Assembly: GCA_049322475.1 (NCBI GenBank)
Contig: JBMOQZ010000316.1
Location: 918 to 64,917 of the forward strand
Reading direction: 5' to 3'
Length of the DNA stretch: 64,000 nt
DNA from: Myxococcota bacterium
Lineage (GTDB): Bacteria; Myxococcota_A; UBA796; SXON01
A program made the translations under genes and the position numbers. The number at the start of each line of letters is the position of its first letter. Position 1 is the stretch's first letter. Below are positions 1 to 64,000 of this stretch, one piece after another. The notes under the pieces are model-generated. The model did no database searches and was not told where the DNA came from. It worked only from the letters and a program-made list of their open reading frames with translations.

Positions 1-906
1 CGAGACCTGGAGCGCCGCGCGCGGAGCCTCGCCCGCGAGATCGGCGGCGAGCACCTCCGGGACTGGGCCGAGCGCGCGGTCCCCGAAGCGGCCCGCGGCC
101 GCGAGACCGAGACCGACGCCCTCTGCGGGCTCGAGTTCACCGAGCAGGCCGGCGAGTCCGACGCCGAGTTCGCGGTGTTCCGCTCGGGACCCCACCTGTC
201 GCTGGAGGGGGGCGGCCTCGCGCCCGTCTCGCCGCCGAAGGCGCCCACCCAGCCGCCGCCCGTGGCGCCGCCCCCGCCGTCGCCCACCTTCCACCCCGCC
301 GACCCCCCGCGCGCCGCGCCGCCCGCGCCCACGCGCGATCCCTTCGCCGATCCCGAGCCCACTTCCTCGCGATGGCCCCTCGTGGCGCTCGGGGTCGTGG
401 CGCTCGCGCTCGTCGGCGTCGGCGTCATGGGCTTCGGCGCGACGGCGTGGTGGTGGACCTCGGCGGAGCCCGAGGCGCCCGTCGCGACGGACACGCCGCC
501 CGCGCGGGTGGAGGTCCCGCCGGAGCCGCCGCCGGCGGAGCCCGCGGAACAGCTCGCGCCCACCCCCACGCCCGCCCGCGCCACGCCGAAGAAGGCCACC
601 GCGGCCACGCCCGTCGTGGCACCCGCGCCGGAGCCCACCCGGGTCGCCGTGGAGGCGGTCCCGGCGACCGTCGAGGTCCAGCCTCCCGAGCCGGCGCGCG
701 TCGACGTCACGGGCGACGCCTCCGTGGTGCGCCTCCTCGACGGCGCGGGGAAGAGCTGGTCCCCCGGGAGCGTGCCTCCGGGCGCCTACACGGTGGTGGC
801 CACGTTCCCCGACGGGGTGGCCTCGCCGCCGCTCCCCCTCACCCTCGGGCCGGGCGGAGCGGCTCGGGTGAAATGCTCGCAGTCGTTCGCCCGCTGCGTC
901 CAGTAG
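1..906 (+). CDS. Proline-rich single-pass membrane protein, 5'-partial (continues upstream of window)
   Basis: Frame 1 is open from the window edge to the stop at 904-906. The track start at 175 is an internal GTG. The product has a Pro-rich linker, one TM helix (WPLVALGVVALALVGVGVMGFG) and a beta-rich C-terminal segment (PGAYTVVATFPDG, PEGA-like). Confidence 0.55.
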   Translation, partial: RDLERRARSLAREIGGEHLRDWAERAVPEAARGRETETDALCGLEFTEQAGESDAEFAVFRSGPHLSLEGGGLAPVSPPKAPTQPPPVAPPPPSPTFHPADPPRAAPPAPTRDPFADPEPTSSRWPLVALGVVALALVGVGVMGFGATAWWWTSAEPEAPVATDTPPARVEVPPEPPPAEPAEQLAPTPTPARATPKKATAATPVVAPAPEPTRVAVEAVPATVEVQPPEPARVDVTGDASVVRLLDGAGKSWSPGSVPPGAYTVVATFPDGVASPPLPLTLGPGGAARVKCSQSFARCVQ

Positions 907-938
907 CGGATACGCTCGCGTCCGAACGGAGGCCCCGC

Positions 939-1775
939 ATGTCCGTCCTGGTCCTGTTCTCGGTCCCCTCTGCGCACGCCGCATGCGAGAGGGCTGCGAC
1001 CGAAGGTGACCTCGACGCGCTCGCGGGAGCGGCGGAGCGCGCCTACGCCGAGCTCGACGAGCCGGGCTTCCGCGCCGCCACGTCGGGGATCGACGCCGGC
1101 CTCGCGTGCGTCGGCGAGGTGCTGTCGCCCGAGCTGATCGCCCGCCTCCACCGCGTCGAGGGGCTCGGCGCCTGGCTCGCGAAGAAGGCCGACCGCACGA
1201 CCCTCGCGTTCGCCGCCGCGAAGGTGGCGCAGCCGGCCTACCGCTTCCCGGACTGGCTGCCGGCCGCGTCCCCGGAGCGCGCCGCCTACGAGCGCGCGCC
1301 CACCACCCAGCCCGACCGGGTCCCGCTGCCGCCGCCAGCCGACGGCCGGCTCTACGTCGACGGCATCGCGATGCCCGACCGTCCGGCCACCTGGCCCTAC
1401 GTGTTGCAGGTGGTCGACGACGCCGGCGTACCGCGCACCTCCGCGTACCTCTGGCCCGACGAGCCCCTTCCCGCCTACCCCGCCGTCGCGGCCACGCCCG
1501 CGCCGGGGCCGAAGAAGGCCGGCCGCGCCGCGCCGGTCGCCGCGCTCGCGGCCTCGCTGGCCGCGACCGTCGCCGGCTCGGCCCTCTACGGGAGCGCTTG
1601 GTGGGCGGCCTCGCAGGACGGGTACGGCGCGTTGATCGACGCGCGTGATCCCGGCGCGAACGCCTACTACGACGAGCACGTCCGACCCCGCGCCACGATC
1701 GGCCTCTCCCTCGCGATCGCCGGCGGCGTCGCCACCGCCGGTTCGGGCGCGTGGCTGGCGCTCTCCGGTCGCTGA
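939..1775 (+). CDS. Hypothetical secreted/membrane-anchored protein
   Basis: ATG 939 lies in the frame of track ORF 372..1775. The N-terminus is signal-like (MSVLVLFSVPSAHAAC) and there is a C-terminal TM (IGLSLAIAGGVATAGSGAWLAL). The upstream part of the track ORF is an Arg/Gly-rich artefact overlapping the previous gene. Confidence 0.6.
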   Translation: MSVLVLFSVPSAHAACERAATEGDLDALAGAAERAYAELDEPGFRAATSGIDAGLACVGEVLSPELIARLHRVEGLGAWLAKKADRTTLAFAAAKVAQPAYRFPDWLPAASPERAAYERAPTTQPDRVPLPPPADGRLYVDGIAMPDRPATWPYVLQVVDDAGVPRTSAYLWPDEPLPAYPAVAATPAPGPKKAGRAAPVAALAASLAATVAGSALYGSAWWAASQDGYGALIDARDPGANAYYDEHVRPRATIGLSLAIAGGVATAGSGAWLALSGR

Positions 1776-1797
1776 ACCCGTCCCACTCGGAGCCACC

Positions 1798-3375
1798 ATG
1801 CCCCTGATCACCCTGCTGATGGCCTGCCCCCCCTCGCCGCCCGAGCCCACCGCGTACGACGACGGATACGCGGCCGGGTACGCGAAGGCCGAGGAGGACT
1901 TCGAGGCGCGGATCGCCGCGCTGGAGGCGAGCGACTCGACCCAGGACGAGGCGATCGCCGCGCTGGAGGCGGACGTGGCCGGCATCTCGACCGACGGCTT
2001 CGCCACGAGCGAGGACCTCGCCGCCCTCGAGTCGCGGGTAGCCGCGACCGAACAGGGCCTCCTCGGCGAGACGTCGGATCGGGAGGCCGCGGACGGCGAG
2101 CTCGACGCCCGGGTCACGGACCTCGAGGCCGCGGTGGGCACGCTGGAGGACGACGTCGCCTCCATCCTCGTGGACTACGCCACCGAAGCCTGGGTGACGG
2201 CCACCTACGCCACGCTCACGGAGCTGGCGACGGCGGAGGCCACGCTCGACGCCCTCGACGACGACATCGCCGCCGTGGCCGCCGACCTCGGCACCGTCAC
2301 CGCCGACCTCGACGCCCTCGAGCTCGCCGCGGACGGGGTCGACGACCTGCTCGCCTACGTGGAGGTCGACACCGCCGCGGACGCGGTGAAGTTCGTCGGC
2401 GCCAACGTGTTCGTCCAGAGCGGGGCCGGGTCGACCGAGGCCGTGATCAACGGGCTCGGGAACCTGATCCTCGGCTACAACGAGGACACCTCGGGGTTCG
2501 CGCGGGACGGCTCCCACAACCTCGTGGTGGGCGCCGACCTCGGCTGGCACGGCTACGGCGCCATCGTCAGCGGCGTGCACAACTACGTCGCCTCCAACTA
2601 CGGCGCCGCGATCGGCGGGGCCTACAACGAGGCCGGCGAGCAGTACGCGGTGGCGGTCGGTGGCACCGGGAACACGGCCAGCGGCCAGTTCGCGGTCGCG
2701 GCGGGCGGGGCGGCCAACGAGGCCCAGGGATACGCCACGCTGGTCGCCGGCGGGTACGACAACTACGCGGGCTCGACCACGATCTCCACGGAGTACGCGG
2801 TCGCCCTGGGCGGGCAGGGCAACGTCGTGGCCGACGGGACCGCGCTCGTCGCCGGCGGCTACCAGAACACCGTCGAGAACGACTACGCCTCCGCGTTCGG
2901 CGGCAGCGGCAACTCCGTCACCGGCGGGTACGCGGCCGCCGTGGGCGGCTACGGGAACAGCGTGACCGGCGACTACGCGGGAGCGTTCAGCGGGCATGCG
3001 AACACCGCCTCCGGCCTCTACTCCTCCGTCACCGGCGGCGACGCGAACAGCGCGACCTATGTCGCGGCGTCGGTAACTGGCGGCAAGCAGAACACGGCCG
3101 GCTGGGAGTACGCGACCGTGACGGGCGGCCAGTACAACACCGCCGGCGACAGCACCTCCGGCGGCTACGCCTCGGCGATCGTCGGCGGCCAGGGCAACTA
3201 CACGCAGGCGGCGCACGGCACTGTGGTGGGTGGCTACGCCAACTACGCACAGTCGTCCCACGGCGCGATCCTGGGGGGCTACGGCACCACCACCGAGCAC
3301 GCCTACGCGACGATTCTCGGCGGATATGCAAGCCGTACCGGTGCGAACTACGACATCGGTCCCGACAGCTGGTGA
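1798..3375 (+). CDS. Lipoprotein with N-terminal coiled-coil-like region and 16 C-terminal 15-residue GG-x-x-N repeats (YadA-head / Hep_Hag-like beta-roll)
   Basis: ATG 1798 lies in the frame of track ORF 1645..3375. There is a lipobox (MPLITLLMAC) and heptad-like AALEA/DLEA segments. Residues encoded by about 2611..3345 repeat as GGxxNxAxGxxAxVx. Confidence 0.75.
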   Translation: MPLITLLMACPPSPPEPTAYDDGYAAGYAKAEEDFEARIAALEASDSTQDEAIAALEADVAGISTDGFATSEDLAALESRVAATEQGLLGETSDREAADGELDARVTDLEAAVGTLEDDVASILVDYATEAWVTATYATLTELATAEATLDALDDDIAAVAADLGTVTADLDALELAADGVDDLLAYVEVDTAADAVKFVGANVFVQSGAGSTEAVINGLGNLILGYNEDTSGFARDGSHNLVVGADLGWHGYGAIVSGVHNYVASNYGAAIGGAYNEAGEQYAVAVGGTGNTASGQFAVAAGGAANEAQGYATLVAGGYDNYAGSTTISTEYAVALGGQGNVVADGTALVAGGYQNTVENDYASAFGGSGNSVTGGYAAAVGGYGNSVTGDYAGAFSGHANTASGLYSSVTGGDANSATYVAASVTGGKQNTAGWEYATVTGGQYNTAGDSTSGGYASAIVGGQGNYTQAAHGTVVGGYANYAQSSHGAILGGYGTTTEHAYATILGGYASRTGANYDIGPDSW

Positions 3376-3417
3376 CACACGAGATGTGTCGAAACACACC
3401 TGATGTGTCGACACATC
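3373..3417. terminator. Cluster of GACACA/TGTGTC hairpins, including a perfect 16-bp palindrome GATGTGTCGACACATC (3402..3417), between convergent genes
   Basis: Read directly: GACACA(3374-79)/TGTGTC(3385-90) and the palindrome at 3402-3417. It is an AT-richer island wedged exactly between two stop codons. There is no U-tract, so terminator function is inferred only from position. Confidence 0.4.
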
Positions 3418-4164
3418 TCACCCGTGTATCAGCCCCCACCCCAGCTTCATCAACATCCCCGTCACCACCACCACGAACACGCTCCGCACGAAGCCCGCGC
3501 CCTTCGCGAGCGCGAGCCGCGTCCCGATCTGCGACCCGGCCACGTTGCACACCGCCATCGGCAACGCGAGCTCCCAGCGGATGACGCCCGCCGCCGCGAA
3601 CGCCACGATCGCCGCGAGGTTCGTCGCGACGTTCACGAGCTTCGCCGACGCGGAGGCGCCGAGGAAGTCGAGGCCGCACAACGCGACGAAGCCGAAGAGC
3701 AGGAAGCTCCCGGTGCCCGGGCCGAAGAAGCCGTCGTAGATCCCGAGCCCGGCGCCCATCGCCGCCGCGCCCGCCGGGCCGATCCGCGGCGCCGCGGGCT
3801 GCCCGAAGTCCTTCTTCGCGAGCGTGTAGGCGAGCACCGCCGCGAGGAGCACCACCACGACCGGGCGTAGCCACTCCGTGGGGAGCTGCGTCGCGAGGCG
3901 CGCGCCCCCGAACGAGCCCACGAACGCCGCGACGGCCGCGGGCCCGGCCGCGCGCCAGGGGATCGCCACGCTGCCCGCGTACTTCCACAAGGCCGCCGCC
4001 GTCCCCGCGACGCTCGCCACCTTGTTGGTCCCGAGCATCGTCGGGACCGCGGCCTCCGGGTACAACACCAGCAGGGCCGGCAGCTGCACGAGCCCGCCGC
4101 CCCCGGCGACGGCGTCGACGAACCCCGCGAGGAAGGCGGCGGCGCAGGCGAGGAGGACGAGCAT
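3418..4164 (-). CDS. TauE/SafE family sulfite/anion exporter (DUF81) membrane protein
   Basis: 248-aa polytopic membrane protein. It has the family-typical GFVDAVAGGGGL N-terminus and internal GIYDGFFGPGTGSF motif. ATG at 4164. Confidence 0.9.
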   Translation of the reverse strand: MLVLLACAAAFLAGFVDAVAGGGGLVQLPALLVLYPEAAVPTMLGTNKVASVAGTAAALWKYAGSVAIPWRAAGPAAVAAFVGSFGGARLATQLPTEWLRPVVVVLLAAVLAYTLAKKDFGQPAAPRIGPAGAAAMGAGLGIYDGFFGPGTGSFLLFGFVALCGLDFLGASASAKLVNVATNLAAIVAFAAAGVIRWELALPMAVCNVAGSQIGTRLALAKGAGFVRSVFVVVVTGMLMKLGWGLIHG

Positions 4165-4194
4165 CGCGCGCCCGGCAGGCTACCATGCGGGCCG

Positions 4195-5055
4195 ATGACC
4201 TCCCGGGCCGACCTCTTCCGCGTGCTGGGCGATCCCAGCCGCCTGCGCATCCTCGCCCTGCTCGGGCGCGAGGAGCTGTCGGTGTCGGAGCTGCAGGACG
4301 TGCTGGGCCTCGGGCAGTCCACGGTGAGCGGGCACCTTGCGCAGCTGCGTCGGGCCGGGCTCGTCGCCACGCGGCGCGACGGGATGCACACACGCTCGGT
4401 GGTCGCGGTGCCCGACGGCGAGGCCGAGCTCGTGCGGCTCGCGACCTCCACGCCGCTCTCGGAGGCGGACCGCCTCGCGCTCGACCGCGTGCTCGCCGCC
4501 CGCGAGGCCCCCGCGCCCGAGGGGCTCGGGCCCGACTACCTCCCCGGGCGCTCGTGGGAGGCCTTCGCGCACCTGCTGCTGGCGCTCGTGCCGCCGCTGC
4601 GCGTCGCCGACCTCGGCGTGGGCACCGGCCGCCTCACGCAGCTCCTCGCGCAGGGCGCGCGCCGGTGCGTCGCGATCGACCGCGATCCCGCCGCGCTCGC
4701 GGCGCTCCCCGCGTCGATCGAGCGGCGGCTCGGGTCCCTGGAGGACCCGCCGCTCACCCCGGGCGAGGTCGACCTCGTCGTGCTCTCCCAGTCGCTCCAC
4801 TGCGTCGCCGACCCGCTCGCCACGCTGCGGCGTTGCCGCGACGCCCTCGCCGAAGGGGGCCGGATCGCCGTGCTGGACCTCGCCCCCCACGAGCACGCCT
4901 GGGTGCGCCCCCGCCTCGGGCACCAGCACCTCGGGTTCGCCGACCTCGCGGGCCTCCTCCGCGAGGCCGGGTTCCGCGACGTGACCTGCGACGTCGTCCA
5001 CCGTGACCGCCGGGCGCCCGCGTTCACAACGCTCCTCGCCACCGGCCTGCGCTAG
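4195..5055 (+). CDS. ArsR-family HTH regulator fused to a SAM-dependent methyltransferase domain
   Basis: N-terminal ArsR wHTH (LGDPSRLRILALL...SVSELQDVLGLGQSTVSGHLAQLRRAGLV). C-terminal class I MTase motif I (VADLGVGTGRL). Divergent from TauE with only a 30-bp gap. Confidence 0.9.
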   Translation: MTSRADLFRVLGDPSRLRILALLGREELSVSELQDVLGLGQSTVSGHLAQLRRAGLVATRRDGMHTRSVVAVPDGEAELVRLATSTPLSEADRLALDRVLAAREAPAPEGLGPDYLPGRSWEAFAHLLLALVPPLRVADLGVGTGRLTQLLAQGARRCVAIDRDPAALAALPASIERRLGSLEDPPLTPGEVDLVVLSQSLHCVADPLATLRRCRDALAEGGRIAVLDLAPHEHAWVRPRLGHQHLGFADLAGLLREAGFRDVTCDVVHRDRRAPAFTTLLATGLR

Positions 5056-5126
5056 TTGCCCCTCAAGTCCGGCGAGGGGCGACCGATGGCTGGGACGCTG
5101 GCGGAACAGACCGCCCCGGAGGCAGG

Positions 5127-6407
5127 ATGACGAGCATGATGTTCCTGGTGGGTTGCCTCGAGGCCCCCACGGTCGAGGTGGTCGAGGTCTCGACGGAGCC
5201 GGGCCCCGCGACGTCCGCGGTGGTCCGATGGACCACCGGCGAGCCCGTGGTGGGGTGCGTGGACTACGGCAACGGCGAGGACCTCACGATGCGCAGCGCG
5301 TGCGACGCGAGCCCCACCCGCGAGCACGAGGCCACGCTCTGGGGGCTCCACGCCGACGGCACGCGCCCGTACGCGATCGTGTCGATGGTGGACGGCGACA
5401 CCTTCGCCGACGAGCTGCGCGCCGTGGAGACCGAGCCCTTGCCGGCGGGCCTGCCGACGTTCTCCGTCGAGCAGGACGGCGAGCTCCCCGGCTGGGCGCT
5501 CGTGAGCTGGGCCGACATGTCCGACGGCGACAGCGGCGTGGTCGCCGTCGACGCCGCCGGCGAGGTGGTCTGGTGGTGGTTCTCGGAGGAGGGCCTCGTC
5601 GAGTGGGCCGCGCCGCTCCCCGACGGGGCCGGCATCCGTGCCATGACGGTCACGCACAGCCGACCCGAGGGCAACGGGCTCGTCACGCTGCCCTACGCCG
5701 GCGACGCGCGCGAGACCCCCTTCGCCGGCGTGCACCACGCCGCGACACACGGCGTCCCCGGCGCCGCGTACGCCGCGCTCGTGTACGAGACGCGCGAGGT
5801 CGAGGGCTTCGGAACGGTCGTCGGCGACACCATCGTCGAGGTCGGCGAGGACGGGGCCACGCGCGTCGCGTGGAGCGCCTTCGACACGCTGGAGGTCACG
5901 ACGCATCCCGGGTGGGGCGCCGGCGACTGGACCCACGCCAACGGGCTCACGTACGACCCCGCGACGGACAGCTACCTCGTCTCGCTGTACTGGCTGAACC
6001 AGGTCGTCCGCGTCGACCGCGCCACCGGCGAGATCGCGTGGACGCTCGGCACGGGCGGCGACCTCGTCCCGGACGACCCCTTCGTCCACCAGCACACCCC
6101 CGCCGTCGCCGACGGCGACGTGGTGGTCTTCGACAACCACCCCGGCGGGGTCGCTCGCGTCGCCCGCTACGCGGTGGACGAGGAGGCCGGCGACGCGGTG
6201 CTGGTGGAGTCCTTCCCGGACCCCGGCGGACGCAGCGCCACGGTGATGGGCGACGTCGAGGTGCTCGACGACGGGCGGATCCTGTCCGCCTGGGGCGACG
6301 TCGGGACGGTCCGCCTGACGGACGGCGACGAGCTCGTCTGGGGTGTGGAGAAGGACGACGCGAGCGTCGTCACGATGAAGGCGCGGCTGATCACGTCGTT
6401 CGAGTGA
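5127..6407 (+). CDS. Arylsulfotransferase (ASST)-family beta-propeller lipoprotein
   Basis: ATG 5127 is preceded by GGAGG. There is a lipobox (MMFLVGC). The N-terminal FN3-like segment and later HHAATH / DWTHANG / VHQHTP motifs resemble the ASST family. Assignment is by eye. Confidence 0.65.
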   Translation: MTSMMFLVGCLEAPTVEVVEVSTEPGPATSAVVRWTTGEPVVGCVDYGNGEDLTMRSACDASPTREHEATLWGLHADGTRPYAIVSMVDGDTFADELRAVETEPLPAGLPTFSVEQDGELPGWALVSWADMSDGDSGVVAVDAAGEVVWWWFSEEGLVEWAAPLPDGAGIRAMTVTHSRPEGNGLVTLPYAGDARETPFAGVHHAATHGVPGAAYAALVYETREVEGFGTVVGDTIVEVGEDGATRVAWSAFDTLEVTTHPGWGAGDWTHANGLTYDPATDSYLVSLYWLNQVVRVDRATGEIAWTLGTGGDLVPDDPFVHQHTPAVADGDVVVFDNHPGGVARVARYAVDEEAGDAVLVESFPDPGGRSATVMGDVEVLDDGRILSAWGDVGTVRLTDGDELVWGVEKDDASVVTMKARLITSFE

Positions 6408-6834
6408 CGTCCCCGTCGGCGTCCGCCGGCCGCGTCGGCACGCGCAGGAGCAGCCACGCGGTCACGCCGACCGCGCTCGCGAGGAGCACGCCGACACACG
6501 CGTACCACCGGGGCGTCGGCCCCCACGCGGCGTACAGGGTGGACCCCGAGATCGGCGCCGTCGCCCACAGGACCGCGAGCGTGCCGGCCTTCGCGCGCGC
6601 GGGCACGCCGCGGCCGCCCTCCCAGTCGCGCAGGTAGCGCCCGAGGAGCGCGTGCTCGCGCAGCCAGCGGTGCAACCGCGCCGAGCTCCGCACGAAGCAG
6701 GCCGCCGAGAGCAACACGAACGGCGTGGTCGGCAGGAGCGGCAGGAATATCCCGAGCACTCCCAGCGCGAGAGACACGATCCCGACGACGATCAGCAGCG
6801 GGCGCACGAGGCGGGACAGGGGCGGAGCCTCCAC
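6391..6834 (-). CDS. YbaN/DUF454 family inner-membrane protein
   Basis: The core [35 protein letters not shown] is the DUF454 signature. I prefer GTG 6834 because it matches the usual family length. In-frame ATG 6930 and the track start 6978 remain possible. Confidence 0.75.
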
Positions 6835-6966
6835 CCCAACCGTAGCCCCCGCGGCGGGGCGCGGCCCGAGATTCCCACGGCGCGATGGGCGCGTGCTGCC
6901 CGCGTGAACCGGTTCGCCGCGCCGCCGCATCGGCGCGAAGTCGTGGAGCGGATGCTCGGCGGCGGC

Positions 6967-6996
6967 TGACACACCCACACGTGTCGCGATGTGTCA
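6967..6996. repeat. Palindromic element TGACACA-N16-TGTGTCA with nested ACACGTGT, related to the element at 3373..3417
   Basis: Read directly. It lies downstream of the hxlR-like stop (7025) and upstream of the ybaN-like gene. It shares TGACACAC and GATGTGTC words with 3373..3417. Confidence 0.35.
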
Positions 6997-7024
6997 CCGC
7001 GGCGCGTCCGGGTGCGCTCTCGGC

Positions 7025-7459
7025 TCACGGCTCCTCGGCGACGCAGGCGTCCTCGTGCACCTCGCGGGCGGTCGCCGCCTCCGGGCTCGCGGCGAGGAGC
7101 GCGCGCCCCCACGCCTCGAGCGAGCGCGCGACGTCGCCGAAGCCGCGCCCGGCGTCCGTGAGCTCGTACTCGACGCGCACGGGCGTGCTCGGGATGACGT
7201 GCCGCGCGATCACGCCGGCCGCCTCGAGCTCCTTCAGCCGGCACGCGAGCATCCGGTCCCCGATCGCGCCGACGCGGGCGGAGAGCTCGGTGAAACGCTT
7301 GGGCCCCTCCTCCAGCGCCGTGAGGATGCGGCCCGTCCACGGGCGGCCGAGCAGGTCCATCGCCGCCTGGAAGGCCGGGCACAGGTGCTCGCTCGGGGCG
7401 CGGTGCATGAGCAGATCCTGCCTCCCCGCGCGCGCTTCGGCAAGAAACTTCTTTTTCAT
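7025..7459 (-). CDS. HxlR-family winged-helix transcriptional regulator
   Basis: [23 protein letters not shown]...RFTEL...[19 protein letters not shown]...RVEYELT is the HxlR pattern. The alternative start ATG 7408 ([11 protein letters not shown]) is equally plausible. Confidence 0.85.
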
Positions 7460-7532
7460 AAGTACCTTGCCGGACGGAAGCCATGCACGTACAGTTCAGA
7501 AGTCGCTTCCATTTCAGAAGCCGGAGGTTCCG
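7460..7532. promoter_or_regulatory. Divergent promoter/operator region between the HxlR regulator and the OYE reductase
   Basis: AT-richer 73-bp gap. It holds an inverted repeat GGAAGC(7476-81)/GCTTCC(7505-10), a direct repeat TTCAGAAG (7495, 7513), and GGAGG before ATG 7533. Function is inferred from the common HxlR-oxidoreductase arrangement. Confidence 0.35.
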
Positions 7533-8594
7533 ATGTCCACCCAGCCGCTCCTCGCCCCCTACACCCTCGGGGACCTGCCTCTCCCGAACCGCATGGTCAT
7601 GGCGCCGATGACGCGCTCGCGTGCCGGCGCCGGGCGCGTCCCCACCGCGATCACCGCGACGTACTACGCACAGCGCGCCTCGGCGGGCCTCATCGTCACC
7701 GAGGGCACGCAGGTCAGCGAGCAGGGCATCGGCTACGTCCGCACGCCGGGCATCCACACCGAGGCGCAGATCGCCGGCTGGCGCGACGTCACCGACGCGG
7801 TCCACGCCGCCGGGGGCCGCATCTTCGCGCAGCTCTGGCACGTGGGTCGGGCGTCGCACAGCTCCTTCCAGCCCGGCGGCGACGCGCCCGTCGCGCCCTC
7901 GCCGATCCGCATCGAGGGCCAGACCTGGACCGAGCGCGGGCAGGAGCCGTTCAGCGAGCCCCGCGCGCTCGGCATCGCCGAGATCCCGGGCGTGGTCGCC
8001 CAGTTCGCCCACGCGGCGCGGGCCGCGAGGGACGCCGGCTTCGACGGGGTCGAGCTGCACGGCGCGAACGGCTACCTCATCGACCAGTTCCTGCGCGACG
8101 GCGCCAACCACCGCACCGACGCCTACGGCGGCCCCGTGGCGAACCGCGCCCGCTTCCTGCTCGAGCTCGTCGAGGCGGTGACCGGGGTGTGGCCGAACGA
8201 GCGCGTCGGCGTGCGCCTCTCCCCCACCGGCACCTTCAACGGCATGTCCGACTCCGACCCGCGCGCGCTCTTCGCGCACGTGGGCCGCGCGCTCGACGGG
8301 AAGGTCGTCTACGTCCACCTCGTCGAGCCGGCGAAGGACGAGCCCGTGTTCGCCCGCATCTTCCGCGAGGCCTTCGGCGGCGCGCTGATCCTCAACGGCG
8401 GCTACGACCGCGACGCGGGCAACCGCGCGCTCGCGGACCGCGCGGGGGACCTCGTCGCCTACGGGGTGCCCTTCCTCGCGAACCCGGACCTCGTCCGCCG
8501 GTTCGCCGACGGCCTCGGTCTCAACCGCCCGGACCCGGCGCGCTTCTACACGCCCGGGCCCGAGGGCTACATCGACTACCCGCAAGCCGGGTAG
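7533..8594 (+). CDS. Old Yellow Enzyme family NADH:flavin oxidoreductase (N-ethylmaleimide reductase-like)
   Basis: ATG 7533 lies in the frame of track ORF 6885..8594. Motifs: [50 protein letters not shown]. Confidence 0.9.
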
Positions 8595-8627
8595 CGGGCG
8601 GATCGGAGGTCGGTCGGGTCGGAGGCG

Positions 8628-8674
8628 GGCGGCGTAGCGCCCGGGGCGCGCCCGGAGTCGTGCGTTACGCCGCC
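8628..8674 (+). terminator. Long imperfect GC hairpin (GGCGGCGTAGCGC ... GCGTTACGCCGCC) between the OYE gene and the next CDS
   Basis: The arms were read directly (12 of 13 bp pair). It ends 3 nt before ATG 8678. There is no U-tract, so it could be a terminator or a translation-masking structure. Confidence 0.3.
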
Positions 8675-8677
8675 CGC

Positions 8678-9253
8678 ATGCCCCCGACTCCCTGGCTGGA
8701 AGCGCGTGTGCCCGACACCTCCGCCTACGTCGCGACGTTCGACGCCCGAGCGCACCGGTCTCCCGCCGAGGGCGACCTCACCGGGGGGACCTTCGCGTTC
8801 GGGAGCCCGATCGTCGTGGAGGAGGTCGGCCCGTCCGTGACGGTCGGCGCCCGGGCGGTGCGCTGGTACCGCGTGCGCGGGCCGGGGATCGGCGGCTGGG
8901 TCCGCGGAGACCAGCTGACGGACGTGGCCCTCTCGAACACGGAGGAGGGGTGCGTGTCGTGCGAGCCCAACCTCGACGACGACGACAGCAGCGAGACGAT
9001 CACGCTCGCCTGGCGCGACGACCGCCACCTCGTCGTCCGCCTGAGAGAGTCCTCGCGCCGGGCCACCCGAGAGACGCTGGACCTCGGCGCATTCCCGGCG
9101 ACCCTCGATCGCGCCGCCGCCTCCGTCGTGGAGGAAGCCGGCGCCGAGCTCGTCCGCGTCGACGTCACGGGCCCGGGCCCCGGCGCGGTGACGATCTGGG
9201 CGAGCTGGGTCGACGACACGCTGAAGGAGGCGAAGCGCGACGCGGGACCGTAG
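8678..9253 (+). CDS. Hypothetical protein (SH3b-like N-terminal segment)
   Basis: ATG 8678 lies in the frame of track ORF 6989..9253. The composition is protein-like ([20 protein letters not shown]). No family was recognised. Confidence 0.55.
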
Positions 9254-9258
9254 GAGGC

Positions 9259-9592
9259 GGTCACCGGCGAGGGACCTGCCGAGCAGGGGGGCCCTCGGCG
9301 ACCGCTGGGCGGTCACGGACGGGGGGCCTGCCGAGCAGGGGGGCCCTCCATGACCGCGGGGCGGTCACGGACGGTGGACCTGCCGAGCAGGGGTGCCCTC
9401 GGCGACCGCTGGGCGGTCATGGAGGAGGGACCTGCCGAGCAGGGGGGCCCTCGGCGACCGCTGGGCGATCACGGACGGGGGGCCTGCCGAGCAGGGGTGC
9501 CTTCGGCGACCGCTGGGCGGTCATGGAGGGGGGACCTGCCGAGCAGGGGGGCCCTCGGCGACCGCTGGGCGGTCATGGAGGGGGGACCTGCC
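9259..9592. repeat. Tandem array, 6.4 copies of a 52-bp double-hairpin unit (family REP-52)
   Basis: The anchor CCTGCC recurs at 9275, 9327, 9379, 9431, 9483, 9535 and 9587, an exact 52-nt period. Each unit holds GACCGC-TGG-GCGGTC and CCTGC-CGA-GCAGG hairpins. The array fills the convergent intergenic gap 9254..9624. Confidence 0.95.
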
Positions 9593-9624
9593 TATCTGGA
9601 GGACTGCGGGGCGGCCCCCCGGCT

Positions 9625-10644
9625 TCAGTTCCGCATCCGGCCCGGGCTGTCGATGCACCCCACGTCGACGTCGAGCCAGTTCTCCTTCCCGTCGTCGTCC
9701 CAGTCCTCCTGACAGTCGGGTGTTCCGTGCCCGTCGGGGTCGACGCGCGCCCCCTCGTCCACGACGCCGTCGCGGTCGTTGTCCCTCCCGTCGCAGTCCG
9801 AGCCGAAGTGGTAGCAGGAGGGCTCGCCGGCGTAGCCGTTGTCGACGTAGCGGTAGCTGGCCTCCTCGCCGTACACGCACGCGGGCTCCGCCAGCCGCAC
9901 GAAGAAGTCCCGGGGCGCCACCCCGTCGTCGCTCCAGCCGTCCACGTGCGCGTACAGCGAGCCCGTCCAGGTCCCCTGCCCCCACCCGTACGGCGTCGCC
10001 GCCGCGCCCGCGTCGGAGATGCAGAGCCACAGGTACGTCTCGTCGACCCGGCTGGAGGCCGCCGGCCCGTCCGCGTGGTCGCCGATCGAGAGCTCGCCCC
10101 ACGCCCGGGTCGACGTCGTGGGGACCCCCTGCCAGACGGGGTACCACGGCGACGCCGCGAAGAAGGGCAGCGGGAGCCGGGCCCCGCCTTCCGCGCCGAC
10201 CGCGAACCCGAACCCCCCGTAGCTCGGCCAGTCCACCGCCGCGCGCCAGGCGTTGTCCCGGTCCCCGGTCTCGTCGGGCTCGCACGTGGTCGGCGCGCCC
10301 GCGAGGTCGACGCCGTCGACGTCCACGGAGGTCGTCCCGTCCGAGTCCCGCAGCTTCAGCCGGAACCCCGACGCCTGGTCCAACCCGAACCAGACGGGCT
10401 CGGTGAGCCCGCCGTCGCGCGCGGGGACCGCCTCCGGGGGGGACGACGGGCACGCGCCCGACAACGCCACGCCCACCTCCAGCTCCGCCACCCAGGCCGG
10501 CCACGCGGGGAACGCCGGAAGCACGGACTGCGTCGCGACTCCTTCGCTCGTGCAGCCGCCCACCACGACAGATGCGCTCACGACGAGGGAACGAAAACGG
10601 CGCCGCCCGGGCCACGTCCGCCCCTCCCCCCGAGGCGACGTCAG
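9625..10644 (-). CDS. Lipoprotein with a C-terminal MopE-type Cys/Asp putative metal-binding motif; start codon uncertain
   Basis: The 3' part of track ORF 9625..12591 is protein-like, with signal/lipobox RRRFRSLVVSASVVVGGC and C-terminal CDGRDNDRDGVVDEG. No ATG/GTG/TTG lies upstream of the signal peptide. The proposed start is CTG 10644, overlapping the upstream stop (CTGA). Confidence 0.6.
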   Translation of the reverse strand: MTSPRGEGRTWPGRRRFRSLVVSASVVVGGCTSEGVATQSVLPAFPAWPAWVAELEVGVALSGACPSSPPEAVPARDGGLTEPVWFGLDQASGFRLKLRDSDGTTSVDVDGVDLAGAPTTCEPDETGDRDNAWRAAVDWPSYGGFGFAVGAEGGARLPLPFFAASPWYPVWQGVPTTSTRAWGELSIGDHADGPAASSRVDETYLWLCISDAGAAATPYGWGQGTWTGSLYAHVDGWSDDGVAPRDFFVRLAEPACVYGEEASYRYVDNGYAGEPSCYHFGSDCDGRDNDRDGVVDEGARVDPDGHGTPDCQEDWDDDGKENWLDVDVGCIDSPGRMRN

Positions 10645-12998
10645 CGCCCCCGCCACAAATACACCGCGCCCTCGCCGGGGGCGCCGACGAGCACGTCGTC
10701 GAAGCCGTCGCCGTCGGTGTCGCCGGCGTTGTCCAGCCCGATGCCGGCGTACTGCCTCTCCGCCTCGCCGAGGAGCTTCAGGTCCGCGGCCGACAGGTCG
10801 ATGGAGCCCGAGAAGGGGCCGTAGAGCAGGTACGCCGCGCCCGCGGAGTACCCGGCGTCGTCGTCGCCCGTCGCGCCGATGAGCACGTCGGCGAACCCGT
10901 CGGCGTCGACGTCGCCCCCGCCGGCGACCTCCCAGCCCGCGTAGTCGTTCTCGGCCTCGCCGAGGAGCGTGGCGTCGGCGCTCGCGTCGGTCGCGTCGCC
11001 GGTCACCGGGCCGCGCCAGAGGTGGCCGCCCCCCACGGGCAACCCGCCGACGTACAGGGAGGGGGCGCCGGAGACGACGTCGTCGTAGCCGTCGCCGTCC
11101 ACGTCGCCCGCGCCGGCCACGGCGACCCCCGCCAGCGTCCAGTCCGTGGAGCCCTCTCGCGACGCGTCCGCCGCCGAGAGCGACATCGTCCCGCTCACCG
11201 GGCCGTACACGAACCAGACCACGCCGCGGTACGTGCCGCCGCGCGCCGCGAACGGCCCGCCGATCGCGAGGTCGTCGAGGCCGTCGCCGTCGAGGTCGCC
11301 CGCGAAGGCGACGTCCCACCCGGCGGAGTCTTCGCTCCCCTCGCCCGTGAACGACGCGGAGGCGGTCGTGGCCGAGCCGCCCGACGAGACCGGCCCGAGG
11401 AACAGGTACGCCGTGCCCGGGTTCTCGCTGACGCCTTCCGGCGCGCCCACGAGCAGGTCGGCCTGGCCGTCGCCGTCCACGTCGCCGCCGCCGTCCAGCG
11501 CCTCCCCGAACTGGGCGCCGTCGGCCGCGCCGGTCAGGACCACGTCGGCGTCCGAGAGGTCGGTCGTGCCGCGGCGCGAGCCGTCGAGGAGGTAGACGGC
11601 GCCGGCGTCGGTGCCCGCGCGGTCGTTGTAGTGGGCGCCGATCCCGAGGTCCCGCACGCCGTCGCCGTCGAGGTCGCCGACGCCGGCGACCGCCTCGCCC
11701 GCCTCGTCGTTCTCGTCCTCGCCGAGGAAGGCGGCGTCCGCGCCGGAGAGCGAGCCCGACGCCAACGGCCCGAGCACGAGGTAGGCCTTGCCGCCGTCCG
11801 ACGCGTCGCGGCAGCCGATCAACACGTCGTCGAAGCCGTCGCCGTCGAGGTCGCCCACGCTCGCCACCTTGTAGCCGGCCCAGTCTCCCGTGCTCCCGGT
11901 GAGCGCCGCGTCGGCGGCGGAGACCGACACCACACACGCGATCGCGGCGGAGGCGTCGCCGTCGTCGCAGTCGTCGGAGTTGTCGACGAGGCCGGCCGGG
12001 GCGTCGCACGCGGACGCGGCGAGCGTGGAGCCGTAGCCGTCGGCGTCGGCGTCGACGTACCAGGAGTCGAGGTCGGTGGCGGAGGCGTCGTCGTCGTCGG
12101 CGAGGCCGTCGCAGTCCTCGTCGGTGTCGGCGTCGTCGCACACCTCCGCGGCGGCGGGCGAGACGGACGCGGTGGTGTCGTCGCAGTCGTCCGCGTTGGC
12201 GACGTGGCCGGCGGGCGCGTCGCAGTCCGTGGTCGCCTCGCCGGCCCCGTAGCCGTCGCCGTCGCCGTCGAGCCACCAGTCGCTCCCGACGCCCTCGTCG
12301 ACGGAGCCGTCGCAGTCCTCGTCGACGTCGTCGCAGGTCTCCACCCCGGCGGGCGACACCCGCGCGAGCGTGTCGTCGCAGTCGTCCGCGTTGGCGACGG
12401 AGCCGTCGGGCGCGTCGCAGGCCGTGGTCGCCTCGCCGGCCCCGTAGCCGTCGCCGTCGCCGTCGACCCACCAGTCGCTCCCGACACCCTCGTCGACGAA
12501 GCCGTCGCAGTCCTCGTCGACGTCGTCGCAGGTCTCCTGCGCGCCGGGAAAGACGCGGGGATCGGCGTCGTCGCAGTCGTCGCCGCCCCACGCCAACGCG
12601 TCGGCGCCGTCGCCGTCACCGTCGGGCGCTACCGCCGCGAATGCGACGGTCGCGGTGGCGGTGCCGCCAAACGTGTCGGTGACGACGAGGGTGACGGTCC
12701 AGTCGCCGGGGGCGAGCCCGTCGAGGGAGAAGGCGGCGAGCCCGGTGGCGTCCGGCGCGGCGGGGGCGCCGGAGAGGTCCATGTCGCCGGTCCACGCGAG
12801 GGCCAGCGCGTCGGCGGCGTCCTCGGCGTCGGCGACGCGCGCGCTCACGAGCACGGGCGCCTCCGCCGCGACCTCCGCCGCGGGCGCCTCGAACGCGGCC
12901 GACGGCGGCGCGTTCGCGGGGTCGGTCCCGGTGTCGGGCACGTCGGCGGAGTCGCCGAACTTCACGCTGTGCTGGCAGGCGACGAGGAGCGGGAGCAT
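10641..12998 (-). CDS. FG-GAP (integrin-alpha-like) repeat lipoprotein with MopE-type metal-binding modules
   Basis: ATG 12998 (MLPLLVAC lipobox) lies within track ORF 10641..13292. There are three DCDD...CDDxDxDCDG modules, then at least 7 repeats of GD(L/V)DGDGxDD(L/V)xxGAP. Confidence 0.85.
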   Translation of the reverse strand: MLPLLVACQHSVKFGDSADVPDTGTDPANAPPSAAFEAPAAEVAAEAPVLVSARVADAEDAADALALAWTGDMDLSGAPAAPDATGLAAFSLDGLAPGDWTVTLVVTDTFGGTATATVAFAAVAPDGDGDGADALAWGGDDCDDADPRVFPGAQETCDDVDEDCDGFVDEGVGSDWWVDGDGDGYGAGEATTACDAPDGSVANADDCDDTLARVSPAGVETCDDVDEDCDGSVDEGVGSDWWLDGDGDGYGAGEATTDCDAPAGHVANADDCDDTTASVSPAAAEVCDDADTDEDCDGLADDDDASATDLDSWYVDADADGYGSTLAASACDAPAGLVDNSDDCDDGDASAAIACVVSVSAADAALTGSTGDWAGYKVASVGDLDGDGFDDVLIGCRDASDGGKAYLVLGPLASGSLSGADAAFLGEDENDEAGEAVAGVGDLDGDGVRDLGIGAHYNDRAGTDAGAVYLLDGSRRGTTDLSDADVVLTGAADGAQFGEALDGGGDVDGDGQADLLVGAPEGVSENPGTAYLFLGPVSSGGSATTASASFTGEGSEDSAGWDVAFAGDLDGDGLDDLAIGGPFAARGGTYRGVVWFVYGPVSGTMSLSAADASREGSTDWTLAGVAVAGAGDVDGDGYDDVVSGAPSLYVGGLPVGGGHLWRGPVTGDATDASADATLLGEAENDYAGWEVAGGGDVDADGFADVLIGATGDDDAGYSAGAAYLLYGPFSGSIDLSAADLKLLGEAERQYAGIGLDNAGDTDGDGFDDVLVGAPGEGAVYLWRGR

Positions 12999-13391
12999 CG
13001 GGCACCTCACGCGTACACGGGACGCGCGAGTGTCGGAAAAGGATCTCACACCTCGCTGGAGCGTGACAGCGCCGCCGGCCGCCACGGTTCGTGCGCGGGA
13101 GGTGCAGAGCCCGCGCGACTGGGACGACTTCGGACCAGAGCCGGGCCGACTGGGACCATTCGCTTCTCCGGGGACTACGCCGAACGGACGAACGCCGATT
13201 TTGAGGGAGCGCTTCGCCTTCGGGGGGCGCCCCCGTTGCACTCGGGTCGGCTCTGCTCCGAAAGTGTCTCGTTCGAGCCGGCTCTGCTCCACTCGAAGGG
13301 CCGGGCCTCACGGAGCGGGGGTGGCCTCGGCAACCGCCGGGCGGTCAATGAGGGCCGCGCGAACCCCTCCGCCCGCGGGTACGCTCGCAGC

Positions 13392-13844
13392 GTGAGCCTC
13401 CTCCTCACGCTTGCCGCGTGCTGCGATTGCGGCGCCCTCGGCTCGTACCCTCGCGCCTGCGAGCTCCAGGCCCAGCCGGTCGAGGGGAACCTGACACCCG
13501 CCACGCCCGAAGCGGCGGGCGGCTGGCGCCTGACCTTCCCCGACGCGGTCGCGGGCCACCTCCGCGCGCGCGTGAGCCTCGCCAACTACGCGTACACGTC
13601 CGTGCGCGTGGCCCTGCACCTCGGCGGCGAGCAGGAAACGGACGAGGTCCTGCGCGGCGCCGCCGGCGACGACCCGGACACGGGCGGCCTCTCCGGCCCC
13701 GAGGTCGAGGTCGAGGGCGAAGCCGACGAGGTCGAGTGGCGCCTGACGCTCGAGGGCGAGGGCGACGTGACCGCGATCGTGAACGCGTTCGTCGTCGGCG
13801 AGCCCTGCGAGGCCGTCGAGGCGGGGACGGTGGAGGCGTGGTGA
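13392..13844 (+). CDS. Hypothetical small lipoprotein
   Basis: GTG 13392 gives VSLLLTLAAC (lipobox), in the frame of track ORF 10572..13844. The downstream sequence is acidic and protein-like. Confidence 0.55.
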   Translation: MSLLLTLAACCDCGALGSYPRACELQAQPVEGNLTPATPEAAGGWRLTFPDAVAGHLRARVSLANYAYTSVRVALHLGGEQETDEVLRGAAGDDPDTGGLSGPEVEVEGEADEVEWRLTLEGEGDVTAIVNAFVVGEPCEAVEAGTVEAW

Positions 13845-14419
13845 TCCTCCTCCTGCTCGGCTGCGTCTACGACGACGGCAGCTTCTCCGAGTGCATGCTG
13901 CAGACGAGCTACGACTGCGAGCGCGTCGCGTGGGCAGCGACGGAGCGCCCGGGCGCGGCGTTCGAGCTCGTCGCGGGGGCGGGGGTCGGCGACATGTCGG
14001 TCCACCTCACGCTCGCCGCGAACAACCCTTCCGCGACCGAGGACTGCCTCGTCGCCGTATACGCCGGCGAGGAGGAGCCCGACCCGGACGCGCTCGCCCC
14101 GCTCGACGCCGCGGCCGGCGCGCCCGATCGGCTCGGCGACGCCCGGCGGATCGACCAGGCCAACCTCGCCCACGAGTGGGGCACCGACACGGCCGACGGG
14201 GTGGCTCGCTGGGACACGGGCTGGGACGTCGGCCGCGACCCCGACGACCTGTACGTCTCTCTCAGCTGGGTCCTGACGCACCGGCAGGTCCACACCTGGG
14301 TCACCCTCGCCACGTGCGGGACGGTCCCGATCGAAGGGGAGGTGCTCGCCTGGGCCGAGTACGACTTCGCGGTGGTGCAGGACCCCCTCTACCGCTTCCG
14401 CCTCGACCGGACCTTCTGA
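13838..14419 (+). CDS. Hypothetical lipoprotein
   Basis: GTG 13838/13841 (VVILLLLGC lipobox) overlaps the stop of the previous gene (GTGGTGA). It lies in the frame of track ORF 13418..14419. Confidence 0.55.
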   Translation: MVILLLLGCVYDDGSFSECMLQTSYDCERVAWAATERPGAAFELVAGAGVGDMSVHLTLAANNPSATEDCLVAVYAGEEEPDPDALAPLDAAAGAPDRLGDARRIDQANLAHEWGTDTADGVARWDTGWDVGRDPDDLYVSLSWVLTHRQVHTWVTLATCGTVPIEGEVLAWAEYDFAVVQDPLYRFRLDRTF

Positions 14420-14420
14420 G

Positions 14421-16685
14421 TCACCTCACCTCGAACCCCCGCTCCACCCTCACCCCCTCCCCATCGACCAGCGTGAGCCGGTGCTCCCCCTTCGGCGGGT
14501 CCAACGCCAGCTCGTGCGGCGCGACGGTCGTGGCCAAAAACTCGCCGTCGAGGTGCCAGTACACCACCGCGTCGGGCTCGCGGTGGGTCGCGACGAACAC
14601 CACCCGCCCGCGCGACCCGTCGAGCTCCGTCGGCACGAAGATCGCGGTGTCCGCGGCGGGCGACACCACGGCGAGCGGGCTTCCGCCGGCGTCCTCGCAG
14701 CCCTCGCGCGCGGGGGGCAGCGGCCGGTAGCGCGCGTGGTGGCGCGTGTAGTAGGCCTCCATCCCCGCCGGCAGCACGAAGCGGGGCTCGCTCCGCAGCT
14801 CGCTCGCGGCGACACACCCCGCGTGCGCGCGGTTCCCCTCGGCGTCGAGGTGCACGAGCCGGCAGTAGCCGCAGCGCCCATCAGGGCGGGCGATCCGCGG
14901 GACCTCCTCGAGCCGCGTGTGCTCGCAGTCGGGGCCGGCGACCATGCCGCTCTCCTCGCACACCCGCACCGTCGTGAGCGCGTCGGGCTTCGCGAAGCTG
15001 CCGCGCCCGTCCAGCAGGTCGAACACGTCGAACAGGATCGGCGCCGCCGCCTGCGTGCCCGTCAGGCCCGGGCGACCCTCGCCGTCGGCGTTGCCGACCC
15101 ACACGGCGACGACGTGCTCCGGCGTCAACCCGATCGCCCACGCGTCGCGGAAGCCGAAGCTCGTGCCGGTCTTCCACGCGATCTCCTCGCTCCCCGCGAA
15201 CGAGCGCCACGCCGCGTCGGCGCCGGGGCGGTTCACCTCGAAGAGCGCGCGGATCGTCAGCCACGCGGCGCCCGCGTCGTACGGCGCCGGACGCTCCGTG
15301 CCGCCCTTCCCGCGCCACCGCATGACCGGCGGGATCCGGCCGTCGGGGTGCTGCGCGGAGAGCGCGAGGTCGCGGTAGGCGCCCGCGAGGTCCCAGAGCG
15401 TGCCCTCCGCGCCGCCGACGATCAGCGCGAGGCCATAGTCCTCCGCGGGGCGGAACAGCGTGGTGAGGCCGAGCTTGCGGAGCCGCCCGAGGAACCGCTC
15501 GACGGTGTGCTCGCGCAGCATCCACACCGCCGGCACGTTGCGCGAGCGCGCGAGCGCCTCGCTGGCCGGCACCGCGCCCTCGTAGGCGCGGTCGAAGTTC
15601 TCGGGCGAGAACCCGGCGAAGCGCGTGGGCACGTCCGGCACGAGCTCGTGCGGGAGGAGCTCGCCCGTCTCCACCATCGCCGCGTACAGCAGCGGCTTGA
15701 GCAGGCTCCCCGTGCTGCGCGGGGCGACCGCCACGTCGACGTACTCGCCCCGCCCCTCCCCGCTCGGCCGCACGTTGCCGACGTACGCGCGCACCTCGCC
15801 GGACTCCACCTCGGCGACGAGCACCGCCGCGTTGTGGACGCCGTTCCCGCGCAGCTGCGCGACGTGCCGGTCGGCGACGTCGAGCACGCGGGCCTGCAGT
15901 TGCCCGTCGAGCGTCGTGACGACGCGCTCGCCCCGGACGTGGCCGAGCAAGGGCAGGGCGTCCTGCGGGACCGGGCGCGGGGCGTCCGGCAGGGGCTCCA
16001 GCAGCGCCGCGGCGAGCGTGGCGCCGTCGAAGACGCCGTCGGCGTGCAGGTCGTGGAGCAGGCGGTCGCGCTTCGTTCGCAGGGCGTCGCGGCTGCGCCC
16101 GGGGTGCACGAGCGCCGGGCTGTTCGGCAGGACCGCGAGGGTCGCCGCCTCCGCCCACGTGAGCTCGTCCGGCGCGCGCCCGAAGTAGCGCCACGCGGCG
16201 GCCTCGATGCCCACGGTGTTGCCGCCGAAGGGCGCGTGCTCGGCGTAGTCGGCGAGGATCGCGTCCTTCGAGCGCGTGGCCGTCATCCGTACGGCGAGCA
16301 CCGCCTCGACCGCCTTCTCGCCCATCGTCCGCGGCGGGTTGCCGCGCGAGAGCCTCGCGACCTGCATCGTCAGCGTGCTCGCCCCGCTCGTCACGCGCCC
16401 GGCGCGCACGTTGTCGACGGCCGCGCGTGTCACGGAGAGCGGGTCGACGCCCGGGTGCCAGCGGTAGCGCCGGTCCTCGAAGCGCTCGACGGCGACCACG
16501 TACTTGTCGGGCAATTCGCCCGTGCCCGGGAACCGCCACTGCTCGTCGCTCGCGACGCTCGCCCCGAGGAGGTGGCCCTCGCGGTCGAGCACGACCGTGG
16601 AGAGCGGGCCCTCGGGGCGGACCACCGGGATCGCCGCGAACGCGACGAGGGCTAGTCCACAAGCTGCGAGGTGACCTCGACCCAC
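14421..16685 (-). CDS. pbpC: Penicillin-binding protein 1C (transglycosylase/transpeptidase)
   Basis: GT51 motifs FEDRRYRWHPGVD and GASTLTMQ. Transpeptidase SLLK within RSTGSLLKP, KTGTS, and the C-terminal PBP1C domain. GTG 16685 gives an N-terminal TM anchor and overlaps the A2M 3' end by 34 nt. The track ORF upstream part is artefact. Confidence 0.9.
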   Translation of the reverse strand: MGRGHLAACGLALVAFAAIPVVRPEGPLSTVVLDREGHLLGASVASDEQWRFPGTGELPDKYVVAVERFEDRRYRWHPGVDPLSVTRAAVDNVRAGRVTSGASTLTMQVARLSRGNPPRTMGEKAVEAVLAVRMTATRSKDAILADYAEHAPFGGNTVGIEAAAWRYFGRAPDELTWAEAATLAVLPNSPALVHPGRSRDALRTKRDRLLHDLHADGVFDGATLAAALLEPLPDAPRPVPQDALPLLGHVRGERVVTTLDGQLQARVLDVADRHVAQLRGNGVHNAAVLVAEVESGEVRAYVGNVRPSGEGRGEYVDVAVAPRSTGSLLKPLLYAAMVETGELLPHELVPDVPTRFAGFSPENFDRAYEGAVPASEALARSRNVPAVWMLREHTVERFLGRLRKLGLTTLFRPAEDYGLALIVGGAEGTLWDLAGAYRDLALSAQHPDGRIPPVMRWRGKGGTERPAPYDAGAAWLTIRALFEVNRPGADAAWRSFAGSEEIAWKTGTSFGFRDAWAIGLTPEHVVAVWVGNADGEGRPGLTGTQAAAPILFDVFDLLDGRGSFAKPDALTTVRVCEESGMVAGPDCEHTRLEEVPRIARPDGRCGYCRLVHLDAEGNRAHAGCVAASELRSEPRFVLPAGMEAYYTRHHARYRPLPPAREGCEDAGGSPLAVVSPAADTAIFVPTELDGSRGRVVFVATHREPDAVVYWHLDGEFLATTVAPHELALDPPKGEHRLTLVDGEGVRVERGFEVR

Positions 16686-19600
16686 TCGCCCCCCTCGCGC
16701 GCCGAGATCGTCGTGTCGTACATGGCCTCGACCGTGACGGGCGGCAGCCAGAACCGGCCGAGGTAGCTCGCGTTCACCGGGATGCGCACATCCAGCGACG
16801 CGCCCGGGGCGAGGTCGAAGTACGTGTACACGCGGTCGTCGCGGACGTCGCGGTACTGGTACCCCTCGCCCTTGCCAGGCGACGCGCCGGCGATCTCCCA
16901 GCCGGACGGGAACACCTGCGAGAGCGCGAGCTCCTGCAGCTTGCGACCCGTCGTGTTGCGCACCACCACGTGCGCGACGAGGCTCGTGCCCTGCTCGAGC
17001 GAGCGCGCGCCGAGCTCCACGCCGGACGGCGACTCGTACGTGACGTCGAGGTCGAGGCCCTCGGAGACGTCGGCGTACTCGCCGCCCACGGGCGGGAGGC
17101 CTCGGGCGATCACGCGCACGAACAACGTCCCTGCCGACTGCGAGGTGAGCGCGAACTTGCCCGCGGTGGCCTTGCCGACCGGCACCTTCACCTGCGCGAT
17201 CGGCTTCGCGCTCTTCACGGCCGTCGCCTTGCCGCCGTCGAACGACCACTCGAACGCGGTCTCGGCGGCGTCGGCCCGGTCCACGCCGAAGCGGGACAGC
17301 GCGACGAGCGCTTGCGCCGTCTCCTGGGTGGAGAGGAACCCGTCGCGGGTGAGCCCGTCGCTCACGAGCGTCGCGAGCTGCGGGGCGCGCGGATCGCCGA
17401 GGAGCACGAGCGCCTCGAGCAGCAGCGCGCGGTCGCGCAGCGGCGAGCCGAACGTGCCGCCCAGCTCGCGGGTCTCGGACACGGTCGTGTCGGTCTTCCC
17501 GACGACCTGCTTCGCGGTGGCCGCCTGCCCGGCGAGCTGCCACGCGGCGGCGAGGCGCCAGCGCGCGGTCGGCGAGAGCGTCGACTCCGAGAGCCGGTTC
17601 ATCGCGCCGACGTCGGGGCTACCGGCGAGCGCCATCGTGTAGAGGCGGTAGGCCTGATCGAGGTCGCTGCGGTCGCCGACGTTGCTCCACCGGTCCGCGC
17701 GGGCGCGCTGGGCCTTGAGCCACGCGGACTTCATCGCGCCGGGCACGACGTAGCCGTTGCGCTCGGCCTCCACGAGGAAGTGCCCCGCGTAGCTCGTGCT
17801 CCAGGGGTCGCCGGACTCGCCGGGCCAGTAGCCGAAGCCGCCGTCGCCGCTCTGGAAGCCGGCGAGCTTGGAGATCGCGGCGCGGACGTGCTTCGACGCG
17901 GCCTCCGCCTCGGCGGGCGACAAGTCGATCACCTTGTGGAGCGCCACCTGAGGGAACGCCGCGGAGAGCGTCTGCTCGAGGCAGCCGTGCGGGTACTGCA
18001 GGAGCTCCGGCAGGCGCGAGCCGAGCTGCAGAGGCGGCATCCGCGAGACCTCGAGCGTGACGTCGTTGCTGCCGGCCATGCCCACGAAGGCGACCTGCTC
18101 GCTCCAGCTCTTCCCGCCCTTCACGGTCGCGGCGACCGCGTGCGTGGCGGGCGCGCCGGGGTGGCGCACGTCGATCTCGATGGTCTGCGTGGTCTTCTCG
18201 CCGCCGCCCGTCGTGGTGACGGTCACCTTCGCGACGCCGAGCGTGTCGCCGACGCGGAGGCGGAAGCTCGCCATCTTCTCGCCCGGCTGCGAGAACTTCA
18301 GGGTCTTCGGCTTGCCGTCGGCGAGCGCGACCGGCCCGGACGTCTCGACCTTCACGGTCGCGTCCTTCAGCTTCGGGTCCATGACCCACACGGAGACGGG
18401 CAGCTCCACCTCCTCGCCGGGGCCGAGCACGCGGGGCAGCGTCGCGAGCGCCATGAGCGGGGCGCGCACGGGCACGCTCTTCTCCGCCGACCCGAACGCG
18501 GCGCCCTTGCCGGCGACCACCATGACGCGCACCTCGCCGACGTAGGCGGGCAGCGGGATGTCGCGCTCGTCCGTCGCGCCGGCGGCGAGGGTCAGGGGGC
18601 CCTCGAAGTACACGACCGGCTTGAAGCGCTGCGCCTTCGGCCGCTTGTTGAGCTCGGCCTCGCCGTCGCCGCCGATGGCGAGCAATTGCTCCAGCGTGCC
18701 GCCGTAGCTGTTGGCGACCCGGTCGAAGAGATCCCAGGTGCGGACGCCCAGCGCCTCGCGGGCGTAGAACGTGTCCCAGGGGTTGGGGGTCTGGTGGCGC
18801 GTGAGCCCGAGCAGGCCCTCGTCCACGACCGCGAGCGTGTAGGTCATCGCGCGGCCCTTCGCCTCGCGGATCGAGACGTGCGCGGTGCGCTCGGGGCGCC
18901 ACTCGCCGTCGGTGGCGATCTGCGGCTCGAGCTTCGTCGCCGGGTCGTAGACCGCGATCGGCACGATGCCGTAGAGCCGCATCGGCGCGTCGTTGGCGAG
19001 CGTCTGGTGCGGCTGGATCACCGTGACGTGCGCGTAGATCGTCGGCGCCATGCCGGCCTCGGCCGTGAACGTGACCTGCGCGGTGTCGGCGCCCGACGGG
19101 GTCGCCCACCACGACTTCACGACGCGGGCGCCGTCCTCGAGGCTGACCAGCGCGCGCGCGCCGGCGGGCAGCGGGAACGAGAGCGTGACCGGCTGACCGA
19201 CCTCCACCTTGTCCTTGTCCGTCGTCAGCGAAAGGACGCTCGCGCCGCCGGGCTGGTCCTTGCTCGCGCGCCCCGCCCACCCGGGCCAGTCGACGTACAC
19301 GACCTTGCCGGAGGTGTGCCCGCTCTCCACGTCGTGCGCGGTCACGAGGTAGCGGCCCCACTCGGGGTAGCGGATCTGGAACTCCCAGGTGGCCTCGCCG
19401 CCCTTCAGGTTGACCTCGCCGCTGGCGAGCTCGTGGCGGGACTCGACGCCGGCATAGCTGGCGGGGTCCTCCTCGCCCTGCTCCCACCAGTAGCGCCACT
19501 GGAGCTTGCGGACCGACATGCGGACGACGCCGTCGCCGGTGGGCTTGCCGTCGGCGTTCACGGCGACGACGCGCACCTTGTGGGGCGTGTCGGTGAGCAG

Positions 19601-22153
19601 CATCCCGCGGGCCTTGTCGCCCTTCGGCAGCGCGAGGCCGACGTACCGCTCGTACGGCGAGACGTCGACGCTCACCTCGTCCACCGAGGCCGCGCCGCTC
19701 GGCTCGTACACGCGCGTGCGCAGCGTGCCGGTCAGCATCCCGGGCGAGGGCGGGGCCTCGAACGACGCCGCGACCGTGGCCTTGCCCTCGTCGTCGAGCG
19801 TGCCCTGCCAGATCTGCTCGGGCTCGCTGTGGAAGGCGACCGAGGGGTCGTCGAAGGTGAACTCTTCGTAGCGCGCGAAGGTCGTGGCCTTCGGGCGCAG
19901 CGAGAGCTCGACGTCCGCGTCCATGCCCTGCGCGATGGCGCCGTGGAGCCAGCGCGACGACAACGTGCTGGAGAGCTTCAGGTCCGGCGCGCGCAAGCCC
20001 CCCTTCGGGACCGGCAGCTCGATCTTCAGCCGGTTGGGCATGACCGTCTCGACGCGGAGCTGCTTCTGGAAGACGGCGCCGCCCGCGCGCACGAGCGCGG
20101 TGTACTTGCCCGTGGGGGCGTCGCCCGGGGTGGACGTGCGGATCGCGTAGAAGCCGTCGACGCCGCTCGCGATCGTGCGGGTCTCGACGGTCTGGCCGCG
20201 AGGGTTGCGGAGCTGGAACTCGATCGGGTGGCTCGCCGGCACCTCCCCCTTCGCGTCGTGGAGCACGAACGTGAGGAACATGGGATCGCCCGGCCGCCAG
20301 ACGCCGCGCTCGCCGTAGAGGTAGCCCTTCAGGCCGTCCGACACCTGGGCGCCGCCCACGTCGAAGTGCGCGACGGACAGGGCCTCGCCGCGGTCGAGCC
20401 GCAGCCACGAGACCTGCCCGTTCGCGCGCCCGACCACCGCGAAGGGGTGCTCGTCCTTGCCGGCGAGGTCCGCGAACCCGTCGGTGTTCGTGGAGGCCCG
20501 GGCGAGCGGCTGGAGCTGGAAGTCCAGCAGCGTCACGTCGGCGCCGGAGAGCGGCGCGCCCGTGCGGAGGTCCGTCGCGACGACGCCGACGCTCCCGCCC
20601 GCGCCCTGCCGCGCGGTGAGGCCCACGTCGGTGACGATCACGTTGCGGCTCGCGACGCGACCGTTCTGCGCCCAGGAGTAGTCGACGTAGTAGGAGCGGT
20701 CGCACGGGTCGTCGCGGCGGTCCCAGTCCCAGTACCAGCCGTCCTCCACGGTCCAGCTGTCCCAGAAGCTCGACTCGCTGGACGTGGCGTCCCACGGCTG
20801 CTCCGGCGCGGCCGCGCGCTCCTCCCAGGGCTCGCCCACGCAGTCCCAGGCGATGTCGCGGCGGCCGAAGCTCACCTTCAGGCGGTAGAGCCCCGTGGGG
20901 TGGTCCTTCACCAGCGCGGAGAGGTCGAGCCCCACGCGCACCCAGCGGTTGTGGGCGTCGGCGGCGTCGATCTTCACCTTCTCCTTCCACACCACCGTGC
21001 CGACGCGGCGGAGCTCGTCGTCGCCGCCGAGGTCGTTGACCTGGAGGAACTGCGGGACGTTCGACTCGTACACCCGGGTGGCCTCGACCTCGACGGACGT
21101 GACGTTCACGACCTCCAGCGGGACCGTGAGGTTCGCGCTCGTGGGCAGGATGACGCTGTCGCCGACGAAGCGCACCTGCGGCTTGAGCGGCTCGAAGCTC
21201 ACGACCTCGGTGCGCGGCTCGAGCAGCTTGTAGCCGCGCGCGTTCTTCACGCCGGCGATCTGGACCTCCTCGGTGGGGCTCCAGACGCCGGACGTGTAGA
21301 CGCGCACGACGCTGCCGTCGACGTCGAAGCGCAGGTCCTCGCGGCCGGCGACGCGCACGAGCCCGCGCAGGTCCTGCTTCGCGGCGAGCGGATCGCTGAA
21401 GCGGATCTCGATCAGGCGGTCGCCCTCGATCTGGGCCCGGACCGTGGACACCACGAACTGGTTGAGGCCGGGCACCTGCACCGGCACCACCTCCGCCTTC
21501 TCCGCGCCGATCGGCGAGCCGTCGAACGAGAGCGTGAGCGTGGAGCCGCGCTCCACGCGGCGGATCCCCTCGACGGTGTAGCGGTGGGCGAGCCCGTCGT
21601 GCTCCCAGGTCACGGTGAGCGGGTCCTCGCCGTGGCGCGCGGTCAGCATCTTCTCGACGGCGGCCGCGTCCGCGACGTCGGCGAGGTCGAGCGCGCCGCG
21701 GTACCGCTGGGCGACGCCCTCGGCGTCGGCGGCCTCGAGCCCGATCGCGATCGGGCGGAAGTCCGGGCGGGCGACCGCGAACTGGAACCGGAAGGCGGGC
21801 TTGCCGGGCACGACCTTGCCGGCGTCGAAGACGACGTCGTAGACCTCGCCCGGGGGCAGCTCCTTCGCGGGGCGGTACTCGATCTGCTGGCGCGAGGTCC
21901 ACGTCGCCGCGCCCTCGATCGCGGGCGAGAACGTGAACGGCGACGTCGCCGGCGACGCGCCGACCGCCGCCTCCTCCACGACCTCGGACGTGAAGCGCAC
22001 GGTGACCGCGCTCGCGCGGGACACGAGCCCCGCGGTGTGCGCGGCGACGAGCTCCTCGGGGGCCTCGGCGAGGACCTCCGCTGGCTTGTCGGCGGGCTTG
22101 CAGGCGAACGCGAGGACGACGGCGCAGAGCGCAACGAGGCGGACGAGCGGCAT
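16652..22153 (-). CDS. yfhM: Bacterial alpha-2-macroglobulin family lipoprotein with intact thioester motif
   Basis: 1833 aa with lipoprotein signal MPLVRLVALCAVVLAFAC. The CLEQ thioester is present (YPHGCLEQTLS). It sits immediately upstream of pbpC, as in the known yfhM-pbpC pair. Confidence 0.95.
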   Translation of the reverse strand: MPLVRLVALCAVVLAFACKPADKPAEVLAEAPEELVAAHTAGLVSRASAVTVRFTSEVVEEAAVGASPATSPFTFSPAIEGAATWTSRQQIEYRPAKELPPGEVYDVVFDAGKVVPGKPAFRFQFAVARPDFRPIAIGLEAADAEGVAQRYRGALDLADVADAAAVEKMLTARHGEDPLTVTWEHDGLAHRYTVEGIRRVERGSTLTLSFDGSPIGAEKAEVVPVQVPGLNQFVVSTVRAQIEGDRLIEIRFSDPLAAKQDLRGLVRVAGREDLRFDVDGSVVRVYTSGVWSPTEEVQIAGVKNARGYKLLEPRTEVVSFEPLKPQVRFVGDSVILPTSANLTVPLEVVNVTSVEVEATRVYESNVPQFLQVNDLGGDDELRRVGTVVWKEKVKIDAADAHNRWVRVGLDLSALVKDHPTGLYRLKVSFGRRDIAWDCVGEPWEERAAAPEQPWDATSSESSFWDSWTVEDGWYWDWDRRDDPCDRSYYVDYSWAQNGRVASRNVIVTDVGLTARQGAGGSVGVVATDLRTGAPLSGADVTLLDFQLQPLARASTNTDGFADLAGKDEHPFAVVGRANGQVSWLRLDRGEALSVAHFDVGGAQVSDGLKGYLYGERGVWRPGDPMFLTFVLHDAKGEVPASHPIEFQLRNPRGQTVETRTIASGVDGFYAIRTSTPGDAPTGKYTALVRAGGAVFQKQLRVETVMPNRLKIELPVPKGGLRAPDLKLSSTLSSRWLHGAIAQGMDADVELSLRPKATTFARYEEFTFDDPSVAFHSEPEQIWQGTLDDEGKATVAASFEAPPSPGMLTGTLRTRVYEPSGAASVDEVSVDVSPYERYVGLALPKGDKARGMLLTDTPHKVRVVAVNADGKPTGDGVVRMSVRKLQWRYWWEQGEEDPASYAGVESRHELASGEVNLKGGEATWEFQIRYPEWGRYLVTAHDVESGHTSGKVVYVDWPGWAGRASKDQPGGASVLSLTTDKDKVEVGQPVTLSFPLPAGARALVSLEDGARVVKSWWATPSGADTAQVTFTAEAGMAPTIYAHVTVIQPHQTLANDAPMRLYGIVPIAVYDPATKLEPQIATDGEWRPERTAHVSIREAKGRAMTYTLAVVDEGLLGLTRHQTPNPWDTFYAREALGVRTWDLFDRVANSYGGTLEQLLAIGGDGEAELNKRPKAQRFKPVVYFEGPLTLAAGATDERDIPLPAYVGEVRVMVVAGKGAAFGSAEKSVPVRAPLMALATLPRVLGPGEEVELPVSVWVMDPKLKDATVKVETSGPVALADGKPKTLKFSQPGEKMASFRLRVGDTLGVAKVTVTTTGGGEKTTQTIEIDVRHPGAPATHAVAATVKGGKSWSEQVAFVGMAGSNDVTLEVSRMPPLQLGSRLPELLQYPHGCLEQTLSAAFPQVALHKVIDLSPAEAEAASKHVRAAISKLAGFQSGDGGFGYWPGESGDPWSTSYAGHFLVEAERNGYVVPGAMKSAWLKAQRARADRWSNVGDRSDLDQAYRLYTMALAGSPDVGAMNRLSESTLSPTARWRLAAAWQLAGQAATAKQVVGKTDTTVSETRELGGTFGSPLRDRALLLEALVLLGDPRAPQLATLVSDGLTRDGFLSTQETAQALVALSRFGVDRADAAETAFEWSFDGGKATAVKSAKPIAQVKVPVGKATAGKFALTSQSAGTLFVRVIARGLPPVGGEYADVSEGLDLDVTYESPSGVELGARSLEQGTSLVAHVVVRNTTGRKLQELALSQVFPSGWEIAGASPGKGEGYQYRDVRDDRVYTYFDLAPGASLDVRIPVNASYLGRFWLPPVTVEAMYDTTISAREGGEWVEVTSQLVD

Positions 22154-22300
22154 GGCCGAGCGTACTGCATGCGGCGTGCCCGGGGGGGAGGCCGGGGGGC
22201 GGAGGGGGAAATCTACGGTTGGTGGAGGGGCGGTTGCCGAAGAGAGAGCGCTCGCCCGGTGGAGGGCCGTCCCGCCGAGCAGGCGGCCGTGACCGTGGGG

Positions 22301-22786
22301 TCAGCGCGACAGGCGCCGGCGGAGGGCGCCGAGGTCGGTCCGCGCGGTGACGTAGCAGGGCTGGAACCCGAGCGCGCGCCAGGTGTCCTCGCCGAGCGCG
22401 TTGCCGGGGACATATTGCAGCACGACCCGCGAGACCTGCTGGGCCGCGAAGAACGCGGTGAGCTCGCCGAGCAGCCCGCGGGCGACGCCGCGCCGCCGGT
22501 GCGCGGCCTCGACCCACACCTCGTCGACGTTCCCGCAGCGGACGTGCTCGAGGCCGACGTGGTCCTCGACGCGGCCGGCCGTCATGCCCACGAGCTCGCC
22601 CGCGGCCTCGGCGACGAAGACGCGGGCGCGCGCGTGGTCGAGCATGGCGGCGTAGCGGTGCCGCAGCTCCGCGATGCTGGCGCGGACCAGCCCGGGGTCG
22701 ACCGCGGCGTGGTGCGCGCGGTTGGCCATCCCGAAGACCACGAGGCGCTGCAGGTCGGCGGGGGTGGCAGGGCGGACGAGGTACAC
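22301..22786 (-). CDS. GNAT-family N-acetyltransferase
   Basis: GTG 22786 gives 161 aa within track ORF 22301..23122. The acetyl-CoA motif is VWVEAAHRRRGVARGLL. Confidence 0.8.
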   Translation of the reverse strand: MYLVRPATPADLQRLVVFGMANRAHHAAVDPGLVRASIAELRHRYAAMLDHARARVFVAEAAGELVGMTAGRVEDHVGLEHVRCGNVDEVWVEAAHRRRGVARGLLGELTAFFAAQQVSRVVLQYVPGNALGEDTWRALGFQPCYVTARTDLGALRRRLSR

Positions 22787-22825
22787 GTCGGGGGCGTAAC
22801 GTGGGGGGATCGTCCGGGGGGTCGC

Positions 22826-22968
22826 GGCGGCGGAGGCCACCCCTGCTCCCCTCGCGGCGAGGGCGCGGCGGTCATGGAGGCCCCCCTGCCCGGCAGGTCC
22901 CCCGTCGGCGACCGCGGGGCGGTCCTGGAGGCGACCCCTGCCCGGAAGGTCAGAGGCCCGTGACCGCG
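22826..22968. repeat. Tandem array, about 2.7 copies of the 51-52-bp REP-52 unit
   Basis: GGTCATGGAGG starts at 22870 and GGTCCTGGAGG at 22921, with a partial copy before them. It has the same GACCGC/GCGGTC and CCTGCC/GGCAGG hairpins as 9259..9592. It abuts the 3' end of the RAYT-like gene. Confidence 0.85.
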
Positions 22969-22973
22969 AGCCT

Positions 22974-23795
22974 CTACTTGAACGGCCGCGTCGGCGACGC
23001 GCGCTCGCCGAGGGAGAGGCGGTGCCCCATCCGCAGCGCGATCGCGCGCTCGAGGTCCGGGTCCGGCGAGCCGGCTCGCAAGCGCCGCACGGATCGCTCG
23101 GAGAGAGACAGCGCATCGGCAATCACCGCGGGCCTCAGCTCCGCGGCGGCGACCCGCACGGCCGCGGCCCTCGCGCGCGCGGCGCGGTCCGAGGCGTCCA
23201 GCGCGGCGAGACCCACGGCCCCGGCCGCGGCGTCGGCGAGCCACTCGCCGCGCACGGCGGGCTCGAGCCCGGCGACCTCGAGGAGCCCGAGCAGCAGCTC
23301 GCGGCTCACACGCCGGACCTTGGACCGAACTCGCTGGATGAAACCCTCCGGCCCGAGACGGAGGCCGAGCAGCTCCTGGATGGACGACGCGTCGTGCAGC
23401 GGATCGAGGTCGACACGGTGCTTCTTCTCGTTCCCCAACACGTACGAGAAGGTACGGTCCACGTGCGACTGCTTCCACATCGCCTCGAAATGGCACGGGA
23501 AGAAGCCCGCCGAGATCTCGAAGGACTGCGCGAGCGACGATCCGAGCGCCTGCGCGAAGGCGGACGCCTCCGCGCGCGTGCAGGCGTTCACCGTGTGCAG
23601 GTGGTCGTCCGAGGCGCGGAAGCCGAACAGCTGGAAGCGCGCGCCGATGCGATGGACGGTCTCCGCGAGCATGCGCTGCGCGCGCGAGTCCGGCGCCAGG
23701 ATGCGCGAGTCGCGCGCCCGAAACGTCAGGTGCCAGCCGATTGGCTCGTCGTCGTCCACGGCGGCGAACGGTAGGCACGGTCGCGACAGCGGCAA
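22974..23795 (-). CDS. Y1/HUH (IS200/RAYT-like) tyrosine transposase homologue with a C-terminal HTH-containing extension
   Basis: Motifs: WHLTFRAR strand, HUH motif DDHLHTV, then CHFEAMW...FSYVLGNEKKH (Y-x3-N-x2-K-H as in RAYTs). The C-terminal 130 aa contain ADALSLSERSVRRLR. The track start 23795 is TTG; GTG 23759 is an alternative. The gene looks lower in GC than its neighbours. Confidence 0.7.
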   Translation of the reverse strand: MPLSRPCLPFAAVDDDEPIGWHLTFRARDSRILAPDSRAQRMLAETVHRIGARFQLFGFRASDDHLHTVNACTRAEASAFAQALGSSLAQSFEISAGFFPCHFEAMWKQSHVDRTFSYVLGNEKKHRVDLDPLHDASSIQELLGLRLGPEGFIQRVRSKVRRVSRELLLGLLEVAGLEPAVRGEWLADAAAGAVGLAALDASDRAARARAAAVRVAAAELRPAVIADALSLSERSVRRLRAGSPDPDLERAIALRMGHRLSLGERASPTRPFK

Positions 23796-23837
23796 GAGGC
23801 AAACTCGCGCTCACCCGGGGCACCCTTCGCCGAAGGT

Positions 23838-24010
23838 GTCCTCGTGGCGACCGCCACGCGGTCATGGAGGCCACCCCTGTTCGGAAGGTCCCCCGTCGGC
23901 GACCGCCGAGCGGTCACGGAGGCCACCCCTGCCGGGCAGGTCCCCCGTCGGCGACCGCCGAGCGGTCACGGAGGCCACCCCTGCTCGGCAGGTCCCCCGT
24001 CGGCGACCGG
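23838..24010. repeat. Tandem array, about 3.4 copies of the 52-bp REP-52 unit
   Basis: Units start at 23860, 23912 and 23964 (an exact 52-nt period), with a partial copy before them. It lies between the RAYT-like gene start and metH. Confidence 0.9.
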
Positions 24011-24089
24011 TCCTTCGACCCCACGACGCAGGTGACGACCCGTCCATCGGTACATCGTGATATACCGTCAACCTGCCTCGGAGCCCCCC

Positions 24090-27000
24090 ATGAGCACGTT
24101 CCTCGACGCCCTCGCCGACCGCGTCCTGATCTTCGACGGGGGCATGGGGACGCAGCTGCAGGGCTTCAACCTGCCGCTCTCGGACTACAACGGGCTCGAG
24201 AACTGCTCCGAGGTCCTGAACTTCACGCGCCCCGACGTCGTGGGGACGATCCACCGCCGCTACTTCGAGGTCGGCGCCGACATCGTCGAGACCAACAGCT
24301 TCGGCGGCGCGCCCTGGGTGCTCGCGGAGTTCGGGCTCGCGGAGGAGTGCGTGCGCATCAACCGCGTCGCCGCCGAGATCGCCCGGGAGGCCGCCCACGC
24401 CTTCACGACCGAGGCTCGCCCGCGCTTCGTGGCCGGGAGCATCGGGCCGGGCACGCGGCTGCCGTCGCTCGGGCACATCGCCTGGGACGAGATGTTCGCC
24501 GGCTACCGCCTGCAGGTGCGCGGCCTCGTGGAGGGCGGCGCGGACGTGCTCCTCGTCGAGACGTGCCAGGACCTCCTCCAGACGAAGTGCGCGCTCGCCG
24601 CGATCTACGCGGAGCTCGAGGCCCTCGGCCGCAAGGTGCCCGTCATGGCGCAGGTCACGATGGAGACCACCGGCACGATGCTGCTCGGCAGCGACATCGC
24701 CACCGCCGTCACCGTGCTCGAGCCCTACCCCGTCGATCTCGTCGGCCTCAACTGCGCGACCGGGCCCCAGGAGATGGCGGCCCACGTCGCCTACCTCGGC
24801 CGCCACACCACGCGGCGCATCTCCGTGCTCCCCAACGCCGGCCTGCCCCAGCTCGTCGACGGCAAGACGCGCTACCCGCTCTCGCCCGAGGAGCTCGCCG
24901 ACTGGCACGAACGCTTCACCACCCAGGACGGCGTCGGCGCCGTCGGCGGCTGCTGCGGCACCACCCCGGACCACATCCGCGCCGTCGCCGCGCGGATCCT
25001 CGGCAAGAAGCCGAAGGTCCGCCACCCGGAGCTCGTGCCCAGCGTGGCGTCGCTCTACGGCACCGTGCCCTTGCGCCAGCAGGCCGACATCTTCGCCGTC
25101 GGCGAGCGCACCAACGCCAACGGGTCGCGACAGTTCAAGCGCATGCTCGACGCGCAGGACTGGGACGGCATGGTGGGCATGGGCAAGCAGCAGGTGAAAC
25201 ACGGCTCCCACGCCATCGACGTCTGCACCGCCTACGTCGGCCGCGACGAGGTCCGCGACATGGACGAGCTCGTCCGGCGCATGGTCACGAGCGTGCACGG
25301 GCCCCTCGTCATCGACTCCACCGAGGTCCCGGTGCTCGAGGCCGCGCTCAAGCGCATCGGCGGCAAGGCCATCGTGAACTCGATCAACCTCGAGGACGGC
25401 GAGGAGCGCCTCGATCGGGTGTGCCAACTGTGTCGTCGCCACGGCGCGGCGGTCATCGCGCTCACCATCGACGAGGTGGGCATGGCGAAGGAGCCCGCCC
25501 GCAAGCTCGAGATCGCGCGGCGTATCCACGACCTCGCCGTGAACCGGCACGGGATGTCGCCCGACGACATCCTCTTCGACCCCCTCACCTTCACGATCTG
25601 CACCGGCAACGAGGACGATCGCAAGCTCGGGCTCTGGACGCTGGAAGGCATCCGCCTCATCGCGGAGCACTTCCCGCGGTGTGGCATCCTGCTGGGGCTG
25701 TCCAACATCAGCTTCGGGCTCAACCCGCACGCGCGCCACGTGCTCAACTCGGTGTACCTGCACCACGCGCGCGAGGCCGGGCTCACCGCCGCGATCGTGC
25801 ACGCCGACAAGATCACGCCGCTGTTCAAGATCCCGGAGGAGCAGCGGGTCGTCTGCGAGGACCTGATCTTCGACCGCCGGCGCGAGGGCTACGATCCGCT
25901 CCAGGCGCTGCTCGCGCTGTTCGCGGACGTCAAGAAGGACGACACGGTCAAGCCGAAGGCGGCGAGCGTGGAGGCCCGGCTCAAGGACCGCATCGTCGAC
26001 GGCGAGCGCCCCGGCATCGAGGCCGACCTCGACGAGGCCCTCCAGCGTTACAGCCCCCTCGCCGTCATCAACGACATCCTGCTCGACGGCATGAAGGTGG
26101 TCGGCGAGCTCTTCGGCTCCGGCCAGATGCAGCTCCCCTTCGTGCTCCAGAGCGCGGAGACGATGAAGGCGGCGGTGGCGTACCTCCAGCCGTTCATGGA
26201 GAAGTCGGAGGGGCCGGCGAAGGGCACGATGGTGCTCGCGACGGTGCGCGGCGACGTCCACGACATCGGCAAGAACCTCGTCGACATCATCCTCACCAAC
26301 AACGGCTACCGGGTGGTGAACATCGGCATCAAGCAGCCGATCGACCAGATCCTGAAGGCCGCGCAGGAGCACGGCGCCGACGCCATCGGGATGAGCGGGC
26401 TCCTCGTGAAGAGCACCGTCATCATGAAGGAGAACCTCGAGGAGATGCGCCGGCAGGGCTGGACCACGCCGGTCGTGCTCGGCGGCGCGGCGCTCACCCG
26501 CGGCTACGTCGAGGCCGACTGCTCCCAATCGTACGGGCGCAAGGTGGCGTACGCCAAAGACGCCTTCTCCGGCCTGCAGTTCATGGAGGGCCTGTCGAAG
26601 TGGGACGACACCCTCGCGCCCGTACTGGACGAGGGTCCCAAGTCGGCCCCCGCGCGCGGCGAGCGCCCCATCCCGTACGACGAGCGCGACGGCGAGCCCG
26701 TCCGCCCCGTCGACGCGCCCACGCCGCCCTTCTGGGGCAGCCGCCTCGTGGAGGTGCCGCTCAAGGCGCTGATCCCGTTCGTCAACGAGGACGTCCTCTT
26801 CAAGTTCCAGTGGGGCTTCCTGCGTAAGAACCTCACCGTCGAGGAGCACAGGGAGCAGCTCCGCACCGTCGCGAAGCCCATCCTCGTCGAGCTCGCCGAC
26901 CGCTGCGCGCGCGAGGGCATCCTCCAGCCGCGCGCGACCTACGGCTGGTTCCGATGTCGCCGCGACGGCGACGCGCTGGTGCTGGAGGACGGGACCCGGC

Positions 27001-27458
27001 TCGCGTTCCCGCGCGGCAAGCTCTGCCTCGCCGACTACTTCGGCGAGCGCGACGTCGTCGGGCTCATGGCGGTGACCGTCGGCCAGCGCGCCAGCGACGA
27101 GGCGCGCGCGCTCTTCGAGCAGAACCGGTACACCGACTACCTGTACCTCCACGGCTTCGGCGTGGAGGTGGCGGAGGCGCTCGCGGAGTTCACGCACCGC
27201 CAGATGCGCGCGGAATTGGGCCTCGCCGGCGAGGACGCGCGCGACATCCCGGACCTCTTCCACAAGAAGTACCGCGGCTGCCGCTACGCGTACGGGTACC
27301 CCGCGTGCCCCGACATGGCCGACCAGCGCCACCTGCTGCGCCTGCTGGGCGCCGAGCGCGTGGGCATCGAGATGGACGCCGACGAGCAGCTCCACCCCGA
27401 GCAGAGCACCTGCGCGATCGTGGTGCACCACCCGCAGGCCCGCTACTTCCGCGTGTGA
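24090..27458 (+). CDS. metH: Cobalamin-dependent methionine synthase
   Basis: ATG 24090 (MSTFLDAL) lies in the frame of track ORF 24057..27458. It has the Hcy S-methyltransferase domain, the pterin-binding domain, the B12-binding DxHxxG (GDVHDIGKN) and the C-terminal activation domain (YGYPACPD). Confidence 0.95.
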   Translation: MSTFLDALADRVLIFDGGMGTQLQGFNLPLSDYNGLENCSEVLNFTRPDVVGTIHRRYFEVGADIVETNSFGGAPWVLAEFGLAEECVRINRVAAEIAREAAHAFTTEARPRFVAGSIGPGTRLPSLGHIAWDEMFAGYRLQVRGLVEGGADVLLVETCQDLLQTKCALAAIYAELEALGRKVPVMAQVTMETTGTMLLGSDIATAVTVLEPYPVDLVGLNCATGPQEMAAHVAYLGRHTTRRISVLPNAGLPQLVDGKTRYPLSPEELADWHERFTTQDGVGAVGGCCGTTPDHIRAVAARILGKKPKVRHPELVPSVASLYGTVPLRQQADIFAVGERTNANGSRQFKRMLDAQDWDGMVGMGKQQVKHGSHAIDVCTAYVGRDEVRDMDELVRRMVTSVHGPLVIDSTEVPVLEAALKRIGGKAIVNSINLEDGEERLDRVCQLCRRHGAAVIALTIDEVGMAKEPARKLEIARRIHDLAVNRHGMSPDDILFDPLTFTICTGNEDDRKLGLWTLEGIRLIAEHFPRCGILLGLSNISFGLNPHARHVLNSVYLHHAREAGLTAAIVHADKITPLFKIPEEQRVVCEDLIFDRRREGYDPLQALLALFADVKKDDTVKPKAASVEARLKDRIVDGERPGIEADLDEALQRYSPLAVINDILLDGMKVVGELFGSGQMQLPFVLQSAETMKAAVAYLQPFMEKSEGPAKGTMVLATVRGDVHDIGKNLVDIILTNNGYRVVNIGIKQPIDQILKAAQEHGADAIGMSGLLVKSTVIMKENLEEMRRQGWTTPVVLGGAALTRGYVEADCSQSYGRKVAYAKDAFSGLQFMEGLSKWDDTLAPVLDEGPKSAPARGERPIPYDERDGEPVRPVDAPTPPFWGSRLVEVPLKALIPFVNEDVLFKFQWGFLRKNLTVEEHREQLRTVAKPILVELADRCAREGILQPRATYGWFRCRRDGDALVLEDGTRLAFPRGKLCLADYFGERDVVGLMAVTVGQRASDEARALFEQNRYTDYLYLHGFGVEVAEALAEFTHRQMRAELGLAGEDARDIPDLFHKKYRGCRYAYGYPACPDMADQRHLLRLLGAERVGIEMDADEQLHPEQSTCAIVVHHPQARYFRV

Positions 27459-27467
27459 ACCGGGCCT

Positions 27468-28361
27468 TCACCGCGCCCCCAGCACCCCTCCCAGGTCCCC
27501 CGCCACGCACCGTGCGAGCGCGCCGGCGCCCGCCCGCGTGAGGTGGAGGTCGTCACGGACGTAGAAGGGCTCGTTGAATCCCTGCTCCGCGGCCGCCACG
27601 CAGGCGCGCGGGTCGAGGAAGGGAACGCCCGCGGCCCTGGCGCCGGAGGCCACTGCGTCGTCGACGAGCGCGGTCAGCCAGGAGCCCTCCGGCTTGCCCG
27701 GATCGGGCCGCGCGGGCACCGGGTAGGCGAGCGCCACGTAGGTCGCGTCGCGCCCCTTCGCCGCCTCCGCGCCCGCGCGCACGCCCGCGCGCACCGCGTC
27801 GACGCACCGGCTCACGCGCGGGTCCGTGTCCGGCGGGCGCGCCACGCGCACCGGGCCCGCGCGCGCGATGCGCCGCACGGCCTGGACCAAGAGCCGGTAG
27901 CTCCGGGAACCCCAAAGGAGCTGCGAGGCCCGCTCCACAGCAAACCCGCGCTCGGCCACGTCCACGCCTGCGCGGAGGCGTACGCAGTCGTTGAAGCCCG
28001 CGAGGGAGAGCACCACCGCCGGGCCGGGCACCCGCGCGAGCCCCTCCGCGATCCGCGCGGCGACTTGCACCCCGCTGCTCCCGGGCCGCGCCAGGTTGAC
28101 GACGGCGACACCCCGCTCCTCGGCCGCGGGGAGCCCGGCGAGCAGTGCCGGCCAGGCGTCGTCGGGGTCGCCGGGGAAGCCGGCCGTCACGGAGTCGCCC
28201 GCGCACACGAGCGTGAGCGCGGCGCCCACGGGCACCTCCACCCCGGCGCGCGCGCGGGCCTCGAGGAGCCGGTGGACCACGGCCAAACACCCCTCGAGCA
28301 GCCCGAGCGCGAGCGCCGTCGTGAGCGACGCGAATGCGATGCGCCGGAGCGACCGTTGCAT
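27468..28361 (-). CDS. SGNH/GDSL-family hydrolase, secreted
   Basis: There is a signal peptide, block I CAGDSVTAG, and block V DDLHLT (DxxH). Confidence 0.8.
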   Translation of the reverse strand: MQRSLRRIAFASLTTALALGLLEGCLAVVHRLLEARARAGVEVPVGAALTLVCAGDSVTAGFPGDPDDAWPALLAGLPAAEERGVAVVNLARPGSSGVQVAARIAEGLARVPGPAVVLSLAGFNDCVRLRAGVDVAERGFAVERASQLLWGSRSYRLLVQAVRRIARAGPVRVARPPDTDPRVSRCVDAVRAGVRAGAEAAKGRDATYVALAYPVPARPDPGKPEGSWLTALVDDAVASGARAAGVPFLDPRACVAAAEQGFNEPFYVRDDLHLTRAGAGALARCVAGDLGGVLGAR

Positions 28362-28430
28362 ACTGCGATTATGGCAGGCGCCGGTCCCCGGGCGCGCCGC
28401 AAACCCTCCCGTCCCCGCGCGGCGCCCGGG

Positions 28431-29297
28431 TCAGCTCTCGACGGGCTCGCCCCCGTTCGGGTGCAGCACCTGGCCCGTCATGAACGTGCTCTCCGGCCCG
28501 GCGAGGAACACGAAGCACGGCGCGATCTCGGCCGGCTGGGCGGGGCGGTGGTGCAGCGGCGAGTCCGCGCCGAACTCGGCGACGTGCTGCGGGTCGAAGG
28601 TCGACGGGACGAGCGGGGTCCACACCGGGCCGGGCGCGACCGCGTTCACGCGGATCCGCTTCGGCGCGAGCTGGGCGGCGAGCGACCGCGTGAACGTCAC
28701 GATGGCCCCCTTCGTGGAGGCGTAGTCCACGAGGTGCCAGCTCCCGCGGTAGGCCGTCACGGAGGTGGTGTTGATGATCGCGCTGCCCGGGCCGAGGTGG
28801 TCGAGCGCCGCCTTCGTGACGTAGAAATAGCCGAAGATGTTGGTTCGGAAGGTGCGCTCGAGCTGCTCCTTCGTGATGTCGCGCAGATCCTTCGCCTCGT
28901 GGTGCTCGGCAGCGTTGTTCACGACGACGTCGAGCCGCCCGAGGTCGTTGACGCACAACGTGACGGCGCGGTTGCAGAACGCCTCGTCGCCGACGTCGCC
29001 CGCGACGAGGACACAACGCCGCCCCTCGGCCTCGACCAGCCGCTTGGTCTCCATCGCGTCGGCGTGCTCGTTCAGGTAGAGGCAGCACACGTCGGCGCCC
29101 TCGCGCGCGAAGAGCACGCAGACGGAGCGGCCGATGCCGCTGTCGCCGCCCGTCACCAGCGCCACCTTGCCGTCGAGCTTGCCGGTGCCCCGGTACCACG
29201 CGGGGACCGTGACCGGCGCGGGCCGCATCTCCTCCTGCAGGCCGGGCTGGGTGCTCTGGAACTGCGGTGGTTGCGGCTTCTTTTCTTCCTTCAGCAT
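28431..29297 (-). CDS. SDR-family oxidoreductase (YghA/YhdF-like)
   Basis: Motifs: TGGDSGIGR, NNAA, YASTK (YxxxK). It has the typical approximately 45-aa N-terminal extension of this subgroup. Confidence 0.9.
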   Translation of the reverse strand: MLKEEKKPQPPQFQSTQPGLQEEMRPAPVTVPAWYRGTGKLDGKVALVTGGDSGIGRSVCVLFAREGADVCCLYLNEHADAMETKRLVEAEGRRCVLVAGDVGDEAFCNRAVTLCVNDLGRLDVVVNNAAEHHEAKDLRDITKEQLERTFRTNIFGYFYVTKAALDHLGPGSAIINTTSVTAYRGSWHLVDYASTKGAIVTFTRSLAAQLAPKRIRVNAVAPGPVWTPLVPSTFDPQHVAEFGADSPLHHRPAQPAEIAPCFVFLAGPESTFMTGQVLHPNGGEPVES

Positions 29298-29310
29298 CCC
29301 CAGACGCTAA

Positions 29311-30771
29311 TCACGACAGCCCCTCGCCCACGTCGTCCATCACGTCGTCGCGATGGGCGACGCTCTCGCCCATCCAGTTGTACTCGCCGAAGCCGGCGAC
29401 GCCGTCCTTCTCGCGGGCGGCCACGTAGTGATCGCGCCAGTCGTTCGCGGACTTCGCGCTCTGCCCCTTCGCCCGACCGCCCAGCACGGAGTACTTGCTC
29501 GTGCCACGGAAACCCGGGGTCATCCCTGCCACGTAATTGGCGGCCACCTTCTTCCCGGCGCTCCCGTACGTCCCCACCTTGTCCACGGCCGCGTCGGCCC
29601 GCGCCGCGGCCTTCTCCGCGCCCGCCTTGCCGCCCGAGAAGCCCGGGTACTCCTCGCCGACGACGTGCTGCGCGCACTCGCCGAGGGTCCTCCAGAAGCT
29701 CTTCATCTCGCCCTTGTTCCCGAGATCCGCCAGCGCCTCGAAGTGGGCCACGTGGACGACCCCCTTCATGAGCTTGTCCTCGTGCTCCGGACGGCCCTTG
29801 GCGAGGCCCACGATGCAGCCGCGCAGGAACTCGCGCATGACCGCGCAGGTGCCGCCGGCCTCCTTCGACGCGAAGGGCCACACCTCGTCGAACTGCCAAC
29901 TGTCGACGCCGATCCCCTTCTCGTTGGCCTCGCGGATCTTGTCGCGGAACCGGCGACCCAATTCGAGGCCCCACCGATAGGCCTGGTACTGCGCGTTCTT
30001 GATCTTCCCCTTCTTCTTCTGGTCGAGGATCTCGCCGATGGTCGGGATCTTCCCGGCGTAGGCCTTGCTCCCCTTCGCGTCGTCGTCCCGGCCGGCGTAG
30101 GTCGCGGCGTTCTTGCTGCGGACCGCCGCGAAGAGCGGCGCGTACTTCCCGTCGACGCCCTTCGCGCCGTGGATGGCGTCCGCGGTGGACTTGTTGATGC
30201 CGTAGCTTCCCATGTAGACCGGCGTGTCCTTCGGGAGGTCGGCCTTCTCGACCGCGTCGACGAGCTTCTCCTGGTCCTTCGTCTCGAAGTAGCCGAGCAC
30301 GACCGACTTCTTCTTCGTCTTCTTCGTGGCGTGTTTCTCGCCGCCCCCGACGGTCTTCCCCTTGCCGACGAGCGCCTCCGCGGACCTGCCGCGCTCGACC
30401 TGGTCGGCGATCTGCTCGGCGTGGTCCTCGGCGCCTCGGCCGCCGTCGCTGGCGAGCCCCTTGTGCTGCAGCACGTGCGCGGCCTCGTGGGCGGCCACGT
30501 GCAACGAGGGCGCGTCGCTCGCGAAGTGCGCCGTGTCGCCGATCGTGAACGCCTCGGCGTTGCGCGTCGCGCAGCCCTCGGGGTCCACCACGGCGCGGCC
30601 GGCGAGCGCCATGCCGAGCAGGCGCTCGATCGCCGCGCGGTGCGGGAACTCGCGGAGGGGCTGGGGCCGCCGGGCGTCGAGGCGCGCGGCGTTCCCGCGG
30701 TCGGCGGCGGGGGAGACCTGCGGGGCCGCGGGCGCCTGGGAGGAGCGGGGCGCGTGCTGGCGTGCGAGCAT
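29311..30771 (-). CDS. DUF4157 (HExxH metallopeptidase-like) domain protein with an unrecognised Lys-rich approximately 380-aa C-terminal region
   Basis: ATG 30771 lies within track ORF 29311..31611. The N-terminal pattern is AFTIGDTAHFASDAP...HVAAHEAAHVLQH. The gene is visibly less GC-rich than its surroundings. Confidence 0.75.
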   Translation of the reverse strand: MLARQHAPRSSQAPAAPQVSPAADRGNAARLDARRPQPLREFPHRAAIERLLGMALAGRAVVDPEGCATRNAEAFTIGDTAHFASDAPSLHVAAHEAAHVLQHKGLASDGGRGAEDHAEQIADQVERGRSAEALVGKGKTVGGGEKHATKKTKKKSVVLGYFETKDQEKLVDAVEKADLPKDTPVYMGSYGINKSTADAIHGAKGVDGKYAPLFAAVRSKNAATYAGRDDDAKGSKAYAGKIPTIGEILDQKKKGKIKNAQYQAYRWGLELGRRFRDKIREANEKGIGVDSWQFDEVWPFASKEAGGTCAVMREFLRGCIVGLAKGRPEHEDKLMKGVVHVAHFEALADLGNKGEMKSFWRTLGECAQHVVGEEYPGFSGGKAGAEKAAARADAAVDKVGTYGSAGKKVAANYVAGMTPGFRGTSKYSVLGGRAKGQSAKSANDWRDHYVAAREKDGVAGFGEYNWMGESVAHRDDVMDDVGEGLS

Positions 30772-30872
30772 GGCCGCCACTTTAGCAAAGCGCGTGCCGT
30801 CGCTGCGATCCGCACGACGACGAGCTCTCGGAGGCGCGTGGGTCGCCCGCGCCCCGGGGCGCGTGCGGACGC

Positions 30873-33800
30873 TCAGTCGCGGAGGAAGGCCTCGACGGCG
30901 AGGGCCTCCGCCTCGCGCCCGAGGACGCGCCACTGGGACAACGCGAGCTCGGCGCACGCGCGCGCGAGCCGACGGTCGTCCGTGCCCTCGGCGGCCATCG
31001 CGGCGAAGCGGGCGATCTCGGGGTCGTTGGCGCCGCTCTTCTCGAGGTCCTCGTGGACGCGGGCGAGGGTCGCGGTCGCGCCGGCCACGTCGCCCGTCCG
31101 GGCGGACGCGGCGAGCAGCGAGGCGTTCAGCGGCAGCGAGAACCAGGGCCCGGGCGACGGCCCCAGCGCCGCGAGGCTGCGCCGCAGCTCGGGGAGCGCG
31201 CCGGCGGCGTCGCCGGACTCGAGGCGCAGCACGGCGAAGTGCCACTCCGCGATCACGGTGAGCGAGGGGTGGTCGAGCTGCCGCGCGACCTCCAGCGCGG
31301 CGCGGTAGTGGCGCTCCGCGTCGGCGAGCCGGCCGTCGAAGCGGAAGGCGTCGCCGAGCGACATCGAGGCGTTCACGAACATCCGCCGGTGCCCGCCGGC
31401 GGCGAAGGCGTCGGCCGCCTTGCCCAGCCACACCCGCGCCTCGGCGTGGCGACCGCGGAGCACCAGCGTCATGCCGCGCACGAAGCGGGCGCGATCGCCG
31501 GTGTAGGCGTCGCCCGCGGCACGCGCCCACGCCGACACGGCATCGAGGCGCGCGTCGGCGCCCTCGTAGTCGCCGGTGCGGGCGAGCATCGCCGCGAGGT
31601 TGGGCCGGCACTGCGCGAGCCCCGCGAGGTCGCCGCCGGCCTCGAGCACGCCCTCCGCGTGGGACAGGTGGGCGATCGCGTCGCGCCAGCTCGTGACGCG
31701 CAGCGCGAGCGCCCGCGTGACGAGCGCGCGCCCGCGCAACGCGACCCAGCCCTCAGCGAGCGCGACGTCGGCGACCTCGGCGGCGATCCGCCCCGCGTCC
31801 GCCGGCCGCCCCGTCGCCTGCGCGACCTCCGCGGCGCGCACGCGCACCTCCGCGCTCACCCGCGCGTCGCCGAGCGCCTCGGCGAGCCCCTCCGCCTCGC
31901 CGAGGATCGCCTGCGCGGCGGCGAGCTCCGACCGCGACACGAGGTCGTCGAGGCCGCGCAGCAGCGAGGGGATGGCGCGCTCGGCCTCGCCCGCGCGCGC
32001 GAGGTGGCGGCCGAGGCGCACGGGGTCCTTCGCCGGCCGCGCCTCGAGCACCGCCGCGCACGCCGCGTGGTGGGACAACCAGCGCCCGGCCTCGCGCGCG
32101 CGCCGCTCGAGGCACTCGCGCAACATGGCGTGCGCGAACGAGAAGCCGCCGTCCCGCTCGGGCCGCGCGAGGCGCCGCTCCGCGAGGGCGTCGGCGAGCC
32201 CCGCGGTCGGACGGATCCCGCGCGCCTCGCACACGGCCGCCCACTCCCGCGCGTCGACGCTGCCGCCCAGCGCGGCCGCGAGCTCGAGCGCGACGCCGTC
32301 GCCCTCGGGCCGGCCGAGGAGCGCGCGGGCGACCGCGTCGCTCCACACGGCGTGCAGGTCGTCGGGCAAGGGCCCGGTGCCGACGCGGACGAACCCGTGC
32401 TCGCCGGGGGCGAGGCGGCCGCGGGCGACCCAGTCGCCGACGAGGTGGACGGCGAACAGCGGGTTGCCGGCGGTGCGGTGCACGACCTCGGCCGCGAGCG
32501 AGGGCTCCAGCGCGAGCAGCTGCCGCACCAGCGCGGCGTGGTCGCCCTCGGGGAGCGGCCCGAGCGCGAGCGCGTCGGCGTCGGGGCTGGCGAGGACGCG
32601 GGCGAGCGCGTGGGCCTCGGCCGGGCGCGTCGCCAGCGCCTCCTCCTGGGCGGTCAGCACGAACAGGACCGGCATCGGCGCGCCGAGCAGCGCGGCGCAG
32701 CACAACAGGGCGTCGAGGCCCCACTGGACGTCCTCGAGGCGGACCACCAGCGGGCGGCGGCCGGCCATCGCGGCGAGCGCGCGGCGGACGACGACGTAGC
32801 GCTCCGAGGGCGCGGCGAAGCGCACGGCGGCGTCGTCCGGGGTGAGGAGCGCGCAGACGGCGTCGGGGTCCGGGAGCCGGCCGATCCCGGGGAGGTCGTC
32901 GCCCACCCGCGCGCGCAGCGCGCTCCCGGCGAGCCGCTCGACGCGGAGGTGGCGCGCGAGCATGGGGCCGACGCCGTCGCGGGCGCCGCCGAGCGCCTCG
33001 TGTGTGGCGACGAGGTGCGCGGCGAGGCCGGCCTCGTCGGCGCGCTCGCCAACCCAGGCCGCGAGCCGGGACTTGCCGCAGCCGGACGGACCGCGGATCA
33101 CGACCGCGCGGGCACGCCCCTCGCGCGTGACGCGGGCCAGCGCGCGCTGGAGGCGGTCGCGCTCGGCGTCGCGGCCGGTGAAGGGGGGCGTGCGGAGGCC
33201 GAAGAGCCGGAGGCCGGCGCCGACGAGCAGCGGGGGAGGGGCGGGCGAGGCCCTGCCCTCGGCCGTCATCTCAGGCAGCCTGGCGTCCGCGGCGCAGGCG
33301 GGGCGGTCGGCGGGCTCCTTCTCGAGCAGGCGGCGCAGCCAGGGCTCGACCTCCGGCGGGACGGGCACGCGCGGCCGGAAGGGCGGCGGCTCGCGCCAGA
33401 GGTGGCTCGCCGCGGCGCGCACGCCGTCGACGAGCCCGAAGGGGGGCGAGCCGGTGAGGACCGCCCAGATCGTGCAGCCGAGCGCGTAGAGATCCGTCCA
33501 GGGGCCCTGGTCCGCCGAGCGGTTCTGCACCTGCTCGGGCGCCATGTAGGACGGCGTGCCGACGGCGAACCCCTCCTTCGTCGCGTGGTCGCGCAGGCGC
33601 GCGATGCCGAAGTCGGCGAGGCGCCAGCGCCCGTCGGCCCCGCGCAGCACGTTGCCGGGCTTCAGATCGCGGTGGATCACCCCGCGGGCGTGGGCGTGGG
33701 CGAGCGCGTCGAGCACGGCGCCGGCGGCGTCGCGGACGCCGGGCCAGTCGATCGTGGCGGCGGCCTGGCCGAGGGTGCCGCCCTCGCAGAGCTCCATCGC

Positions 33801-34040
33801 CATCCAGGGCGCGCCCGCGGCGGTCTCGCCGTGGTCGAGCACGCGGACGACGCCGGGGTGATCCAGCGCGGCGGCGGCCCGGACCTCGCGGCGGAAGGCC
33901 TCGCCGAGCGCGGCGTCGCCGGGGTCGCGCAGGACCTTCACCGCGACGAGGGCGCCTCCGGCGTGACGCGCGCGCCAGACCTCGCCGGCGCCGCCGCGGC
34001 CGATGCGTTGCAGCAGCGTGAAGGAGCCGAGGGTGGGCAA
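30873..34040 (-). CDS. Ser/Thr protein kinase fused to a P-loop NTPase (STAND-like) and TPR-like repeats
   Basis: Hanks kinase motifs GRGGAGEVW, VAVK, HRDLKPGN, DFG, APE. The Walker A is GPSGCGKSRLA. The C-terminus is a long helical repeat region. TTG start at 34040, 4 nt after the upstream stop. Confidence 0.9.
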   Translation of the reverse strand: MPTLGSFTLLQRIGRGGAGEVWRARHAGGALVAVKVLRDPGDAALGEAFRREVRAAAALDHPGVVRVLDHGETAAGAPWMAMELCEGGTLGQAAATIDWPGVRDAAGAVLDALAHAHARGVIHRDLKPGNVLRGADGRWRLADFGIARLRDHATKEGFAVGTPSYMAPEQVQNRSADQGPWTDLYALGCTIWAVLTGSPPFGLVDGVRAAASHLWREPPPFRPRVPVPPEVEPWLRRLLEKEPADRPACAADARLPEMTAEGRASPAPPPLLVGAGLRLFGLRTPPFTGRDAERDRLQRALARVTREGRARAVVIRGPSGCGKSRLAAWVGERADEAGLAAHLVATHEALGGARDGVGPMLARHLRVERLAGSALRARVGDDLPGIGRLPDPDAVCALLTPDDAAVRFAAPSERYVVVRRALAAMAGRRPLVVRLEDVQWGLDALLCCAALLGAPMPVLFVLTAQEEALATRPAEAHALARVLASPDADALALGPLPEGDHAALVRQLLALEPSLAAEVVHRTAGNPLFAVHLVGDWVARGRLAPGEHGFVRVGTGPLPDDLHAVWSDAVARALLGRPEGDGVALELAAALGGSVDAREWAAVCEARGIRPTAGLADALAERRLARPERDGGFSFAHAMLRECLERRAREAGRWLSHHAACAAVLEARPAKDPVRLGRHLARAGEAERAIPSLLRGLDDLVSRSELAAAQAILGEAEGLAEALGDARVSAEVRVRAAEVAQATGRPADAGRIAAEVADVALAEGWVALRGRALVTRALALRVTSWRDAIAHLSHAEGVLEAGGDLAGLAQCRPNLAAMLARTGDYEGADARLDAVSAWARAAGDAYTGDRARFVRGMTLVLRGRHAEARVWLGKAADAFAAGGHRRMFVNASMSLGDAFRFDGRLADAERHYRAALEVARQLDHPSLTVIAEWHFAVLRLESGDAAGALPELRRSLAALGPSPGPWFSLPLNASLLAASARTGDVAGATATLARVHEDLEKSGANDPEIARFAAMAAEGTDDRRLARACAELALSQWRVLGREAEALAVEAFLRD

Positions 34041-34044
34041 GGGA

Positions 34045-35358
34045 TCAGTCGCAGGCGTACTCGGTCACCTGCAACGCGTCGATCAGGTGCCAGTTGGTCT
34101 GGCCGCCCGTGCCCGCGGTGAAGCCGACGTACGCGGGGAAGTCGTAGTAGCCGGCGATGTCCTGGTCCACGTACGTGACGCCGTCGAGCGCGATGAGGAC
34201 ATGGGGCGCCACCACCGTGACGGAGAGGCTGTGCCAGCCGGTGTCCTCGAGCTCGGGGACCTCGGCGTACACCTCGTAGCCGTCGACGTCGCCGTCGAAG
34301 GTGAAGGCGAGGTGGTCGGCCTCGGAGCGGTCGGCCTCGCTGTTGTAGTAGGTGTCGATCTCCACCGACCAGCCGGGGAGCGCGGGGCCGAGGGTGCAGG
34401 CGGCGTCGCCGCCGTAGCCGATGCCACAGCCGGTGCCTCCGAGGTACGACGTCATGCGCGCGGTGTCGAGCGCGGTGAGCGAGATGCCGTCGGCCCCGGT
34501 GCCGCCGCCCACGTAGAACAGGAACTCGATGGAGACGTTGGCGCCGCTCACCGGCGTGCTGGTCTCGAAGGCGGTGCCGACGGCGTCGGTGCGGGCGTCG
34601 GTGAGCACGAGGTACGCGTTGGTCGTGTCGTAGTAGGCCATGCCCTCGTAGTGCCAGCCCGTCAGCGCCAGCGAGTCGTAGGTCGTCGCGGCGTCCTGGC
34701 ACACGGCGACCGAGGTGGATCCGGTCTCGCCGCAGGAGTCGGTGACGGTGAGCGTGACGGTGTTGTCGCCGGCCGAGCGCGTGGAGGCGGCCCAGGTGGC
34801 CGACGTGGAGCCGTCGGGCTCGCCCGCGCCGCTGGCGATGACGCCGTTCGCGGACGACCACTCGACGGCGAGCGCCGTGGGCGGATCGACGTCGTCGGAC
34901 ACGGTGCCGGCGAGCGTCACGTCGGCCCCCTCGGCGAGCACGTCGGCGTCGGCGGGGGCGGTGATCGCCGCCACCGGCGCCACGTTCGCGTACGCCGACA
35001 GGGGCACGCGCAGCTCGGGCTCCTCGGGGTCGTCGCTCGTGACGATCAGCGTGGCCTCGCCGGTGCGCCCGTGCACGACCACCTCGGTGGAATCGCCGGC
35101 CTCGAGCTGAAACGGCACGACGACCTCGTCGAGCACCCAGCCGTCGCCGCGCACCTCCACGCCGGACACCTCGAGGACGCCGTCGCCGTCGTTGGTGATG
35201 GTCACGACCTGGTCGTACACCGAGCAGTGCCCCGTCGACGCGACGGCGTCGGGCGTGGCCACCACGCTCGGGTGCGCGGCCTCGGGGGTCTTCTTCTCGC
35301 CTTCGAGCCCGTACTCGGAGCAGCCGGAGACGAGGCAGGCGGGGAGGAGGAGGCGCAT
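34045..35358 (-). CDS. Lipoprotein with Ig-like domains and a C-terminal concanavalin-A/legume-lectin-like domain
   Basis: ATG 35358 (MRLLLPACLVSGC lipobox) lies within track ORF 34045..35583. The C-terminal region (GISLTALD...ADHLAFTFD...GWHSLSV) looks lectin/LamG-like by eye. Confidence 0.65.
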   Translation of the reverse strand: MRLLLPACLVSGCSEYGLEGEKKTPEAAHPSVVATPDAVASTGHCSVYDQVVTITNDGDGVLEVSGVEVRGDGWVLDEVVVPFQLEAGDSTEVVVHGRTGEATLIVTSDDPEEPELRVPLSAYANVAPVAAITAPADADVLAEGADVTLAGTVSDDVDPPTALAVEWSSANGVIASGAGEPDGSTSATWAASTRSAGDNTVTLTVTDSCGETGSTSVAVCQDAATTYDSLALTGWHYEGMAYYDTTNAYLVLTDARTDAVGTAFETSTPVSGANVSIEFLFYVGGGTGADGISLTALDTARMTSYLGGTGCGIGYGGDAACTLGPALPGWSVEIDTYYNSEADRSEADHLAFTFDGDVDGYEVYAEVPELEDTGWHSLSVTVVAPHVLIALDGVTYVDQDIAGYYDFPAYVGFTAGTGGQTNWHLIDALQVTEYACD

Positions 35359-35386
35359 GGCCCGGTGGTTATACCCCGGACCTCCC

Positions 35387-37357
35387 ATGCTCAGCCGTCG
35401 CGAATTGCTCACCTCCGGCGCGCTCGCGGGCGCGGGCTCGCTCGTCCGCGGGGCCGGCGGCGGGCCGCGCCCGGACATCGTGCTCGTCCTCGCCGACGAC
35501 CTCGCCGCGCGGGTGCTCGGCCCGTACGGCGGCGAGGCCGTGCCCACGCGGGCGATCGACCGGCTCGCCGCCGAGGGGGTCACGTTCGACCGCTGCTACG
35601 TGACGCTCTCGCTCTGCTCGCCGAGCCGCGCGTCGATCCTGACGGGCCGGTGGCCCCACGACCACGGCGTCGCCGACAACGGCGGCGCCCGCCTCGCCGA
35701 CGAGGGCGACACCGTCGCGGGCTGGCTGCGCGCGGCCGGCTACCGCACCGCGTACGTCGGCAAGTGGCACATGGGCGACCGCGACGACCCCCGCCCCGGC
35801 TTCGACCGCTGGGTGAGCTTCCGCGGGCAGGGCAGCTACGACGACCCCACGCTGAACGTGGACGGGAAGGTGGCGGTCCACCGGGGCTACCTGACGGACC
35901 TGCTCACGGACCACGCGGTCCGGTTCCTGACCGAGCCCGGCGACGCGCCGCGGTTCTTGATCCTCGCCCACAAGGGCACGCACGCCCCCTTCACCCCCGC
36001 GCCGCGCCACCGCGATCTGCCCGTGCGCTGGCCGATCCCCGCGGTGCCGGCCGGCGATCTGCGGGGCAAGCCCGACTGGGTGAAGGCGCGGGTCAAGCGC
36101 GTCACGCCGGCGAGCATCGAGGAGACGGCGCGCGGCTACCTCAACACGCTGCGCTCGGTCGACGACAGCGTCGCCCGCGTGACCGAGGCCCTCGGCGACC
36201 GCCTCGACCGCGCCATGGTCGTACTCACGAGCGACAACGGCTACTTCCTCGGCGAGCACGGGCTCCTCGCCAAGCGCGCGATCTACGAGGAGTCGGCGAA
36301 GCTCCCGCTGATCGTGCGCTGGCCGGCGCTGGCGAAGCCCGGCGCGCGCGTGGAGCAGCTCGCGGCCAACGTCGACCTCGCGCCCACGTTCGCGGAGGCG
36401 GGCGGCGCGGCGGTCCCGCCCTCCGTGCAGGGGCGCTCGCTCGTGCCGCTCCTCGCCGGCGAGCCCGAGGGGTGGCGCGACGCGTTGCTCTACGAGTACT
36501 TCCTCGACCGGGACGTGCGCGACACGCCCGACACCCTCGGGGTGATCACGCGGCGCCGGGTCTACGCGGCGAGCGCCGGCACCGAGGAGCTCTACGACCT
36601 CGTCGCCGACCCGGGCCAGCACCACAACGTCGCGAAGGCGCGCCCCGCCGAGACGCGCGAGATGCGCGCGCGGCTGGAGCAGCTGAAGGCGGAGACGCGC
36701 TTCCGCGTGCCCCCGCCCTCGCCGGACCCGCCGCCCCCGGTGCGTACGAACGCGTTCGTGCTCCGCTACACGCTGGGCCAGCCGGGGGACACCGTCCGCG
36801 ACCACGGGCCCCACGGGCTCGACGGGCTCGCGACGGGCGCGCCGCTCGTGACGGTGGACGGCCGGGTCGCCCGCCGCTTCGACGGCGAAGGCGACGTCGC
36901 CGCCCCGGACGCCGAGGAGCTCGATCCCTCGCGCGGCCCCTGGACGGTGGAGGCGTGGGTGCGCGCCGAGGCGCCCGACGGCGTGGTGCTCGCGCACAGC
37001 ACGGAGCGGCACGGGCTCCTGCTCGGCCTGCGCGACGGCCGGCCGATCTTCGTTGCGCGGTCGAAGCGCACGACGACGGTGTCCGGCGCGGCGCCGATCG
37101 TCGGGCGGTGGACGCACCTCGCGGGCGTGATCGCGAAGGAGAAACGCCTCCTGTTGTACGTCGACGGCGCGCTCGCGGCCGAGGCGCCGCTCCGCGCGTT
37201 CCTGCGCCGGCAGCCGGGCAGGGGCCTCTCGATCGGGCGCGATCGGGGCGAGCCGCTCACCCGGCTCCCGGGGCTCGTGGGCGCAGTCGCCTCCGTGGCG
37301 ATCTACAGTGGCGAGCGCGCGCCGGCCGACATCGGAGCCGACGCGAAGGACCGCTGA
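35387..37357 (+). CDS. Tat-exported formylglycine-dependent sulfatase with a C-terminal LamG/ConA-like domain
   Basis: ATG 35387 gives the twin-arginine signal MLSRRELLTSGALAGAG. The sulfatase signature is CSPSRASILTG, followed by GKWHMG. Confidence 0.9.
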   Translation: MLSRRELLTSGALAGAGSLVRGAGGGPRPDIVLVLADDLAARVLGPYGGEAVPTRAIDRLAAEGVTFDRCYVTLSLCSPSRASILTGRWPHDHGVADNGGARLADEGDTVAGWLRAAGYRTAYVGKWHMGDRDDPRPGFDRWVSFRGQGSYDDPTLNVDGKVAVHRGYLTDLLTDHAVRFLTEPGDAPRFLILAHKGTHAPFTPAPRHRDLPVRWPIPAVPAGDLRGKPDWVKARVKRVTPASIEETARGYLNTLRSVDDSVARVTEALGDRLDRAMVVLTSDNGYFLGEHGLLAKRAIYEESAKLPLIVRWPALAKPGARVEQLAANVDLAPTFAEAGGAAVPPSVQGRSLVPLLAGEPEGWRDALLYEYFLDRDVRDTPDTLGVITRRRVYAASAGTEELYDLVADPGQHHNVAKARPAETREMRARLEQLKAETRFRVPPPSPDPPPPVRTNAFVLRYTLGQPGDTVRDHGPHGLDGLATGAPLVTVDGRVARRFDGEGDVAAPDAEELDPSRGPWTVEAWVRAEAPDGVVLAHSTERHGLLLGLRDGRPIFVARSKRTTTVSGAAPIVGRWTHLAGVIAKEKRLLLYVDGALAAEAPLRAFLRRQPGRGLSIGRDRGEPLTRLPGLVGAVASVAIYSGERAPADIGADAKDR

Positions 37358-38148
37358 TGCCCCCCGTCGACCTCGCCTGCCCCGCCACGCTCGCCACCTC
37401 CCGCGTCACCGTCGAGGTCGCCGTCACCGCCACGCTCGCGTCGGACTGGAAGGACGTCGTGAACGACGGCCGGGAGGGGCCCGTCGATCTGCCCCTGCTC
37501 GTCGGGCTCGTCCGCCACCCTGCCGGCGTCGTCGCCGTCGATGCCGGCCTCGGCCAGACCACCCGCGACGGGACGTTCCCCACCTTCCCGCTCAAGGCGT
37601 TCGGCGCCATGACCGTCGTGGAGGGCGGCACGCTGAAGGAGCGCGTCGGCATGCCGCTCCGCGTGTTGCTCACCCACCCCCACTACGACCACGTCGGCGG
37701 GTTGTTCGACCTCCCCGGCGTGGAGGTCTGGACCCCCCGCGAGGACGCCGCCGCCTACTTCCCCGGCAACGTGCACTGGCCGCGCTCGCTCCGCGAGGCG
37801 GTGAACTGGCACGTCGTCGACTTCGGGCCCGGCGTGGCCTCGCGCGTGCTCGGGCGCCCCGCGATCGACGTGATGGGCGACGGCACGGTCTGGTACCTCC
37901 ACACCCCGGGGCACACGCCCGGCGCGGCCTCGGTGCTGGTGCTCGCGCAGGACGGGCCCTGGCTCTTCGTCGGCGACACGGCCTGGGTCGACGACCACCT
38001 GAAGGACACGCGCCGCCCCTTCGCGAGCGCGCTGCTCGTCGACGCGGACAAGCCGTACCTGAAGGAGAGCCTGACGTGGGCGCGCTGGATCGCGGCCCAC
38101 TGCCCCGACGTGAAGGTGGTGGCCGGGCACGAGCCCAAGTGGAGGTGA
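37357..38148 (+). CDS. MBL-fold metallo-hydrolase
   Basis: ATG 37357 overlaps the sulfatase stop (TGATG). The HxHxDH motif is THPHYDHVGG, with later TPGHTPG. Confidence 0.85.
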   Translation: MPPVDLACPATLATSRVTVEVAVTATLASDWKDVVNDGREGPVDLPLLVGLVRHPAGVVAVDAGLGQTTRDGTFPTFPLKAFGAMTVVEGGTLKERVGMPLRVLLTHPHYDHVGGLFDLPGVEVWTPREDAAAYFPGNVHWPRSLREAVNWHVVDFGPGVASRVLGRPAIDVMGDGTVWYLHTPGHTPGAASVLVLAQDGPWLFVGDTAWVDDHLKDTRRPFASALLVDADKPYLKESLTWARWIAAHCPDVKVVAGHEPKWR

Positions 38149-39182
38149 ACCGGCTGATCGAGGGCGACTGCCTCGACGCGATGGCGGAGATCCCCGACTT
38201 CTCCGTTGCGCTCGTGTTGTGCGACCTGCCGTACGGCACGACGCAGAATCGCTGGGACAGCGCCGTCCCGCTCGATCGGCTGTGGGAGCAATACCGGCGG
38301 GTGTTGCGGCCCGACGGCGCCGTGGTGCTCACGGGGCAGGGCCCGTTCACGGCGCGGCTCGTGCTCTCCAACGAGGCCTGGTTCCGCTACAAGCTCGTCT
38401 GGGTCAAGTCGAAGCCGACCAACTTCCTCAACGCGAAGAAGCAGCCGCTGCGCCGCCACGAGGACGTGTGTGTCTTCTACCGCGAGCAGCCGACCTACCA
38501 CCCGCAGAGGACCCCGGGCGAGGCGTACGACAAGGGCGTCCGCAAGGACCAGCTCACCGGCTCGTACGGCGACTTCCGGCCCGTCCGCGTCGCGAGCGAG
38601 GGCGGGCGCTACCCGACGGACGTCGTGTACTTCAAGACGGCGGAGAGCGAGGGCCCCGTCTGGCACCCGACGCAGAAGCCCGTCGCGCTCGGGCGCTGGA
38701 TCGTGCGGACCTACACCGATCCGGGCGACCTCGTGCTCGACAACGCGTTCGGCAGCGGCAGCTTCCTCGTCGCGGCGCTCGCGGAGGGGCGGAGCTTCGT
38801 GGGGATCGAGCGCAACCGCGAGGTGCACGCGTTCAAGAAGGAGGCGATCGACTTCCTGGCGATCGCGCGGCGGAGGTTGTGGGCGTGTTGGGAGGGGCTG
38901 GACGAGGAGACGCGCGGGAAGGTGCGGAGGGAGGGGATTTTCCGGGACCCCTCACCCGGCCTCCGGCCACCCTCTCCCCCTGCGGGGGAGAGGGGCGTTG
39001 GAACCACGGTCACCCTTGCGGGTGAGAGGGGCGTTGGAACGACGGACACCCCTGCGGGGGAGGGGGGCGTGGGAATCACGCGGGCGTGCCCCCCTCGCCC
39101 CGCGGAGCGGGGAGAGGGGTTGGGGGTGAGGGGCGTCCTACCGACGCCGCCTCGTAGCGAAGGCGGCGAGCAGGATCCCTGA
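38145..39182 (+). CDS. Beta-class N6/N4 DNA methyltransferase (PF01555-like, phage type) with a repeat-encoded C-terminal tail
   Basis: GTG 38145 overlaps the MBL stop (GTGA). Motif IV is DLPYG (variant of DPPY), followed by HPTQKP and motif I FGSGS. The last approximately 80 codons run through the REP-like element 38948..39135. Confidence 0.85.
   Translation: MNRLIEGDCLDAMAEIPDFSVALVLCDLPYGTTQNRWDSAVPLDRLWEQYRRVLRPDGAVVLTGQGPFTARLVLSNEAWFRYKLVWVKSKPTNFLNAKKQPLRRHEDVCVFYREQPTYHPQRTPGEAYDKGVRKDQLTGSYGDFRPVRVASEGGRYPTDVVYFKTAESEGPVWHPTQKPVALGRWIVRTYTDPGDLVLDNAFGSGSFLVAALAEGRSFVGIERNREVHAFKKEAIDFLAIARRRLWACWEGLDEETRGKVRREGIFRDPSPGLRPPSPPAGERGVGTTVTLAGERGVGTTDTPAGEGGVGITRACPPRPAERGEGLGVRGVLPTPPRSEGGEQDP
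38948..39135. repeat. Composite REP-like hairpin element (family REP-G), several hairpins in tandem
   Basis: The core is CCCCTCACCCGGCCTCCGGCCACCCTCTCCCCCTGCGGGGGAGAGGGGCG (10-bp stem CCCTCTCCCC/GGGGAGAGGG). It is followed by approximately 36-bp subrepeats (AGAGGGGCGTTGGAAC...CACCC-TTGC-GGGTG) and a terminal hairpin CCCCTCGCCCCGC-GGA-GCGGGGAGAGGGG. Confidence 0.75.
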
Positions 39183-41231
39183 AAGGAAGGGCGCGCCGCC
39201 GCCCGTCGAGCAGCCGCCGGTCCAGCCCTCGGGCGCCTCGGCGACGCCGTCGCAGTCCACGTCGCGGCCGTCGACGTCCTCGCCGGCGCCGGGGAAGGCG
39301 TGGGCGTCGCCGTCGTCGCAGTCGCCGCCCGCCTCGGTCCAGCCGTCGCCGTCGTCGTCGTACACCTTCGTCTCGTCGTCGGCGAGGCCGTCGCAGTCCT
39401 GGTCGAGCCCGTCGGCGGACTCGGGGGCGCCGGGGAAGGTGGCGGGCGCGGCGTCGTCGCAGTCGCCGGCGTCCTCGGCGAAGCCGTCGCCGTCGTCGTC
39501 GAAGGCGGTCGTGCCGTCGTCGGCCACGCCGTCGCAGTCGTCGTCGCGCCCGTCGGCGACCTCCGGCGCGCCCGGGAACCGCGCCGCGGAGAGGTCGTCG
39601 CAGTCGCCGGCGTGCTCGGTCCAGCCGTCGTGGTCGTCGTCGAAGGCGGTGGTGCCCTCGTCGGCGAGGCCGTCGCAGTCCTCGTCGCGGCGGTCGGGGC
39701 GCTCGTCGGCGCCGGGGAAGACGTCGCGATCGCCGTCGTCGCAGTCGCCCTCGAGCTCGGTCCAGCCGTCGGTGTCGTCGTCGAAGGCGTCGGTGCCCTC
39801 GTCCACGTGCCCGTCGCAGTCCTCGTCCACGCCGTCGGCGACCTCCACCGCGAAGGGGAAGCGGCGCGGCGCCACGTCGTCGCAGTCGCCGGCGCGCTCG
39901 GTCCAGCCGTCGCCGTCGTCGTCGTAGGCCTCGGTGCCCTCGTCGACGAGGCCGTCGCAGTCGTCGTCGAGGGCGTCCGGCCGCTCGAGCGCGCCGGGGA
40001 AGCGCCGGGGCGCGGCGTCGTCGCAGTCGCCCGCCACCTCGGCGAAGCCGTCGGTGTCGTCGTCGAAGAGCCGGGTGCCCTCGTCGGCGATCCCGTCGCA
40101 GTCGTCGTCGGCGCCGTTCTCGTGCTCGGGGGCGCGCGGGAAGGTGAGCGCGTCGGCGTCGTCGCAGTCGCCGCGGCGCTCGGACCAGCCGTCGTGGTCG
40201 TCGTCGTACACCGGCGTGCCCTCGTCGACGACGAAGTCGCAGTCGTTGTCCACCGCGTCGGGGAGCTCGACCGCGCCGGGGTGGAGGCGGGGGTCGCGGT
40301 CCTCGCAGTCGCCGTCGCAGGTCCGGTACCCGTCGGCGTCGAGGTCGTAGCGCTCGTCCACGTCGCCGTCGCAGTCGTTGTCGACGTCGTCGCAGAGCTC
40401 GGTCGCGCGCGGGTGGATGGCCGGGTCCTCGTCGTCGCAGTCGCCCTCGCGGACCGTCCAGCCGTCGCCGTCGAGGTCGCCGCAGTGCTTCGCGTCGCTC
40501 CCGCGGTCGAAGAGCACGGCGAGGTGGTTGGCGACGACGCGCGACGAGCCGTCGGAGGGGTCGTTCACGACGCCCTCGCCCTTCACCCACATCGTCGTGG
40601 ACCCGCCGCCGTCGAGGTTCATCGCGTCGCTGGCGCCGAGGTCGGCGAGCAGGTCCTTCAGGTCGTCGACGGTGGCCCCGATGCTGCTGGACGAGCGCCC
40701 GTCGACCACGACCATGTAGAGGATCGTGCCGTCCTCGGACAGGCCGACGGCGGTGCGCGGGTGGAGCTCGTCCCAGGTGTAGGAGGTCTCCGCGCCGTCC
40801 TTCAGCAGGGTGGGGTGGCCGCTCACCGCGTCGTCGATCCAGTCCTCGTCGGCATGCTCGACCACCGTGCCCGCGGAGAACAGCTTGGCGGCGCCCTCGC
40901 CGAAGGCGATCGTCCCGTTGTAGGTGTCGTCCGCGGTGTCGGACCACGCCCGGCCGTCGCCGATCGACAGGCCGCTCGTCGAGTAGTCGGTGTACGAGAA
41001 GAAGTCGCCGTTGATCGCCGCGATGGCGTCGACCTCCTCGGCGAACGACTGCACCGTCTGCTGGCGCTCGCCGCTCGCGGTCGCGCGGATCGAGATGCCC
41101 GGCGCGCAGAGGTCGACCTCGAGCACGTGGACACGCAGCGGATCGGAGGTCGTCCGGTACAGGTAGCGGACGCCCGGGAAGGGCTCGGACCAGGAGTCCC
41201 CGGCGAGGGCGGTGGCGACGAGCGCGAGCAC
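39138..41231 (-). CDS. Phosphodiester glycosidase (NAGPA/DUF2233)-domain protein with about 10 MopE-type modules and a MYXO-CTERM-like sorting tail
   Basis: The N-terminal domain has INGDFF...PRTAVG...AMNLDGGGST. It is followed by about 10 repeats of DGDGW/F...GDCDD...FPGAxE..DGxDxDCDGxxDEG. The C-terminus is GCSTGGGAPFLSGILLAAFATRRRR. GTG start at 41231. Confidence 0.85.
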   Translation of the reverse strand: MLALVATALAGDSWSEPFPGVRYLYRTTSDPLRVHVLEVDLCAPGISIRATASGERQQTVQSFAEEVDAIAAINGDFFSYTDYSTSGLSIGDGRAWSDTADDTYNGTIAFGEGAAKLFSAGTVVEHADEDWIDDAVSGHPTLLKDGAETSYTWDELHPRTAVGLSEDGTILYMVVVDGRSSSSIGATVDDLKDLLADLGASDAMNLDGGGSTTMWVKGEGVVNDPSDGSSRVVANHLAVLFDRGSDAKHCGDLDGDGWTVREGDCDDEDPAIHPRATELCDDVDNDCDGDVDERYDLDADGYRTCDGDCEDRDPRLHPGAVELPDAVDNDCDFVVDEGTPVYDDDHDGWSERRGDCDDADALTFPRAPEHENGADDDCDGIADEGTRLFDDDTDGFAEVAGDCDDAAPRRFPGALERPDALDDDCDGLVDEGTEAYDDDGDGWTERAGDCDDVAPRRFPFAVEVADGVDEDCDGHVDEGTDAFDDDTDGWTELEGDCDDGDRDVFPGADERPDRRDEDCDGLADEGTTAFDDDHDGWTEHAGDCDDLSAARFPGAPEVADGRDDDCDGVADDGTTAFDDDGDGFAEDAGDCDDAAPATFPGAPESADGLDQDCDGLADDETKVYDDDGDGWTEAGGDCDDGDAHAFPGAGEDVDGRDVDCDGVAEAPEGWTGGCSTGGGAPFLSGILLAAFATRRRR

Positions 41232-41375
41232 GAGATCGGGCTCTCTGCAAGCGGCGCGCCACGCGGACGACCCACATCGGGGCGTGGACGCCGGGGGAGT
41301 GGGGCGCGCGTGTCCGGGTCATCGGCGACCCACCCGGCGGGGCGCGGGCGCCCCCGTCCGTCGTAGGATGGGCCG

Positions 41376-44507
<3,132 letters not shown>

Positions 44508-44583
44508 CGGCCTTCTCCCGGTGAGAAACCTCCATGAGCCCCCGGCGGTCCGTCCCACCCCGCGGCGGGGCGGAGGCTCGCCC

Positions 44584-44958
44584 ATGTCCACGCGCCGGAG
44601 CGCCCTCGTGGCGGACGACGACGCCGTCACCCGCTCGTTCGCCGCCGACGTGCTCGGCGGGCTCGGGCTCGAGGTCCACGAGGCCGCCGACGGGGTGGAC
44701 GCGCTCCGGCTCTACTACGCGCGCGGCCCGTTCGCGCTCTTCGTCACCGACGTGTTCATGTCGCGGATGGGGGGCCCCGAGGTGGTGGAGATCCTGTCGG
44801 CGAGGACCACGGACATGCGGGTGCTGTTCATCTCCGCGCACAACGTGGGCCCGTTGCTCGGGCCGACGCGCCGCTTCCTCGGCAAGCCGTTCACGGCGCG
44901 CGCGCTGCGCCGGGAGGCCTCACGGCTGCTCGGCGAGCCCGCCGAGCTCGGCGGATAG
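44584..44958 (+). CDS. Stand-alone response-regulator receiver domain protein
   Basis: ATG 44584 lies within track ORF 44521..44958. It has the acidic pocket ADDD, the phospho-acceptor D in LFVTDVFM, and the conserved K in LGKPF. Confidence 0.85.
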   Translation: MSTRRSALVADDDAVTRSFAADVLGGLGLEVHEAADGVDALRLYYARGPFALFVTDVFMSRMGGPEVVEILSARTTDMRVLFISAHNVGPLLGPTRRFLGKPFTARALRREASRLLGEPAELGG

Positions 44959-45309
44959 GCTCGCCACCAGCGGCACGTCCGCGGGCGCCCAGTCCACCTC
45001 GTGCAGCTCGTCGCGGGACAACCAGCGGAGCGCGTCGTGCTCGCGCGCGACGGGCTCGCCGGCGATCTCGCAGCGGAGCGCCACCAGCTCGACGTCGCCG
45101 TGGATCGAGACCGCGAGCGGCGCGCCGACCCGCGCGACGACGCCGAGCTCCTCGGCGATCTCGCGGGCGAGGGCGTCGCCGTCGGCCTCGCCGGGCTCGA
45201 CCTTGCCGCCGGGGAGCTCCCACTTGCCGCCCTCGCGCTTGTGCGCGGGCCGCAGCGCGGCGAGCAGCCGCCCGTCGCGCACGATCACCGCCGCCACCAC
45301 CCGGAGCAT
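44920..45309 (-). CDS. mutT: NUDIX hydrolase, MutT-like (8-oxo-dGTP / (d)CTP pyrophosphohydrolase family)
   Basis: ATG 45309 gives 129 aa. The Nudix box is GGKVEPGEADGDALAREIAEELG. The 3' end overlaps the receiver gene convergently by 39 nt. Confidence 0.8.
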   Translation of the reverse strand: MLRVVAAVIVRDGRLLAALRPAHKREGGKWELPGGKVEPGEADGDALAREIAEELGVVARVGAPLAVSIHGDVELVALRCEIAGEPVAREHDALRWLSRDELHEVDWAPADVPLVASLSAELGGLAEQP

Positions 45310-45324
45310 CGGCGGAGGGATAGC

Positions 45325-46041
45325 ATGCGCGGCATGCCGGAGCTCACCCTCGCCCGCGACGGCGACGTCGCGATCCTCACGCTCGACGACGGCAAGGCCA
45401 ACGCCTTGCGCCCGTCCAACCTCGCCGCGCTCGACGCCGCGCTCACCGAGGCGCTGGCGGCGCGCGCGCTCTGCGTCCGCGGGCGCGCGGGGTTCTTCTG
45501 CGCGGGCTTCGACCTGAAGGCGATGCCCGGGCTGGACCGCGCCCGGAAGCACGACCTGCTCGCGCTCTTCTCGCGGGTCATGCACCGGATCGCGACCTAC
45601 CCGCGCCCCACCGTCGCGGCGGTGGGCGGCCACGCGTTCGGCGGCGGCGCGCTCCTCGCGCTCGCGTGCGACGTGCGGCTCGCCGCGGACGGGCCGTTCC
45701 GCTTCGCGACGAACGAGGTGGCGATCGGCGTGCCCATGCCGACGCTCGGCGTGGAGATCTGCCGGAGCGCGCTCGCCGGCGCGGCGCTCGTGGAGACGCT
45801 GATGCACGGGCGGGTGTGGACGCTGCCCGAGGCGCGCGACCGCGGCGTCGTCGAGGCGCTCCACGCCGACGTCGACGTCGCGGCGCTCGTCCGCGCGCAG
45901 GCCCTCGCGAAGCTCCCGGGCGAGGCCTACGCGGCGACGAAGGCGCGGACCACCGGCGCGGCGATGGACGCGGCGGCGAAGGCGATGGAGGCGGAGCTGC
46001 CGGCGTTCGTGGACGCGTTCGAGGCGATGGCGGCGCGGTAG
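45325..46041 (+). CDS. Enoyl-CoA hydratase/isomerase (crotonase) family protein
   Basis: ATG 45325 or 45334. The crotonase pattern is FCAGFDLK...AAVGGHAFGGGALLALACDVRLA. Confidence 0.85.
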   Translation: MRGMPELTLARDGDVAILTLDDGKANALRPSNLAALDAALTEALAARALCVRGRAGFFCAGFDLKAMPGLDRARKHDLLALFSRVMHRIATYPRPTVAAVGGHAFGGGALLALACDVRLAADGPFRFATNEVAIGVPMPTLGVEICRSALAGAALVETLMHGRVWTLPEARDRGVVEALHADVDVAALVRAQALAKLPGEAYAATKARTTGAAMDAAAKAMEAELPAFVDAFEAMAAR

Positions 46042-46045
46042 GCGC

Positions 46046-48055
46046 GTGGACTGGCTGCGCTGGACCTGGTGCCTCCCGCAGACGCTCGTGTCGCGGGTGG
46101 CCCGGGCCGTCGTGCCGGGGCGGCGCGTGGAGCGCGACGGGGCCGTCGTCGTCTACACGCCGTGGATGGCGCGGATCGGCGGCGTCTGCCTCGGCGACAC
46201 CATCCTCGTGGGGCCGGACGCCTCCGACGACCTCGTCGCGCACGAGTGGGGCCACTACCGGCAGTCGCTCGCGCTCGGGTGGCTCTACTACGTCGTGATC
46301 GGCGTCCCGAGCGTCACCCACGCGCTGTGGTGGCGGAGGTTCGGGGGTCGCCAGCCGCACCGGTACTTCCACTTCTACACGGAGGCGTGGGCGGACGCGT
46401 GGGGCGGCGTGTACGAGCGCCACGCGCACGTCCACCCGCACTGGTCGCGCTACGCGATCCTGCCCGCGCTGCTCCTGCTCGTCCCCGTCCTGACGTGGCG
46501 GGCGTTCGGGCACGCGCTCGGCTTCGGGTTCACCGACGTCGACGCGCTCGCCGACGTCGCCGTCGCCGGCCGGCCGCTCTCCGAGCAGTGGCTCGCGCCG
46601 CTCACCGGCGGCTACGGCAAGGACAACGCCGCGTTCTGGCGACCCGCGGCGATGCTGCAGTTCTGGGCGCAGCGGCGGCTGTTCGGCTGGGAGCCCGCGG
46701 GCTGGCACGCGTGGGACCTCGCCGCGCACGTCGTCGCGACCTGGGCGTTCGCGGCGTTCGCGTCGGGGACCCTGCGCTTCGCGGGGCATCCGCGCGCGAG
46801 CCTGCTTTCGGGCGTGGCGGCGTGTGTGTTCGCCGTGCACCCGCTCGCCGAGGAGATCGTCCCGGCGATCGCCCGGAACATCGATCTGCTGCTGGGGATC
46901 GGCTTCTACGGCGCCCTCGCGGCGCTCGTCGCGGCGCAGGCGGCGCGGCGGGAGCGGCGGCCGGCGGCCGGGTGGACGGCGTTGTACGTGGCCGGCGTCG
47001 TGCTCGCGCTGGGGGCGAAGGAGGCCGGCGTGCTCGTGCCGGTCGCCGCCGCCGCGTGGATCCTCGCGCTGCGCGGCGACCTCGACCTCCGCGCGCGGAT
47101 CCGCGAGGCCGCGGCGTACACGGTTCCCCTCGCCCCGCTCGTCGGGGCCTACCTCGCGGTGCGCGCGCGCGTGCTCGGCGGGCTCGGCGGGTACTACGCC
47201 TCGGAGGAGCTGCTCGACCACGTCGGCGGGGGCTTCGGCCGCGGGCTGGTGGAGCCGCTGCTGCCGTCGATCTCGCGCCTGCTCGCGCTCGGCGGGGGCG
47301 TGCCCGGGGGCCTCGCCGCGGTCGCGATCTGGGCCGCGCTCCTCGCGTGCCTGCGGCCCCACGCGCGCGTCGCCGCCGCGCTCGCCGGCGTGTACGTCCC
47401 GTGGATCGTGCTGCTGGATCTGACCGGCGCGTACACCCGCCGCGTCGTCTACGTGCCCACCGCGGCGCTGTGCCTGCTCGTCGTGCTCGCGGGCGCCGAG
47501 GCGTGGCGGCGACGTCACGTCGCGGGGCTCGCCGCGGCCGCGGCCGTGGGGATCGTCTGGGCGTGGGGATCGCCGGCGATCCGGCGATACGACGACTGGG
47601 GCGTGTCCGCGGCGGTGGCGGCGTCGCTGACCGATGCGGCCCACTGGACGGATCTGCCGACGGGGACCACGGTGTATCTGGTGGATCGACCGTCGCGCGT
47701 GGACGTGGACCCTCGCCGGGACCGGCTCTGGTCGAGCCGGCGCAGCCTCAACAACTGCGTGGCGTCGTACGCGATCCAGGCGTGGGCGGACGAGCGGTTC
47801 CCCGGGATGAAGGTCCGCAACCTGACCATCGTGGTGCCGGAGGCGCCGCTGGACGTCGCGACGGTGGAGCACGACGGCGACCGCGTGGTCGTCTCGCGCC
47901 GGCCGGTCCCGCGGTCGATCCTCACGCCGAAGGGGGCCCTCGCCCGGGAGGAGGACGGTCATCTGGTGGTCGAGCCCGATCGGGCGCGTCCCGCCGCGAT
48001 CCTCGTGTGGACGGGCGCGGACGCCGTCCGGGTGTGGCCGTGGCCGGCGCGATAG
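46046..48055 (+). CDS. Polytopic membrane protein: N-terminal HExxH segment + GT-C/PMT_2-like multi-TM region + soluble C-terminal domain
   Basis: GTG 46046 lies 4 nt after the crotonase stop. The HExxH is LVAHEWGHYRQS. It has at least 10 predicted TM helices. The GT-C resemblance is by eye only. Confidence 0.65.
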   Translation: MDWLRWTWCLPQTLVSRVARAVVPGRRVERDGAVVVYTPWMARIGGVCLGDTILVGPDASDDLVAHEWGHYRQSLALGWLYYVVIGVPSVTHALWWRRFGGRQPHRYFHFYTEAWADAWGGVYERHAHVHPHWSRYAILPALLLLVPVLTWRAFGHALGFGFTDVDALADVAVAGRPLSEQWLAPLTGGYGKDNAAFWRPAAMLQFWAQRRLFGWEPAGWHAWDLAAHVVATWAFAAFASGTLRFAGHPRASLLSGVAACVFAVHPLAEEIVPAIARNIDLLLGIGFYGALAALVAAQAARRERRPAAGWTALYVAGVVLALGAKEAGVLVPVAAAAWILALRGDLDLRARIREAAAYTVPLAPLVGAYLAVRARVLGGLGGYYASEELLDHVGGGFGRGLVEPLLPSISRLLALGGGVPGGLAAVAIWAALLACLRPHARVAAALAGVYVPWIVLLDLTGAYTRRVVYVPTAALCLLVVLAGAEAWRRRHVAGLAAAAAVGIVWAWGSPAIRRYDDWGVSAAVAASLTDAAHWTDLPTGTTVYLVDRPSRVDVDPRRDRLWSSRRSLNNCVASYAIQAWADERFPGMKVRNLTIVVPEAPLDVATVEHDGDRVVVSRRPVPRSILTPKGALAREEDGHLVVEPDRARPAAILVWTGADAVRVWPWPAR

Positions 48056-48110
48056 GCCCGGCTCCTCGCGTGTTGCAATTGGGAGCGGAAACGGCTTGAC
48101 TGTCCCTCGG

Positions 48111-48860
48111 ATGACACCGCTGCGCGCGCTCCGCCACGCGGCCACCGCGCTCTCCGGCGCCGCGCACGGCGGTCGGGAGATGGCGCCGTCGGTCGACCTC
48201 GGCACCCAGGCGCTGGCGAGCATCCCGACGGAGACGACCGCGCTCGCCGGCGGCGACGCCGAGGCCCTCGCGCAGCGCCCCGAGCTGGGCGCGTGGCTGA
48301 CGGGCATCGCGTCGTGGCTCACCGGCGCGGAGGAGATCGATCTGTCCCGGCCGGTGCCGCACGGGCGGCTGTCGCTCTGGCCGCTGCTCGCGGAGGGGGA
48401 CGGTCCGTTCGACCCCGCGCGGCTCGGCGGCGTGGTGCCCGAGGGCTCGGTCTGGCTCGCGGCGCGCGACGCGCAGCGCTTCTTCTCGCAGGCGGCCGAG
48501 CGGCTGGAGCTGGTCGGCACGGAGCGCGCCGCGACGTGGGCGTCACGCCTGCGCGCGCCCGAGGGCAACGTGGCGCTGGTGGGGCGCATCGTCGACGCCG
48601 TGGGGCTCGCCATGGACGGCGACGAGCAGTGGGCGGCCCTGCGCCTGCGCGTCACCTGCCCCGACGCCGCCACCGCCCGCCAGACACAGTTCCTCCTGCA
48701 CGGCTGGCGGATGCGGAAGGCGCTCGCGGACAGCCCCGCGGGGCGCGTGTTCGCCGCCTCCGAGATCGTGCGCGACGGCGTGCGCGTGGAGATGGCGATG
48801 CCCGGCGAGACGGGCGTGATCGTGGGGTTGTTCGCGCGGCCGGCCCGCGCGCCGTCGTAG
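48111..48860 (+). CDS. Hypothetical protein
   Basis: ATG 48111 lies within track ORF 48096..48860 (TTG). The composition is protein-like. No motif was recognised. Confidence 0.55.
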   Translation: MTPLRALRHAATALSGAAHGGREMAPSVDLGTQALASIPTETTALAGGDAEALAQRPELGAWLTGIASWLTGAEEIDLSRPVPHGRLSLWPLLAEGDGPFDPARLGGVVPEGSVWLAARDAQRFFSQAAERLELVGTERAATWASRLRAPEGNVALVGRIVDAVGLAMDGDEQWAALRLRVTCPDAATARQTQFLLHGWRMRKALADSPAGRVFAASEIVRDGVRVEMAMPGETGVIVGLFARPARAPS

Positions 48861-48869
48861 AGTGCGTGC

Positions 48870-49319
48870 ATGGCACGCGACGTCGAGGAAGCCGAGCGGA
48901 TCACGCGGGAGGTGCGCGACGCGGCGCGCGACGCGCGGCTCGTGGGCAAGCGCCGCGAGCCGGGCGGCACGCCCGGCGGCATGGGCGAGTTCGTGGTGGG
49001 CGTGCTCATGACGCTCGCCGGCGGCGGGCTGCTCGTGTCGCGCATGATGGTCTCGAGCGGGCTCGGCGCCCTGTTCGGCTTCAACGTGACGGGGCCGGCG
49101 CTGCTCGGGATGCTGGTCGGCTTCGGGTTCCTGTTCTTCTCGGCGCGCAGCGTGGTGGGCTGGCTGCTCACCGTCGGGTCGTTCCTGACCATCTTCGTCG
49201 CGGTGCTCGCCGGCCTGCGGGTGTGGCTCGCGCCCACGCCCTTCCCGATCCTCGTCGGCATCTTCGTGTTGCTCGGGGGCGGGCTCGGCCTCGTCGCGAA
49301 GGCCGTGCGGGCGCACTGA
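48870..49319 (+). CDS. Small membrane protein, charged N-terminus + 4 predicted TM helices
   Basis: 149 aa. MARDVEEAERITREVRDAARDARLVGKRRE is followed by four hydrophobic stretches. It starts 9 nt after the previous stop, and its own stop is directly followed by the next start. Confidence 0.65.
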   Translation: MARDVEEAERITREVRDAARDARLVGKRREPGGTPGGMGEFVVGVLMTLAGGGLLVSRMMVSSGLGALFGFNVTGPALLGMLVGFGFLFFSARSVVGWLLTVGSFLTIFVAVLAGLRVWLAPTPFPILVGIFVLLGGGLGLVAKAVRAH

Positions 49320-50198
49320 TTGGACCTGCGCGCGCGGACGATCCTGCTCGCGGTGGGCGGCTCGCGCGCCTACGGCATCCACCGGCCCGACTCCGACACC
49401 GACGTGAAGGGCGTGGCGATCCCGCCGGCGGTGTACTTCCACGGCGTTTGGTCGCGGTTCGAGCAGAGCGGGGACGTGGCCGTGTTCGCCGACCTCGTGG
49501 GGCCCTGCGAGGGCGTCGTGTTCGACATCCGCAAGTTCCTCGCGCTCGCCGCCGAGTGCAACCCCAACATCCTCGACGTGTTGTTCTGTCGCGACGAGGA
49601 GGTGCGGCTCGTCACGCCGCTCGGGCGGCGCCTGCGCGACGCGCGCGAGCTCTTCGTCACCGCGCGGGCGCGCTTCACGTTCGGCGAGTACGCCGCGGCG
49701 CAGCTCAAGCGCATCAAGGGGCACCGGCGGTGGTTGCTCGACCCGCCGAAGGGGCCGCCGGACCGCGCCGCCTGCGGGCCCGCCGAGTACCTCGCCGCGC
49801 GGCGGGCGTGGCGCCAGTACGAGGAGTGGCGGACGAAGCGCAACCCCGCGCGGGCGGCGCTGGAGGCGCGCGCGGGCTTCGACACCAAACACGCGGCCCA
49901 CCTCGTGCGGCTACTGCGCATGGGCCGGGAGATCCTCGAGACCGGGCGCGTGAACGTGTGGCGCGAGGACGCCGAGGAGCTGAAGGCCATCCGGGACGGG
50001 GCGTGGCCGTACGAGCGGGTCGTCGAGGTCGCCGAGGCCGGCGAGCGCGCGCTCGCGGAGCTCTGGGAGTCGGGGCGCCACGTGGTGCCGGCCACCCCGG
50101 ACCGCGACGCGATCGAGCGGTTGGGGGTGGAGTTGGTCGAGGAGGCGATCGGGTACAGAGGGTCCCAATGCAATGGAGGCGGCCGACAGACCCCCTGA
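49320..50198 (+). CDS. Pol-beta-superfamily nucleotidyltransferase (PF10127/RlaP-like)
   Basis: TTG 49320 follows immediately after the TGA. The NTase motif is GGSRAYGIHRPDSDTDVKGV (GS...DxD). The helical C-terminal domain is typical of the family. Confidence 0.7.
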   Translation: MDLRARTILLAVGGSRAYGIHRPDSDTDVKGVAIPPAVYFHGVWSRFEQSGDVAVFADLVGPCEGVVFDIRKFLALAAECNPNILDVLFCRDEEVRLVTPLGRRLRDARELFVTARARFTFGEYAAAQLKRIKGHRRWLLDPPKGPPDRAACGPAEYLAARRAWRQYEEWRTKRNPARAALEARAGFDTKHAAHLVRLLRMGREILETGRVNVWREDAEELKAIRDGAWPYERVVEVAEAGERALAELWESGRHVVPATPDRDAIERLGVELVEEAIGYRGSQCNGGGRQTP

Positions 50199-50329
50199 AT
50201 GCAAGATCGACGCGCAGCGGCACGGACCAACGCCGATTTTTTCAGCAGGCGCGCGCGAGCAAGGGTCCAAACCTTGCACCCATGCGATCTGTCGGCCGGA
50301 GACCTTGCATTCGGGGCGTCTGTACCGCT

Positions 50330-51133
50330 TCAGTGCTCCCACAGGGGGGACACCCCGACGACCGCCCCGTCCGGCCAGCGCCCGCGCACCTGGAACGCGC
50401 CCTCCGTGACGGGCTCTGGGATCGCGGCGGGGTCGAAGCGATCGGGGCAGAAGCTCCAGCGGACGCGGGCGTGGGGCGGCGCGGCGTCGGCGAGCGCCTC
50501 CACCGTCGGGAGGGTGGGTCCGAAGACGTCGTGGACGACGAGGGTGTCGCCGCGGAGCTCCCACGCGGCGGCCCAGTCGGCGCCGGGCACGGCGAAGAAC
50601 CAGCGATCGAGGGCACGCGCGAGCGCCGCGTCGATGACGGGGAGCGAGCCGGGGTCGCGGGAGCAGAGCACCTCCGACACCGGCGCGCGGCCCGCGAACG
50701 GGACGCGGGCGACGTCGACGGGGACGGCTCGCCCGCGCCCCCCCGCGCGGTCGGAGACCCAGGTGTACGTGGGGACCACGCGGAAGCCGAACTTCGCGTA
50801 CAGCGCGGGGTGGTCGGTGTGGAGCTTGGCTGTGTCCCAGCGCGCGTCGACGAACGCCAGCGCCTCCTCGAGGAGGCGCCGCACGAGGCCGCGCCCGCGC
50901 GCGTCCGGGTGGGAGCACACGGCGTGGATGCCGGCGACGGCGCGGTCCTCGCCGAGGAGGCGGACCGGGTGCTCGAGGACGCCGACGTGGGCGAGCGCGC
51001 GATCGCCCTCGAACCACGCGAACGGCGTGGTGACGGCGGCCCAGGGGTACCCGAGCGCCTCGGCGCGGGCGACGCGGGCGGACATGTCGGGCCAGACGGC
51101 GTCGAAGAGGGTGAAGGCGGCGGGCCAGCGCAT
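50330..51133 (-). CDS. GNAT-family acetyltransferase with a C-terminal extension (Eis-like layout)
   Basis: ATG 51133 (GTG 51148 is an alternative). The acetyl-CoA motif is VCSHPDARGRGLVRRLL. Confidence 0.7.
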   Translation of the reverse strand: MRWPAAFTLFDAVWPDMSARVARAEALGYPWAAVTTPFAWFEGDRALAHVGVLEHPVRLLGEDRAVAGIHAVCSHPDARGRGLVRRLLEEALAFVDARWDTAKLHTDHPALYAKFGFRVVPTYTWVSDRAGGRGRAVPVDVARVPFAGRAPVSEVLCSRDPGSLPVIDAALARALDRWFFAVPGADWAAAWELRGDTLVVHDVFGPTLPTVEALADAAPPHARVRWSFCPDRFDPAAIPEPVTEGAFQVRGRWPDGAVVGVSPLWEH

Positions 51134-51185
51134 GCCCGAGCCTCGCACGTGGCCCAGCGCCGCGGGGTGCCTATCTTGCGTGCCG

Positions 51186-51923
51186 ATGGAAACGGCGGAC
51201 GCTCGGAATCACCTCGTCACCCTCTACTCGAACGACCCTTTCCTCGCCGAGGCCGTGGCCCGGTTCGTGGGCGCCGCGCTGGGCGAGGGCGACGGCGCGC
51301 TGGTCGTCGCCACGCCCCCGCACTGGCGACGCGTGCGCGAGCGCCTCGAGGAGTCCGCGTTCGACGTCGACGCGGTGGTCGACCGCGGGCAGCTGGTCGT
51401 CCTGGACGCGGCCGAGACCCTGCAGGAGCTGCTCGGGAGCGGCCTGACCGACCTCGGCCTCGCCGTCGGGCCGCGCCTCGCCGGCATCCGCGCCGTCACG
51501 CGCAGGCCGCGCGTGCGCGTCTTCGGCGAGATGGTCAACCTCCTGTGGGAGGGCGGCGAGCACGCCGCGGCCCTGCGGCTCGAGGCGTTGTGGGACGCGC
51601 TCTTGTCCCGCGAGGCCGCCACGCTCCTCTGCGCCTATCGCTCCGATCCGCTCTCCCCCGACGCGGACATCCTCGACGTCGCGCGCGCGCACGATCGCGT
51701 GGTCGCCGCCGCCGACGGGATCCGCGTCCTACGGGGTCTGGAGCGGGCGGTGGACGAGGTGCTGGGGCCGGGGCGGGCCGCGATGCTGCGCGTCGTCGTC
51801 GCCGCCGAGCACCCCAGCGTCCGCGAGGAGGGATCCGCCGAGTTGCTCGTCCTCTGGCTCCGCGCGCGCATGCCGAAGCTGGGCGAGCGGGTGATGGTGC
51901 TGGCGAGTAGGTATGCGGAGTAG
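51186..51923 (+). CDS. MEDS-domain protein (DcmR-like sensory domain)
   Basis: ATG 51186 lies in the frame of track ORF 50199..51923. The pattern HLVTLYSNDPFLAEAVARFVGAALGEGDGALVVATP ... VFGEMV resembles PF14417. Confidence 0.65.
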   Translation: METADARNHLVTLYSNDPFLAEAVARFVGAALGEGDGALVVATPPHWRRVRERLEESAFDVDAVVDRGQLVVLDAAETLQELLGSGLTDLGLAVGPRLAGIRAVTRRPRVRVFGEMVNLLWEGGEHAAALRLEALWDALLSREAATLLCAYRSDPLSPDADILDVARAHDRVVAAADGIRVLRGLERAVDEVLGPGRAAMLRVVVAAEHPSVREEGSAELLVLWLRARMPKLGERVMVLASRYAE

Positions 51924-52017
51924 GGGGGAAGGGGCGGCGGTGCCCACGAGGACGTGGCCCGTCGGAGGCGGATGGAGGCGGCGCGGTGAGTCCTGCGGGC
52001 AGGGGCGCCGGAGCCCA

Positions 52018-52437
52018 TCACCTCCGCCAGGTCTCGACGCGTATGTCCGTGAAGGGCGCGAAGTCCTTCGCGTTCGCGGTCACGAGCGTGAGGTCGTGGA
52101 TGTGCGCGATGGACGCGATCTGGCCGTCCACGAAGGGTGTGGGGCGTCCGACGCGCTCGAGCTCCACGCGTTGCGCCGCGTGCCATTCGGCCGCGGCGTG
52201 GTCGTAGGCGAGCACGGGGAAGTTGGGACGGACCACGCGCTCGAGGAAGCGCCGGAGCGCGTCCCGCCGGCGTCCCGCCTCGAGGCGCTCCGTCCCGTGG
52301 CGGAGCTCGTGCCAGACGGGGGAGGGAATGGCGAGCCGGCCCTCCAGCGCGGCGACCTTCTGGGGCAACGGGTCGTCCGGGGCCGCGCGAAACAGGTCGG
52401 AGACGACGTTCGTGTCCAGCAGGTGTGTGACCCTCAA
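52018..52437 (-). CDS. vapC: PIN-domain toxin VapC
   Basis: TTG 52437 overlaps the antitoxin stop (TTGA). The acidic residues are LLDTNVV...E...D...TAN, and the product is 139 aa. Confidence 0.85.
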   Translation of the reverse strand: MRVTHLLDTNVVSDLFRAAPDDPLPQKVAALEGRLAIPSPVWHELRHGTERLEAGRRRDALRRFLERVVRPNFPVLAYDHAAAEWHAAQRVELERVGRPTPFVDGQIASIAHIHDLTLVTANAKDFAPFTDIRVETWRR

Positions 52438-52709
52438 AGGCGCACCTTTCTGCCGGGCGAACGATCCCGCATGCCCTCGAAGACCTCGGGGGGAGCAAGG
52501 TCCTCCTCGCGCACGCCGTCTCTCCAGCGCCGGAAGTCCGTCAGGAAACCGGTGTGGGCACCCTTCAGGCGCTCGTATTCGGGGAGAGAGAGCACGACCG
52601 CGACGGGCTCGCCACGACGGGTGATCTCGACCAGCTCCCCGTCCTCGACCGCATCGAGGAGTGTGGGAAGCTGGGCGCGAGCGTCCGCGACGGAGAAGCG
52701 GCGCGTCAT
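52434..52709 (-). CDS. Phd/YefM-family antitoxin
   Basis: ATG 52709 gives MTRRFSVADARAQLPTLLDAVEDGELVEITRRGEPVAVVLSLPEYERL. The upstream in-frame GTG 52739 lies inside the putative operator. Confidence 0.85.
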   Translation of the reverse strand: MTRRFSVADARAQLPTLLDAVEDGELVEITRRGEPVAVVLSLPEYERLKGAHTGFLTDFRRWRDGVREEDLAPPEVFEGMRDRSPGRKVRL

Positions 52710-52717
52710 CCCGGCCT

Positions 52718-52743
52718 CGTGTACACGATGAATGTACACGTAC
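52718..52743. promoter_or_regulatory. Putative operator of the phd-vapC operon: perfect palindrome CGTGTACACG plus a second TGTACACG 13 bp away
   Basis: Read directly. It is an AT-richer patch 9-34 nt upstream of ATG 52709. TA antitoxins typically autoregulate through such repeats. Confidence 0.4.
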
Positions 52744-52987
52744 GGGTGGGCTCCGCAAAGGGCGTCGGCGTCAGGGGGGAGGGCAGCGCCGGTGCCACGC
52801 GCATGTCCTCGAGGTCGTGCTCGGACGCGAGGACACGATCAAGGGAACCGACGGCGTGGCCCCCAACGACCCGACCTTGCGCGCGGGCGGGGCGAGACGT
52901 GACAGCGTCGTCCCGCCCGAGCACGAGGCCGAGGACGAGGTCGTGCACGAGGTCGAGATCGAGCACGAACACCCGCGCGACGCCGAA

Positions 52988-53040
52988 CACCCCTCACCCG
53001 GCCTTCGGCCACCCTCATCCCCCTTCGGGGGAGCGGGGCG
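52988..53040. repeat. REP-G family copy
   Basis: CACCCCTCACCCGGCCTTCGGCCACCCTCATCCCCCTTCGGGGGAGCGGGGCG aligns with 38948.. and 55021... It lies immediately 3' of the IDH-like gene stop. Confidence 0.55.
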
Positions 53041-53045
53041 TCGCT

Positions 53046-54005
53046 TCAGAGGCTCGCGATCAAGATCCCCCTCACCTCCGCGCACTTCGTCGTCCCGCCC
53101 ATGTCGTGCGTCCGCACCCCCGCCGCCAGCGCCTTCTCCACCGCGCCGCGCAGCCGCCGGGCGGCGTCGATCTCGCCGAGGTGCTTCAGCATGTCCGCCG
53201 CGAGCAACACCATCGGGAGCGGGTTGGCGCCGTCCTCGCCTACCTCGGCGGCGATGGGGCCGTGTGGGTTCTCGAAGAGCACCACGCCGGGGCCGTAGCC
53301 CACGCCCGTCGCGACCGTCACGCCGCCCGCCATGCCGGCGGCGCAGTCGCTGACGATGTCGCCGAAGAGGTTGCCGCAGAGGAGCACGTCGAAGTCGCGC
53401 GGGCGGCGCACGAGCCGCATGCACAACGCGTCGACGATGATGTCGTCGTGCCGGATGCCGGGGAATTGGGCGGCGACCTCGCGGCTCGTCGACAGGAACA
53501 TGCCGTCGGCCTTCTTCAGGATGTTCGCCTTGTGGACCGTGGTGACCTTGCCGCGCCCGTTCTTCGCCGCGAACTCGAAGGCGAAGCGGGCGATGCGCTC
53601 GCACGCGGCCTTCGTCGTGACCTTCACGCTCTCGAACACGCCGTCGGTGCTCTCGTGCTCGAAGCCGGCGTAGATGTCCTCGCTGGCCTCGCGCACGATC
53701 ACGAGGTCGGTCTCGGGCGCGCGCGCGGGCAGGCCGGGGACGTGCCGCACGTGGCGCACGATGGCGTGGATGCCGAGGGCCCTGCGGAACTGCACGGTGA
53801 ACGGCTGCTTGCCCGGCGTGGGCGTCGCCGCGACCTTGCCCTTCAGCGCGACGCCGGTGCGGCGGACGCTGGCGACCATCGCGTCGACGTCCTCGTTCTG
53901 GACGTCCCACTTCACGTTCACGCCGGCGGCGGCGACCACGTCGCGGGCGACCTCCGCGGCGCGGGGACCGAGGCCGCTGCCCGGGATGAGGGTGACTTCG
54001 TGCAT
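53046..54005 (-). CDS. Isocitrate/isopropylmalate dehydrogenase family protein, divergent (IDH3 beta/gamma-like, possibly regulatory) subunit
   Basis: ATG 54005 gives 319 aa. It retains VHKANILK and NLFGDIVSD. It has PGSGLGP instead of GDGIGPE, and FENPHGPIAAEVGEDGANP instead of HGTAPDIAGK. Confidence 0.8.
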   Translation of the reverse strand: MHEVTLIPGSGLGPRAAEVARDVVAAAGVNVKWDVQNEDVDAMVASVRRTGVALKGKVAATPTPGKQPFTVQFRRALGIHAIVRHVRHVPGLPARAPETDLVIVREASEDIYAGFEHESTDGVFESVKVTTKAACERIARFAFEFAAKNGRGKVTTVHKANILKKADGMFLSTSREVAAQFPGIRHDDIIVDALCMRLVRRPRDFDVLLCGNLFGDIVSDCAAGMAGGVTVATGVGYGPGVVLFENPHGPIAAEVGEDGANPLPMVLLAADMLKHLGEIDAARRLRGAVEKALAAGVRTHDMGGTTKCAEVRGILIASL

Positions 54006-54007
54006 GG

Positions 54008-55006
54008 TCACAGCCTGTCGAGGATGGCGTTGGTGAAGGTCTCGGTGTCGGCCTTGCCGCCGAGATCGCCGGTGAGGTGCTCGCCCTTCTCGAGCACGTC
54101 CCAGATGGCGCGCTCGATCTTCCCCGCCACCTTCCACTCGCCCACGTACTCGAGCAGCATGTTGGCGGAGAGCAGCACCGCGAGCGGGTTGGCGAGCCCC
54201 TTGCCGGCGATGTCCGGCGCGGTCCCGTGCACAGCCTCGAACACCGCCGCGCGGCTGCCGATGTTGGCGCCCGGCACCACGCCGAGGCCGCCGGCGAGCC
54301 CCGCGCACAGGTCGGAGAGGATGTCGCCGTAGAGGTTCTGCAGGAGCAACACGTCGAACCGCGACGGGTCCATCGGGAGCAGCAGCGACAGCGTGTCGAC
54401 GCCGACGTCGAGCGCCTCGATGAACGGGTACTCGCCGGCGACGCGGCGGAACGCGTCGAGGAAGGCGCCGTCGGCGAGCGGGTTGACCGGCGCCTTGTGG
54501 CAGCAGTGGATCCGGCGGCGGCCCCGGTACCGCATGTACTCGAAGGCCCACCGCGCGATGCGCTCGCCCGCCTTCACGGTCGACGTCTTCATCGACACGA
54601 CCGTGCCCGGCGTGACCTCGTGCTCGATGCCGGCGTACAGATCCTCGGTGTTCTCGCGGAACAGCACCAGATCGACGCCCGGCCACGCGCCGGGCACGTT
54701 GGGGAGCGTCTTCACGGGGCGCAGGCCCACGTAGAGGTCGAGCGCCTGCCGGAGCGCCACGTTCGCCGAGCGGAAGCCCTTCCCCTTCGGCGTCATCAGC
54801 GGGCCCTTCAGCCCGAGGCGGTTCTTGCGGATGCTCTCGAGCGTGACGTCCGGCATGGGGACGCCGAACTTCTCCATCGCGTCGCCGCCGGCGGGGGCCT
54901 CCTCCCAGTCGATCGGGGCCCCCGCGGCGGCGAGGATGCGGCAGGTGGCGGCGGTGACCTCGGGGCCGATGCCGTCGCCTTTGAGCAGGGTGACGCGGTA
55001 GCGCAT
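54008..55006 (-). CDS. NAD-dependent isocitrate dehydrogenase, IDH3-alpha-like catalytic subunit
   Basis: Motifs: LLKGDGIGPEV, GLKGPL, RENTEDLYAGIEH, NLYGDILSDLCAGLAGGLGV, FEAVHGTAPDIAGKGLANP, LTGDLGG. Confidence 0.9.
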   Translation of the reverse strand: MRYRVTLLKGDGIGPEVTAATCRILAAAGAPIDWEEAPAGGDAMEKFGVPMPDVTLESIRKNRLGLKGPLMTPKGKGFRSANVALRQALDLYVGLRPVKTLPNVPGAWPGVDLVLFRENTEDLYAGIEHEVTPGTVVSMKTSTVKAGERIARWAFEYMRYRGRRRIHCCHKAPVNPLADGAFLDAFRRVAGEYPFIEALDVGVDTLSLLLPMDPSRFDVLLLQNLYGDILSDLCAGLAGGLGVVPGANIGSRAAVFEAVHGTAPDIAGKGLANPLAVLLSANMLLEYVGEWKVAGKIERAIWDVLEKGEHLTGDLGGKADTETFTNAILDRL

Positions 55007-55020
55007 GGTCGGGCGGCTTA

Positions 55021-55071
55021 GCCCCCCGCCCGGCCTCCGGCCACCCTCCCCCCGCGTCGCGGGGAGAGGGG
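55021..55071. repeat. REP-G family copy
   Basis: GCCCCCCGCCCGGCCTCCGGCCACCCTCCCCCCGCGTCGCGGGGAGAGGGG. It lies between the htpX stop and the IDH-alpha start. Confidence 0.55.
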
Positions 55072-55081
55072 AATTCCAGCC

Positions 55082-55963
55082 TTAGATGGGCGCGAACCCC
55101 CCGACCCGCCCGTGCCCGAAGTCCATCGCCTGGAGGCGGCGGACTCGCTCCTCGGTGCGCGGGTGGGTGCGGAACAGGTCGAGCAGGCCGTGCGCGCCGC
55201 CGAAGGGGTTCACGATGAACAGGTGCGCGGTGCTGGGCTCGACGTGCGCGGGGATGCGGTGCGCGGCCACCTCGAGGCGCTGGAGCGCGCTGGCGAGCGA
55301 CCGGCCGCTGCCGACCAGCTTCGCGCCGTACGCGTCGGCGGCGTACTCGCGGGAGCGGCTGATCGCGAGCTGGATCAGCATCGCCGCGAACGGCGCGACG
55401 AGGATGGCGAAGATGCCGCCGAGGGGGCTCCCGCCCTCCTCCTCGTCGCTGCGCCCGCCGCCGAAGATCAGCGCCCACTGGGCCCACTGCGCGAGCATGC
55501 TCACCGCGCCCGCCATGGTGGCGGCGATCGTGGAGATGAGCGTGTCGCGGTTGACCACGTGCCCGATCTCGTGCGCGAGCACGCCGCGGAGCTCCTCGGG
55601 CGAGAGGATCTCGAGGATGCCGGAGGTGACCGCGACCGCCGCGTGCGACGGGTTGCGGCCCGTGGCGAACGCGTTCGGCGCGGCCTGCGGGAGCAGGTAC
55701 ACCTTCGGCATCGGGATGCCCGCGCGCCGCGACAGGTCCGCGACCATCGCCCAGATCTCGGGCGCCTCGTACTGCGAGATCTCCCGGGCGCCGTACATGC
55801 GCAGGAGCAGCTTGTCGCTGAACCAGTACGCCCCGAAGTTCATGACGCCGGCGAAGAGGAAGGCCAAGATCATGCCCTGATCGCCGCCCAGGGCACGGCC
55901 GACCACGACGAACACACCGGTGAGGAGGGCCATCAGCACGGTGGTCTTGAAGTAGTTCCACAT
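55082..55963 (-). CDS. htpX: Zinc metalloprotease HtpX (M48)
   Basis: ATG 55963 gives 293 aa. It has the HEIGH motif ([12 protein letters not shown]), TM helices and SREYAADA. Confidence 0.95.
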
Positions 55964-56016
55964 GCGCCGAAGCCTAGACACCCCAAGCTCTGCCGCAAGA
56001 GGCGCGTGACGAACCG

Positions 56017-57105
56017 TTACGCGAGGCCGCGCCCGGCCTCCTCCGCCTCCGCCACGAGCCGCTCGTCGCCGCGCGCGCGTCCGATCGCCCGGAGCGCACG
56101 GGCTCGCCACGGGCCGTCCACGGCGAGCTCCTGCCGCGCGAGCTCGAGGTCGGCCGGGCCGCCGAGCTCCGCGCGCAGCACGCGGGCGCGCCCCCGGGCG
56201 AGCGGCGTCTCCGCGCAGAGGTCGAGGGTGTGCAGCAGCTCGTCGGCGTCGCGGGCGATCACCGCCCGGCACGCGCGCAGGTCCGCCTCGAGCAGCGGCA
56301 TCCCGCGCTCGCGGGCGAACGCGATCGCGCGGTCGACGGAGGGCGCGGCGACGGCGTCGCCGGCGAGGGCGCGCGCGCGCAGCCCCCACGCCTCGGCGCG
56401 GAAGAGCCCCGCGCGACGGCCGGCGCGGGTCCAGCTCGCGGCGGCGCGGGCGAAGCGCTCCTCGGCGCGGGCGAGCACCGGCGCGCCGAAGGCGGCGCGC
56501 AACAGATCCAGCTCGCCGAGCTCCTGCCAGCAGGCGCCCTCGGGCCCCGACAACGTGGGGTGCGGCGCGAGCTGCTCGGCGAGCTTCGTCCACGCGGCCT
56601 CGGCGGAGGCGCCCAGCCCGTCGAGGCGGTCGATCTGCGCCCGGCGGAAGGTGGCCGACATCTCGCCGCCGGGGAGCCCGATCGCCGCGAGCGCGTCGAC
56701 GCGCGCGCGGGCCTCCTCGAGGTCGCCGCGGGTGAGCGCGAGGCCCGCGAGCGTGTCGCCGGCGAGCGTGCGCCCCACGTCGTCCTTCGCGCCGTCGTAC
56801 GCGGTCCGGGCGATGTCCCACGCGGCCTCGACCTGCCCGGCGTCCTGCAACACCGCGGCGAGCTGCACCGCGTCCGACACCTCCGCGCGCCCGTTGGCCG
56901 CGGCCAGCCGGAGCATCTTCGCGCTCGCGGCGGGCCGGTCGTCGCGCCGGAAGGCGTCCGCGGCGAGCGCGGCGAGCTCGCGCGCGACCCGCTTGTCCTG
57001 GACGCGCGCGGCTTTTTCGGCGAGCGCCTGCCAGGCCTCGGCCGCCTCCGCCCACCGCCCCGCCTTCGCCAGCTCCGCCGCCTCGCGCTCGCCTCGCTTC
57101 GACAT
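56017..57105 (-). CDS. Hypothetical alpha-helical (TPR-like) protein
   Basis: 362 aa with an ATG start and an Ala/Arg/Glu-rich helical repeat character. It has consistent GC3 coding bias, and no competing ORF is plausible. Confidence 0.6.
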
Positions 57106-57151
57106 GCCCCTTCCGACGTGGGGCGCGGTCTATCCCGTTAGGCTGCGCGGC

Positions 57152-57685
57152 ATGCTCGTCGCCGCCGTCGTGGAGGAGCTCTGCGGGCGCGAGGGCGTCG
57201 CGCTCGGCGTCGGCGCGCTCGCCGCGGGGATCGCCGCCGCGGAGCTGCTCGCCCGCCGCCCGACGCCGCTCGTGCTCGTCGGCACGGCCGGGGCGTACCC
57301 GGGCGGGCCGCCCGTCGGGACCGTCGTGACCGCCCGTCGGGTGGGGCTCGCCAGCGCCGGCGCGCTCGCCGGGCTGGGGTACGTGCCGCTCGCGCCCGGG
57401 CCCCTCGATCTTCCGCCCGTGCCCGGCCTCCTCGCCTGCGACGTCGCGTGCCTGACCGCGATCACCACCGACCCCACGCTCGCCGGCAAGCTCGGCGCGG
57501 ACTGGCAGATCGAGCACATGGAGGCCTTCGGCGTGGCCTTGGCGTGCGCGCGCGCCGGCGTGCCCCTCCGCGTGGTGCTCGGCGTCACGAACGCCGTGGG
57601 GCCCGACGCCCACGCGCAGTGGCGCGCGAACCGGGCGCGCATGCAGGAGGCGGCGGTGCTCGCGGCGGAGCGGACCCCGGGATAG
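57152..57685 (+). CDS. Futalosine hydrolase (MqnB)-like nucleosidase, PNP_UDP_1 family
   Basis: ATG 57152 lies in the frame of track ORF 55112..57685. The pattern [10 protein letters not shown] ... [29 protein letters not shown]...W matches the MqnB/MTA nucleosidase fold. Confidence 0.6.
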
Positions 57686-57697
57686 AGGCCGCGACCC

Positions 57698-58228
57698 ATG
57701 ACCACCAAGCCCGCCATCCCCCGCGACCACGTCCACGCGCTCTCCGAGGAGTGCGCCAAGCTCGGCATGGGCTTCCAGACGTCCGCCAAGCGCATGCTCG
57801 AGGACCAGTCGCGCCTCCTCCGCTTCTTCAAGGCCAACCTCCCGGACATGGAGGGCCAGACGGGCGAGGTCTCGCTGTATCTGCTCGCCGTGATCGTGCG
57901 GATCTTCCAGCAGACGGGCAAGCTCGGCCGCGTGGGCGCCGACGACGTGGTGAAGGCCACGAAGCGCATCGAGGGCGTCGCCGCGAAGCTGTTGCCCGCC
58001 GACGACGCCTTCCCCGACCGCGTCCGCGCGGTGGAGTGGCGCGCGCAGCCGCACATCCTCGACGAGGCGATGCACGCGCTGTTCGAACGCGAAGAGCGCC
58101 AGGCCAACGAGGTCGACCTCGGGCGCGACCAGGCCGTGCGCGTGTTCCTCATGTTGTGGGCCGCCACCGAGGCGCTCGAGGGTGTCTGGACGCCCCCCGC
58201 GGAGCCGGAATGGGCCTCCGCGACCTGA
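57698..58228 (+). CDS. Hypothetical protein
   Basis: 176 aa with an ATG start 12 nt after the previous stop. The composition is protein-like. No family was recognised. Confidence 0.6.
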
Positions 58229-58680
58229 TCAAGGGCAAGGTGAAGGCGGCGCTCGGGCGCCCCGCGCCCGCGTCGACCGGGCGCGCCGCCGACGCGTTGC
58301 CCGCGCCCGACGCCGGCTGGACCGCCGTCGCGAAGGTGGCGCAGGTCGGCGAGGGCAAGGCGGGCACGTTCCCGCACGCGGGCGCCGTGGTCGCGGTCTT
58401 CCGCAAGGACGGCCGGCTCTACGCGATCGACAACGCCTGCGCCCACGAGGACGGCCCCGTCGGCGAGGGCGCGATCGACGGCTGCCGCGTGCGTTGCCCG
58501 TACCACGACTGGGAGTACGACTTCACCACCGGCGCCTGCCTCACCGACCCGACGCGCAAGCTCGGGACGTGGTCGGTGCGCGAGCGCGACGGCTTCGTCT
58601 GGATCGGACCCCGGCTGACCGAGGGCACGGGCGAGCGCGGCGGCGACCACAACGACGGCCTGGAGACCATCACCCGATGA
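58210..58680 (+). CDS. Rieske [2Fe-2S] domain protein (NirD-like small ferredoxin subunit)
   Basis: ATG 58210 lies in the frame of track ORF 57448..58680. The ligand motifs are CAHEDG (CxH) and CPYHDW (CxxH). Confidence 0.8.
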
Positions 58681-59024
58681 GCGCGACGATTGCTGGGGCC
58701 CTCCAGAAGGGCGTGACCCTCCGCGACCTCCTCCCCCGCCTCGCGGCGCTGCACGAGGCCGGCAAGCCGCTGCAGGTGCAGGTGGAGTCGCGGTCGGTGC
58801 CCTACCTCGACCACACCGTCGTGGGCTGGACGGACGGGCCGCCCACCTCCAGCGTCGCGTTCGTGCTCTCCGGCGAGGCCCCGGACCACGCGCACTGGCG
58901 CCGCTTCACGATCAGCAAGGCGGGCCCCTGGCGCTGGGAGCTCGAGTGTTTCCCGACGCCCTTCCCCAACGGCGAGGACCCCCTCTCGCCGGGCATCCCG
59001 CCGAGCGCGGCGAGGCGCCGCTGA
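58677..59024 (+). CDS. Hypothetical protein
   Basis: ATG 58677 overlaps the Rieske stop (ATGA). It gives 115 aa in the frame of track ORF 58182..59024. Confidence 0.5.
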   Translation: MSATIAGALQKGVTLRDLLPRLAALHEAGKPLQVQVESRSVPYLDHTVVGWTDGPPTSSVAFVLSGEAPDHAHWRRFTISKAGPWRWELECFPTPFPNGEDPLSPGIPPSAARRR

Positions 59025-59025
59025 C

Positions 59026-60579
59026 CTACCAGCCGCCGCCGAGGAACAGGTAGGCGGCGCCGCCGAGCGACACGCCGGTCTCCCGCAGGGGCGCGCCCAC
59101 GATCACGTCGAGCCGCCCGTCGGCGTCGACGTCGCCCACGTCGAAGGCCCACCCGAAGCCCTCCAGCGCGCCCTCGGGCGAGAGGCGGTCGGCGACGTCG
59201 CCGGCGTAGACGGTGCCGTCCAGCGGGCCGTAGGCGATCCACACGCCGCCCCGCTCCTCGCCCTCCTGCAGGGAGGGCTCGCCGGCGAGCACGTCGATCT
59301 CGCCGTCGCCGTCGAAGTCGAGCGCGCGCGCGGGCGCGATCACGTTGAGCGGCGCGTGGTTCACGAGGCGGGCCTCGGCCTGCGACGGCAGCCGCGTCCC
59401 GGTGCCGGCGCCGGTGTACAGGCGCACGGACGCCCCGAGGGTGCCGTCGACGTAGTCGAGGCCGGAGACCAGCACGTCGGCGAGCCCGTCGTCGTCGACG
59501 TCGCCGGCGCTCCCCACGGCGGCGCCGGTGCCGTCGATGGAGCCGTCGTCGAAGGTGTTGCCGGCGAAGACCACGTCGGCCTCGTCGAGCGTCTGCAGCC
59601 CCGCCGCGCCGCCGCGGAAGAGCCACGCGGTCGAGTGGTTCCAGGAGCCGACCACGAGGTCGTCGAGGCCGTCGCCGTCGGTGTCGCCGGCTGAGGCGGG
59701 CAGGAGCGTCGCGTTGCCGCCGAAGCCCTCGCTCACGACCACGCCGGAGAGGATGTCGCTCTCGTCGAAGGTGCCCTCCCAGGAGGCGGGGAGGACGGCG
59801 ACGCCGCCGAACTCGCCGAAGCCGTCGTCGGCGATCGCGAGCTCGACGACGCCGTCGCCGTCGAGGTCGCCGAGGGTCCGTACCCGCTCGGCGAGGGCCA
59901 GCGGGGGCTGGGCCCAGTCCTCGTACACGAGGCGCGCGTCGTCGAGCGAGTCGACGCCCGACAGCGGGGCGGGGAGCACGCTGACGAGGCCCGCGCCGTC
60001 GCCCACCACGAGCTCGGTGCCGCCGTCCGCGTCGAGCGTCGCGAGCGCGAGGCCGGGGTGGCGGCCCTCGCCGGCCTCGAGGCCGCCGGAGGGGGACAGC
60101 GGCGTGGTCTCGCTCGGGACCCCCGACTCGACGTAGACGCGGCCGGCCCCGTCGCGCCCGCTCGGGTACTCGGGCGCGCCGAGCGCGTACGCGGGGCTCC
60201 CGGCGCCGTCGGCGTCCGGCACGAACGCCACGGCGAAGCCGACGTACCCGGCCTCGCGCGAGCCGCGCCAGGCGGGGTCGCCGACGACGTCGTAGTCGAG
60301 GCCGTCGCAGGCGGGCGCGGCGGGGTCGCAGTCGGCGTCGACCGTGTCGCCGCAGGTGTCCGTGGCGCTCGGGTTCACGTCGGCGCGCGCGTCGTCGCAG
60401 TCGCCGCCCACCGAGACGTAGCCCTCGCCGGCCTCGCAGGCGGCGTTGAGCTCGTCGCCGAAGCCGTCGCCGTCGTCGTCGGGGAAGAACGAGGGGGTTT
60501 CGCACGCAGGCGCGGTGGTGTCGTCGCCGTCGCCGGCCGGGTCGCCGAGGTCGCACGCGAGGAGGGGGAGGAGGAGCAT
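59026..60579 (-). CDS. FG-GAP repeat lipoprotein with an N-terminal MopE-type module
   Basis: Lipobox MLLLPLLAC, then DDDGDGFG...GGDCDD, then repeats of GD(L/T/V)DGDG(L/V).D(L/V). Confidence 0.8.
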   Translation of the reverse strand: MLLLPLLACDLGDPAGDGDDTTAPACETPSFFPDDDGDGFGDELNAACEAGEGYVSVGGDCDDARADVNPSATDTCGDTVDADCDPAAPACDGLDYDVVGDPAWRGSREAGYVGFAVAFVPDADGAGSPAYALGAPEYPSGRDGAGRVYVESGVPSETTPLSPSGGLEAGEGRHPGLALATLDADGGTELVVGDGAGLVSVLPAPLSGVDSLDDARLVYEDWAQPPLALAERVRTLGDLDGDGVVELAIADDGFGEFGGVAVLPASWEGTFDESDILSGVVVSEGFGGNATLLPASAGDTDGDGLDDLVVGSWNHSTAWLFRGGAAGLQTLDEADVVFAGNTFDDGSIDGTGAAVGSAGDVDDDGLADVLVSGLDYVDGTLGASVRLYTGAGTGTRLPSQAEARLVNHAPLNVIAPARALDFDGDGEIDVLAGEPSLQEGEERGGVWIAYGPLDGTVYAGDVADRLSPEGALEGFGWAFDVGDVDADGRLDVIVGAPLRETGVSLGGAAYLFLGGGW

Positions 60580-60616
60580 GGCGACGTTTTAGCAGAGCGG
60601 AGGGAGGAAGGGCCTC

Positions 60617-62455
60617 CTACGGCCCGCCGATCCACACCGCGCCGCCCACCGCCCACGCCGGGTCGTCGCTCCAGGGGCGCGCGCGCGCGCCGGTGGCGAC
60701 GGGGACCACCCACGCGACGTCGGCCGGGACGGCGAAGGTCTCGGTGCCGGGGCCGGTGACGTCGCGGCGCTCCTCGCCGGCAGGTGTCCAGAGCGAGAGC
60801 GCGTCGATGCCGGCCCAGGCGGGGGCGTCGAGCGTGACGTCGACGAGCACGACGCCGTCAATCACGCCGCGGCGCAGGGACACGTCGAGGCGCGGGCCCG
60901 TGCCGGCGGTGACGCGGCCCTCGACGAGGCCCCGCTCGACGCCGGCGTCGTTGACGGCGCCGTCGACCTCCACCCAGGCGCGCGCGGAGATGGGCGTCAC
61001 GGGCACCCACAGGTCGAGGAGCCCGAGGAACACGGGCAGATCGTCGAGCGAGGCGAGCCAGAGCACGTCCGGGCGCGGGCTCCAGTCGCGCGGGTCGGCC
61101 TCTGCGCGCGCGGCCTCGACCCACGCGGGGGTGACGGCCATGCGGCGCCCCGTCCCGGTGCCCCCCTGGGAGAGCGCGAGCTGGTCGAGCGCGCCGAAGC
61201 CGTGCCAGGGCACCGCGCCGTGCGCGGGGCGCTTGCCGTTGGGCGACCAGGGCCACGAGAAGAGCCACCCGGCCGCGCGCGAGGCGGCCCGCACCAGCAC
61301 GGGGTCGTGGCTGTCGCGATCGTCCTCCGGGATCTCGTCGTCGGCGACGACCACCGCGTAGCCGACGCCCTCGCCGGCGAGCGACGCCGCGACGTCCGCG
61401 GACGTGCGCCGCTGGTCCGCGTCGGGCGCGACCTCCTCGCCGAACGCCGCCCAGACGACGCCGTCGGTCGACATCTCGCGCGGCAGCGTGAACGCGGCCC
61501 GCGTCTCGTCGCCCGCGAACGGCAGCGCCGCGGCGCCGTAGGCGGGCCCCGCCCACAGCCAGAGATCGCGCGGCGTGGTGCCCACCGGAACGGTCCCGCC
61601 GCCCTTCGGGACGTCGAAGGCGGCGACCCCGTCCGTGAGCGAGGCGCGCAGGTCGTCGCCGAGGTCGTCGGCGACGCGCACGTAGACGGTTCCGCACGCG
61701 AGGCGGGAGAGGCCGTCGTAGTCGCAGCCGTCGCGCTCGCCGACGAGCGAAGCGCCCGCCGGGAGCCACGCCTCGAACTTGCCCTCGTCGACCGGCACCC
61801 GGGCGATCGCCGCGGCGCCGACGGCGGCGATCACCGTGTCGGCGTCGGCCTCGCCGCGCAGGAGCGCGCCGTCGGGCCACAGGGCCTCGCCCGTGAGCGC
61901 CACGCGCGTGACGCCGTCGAGCGTCACGGCCCCCTCCCCCGCCACCACCACGCCGTCGAGGCCGAGGAAGGCGTCGTCGCCTCGCAGCGTCGCGCCCGTG
62001 CGCTCCACGCCGGGCACGCCGACCAGCCGCCCGGTCGCGGCGGAGACCTCGAGCGCCGCGACGTCGGCGTCGAGGTGGTAGGTCACGCCCGTCAGCCGCA
62101 GCTCGGCCCAGCCGTCGCCGGCGACGGCCTCGACGTCGCCGCGGTCGCCGTCGGGCCGGTACTCGACGAGCAGATCGGTCCCGTCGGGCTCGGCGGCGTC
62201 GATCAGGGTGCCGCCGGGCTCGTCGAGCTCGGTCAGCGACGCGTAGGTGCCGCGCACGACGAAACGCGCCACGGCGTTCTCGATCAGCCAGTCGCCGACG
62301 CGCCCCTCACCCCCGCCGACGAGCTCGTCCGAACAGCCGACCTGGCGCGCGCGCACCTCGCCCACCGCCATGGCGCGGGGGTCGCACGTCGGCTCGGAGC
62401 CGTCCGGGAGCGGGGATTCGCCACAGGCGAGGAGGAGGAGGAGGCTACCCGCCAT
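60617..62455 (-). CDS. Hypothetical large lipoprotein
   Basis: 612 aa with lipobox MAGSLLLLLAC. It overlaps the upstream gene by 11 nt. No family was recognised. Confidence 0.7.
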   Translation of the reverse strand: MAGSLLLLLACGESPLPDGSEPTCDPRAMAVGEVRARQVGCSDELVGGGEGRVGDWLIENAVARFVVRGTYASLTELDEPGGTLIDAAEPDGTDLLVEYRPDGDRGDVEAVAGDGWAELRLTGVTYHLDADVAALEVSAATGRLVGVPGVERTGATLRGDDAFLGLDGVVVAGEGAVTLDGVTRVALTGEALWPDGALLRGEADADTVIAAVGAAAIARVPVDEGKFEAWLPAGASLVGERDGCDYDGLSRLACGTVYVRVADDLGDDLRASLTDGVAAFDVPKGGGTVPVGTTPRDLWLWAGPAYGAAALPFAGDETRAAFTLPREMSTDGVVWAAFGEEVAPDADQRRTSADVAASLAGEGVGYAVVVADDEIPEDDRDSHDPVLVRAASRAAGWLFSWPWSPNGKRPAHGAVPWHGFGALDQLALSQGGTGTGRRMAVTPAWVEAARAEADPRDWSPRPDVLWLASLDDLPVFLGLLDLWVPVTPISARAWVEVDGAVNDAGVERGLVEGRVTAGTGPRLDVSLRRGVIDGVVLVDVTLDAPAWAGIDALSLWTPAGEERRDVTGPGTETFAVPADVAWVVPVATGARARPWSDDPAWAVGGAVWIGGP

Positions 62456-63227
62456 CCGCCGCCGTCTTGGCGTCCCCGCCGCCGAAGCGGATGGCGGCCG
62501 GCGCGAGCTTCACCGCCTTGCCCTCCGCCCAACCCTCGGGGACCTCGCCGGTGCTGTAGCTCCACTTGCGCTTCTCGCCCGGCGCGAGCGGCTTGAGCTG
62601 CTCCTCCGCCGTCGGCATGCCACCCTTGTTGGCGCCGACCGCGGGCTGCGTGGCCGCGCCCAGCTTGGCGCCGGACGCGTCGAGCATCTGAAGCTCCATG
62701 TTCAGGTACTCGATCGTCTTGTCGCCGTTGTTGGCGATCTCGGCGGAGAAGCCCCAGCCGTCCTTCGGGCCCTTCGGGTCCTCGGCGAGGTTGACCTGCT
62801 CGACGGCCACCGTGCCGATGGCGAGCTTGTCGCCGTACTCGGCCACCGCCACGCGCTCGCGGGCCTTCTTCTTGAGGGCGCCGTCGGCGAAGTCGTTCTC
62901 GTCGAGGAACCTCTTCCAGCCGTCGGCCGTGTTCTCGGCCTCGGCGGCGGCGAAGGCGGCGGCGGCCCGCCCCTCCTTCATCTTCTTGGCGTTCTTCGAC
63001 TTGGGATACTTCTTCAGGACGGCGTCGTAGTCCTCGATCTTCTTGGACCCCTCCGCCCGCGCGACCAGCAGCTCCTCGAGACGCTGCTCGGCGGACAGCC
63101 GCTGGGAGGCGGACGGGTTGCCGTTCTGGAGGAAGGACTCCCAGGCTTCGATGGTGTCGGCCGTCTTCGCGTCGCCGTACGGGTCGGCGCAGCCCGCGAG
63201 GAACAGGGCGAGGAGGAGCGTGTGCAT
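62445..63227 (-). CDS. Hypothetical Lys-rich lipoprotein
   Basis: 260 aa with lipobox MHTLLLALFLAGC and clean protein-like composition. Confidence 0.75.
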   Translation of the reverse strand: MHTLLLALFLAGCADPYGDAKTADTIEAWESFLQNGNPSASQRLSAEQRLEELLVARAEGSKKIEDYDAVLKKYPKSKNAKKMKEGRAAAAFAAAEAENTADGWKRFLDENDFADGALKKKARERVAVAEYGDKLAIGTVAVEQVNLAEDPKGPKDGWGFSAEIANNGDKTIEYLNMELQMLDASGAKLGAATQPAVGANKGGMPTAEEQLKPLAPGEKRKWSYSTGEVPEGWAEGKAVKLAPAAIRFGGGDAKTAADGG

Positions 63228-63266
63228 CGGTTTGAAACTCCGGGGCCTGATCCTACCACAAAGCGG

Positions 63267-63887
63267 TCATCCGCCCTCGGCCTGCTTTCGGACCCACTGC
63301 GTCGCGTTCCTGAGGCCCTTCTCCGACACCATGTCGGCGACGAACCCGGGCACGTAGCCCTTGAACAGGATCCCCACGGAGTACTCGACGCGTGTCACCG
63401 GCGGCGTGGTGGAGACCGGCGTGACGCGCCAGTACCCCACGGAGTCGTCGAAGTCGGACAGGCGCGTGTAGTCGAGTGTCCAGGTCATGTACCCCTGGGC
63501 CGGGCGGTACACGTGGTGGATGAAGTACTCGACGTTCATCCCGAAGGGGTCGAGCACGAAGCGCGTGCGGATGTGGGTCCCGTCGTTGGCGTAGTTCTCG
63601 CAGACGGCGACGTTGTCGACCCACTTGGGGTACATCGCGAAGTTGGTGATGGTCCGCCACACCGTGTCGGCGCTGGCGCGGACGTGGAAGACGGCGACGC
63701 CGCGCCCCCCGTTGCCCGACTGCTGCTGCTTGAGCACGACCTCGCCGGCCTCGAGCTTCGCGAGCTCGTCCGCGGCGAGCGTCACCGGCGGGGGGGCGCC
63801 GGCGTAGGCGGCGAGCTTCCCGGTGTGGTCGTGGGGCTTCGCGGCGTCCGCGGCCGCGACGGCGCCGATGAGGAGCGCGGCGAGCAT
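63267..63887 (-). CDS. SRPBCC (START/polyketide-cyclase-like) superfamily protein, secreted
   Basis: ATG 63887 (MLAALLIGAVAAADA signal) lies within track ORF 63267..63944. The region VWRTITNFAMYPKWV...WTLDY is typical of SRPBCC ligand-binding domains. Confidence 0.7.
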   Translation of the reverse strand: MLAALLIGAVAAADAAKPHDHTGKLAAYAGAPPPVTLAADELAKLEAGEVVLKQQQSGNGGRGVAVFHVRASADTVWRTITNFAMYPKWVDNVAVCENYANDGTHIRTRFVLDPFGMNVEYFIHHVYRPAQGYMTWTLDYTRLSDFDDSVGYWRVTPVSTTPPVTRVEYSVGILFKGYVPGFVADMVSEKGLRNATQWVRKQAEGG

Positions 63888-64000
63888 GGTCCCTCCGCGG
63901 CCGACTGTAGCCCGGCGGTCCGCGGCTCGTACAGAGATCGTCAACGCCTTGATTACGGGGCTTTCGGTGCTATGGTCAAGCGCGACAGCCGAGGCCGCCA

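Follow-up and report, generated by a model that had tools for sequence, protein, structure and literature searches.

The partnerships of RAYT transposases with REP sequences and of TIRYT proteins with TIRs are the principal cases in which a domesticated transposase and a population of short repeats have stayed together for long times by vertical inheritance, and the diversity known for both groups derives from HMM-detectable proteins in cultured genomes. Within the TnpA-Y1 proteins, class 2 carries the signature Y-x3-N-P together with a conserved W[EQ] before strand β4 (Quentin et al., 2018; PMC6006769, Table 1), and a C-terminal HTH_23-like tail is typical of subclass 2.1, i.e., TIRYT (PMC6006769). 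Both BIMEs and TIRtrons include flanking repeats that are clustered or in tandem (Di Nocera et al., 2013; PMC3733652).

Here, we describe a gene for a protein with a predicted Y1/HUH fold, in the following termed the HUH protein, that is flanked by tandem arrays of a 52-bp unit. The locus resides in a stretch of 64 kb from an uncultured myxobacterium, which is referred to as the window. Based on the predicted fold, conserved catalytic residues, adjacency of gene and arrays, paralogue-specific repeat units and covariation in the stems, the protein is probably a single-tyrosine (Y1) HUH nuclease/transposase of the IS200/IS605-RAYT superfamily with a C-terminal, probably helix-turn-helix-containing domain, encoded by a low-copy chromosomal gene that would co-evolve with its own structured repeat.

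The HUH Gene and Its Product

The genes surrounding the HUH gene are chromosomal (GNAT, MetH, α2-macroglobulin), and neither the list of open reading frames nor the neighboring genes contain a tnpB-like reading frame next to it. A first-pass annotation of the window, made from the sequence alone, had let the gene begin with a TTG codon at 23795 (273 aa). This is probably too far upstream, since the product of 22974..23759 on the minus strand is 100% identical to the 261-aa NCBI protein P0001 and the N-termini of homologues align with the GTG codon at 23759, which is therefore the likely start. The reading frame itself and all motifs quoted for it (WHLTFRAR, DDHLHTV, CHFEAMW...FSYVLGNEKKH and ADALSLSERSVRRLR) are present. 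The gene had also been described as less GC-rich than its neighbors, which applies to its 5' half only (0.685-0.70); as this value falls inside the local range of 0.665-0.79, the argument from low GC content was rejected. The following features were assigned:

22974..23759, minus strand: coding sequence of the HUH/Y1 + HTH protein, 261 aa, GTG start at 23759, stop codon at 22974-22976
23385..23759, minus strand: N-terminal Y1/HUH catalytic domain, aa 1 to ~125, as predicted by the AlphaFold2 model and Foldseek
23595..23603, minus strand: HUH motif H53-L-H55 (reverse complement CAC CTG CAC), on the third β-strand of the model
23418..23444, minus strand: Tyr motif Y106-V-L-G-N110-E-K-K-H114 (family consensus Y-x3-Q/N-x3-H)
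22977..23384, minus strand: C-terminal all-helical region, aa 126-261, helices as in the AlphaFold2 model
23076-23180, minus strand: probable helix-turn-helix, aa 194-228, from weak HTH_23 and PDB profile matches

Predicted Fold and Catalytic Motifs

The AlphaFold2 model of the HUH protein (pLDDT 91.9, pTM 0.89) predicts the element order β1-α-β2-β3(HUH)-α-β4-α(Tyr), formed by E8-15, H25-40, E44-50, E53-58, H62-79, E86-94 and H97-108, which is the Y1/HUH topology. The best Foldseek matches in the PDB, all with a probability of 1.0, were 2a6o (IS608 TnpA; E 4.9e-3), 4er8 (E. coli RAYT; E 6.7e-3, target-normalized TM 0.55, 116 columns aligned at an rmsd of 3.1 Å) and transposases of ISDra2 and IS200. 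The E-values are modest, ranging from 5e-3 to 1e-1, and the query-normalized TM is only ~0.3 because half of the HUH protein is another domain. Structure prediction thus agrees with the HUH fold that had been suspected from the motifs.

Among 129 family sequences with a mean column identity of 31%, H53, H55 and H114 are invariant while Y106 and H99 are conserved in at least 90%. The persistence of the HUH pair, H114 and Y106 at such low overall identity argues for retained catalysis. Profile alignments with E. coli RayT (control sequence from NC_000913) are weak, both with HMMs and hhalign (E 0.02-0.5) and with hhalign against RayT alone or a 28-sequence profile (E 0.02-0.14, probability ~2% or less), and serve only to show the register of the motifs: H53-x-H55 coincides with H59-M-H61 and Y106 with Y115 of RayT, YVLGNEKKH is aligned to YIYINPVKH and CHFEAM to RFWEHA. 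The C-terminal region matches HTH_23 (E 0.002, 18 bits; 11/17 family members), which is below the gathering cutoff of 24.6, and gives weak PDB profile matches to Xre/PbsX-type HTHs (E 0.3-1).

A Family Outside the Current Models

With regard to curated families, none of the models in Pfam, NCBIfam, PHROGs and PADLOC recognizes the HUH protein, and phmmer and hmmsearch comparisons with PDB sequences were empty or marginal, with nothing significant. Neither PF01797 (Y1_Tnp) nor NF047646 (REP_Tyr_transpos), the type of model in which a RAYT-like protein was expected to be found, matched the window protein at E<=10. PF01797 was matched by none of 17 family members, and the best family score for NF047646 amounted to 12.5 bits vs. 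a cutoff of 80 and 179 bits for the E. coli RayT control. The Pfam miss alone carries little information, because E. coli RayT is itself missed by Pfam-A.

The family comprises 1153 representative clusters at 50% identity (E<=1e-3), nearly all of them with proteins of 250-280 aa that match over their full length. A Pfam domain or name is absent from all clusters, the proteins being hypothetical or unnamed throughout, and the members mostly stem from Myxococcota-like metagenome-assembled genomes (MAGs). The Tyr motif has the family consensus Y-x-L-R-Q-x3-H-G and lacks Pro.

Repeat Arrays in the Window

The repeats in the window are organized as follows:

23821..24010, plus strand: array upstream of the HUH gene, ~3.5 units of 52 bp (register by eye; Tandem Repeats Finder)
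22826..22968, plus strand: array downstream of the HUH gene, ~2.5 units (Tandem Repeats Finder; register by eye)
9247..9601, plus strand: third array, ~6.5 units, between two convergent reading frames (Tandem Repeats Finder; register by eye)
22259..22303, no strand assigned: possible degenerate relic of one unit (local alignment score 30)

All three 52-bp arrays noticed in the first pass were recovered by Tandem Repeats Finder. The upstream array (23846-24009, period 52, 3.2 copies, 91% matches) occupies the gap between the HUH gene and metH, which start divergently, at a distance of ~60 nt from the HUH start codon, and is built from the unit [GACCGC-nnn-GCGGTC]-12 nt-[CCTGC-nnn-GCAGG]-12 nt. 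The downstream array (22847-22968, period 51-52, ~2 copies, 78-83% matches) has the same orientation, its units are more degenerate than those upstream, and it terminates with ...GACCGC 5 nt from the stop codon of the HUH gene. The third array (9256-9592, period 52, 6.5 copies, 88% matches) lies 13.4 kb away without a family gene beside it, and here the orientation of HP2 with respect to HP1 is the reverse of that in the two arrays flanking the HUH gene.

The hairpin modules HP1 and HP2 are only 13-15 nt long and their centers are exactly 26 nt apart. Unit-to-unit variation within the arrays is concentrated in the loops, and a non-paired motif, GGTCCCC(C), is conserved on the 3' side of HP2. 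A search of the window with the HP2 module CCCCTGCNNGGCAGGTCCCC, allowing up to 3 mismatches, returned 11 matches vs. 0.43 expected, while HP1 GACCGCNNNGCGGTC with up to 1 mismatch gave 15 vs. 3.6 expected. None of the HP2-module matches and none of the exact HP1 matches lies outside the three arrays, and the five one-mismatch HP1 matches elsewhere are about the number expected by chance. No secure singleton unit exists outside the three arrays in the 64 kb; a solo copy that had been suspected around 22259-22303 is not secure because its score of 30 only reaches the 99th percentile of 400 random windows (background maximum 32).

Neither hairpin of the window units has GTAG or GTGG at its 5' foot on either strand, and a search of the window against Rfam yielded no matches. 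Since the unit is quasi-palindromic, three concatenated units folded with disorderly long-range pairings, and in some loci a simple stem search is confounded by overlapping alternative palindromes. A link to 'CGTC-tagged' REPs, considered in view of a CGTC before HP1 in the window unit, was dropped, as CGTC is not conserved in related loci. When JGI metagenome contigs were scanned with the window unit pattern GCAGGTCCCCCGTCNNNGACCGC, four isolated matches appeared, none accompanied by arrays, flanking units or a homologue; these we judge to be chance matches, three of them in GC-rich sequence.

Association of Gene and Arrays Across Homologues

The proposed pairing of gene and array extends to the family. 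A tandem array with a period of 45-150 bp is present within 450 bp of the gene at 20 of 34 loci, corresponding to 0.91 arrays per kb near the gene vs. 0.032 per kb at distances above 1 kb (~28-fold; Poisson P ~1e-26), while the remaining 14 loci lack an array, some of them having truncated flanks or a single unit. Array periods are concentrated at 51-53 and 62-64 bp. Homologues with only 31-40% protein identity still show the pairing, with unit sequences that differ considerably, and 'REPtron-like' is therefore a fair functional reading. Loci L006 and L007 have different units. L006 and L012, which are orthologue-like at 81% identity, carry almost identical units. In the window MAG, a module that is related but has another stem lies 12 nt beyond the stop codon of the paralogue P0002, and the contig ends after it. 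The ±10 kb surrounding two homologues contained no further unit arrays. Among MetH relatives, even the nearest reach only 79-82% identity, and upstream of each of them an ArsR-methyltransferase gene takes the place of the GNAT/HUH arrangement; MetH neighbors therefore do not define an orthologous empty site.

Comparison With Described Systems

The likeness to RAYTs and REPtrons comprises the predicted Y1/HUH fold, in which HUH sits on β3 and the Tyr on the helix that follows, a low-copy chromosomal gene with its own palindromic repeats within a few hundred bp, divergent paralogues each with its own repeat type (L006 vs. L007) and the occurrence of the repeat at one site away from the gene, between convergent genes. 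On the other hand, judged by its sequence the HUH protein is not a canonical RAYT, because matches to PF01797 and NF047646, the Y-x3-NP signature (Y-x3-(Q/N)-x3-H in the family), the conserved W (replaced by F/L) and, on the side of the window repeats, the GT[AG]G foot of REPs are all missing. Further differences are the strictly periodic head-to-tail arrays of two-hairpin units vs. REP singlets or inverted doublets and the extra C-terminal domain of ~135 aa. Of the original designation as a RAYT-like Y1/HUH transposase, the second half stands, given the predicted fold and the conserved HUH and Tyr residues, whereas the first fails on the sequence features that define RAYTs.

TIRYTs resemble the HUH protein in combining a Y1 core with a C-terminal HTH_23-like tail (here a weak, sub-cutoff match) in ~240-300 aa and in being prevalent in delta-proteobacteria-type lineages. 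Flank repeats of TIRtrons can likewise be clustered or double-palindromic, as at locus L050, where a 58-bp array and true TIRs lie beside a genuine PF01797 gene, and GGGGGAC in the window unit equals the first six of the 8 positions of the TIR consensus GGGGWSAS. In contrast to TIRtrons, the window flank repeats are direct on both sides, not inverted, the HuH motif reads D/T-H-L-H vs. N-H-[VYF]-H, and PF01797 misses the HUH protein while it scores the TIRYT-like protein of L050 with 31 bits. E. coli BIME-2 clusters likewise repeat a composite unit in tandem, in which fixed linkers join two different palindromic modules, and there, too, the relative module orientation can differ between clusters; sequence and size differ, however, and the REPs of BIMEs carry GTAG and alternate in orientation, unlike the strict 52-bp period found here. 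Two of the three features initially regarded as unusual thus have precedents, namely the C-terminal HTH tail in subclass 2.1/TIRYT and the clustered or tandem flank repeats in BIMEs, TIRtrons and L050.

The best structural matches belong to IS200/IS605 TnpA proteins (IS608, ISDra2), whose flanks also bear hairpins on the same strand, and the Y-x3-Q with a downstream His in the wider family recalls class 1 TnpA (subclass 1.2, Y-x3-Q-x2-HH). This leads to the proposition that the locus is an autonomous IS200/IS605-type insertion sequence, its arrays representing left and right ends and the array-gene-array block moving as a whole. Arrays on both sides in direct orientation, like IS200/IS605 ends, the class-1-like motif, 100% identical proteins on two contigs of one MAG (L008/L009) and the many family contigs that break immediately beside the gene all speak for it, although the identical pair may reflect assembly redundancy. 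Nevertheless, such an element is improbable: all other paralogues within the same MAG are only 36-68% identical, the gene being neither multicopy nor near-identical; a tnpB partner is lacking; the protein is ~110 aa longer; the same unit, in arrays of variable length, occupies both flanks instead of distinct left and right ends; the array at 9247-9601 is gene-free; and in the window MAG the gene points the other way with respect to its arrays than at five related loci.

Do the Repeats Serve as Substrate?

In nine units from seven loci, 85.7% of cells pair in the stems vs. 29-43% in slid controls, 7 of 14 stem pairs show changes on both sides, and the covariation score of 0.284 (0.130 in shuffles) was matched by 0 of 500 shuffles. 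Compensatory changes in a palindrome would be kept equally well by a dimeric protein that binds double-stranded DNA. The arrays could, accordingly, be iteron- or operator-like sites for the C-terminal HTH with a regulatory or architectural function, the HUH domain not acting on the repeats at all. Periods close to 5 and 6 helical turns, dyad symmetry typical of HTH dimer sites, the overlap of the upstream array with the promoter region of the HUH gene itself and the weak HTH_23/Xre-like matches would all suit this explanation. We nonetheless give it little credence, as it leaves aside the conservation of HUH, H114 and Tyr106 in otherwise diverged proteins and the arrays downstream of the gene and in a distant gap between convergent genes; moreover, the G·T pairs in some stems (L011) fit a single-stranded hairpin better than a duplex site.

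It is very improbable that the repeats are generic intergenic elements (terminator- or REP-like) which are kept up by replication slippage or another enzyme and in whose vicinity the gene tends to land. Action of the enzyme on the repeats is only inferred, one window array has no family gene beside it and 14 of 34 loci have no array, but mere adjacency sits poorly with the 28-fold enrichment beside the gene, with units that are paralogue-specific and track protein similarity and with the persistence of the pattern among distant homologues. Finally, that the protein is a leftover rolling-circle Rep, from a plasmid or phage which integrated together with its origin iterons, is scarcely credible: HUH Rep proteins likewise act beside hairpins and iterons, yet the best folds are Y1 transposases, the PDB rows returned contain no Reps, matches to viral Rep/NS1 are weak, no family homologues were found among 72,556 plasmids and 50,697 phage records, PHROG and PADLOC searches were without match and the neighbors are chromosomal housekeeping genes.

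Proposed Mode of Action

In our reading, an undescribed TnpA-Y1 subclass forms the basis of a REPtron/TIRtron-like system at this locus. How the protein might cleave and mobilize the repeats, and what its HTH would contribute, we infer as follows. The arrays would turn single-stranded, e.g., on the lagging-strand template, whereupon the hairpins could fold. The HUH domain would then bind a hairpin and cut nearby by means of Y106 while H53, H55 and N/Q110 would coordinate the metal, and rejoining would add, delete, invert or relocate units. The protein may in this manner mobilize the 52-bp repeats, and its HTH tail may anchor the enzyme to the duplex array or serve in autoregulation of the gene.

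A more specific version, tentative and on the whole doubtful, would be a fourth TnpA-Y1 class in which a two-hairpin element of 52 nt (or ~63 nt) is excised as single-stranded DNA and re-inserted beside its own copy, because the end of the element resembles its own target. If true, this would explain why the head-to-tail arrays are strictly phased and why both of their ends fall within hairpin 1; what persists would be the array and not the dispersed singlet, and the HTH tail would read the phased duplex array. An element of 52 nt or ~63 nt corresponds to roughly five or six helical turns.

Implications

Returning to the REPtron/TIRtron-like reading, the family and its arrays point to a large undescribed branch of the partnership between enzyme and repeat. 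The 1153 unannotated clusters would represent a sizeable part of the Y1/HUH superfamily that is invisible to current models, and they constitute a defined target for a new Pfam/NCBIfam model. The 52-bp unit offers a compact substrate for studying hairpin recognition by Y1 enzymes and the question of whether they build tandem arrays, and the gene-adjacent arrays provide an explanation for the recurrent contig breaks beside these genes in Myxococcota MAGs. The partner DNA of Y1/HUH-like enzymes can, it appears, take the form of strictly periodic arrays of two-hairpin units.

Sequence and predicted fold of the focal protein

The ORF at 22974..23795 on the minus strand, which the first-pass annotation had assigned to a RAYT-like transposase of 273 amino acids, was recovered in the ORF listing together with all motifs quoted for it. 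As homologues and the NCBI product, a 100% identical 'hypothetical protein' from a Myxococcota MAG (75.6-kb contig), begin 12 codons further in, GTG at 23759 is taken as the start, resulting in a protein of 261 aa. The gene resides in a chromosomal stretch of a Myxococcota MAG with a GC content of about 0.7, among ordinary chromosomal genes (GNAT acetyltransferase, B12-dependent methionine synthase and bacterial α2-macroglobulin), and in spite of the lower GC content ascribed to it, its composition is not distinct from that of neighbouring genes.

No curated library recognises the focal protein. Pfam yielded a sub-threshold HTH_23 match only (aa 194-228), PDB sequence searches gave marginal HTH matches only, and searches of NCBIfam, PHROGs and PADLOC returned no match. 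The Pfam result alone is uninformative because Pfam-A also misses RayT, the Escherichia coli RAYT (PDB 4er8). With the NCBIfam model NF047646, on the other hand, RayT as a control scored 179 bits vs. 12.5 bits for the best family member.

Structure prediction was confident (pLDDT 91.9, pTM 0.89). The N-terminal 125 residues are predicted to be arranged as β1-α-β2-β3-α-β4-α, β3 bearing H53-L-H55 and the helix that follows β4 bearing Y106; TnpA-REP has been described with the same element order (PMC6006769). Foldseek matched the model to IS608 TnpA, RAYT 4er8, ISDra2 TnpA and IS200 transposases in the PDB with probability 1.0 and modest E-values (5e-3 to 1e-1); 4er8 superposed with an rmsd of 3.1 Å over 116 columns (TM 0.55 by target). 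Rep/NS1 matches in a viral structure library were weak.

An alignment of 129 family sequences with 31% mean column identity shows no variation at H53, H55 and H114 and at least 90% conservation of Y106 and H99. The tyrosine motif has the consensus Y-x-L-R-Q-x3-H-G, with N replacing Q in the focal protein and its close relatives. HMM and hhalign comparisons with RayT were statistically weak and all gave the same register (HxH/HxH, CHFEAM/RFWEHA, YVLGNEKKH/YIYINPVKH); the HMM and full-family hhalign (A2) alignments start at β1 and the hhalign alignment of 17 sequences (A1) only shortly ahead of the HUH strand, all of them extending to the Tyr helix. For the C-terminal 135 residues helices alone are predicted, probably including a helix-turn-helix; HTH_23 matches in 11 of 17 members stay under the gathering score, and Xre-type PDB profiles match at E about 0.3-1.

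Arrays in the window

Tandem Repeats Finder bore out three arrays of a single 52-bp unit.

Focal gene and 52-bp arrays in the window
9256-9592, third array, 6.5 copies, 88% matches
22847-22968, array downstream of the gene, about 2 copies
22974-23759, minus strand, gene for the predicted HUH/Y1 and HTH protein
23846-24009, array upstream of the gene, 3.2 copies, 91% matches

Set in register, the arrays extend over about 9247-9601, 22826-22968 and 23821-24010. The unit consists of hairpin HP1 (GACCGC-nnn-GCGGTC), 12 nt, hairpin HP2 (CCTGC-nnn-GCAGG) and another 12 nt, the hairpin centres being spaced by exactly 26 nt, and the loops are the main seat of variation. Pattern counts in the window gave 11 matches for the HP2 module (0.43 expected) and 15 for the HP1 module (3.6 expected). 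Every HP2-module match and every exact HP1 match lies in the three arrays, and the five one-mismatch HP1 matches outside are about the chance number. The solo relic suggested earlier (about 22259-22303) scores at the 99th percentile of random windows, a borderline value.

The third array sits between two convergent ORFs in the mechanical ORF list. Relative to the gene-flanking arrays, its HP2 module and proximal half-linkers are inverted with respect to the HP1 module, and its HP1 flanks point either way (CTCGGC...ATGGAG and CTCCAT...ACGGAC). Because orientations are mixed here, the two 26-nt modules behave as separable elements, a mosaic behaviour that recalls BIMEs. All three arrays end in GACCGC (22968, 24009, 9247), and arrays tend to start or stop within or right at HP1 in other loci, too (L007:3930, L010:4942, L012:3900); such ends could mark a cleavage/joining point or a preferred target.

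Long coding tandem repeats at 39238-40314 and 12126-12581 (141-bp x 7.6 and 195-bp x 2.1; also 10660-12630 and 59070-60480) are unrelated to the 52-bp arrays. They lie in very large minus-strand ORFs that also contain many GCCGTCGCCGTC-type repeats and, according to codon reading, specify Asp/Gly-rich, calcium-binding-like repeat proteins.

Occurrence of the family and pairing with arrays

An exhaustive profile search retrieved 1153 representative clusters (50% identity) at E<=1e-3 and 504 at E<=1e-30, nearly all of 250-280 aa with end-to-end matches and none with a name or Pfam domain. GTDB species representatives contained 33 loci, all in MAGs labelled mostly Myxococcota, Deltaproteobacteria or Polyangiaceae, and plasmid and phage searches gave no family homologues. 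Several MAGs have two to three paralogues of only 36-68% mutual identity, except for one 100% pair on two contigs.

When all loci were analysed by Tandem Repeats Finder, tandem arrays of period 45-150 at a distance of up to 450 bp accompanied the family gene in 20 of 34 loci and on 24 of 61 usable sides. Array density was 0.91 per kb near the gene vs. 0.032 per kb at distances above 1 kb, a 28-fold enrichment (Poisson P about 1e-26, the loci not being fully independent). Among the array-negative loci, some carry a single unit, e.g., L045, and in others the contig breaks off in a unit. At L001, the paralogue locus of the window MAG, GGGGGAC-ACGTGC-ccg-GCACGT-GGG follows 12 nt after the stop codon of P0002 and the contig ends 34 bp past this stop, inside the hairpin module.

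Relatives at 50-62% identity are associated with 51-53-bp two-hairpin units and those at 31-40% mostly with 62-64-bp units of nested hairpins, almost wholly different in sequence. In L006-L037 and the window, 12 arrays, including the two flanking the focal gene, have periods of 51-53 bp and seven of 62-64 bp. Paralogues in one genome (L006 and L007) have different units, and 81%-identical proteins from different MAGs (L006 and L012) share an almost identical one. Nine units from seven loci keep both stems (85.7% of cells pair vs. 29-43% in slid controls), with changes on both sides in 7 of 14 pairs (GACCGC/GCGGTC to GGCCGC/GCGGCC; CCTGC/GCAGG to CCTTT/AAAGG) and a covariation score above all 500 shuffles. 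GGTCCCC(C) on the 3' side of HP2 is the sole conserved unpaired motif. The arrays flanking a gene on its two sides share one orientation, i.e., they are direct repeats. The G-rich array strand is the gene sense strand in the window MAG and the C-rich one in L006, L010, L011, L012 and L022, so gene and arrays do not form one rigid block.

Individual loci showed further features. P0007 (L004/L011:3289-3541) is preceded by a 62-bp array of long hairpins (GGTCACAACTCG...CGAGTTGTGGCC) and followed by a 53-bp array of two-hairpin units, so two unit types flank one gene; a similar stem, GTCACAAC...GTTGTGAC, recurs in L015 and L020. P0002 adjoins a DNA cytosine methylase and MvaI/BcnI-type restriction endonuclease pair (L001:2502-4989). 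In two JGI contigs (L045:9264-10900, L046:190-1826) a GIY-YIG_2 nuclease-domain gene directly precedes P0014 on the same strand; downstream there is just one two-hairpin unit, not in tandem, and 1 kb upstream a 47-bp array of another kind.

Relation to RAYT and TIRYT systems

RAYT/REPtrons and TIRYT/TIRtrons are closest in function and architecture (PMC6006769, PMC3733652). The reading as a REPtron holds with regard to the conserved gene-array pairing, but the protein is not a canonical RAYT: Y-x3-NP, W[EQ], the GT[AG]G-footed REP and the NF047646 match of class-2 RAYTs are all missing. The same applies to the full GGGGWSAS, N-H-x-H and PF01797 match of TIRYTs and to the inverted flank repeats of TIRtrons, which here are direct on both sides. 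By its Y-x3-Q/N-x3-H motif the protein is closer to class 1 and subclass 1.2; by its length and HTH tail it is similar to subclass 2.1, for which such tails have been described (PMC6006769). Neither this C-terminal extension nor arrayed flank repeats, known from BIMEs and TIR families (PMC3733652) and present as a 58-bp array at L050, are as unusual as first assumed.

L050:2780-4060 (MAG contig JAUXTN010000243.1, from a related MAG with MetH 82% identical to that of the window) carries a PF01797 Y1_Tnp and HTH_23 gene (304 aa, 2946-3860, minus strand) upstream of an ArsR-methyltransferase/metH pair. On both flanks of this gene lie inverted repeats of 29-33 nt, GGAGGGGTCAGACCCTGCAGTTTGACACC, with the TIRYT GGGGWSAS motif. 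Three of these GGGGTCAG-type TIRs make up the 58-bp tandem array of one flank, and the other flank has two, spaced by 70 bp.

A full-text literature search found no description of the family. Seemingly new are a protein family invisible to current models, strictly periodic head-to-tail arrays of two-hairpin units in direct orientation on both sides, and periods clustering at 52 and 63 bp.

Interpretation

The evidence best supports a REPtron/TIRtron-like system, in which a low-copy Y1/HUH enzyme resident on the chromosome co-evolves with its own structured repeat and probably processes it. A pure HTH/operator system is less likely: 51-53 and 62-64 bp amount to some five and six B-DNA turns, which keeps duplex phasing live, but the catalytic residues are conserved and arrays also occur downstream of and far from the gene. 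The two period clusters could stem from helical phasing or from shared ancestry of two unit classes. An autonomous IS is also less likely in view of divergent paralogues, absence of tnpB, one array that has no adjacent gene and a gene orientation that varies relative to the arrays. Mere coincidence of gene and arrays is made less likely by the enrichment and the unit specificity, and a Rep remnant by fold matches and genomic context.

A strand-specific ssDNA enzyme would require flank arrays in direct orientation, as seen here. The computational results show the predicted fold, the conserved catalytic residues, the gene-array adjacency, the specificity of units for paralogues and the covariation of the stems; cleavage, gain, loss and inversion of units, relocation and a role of the HTH are inferred.
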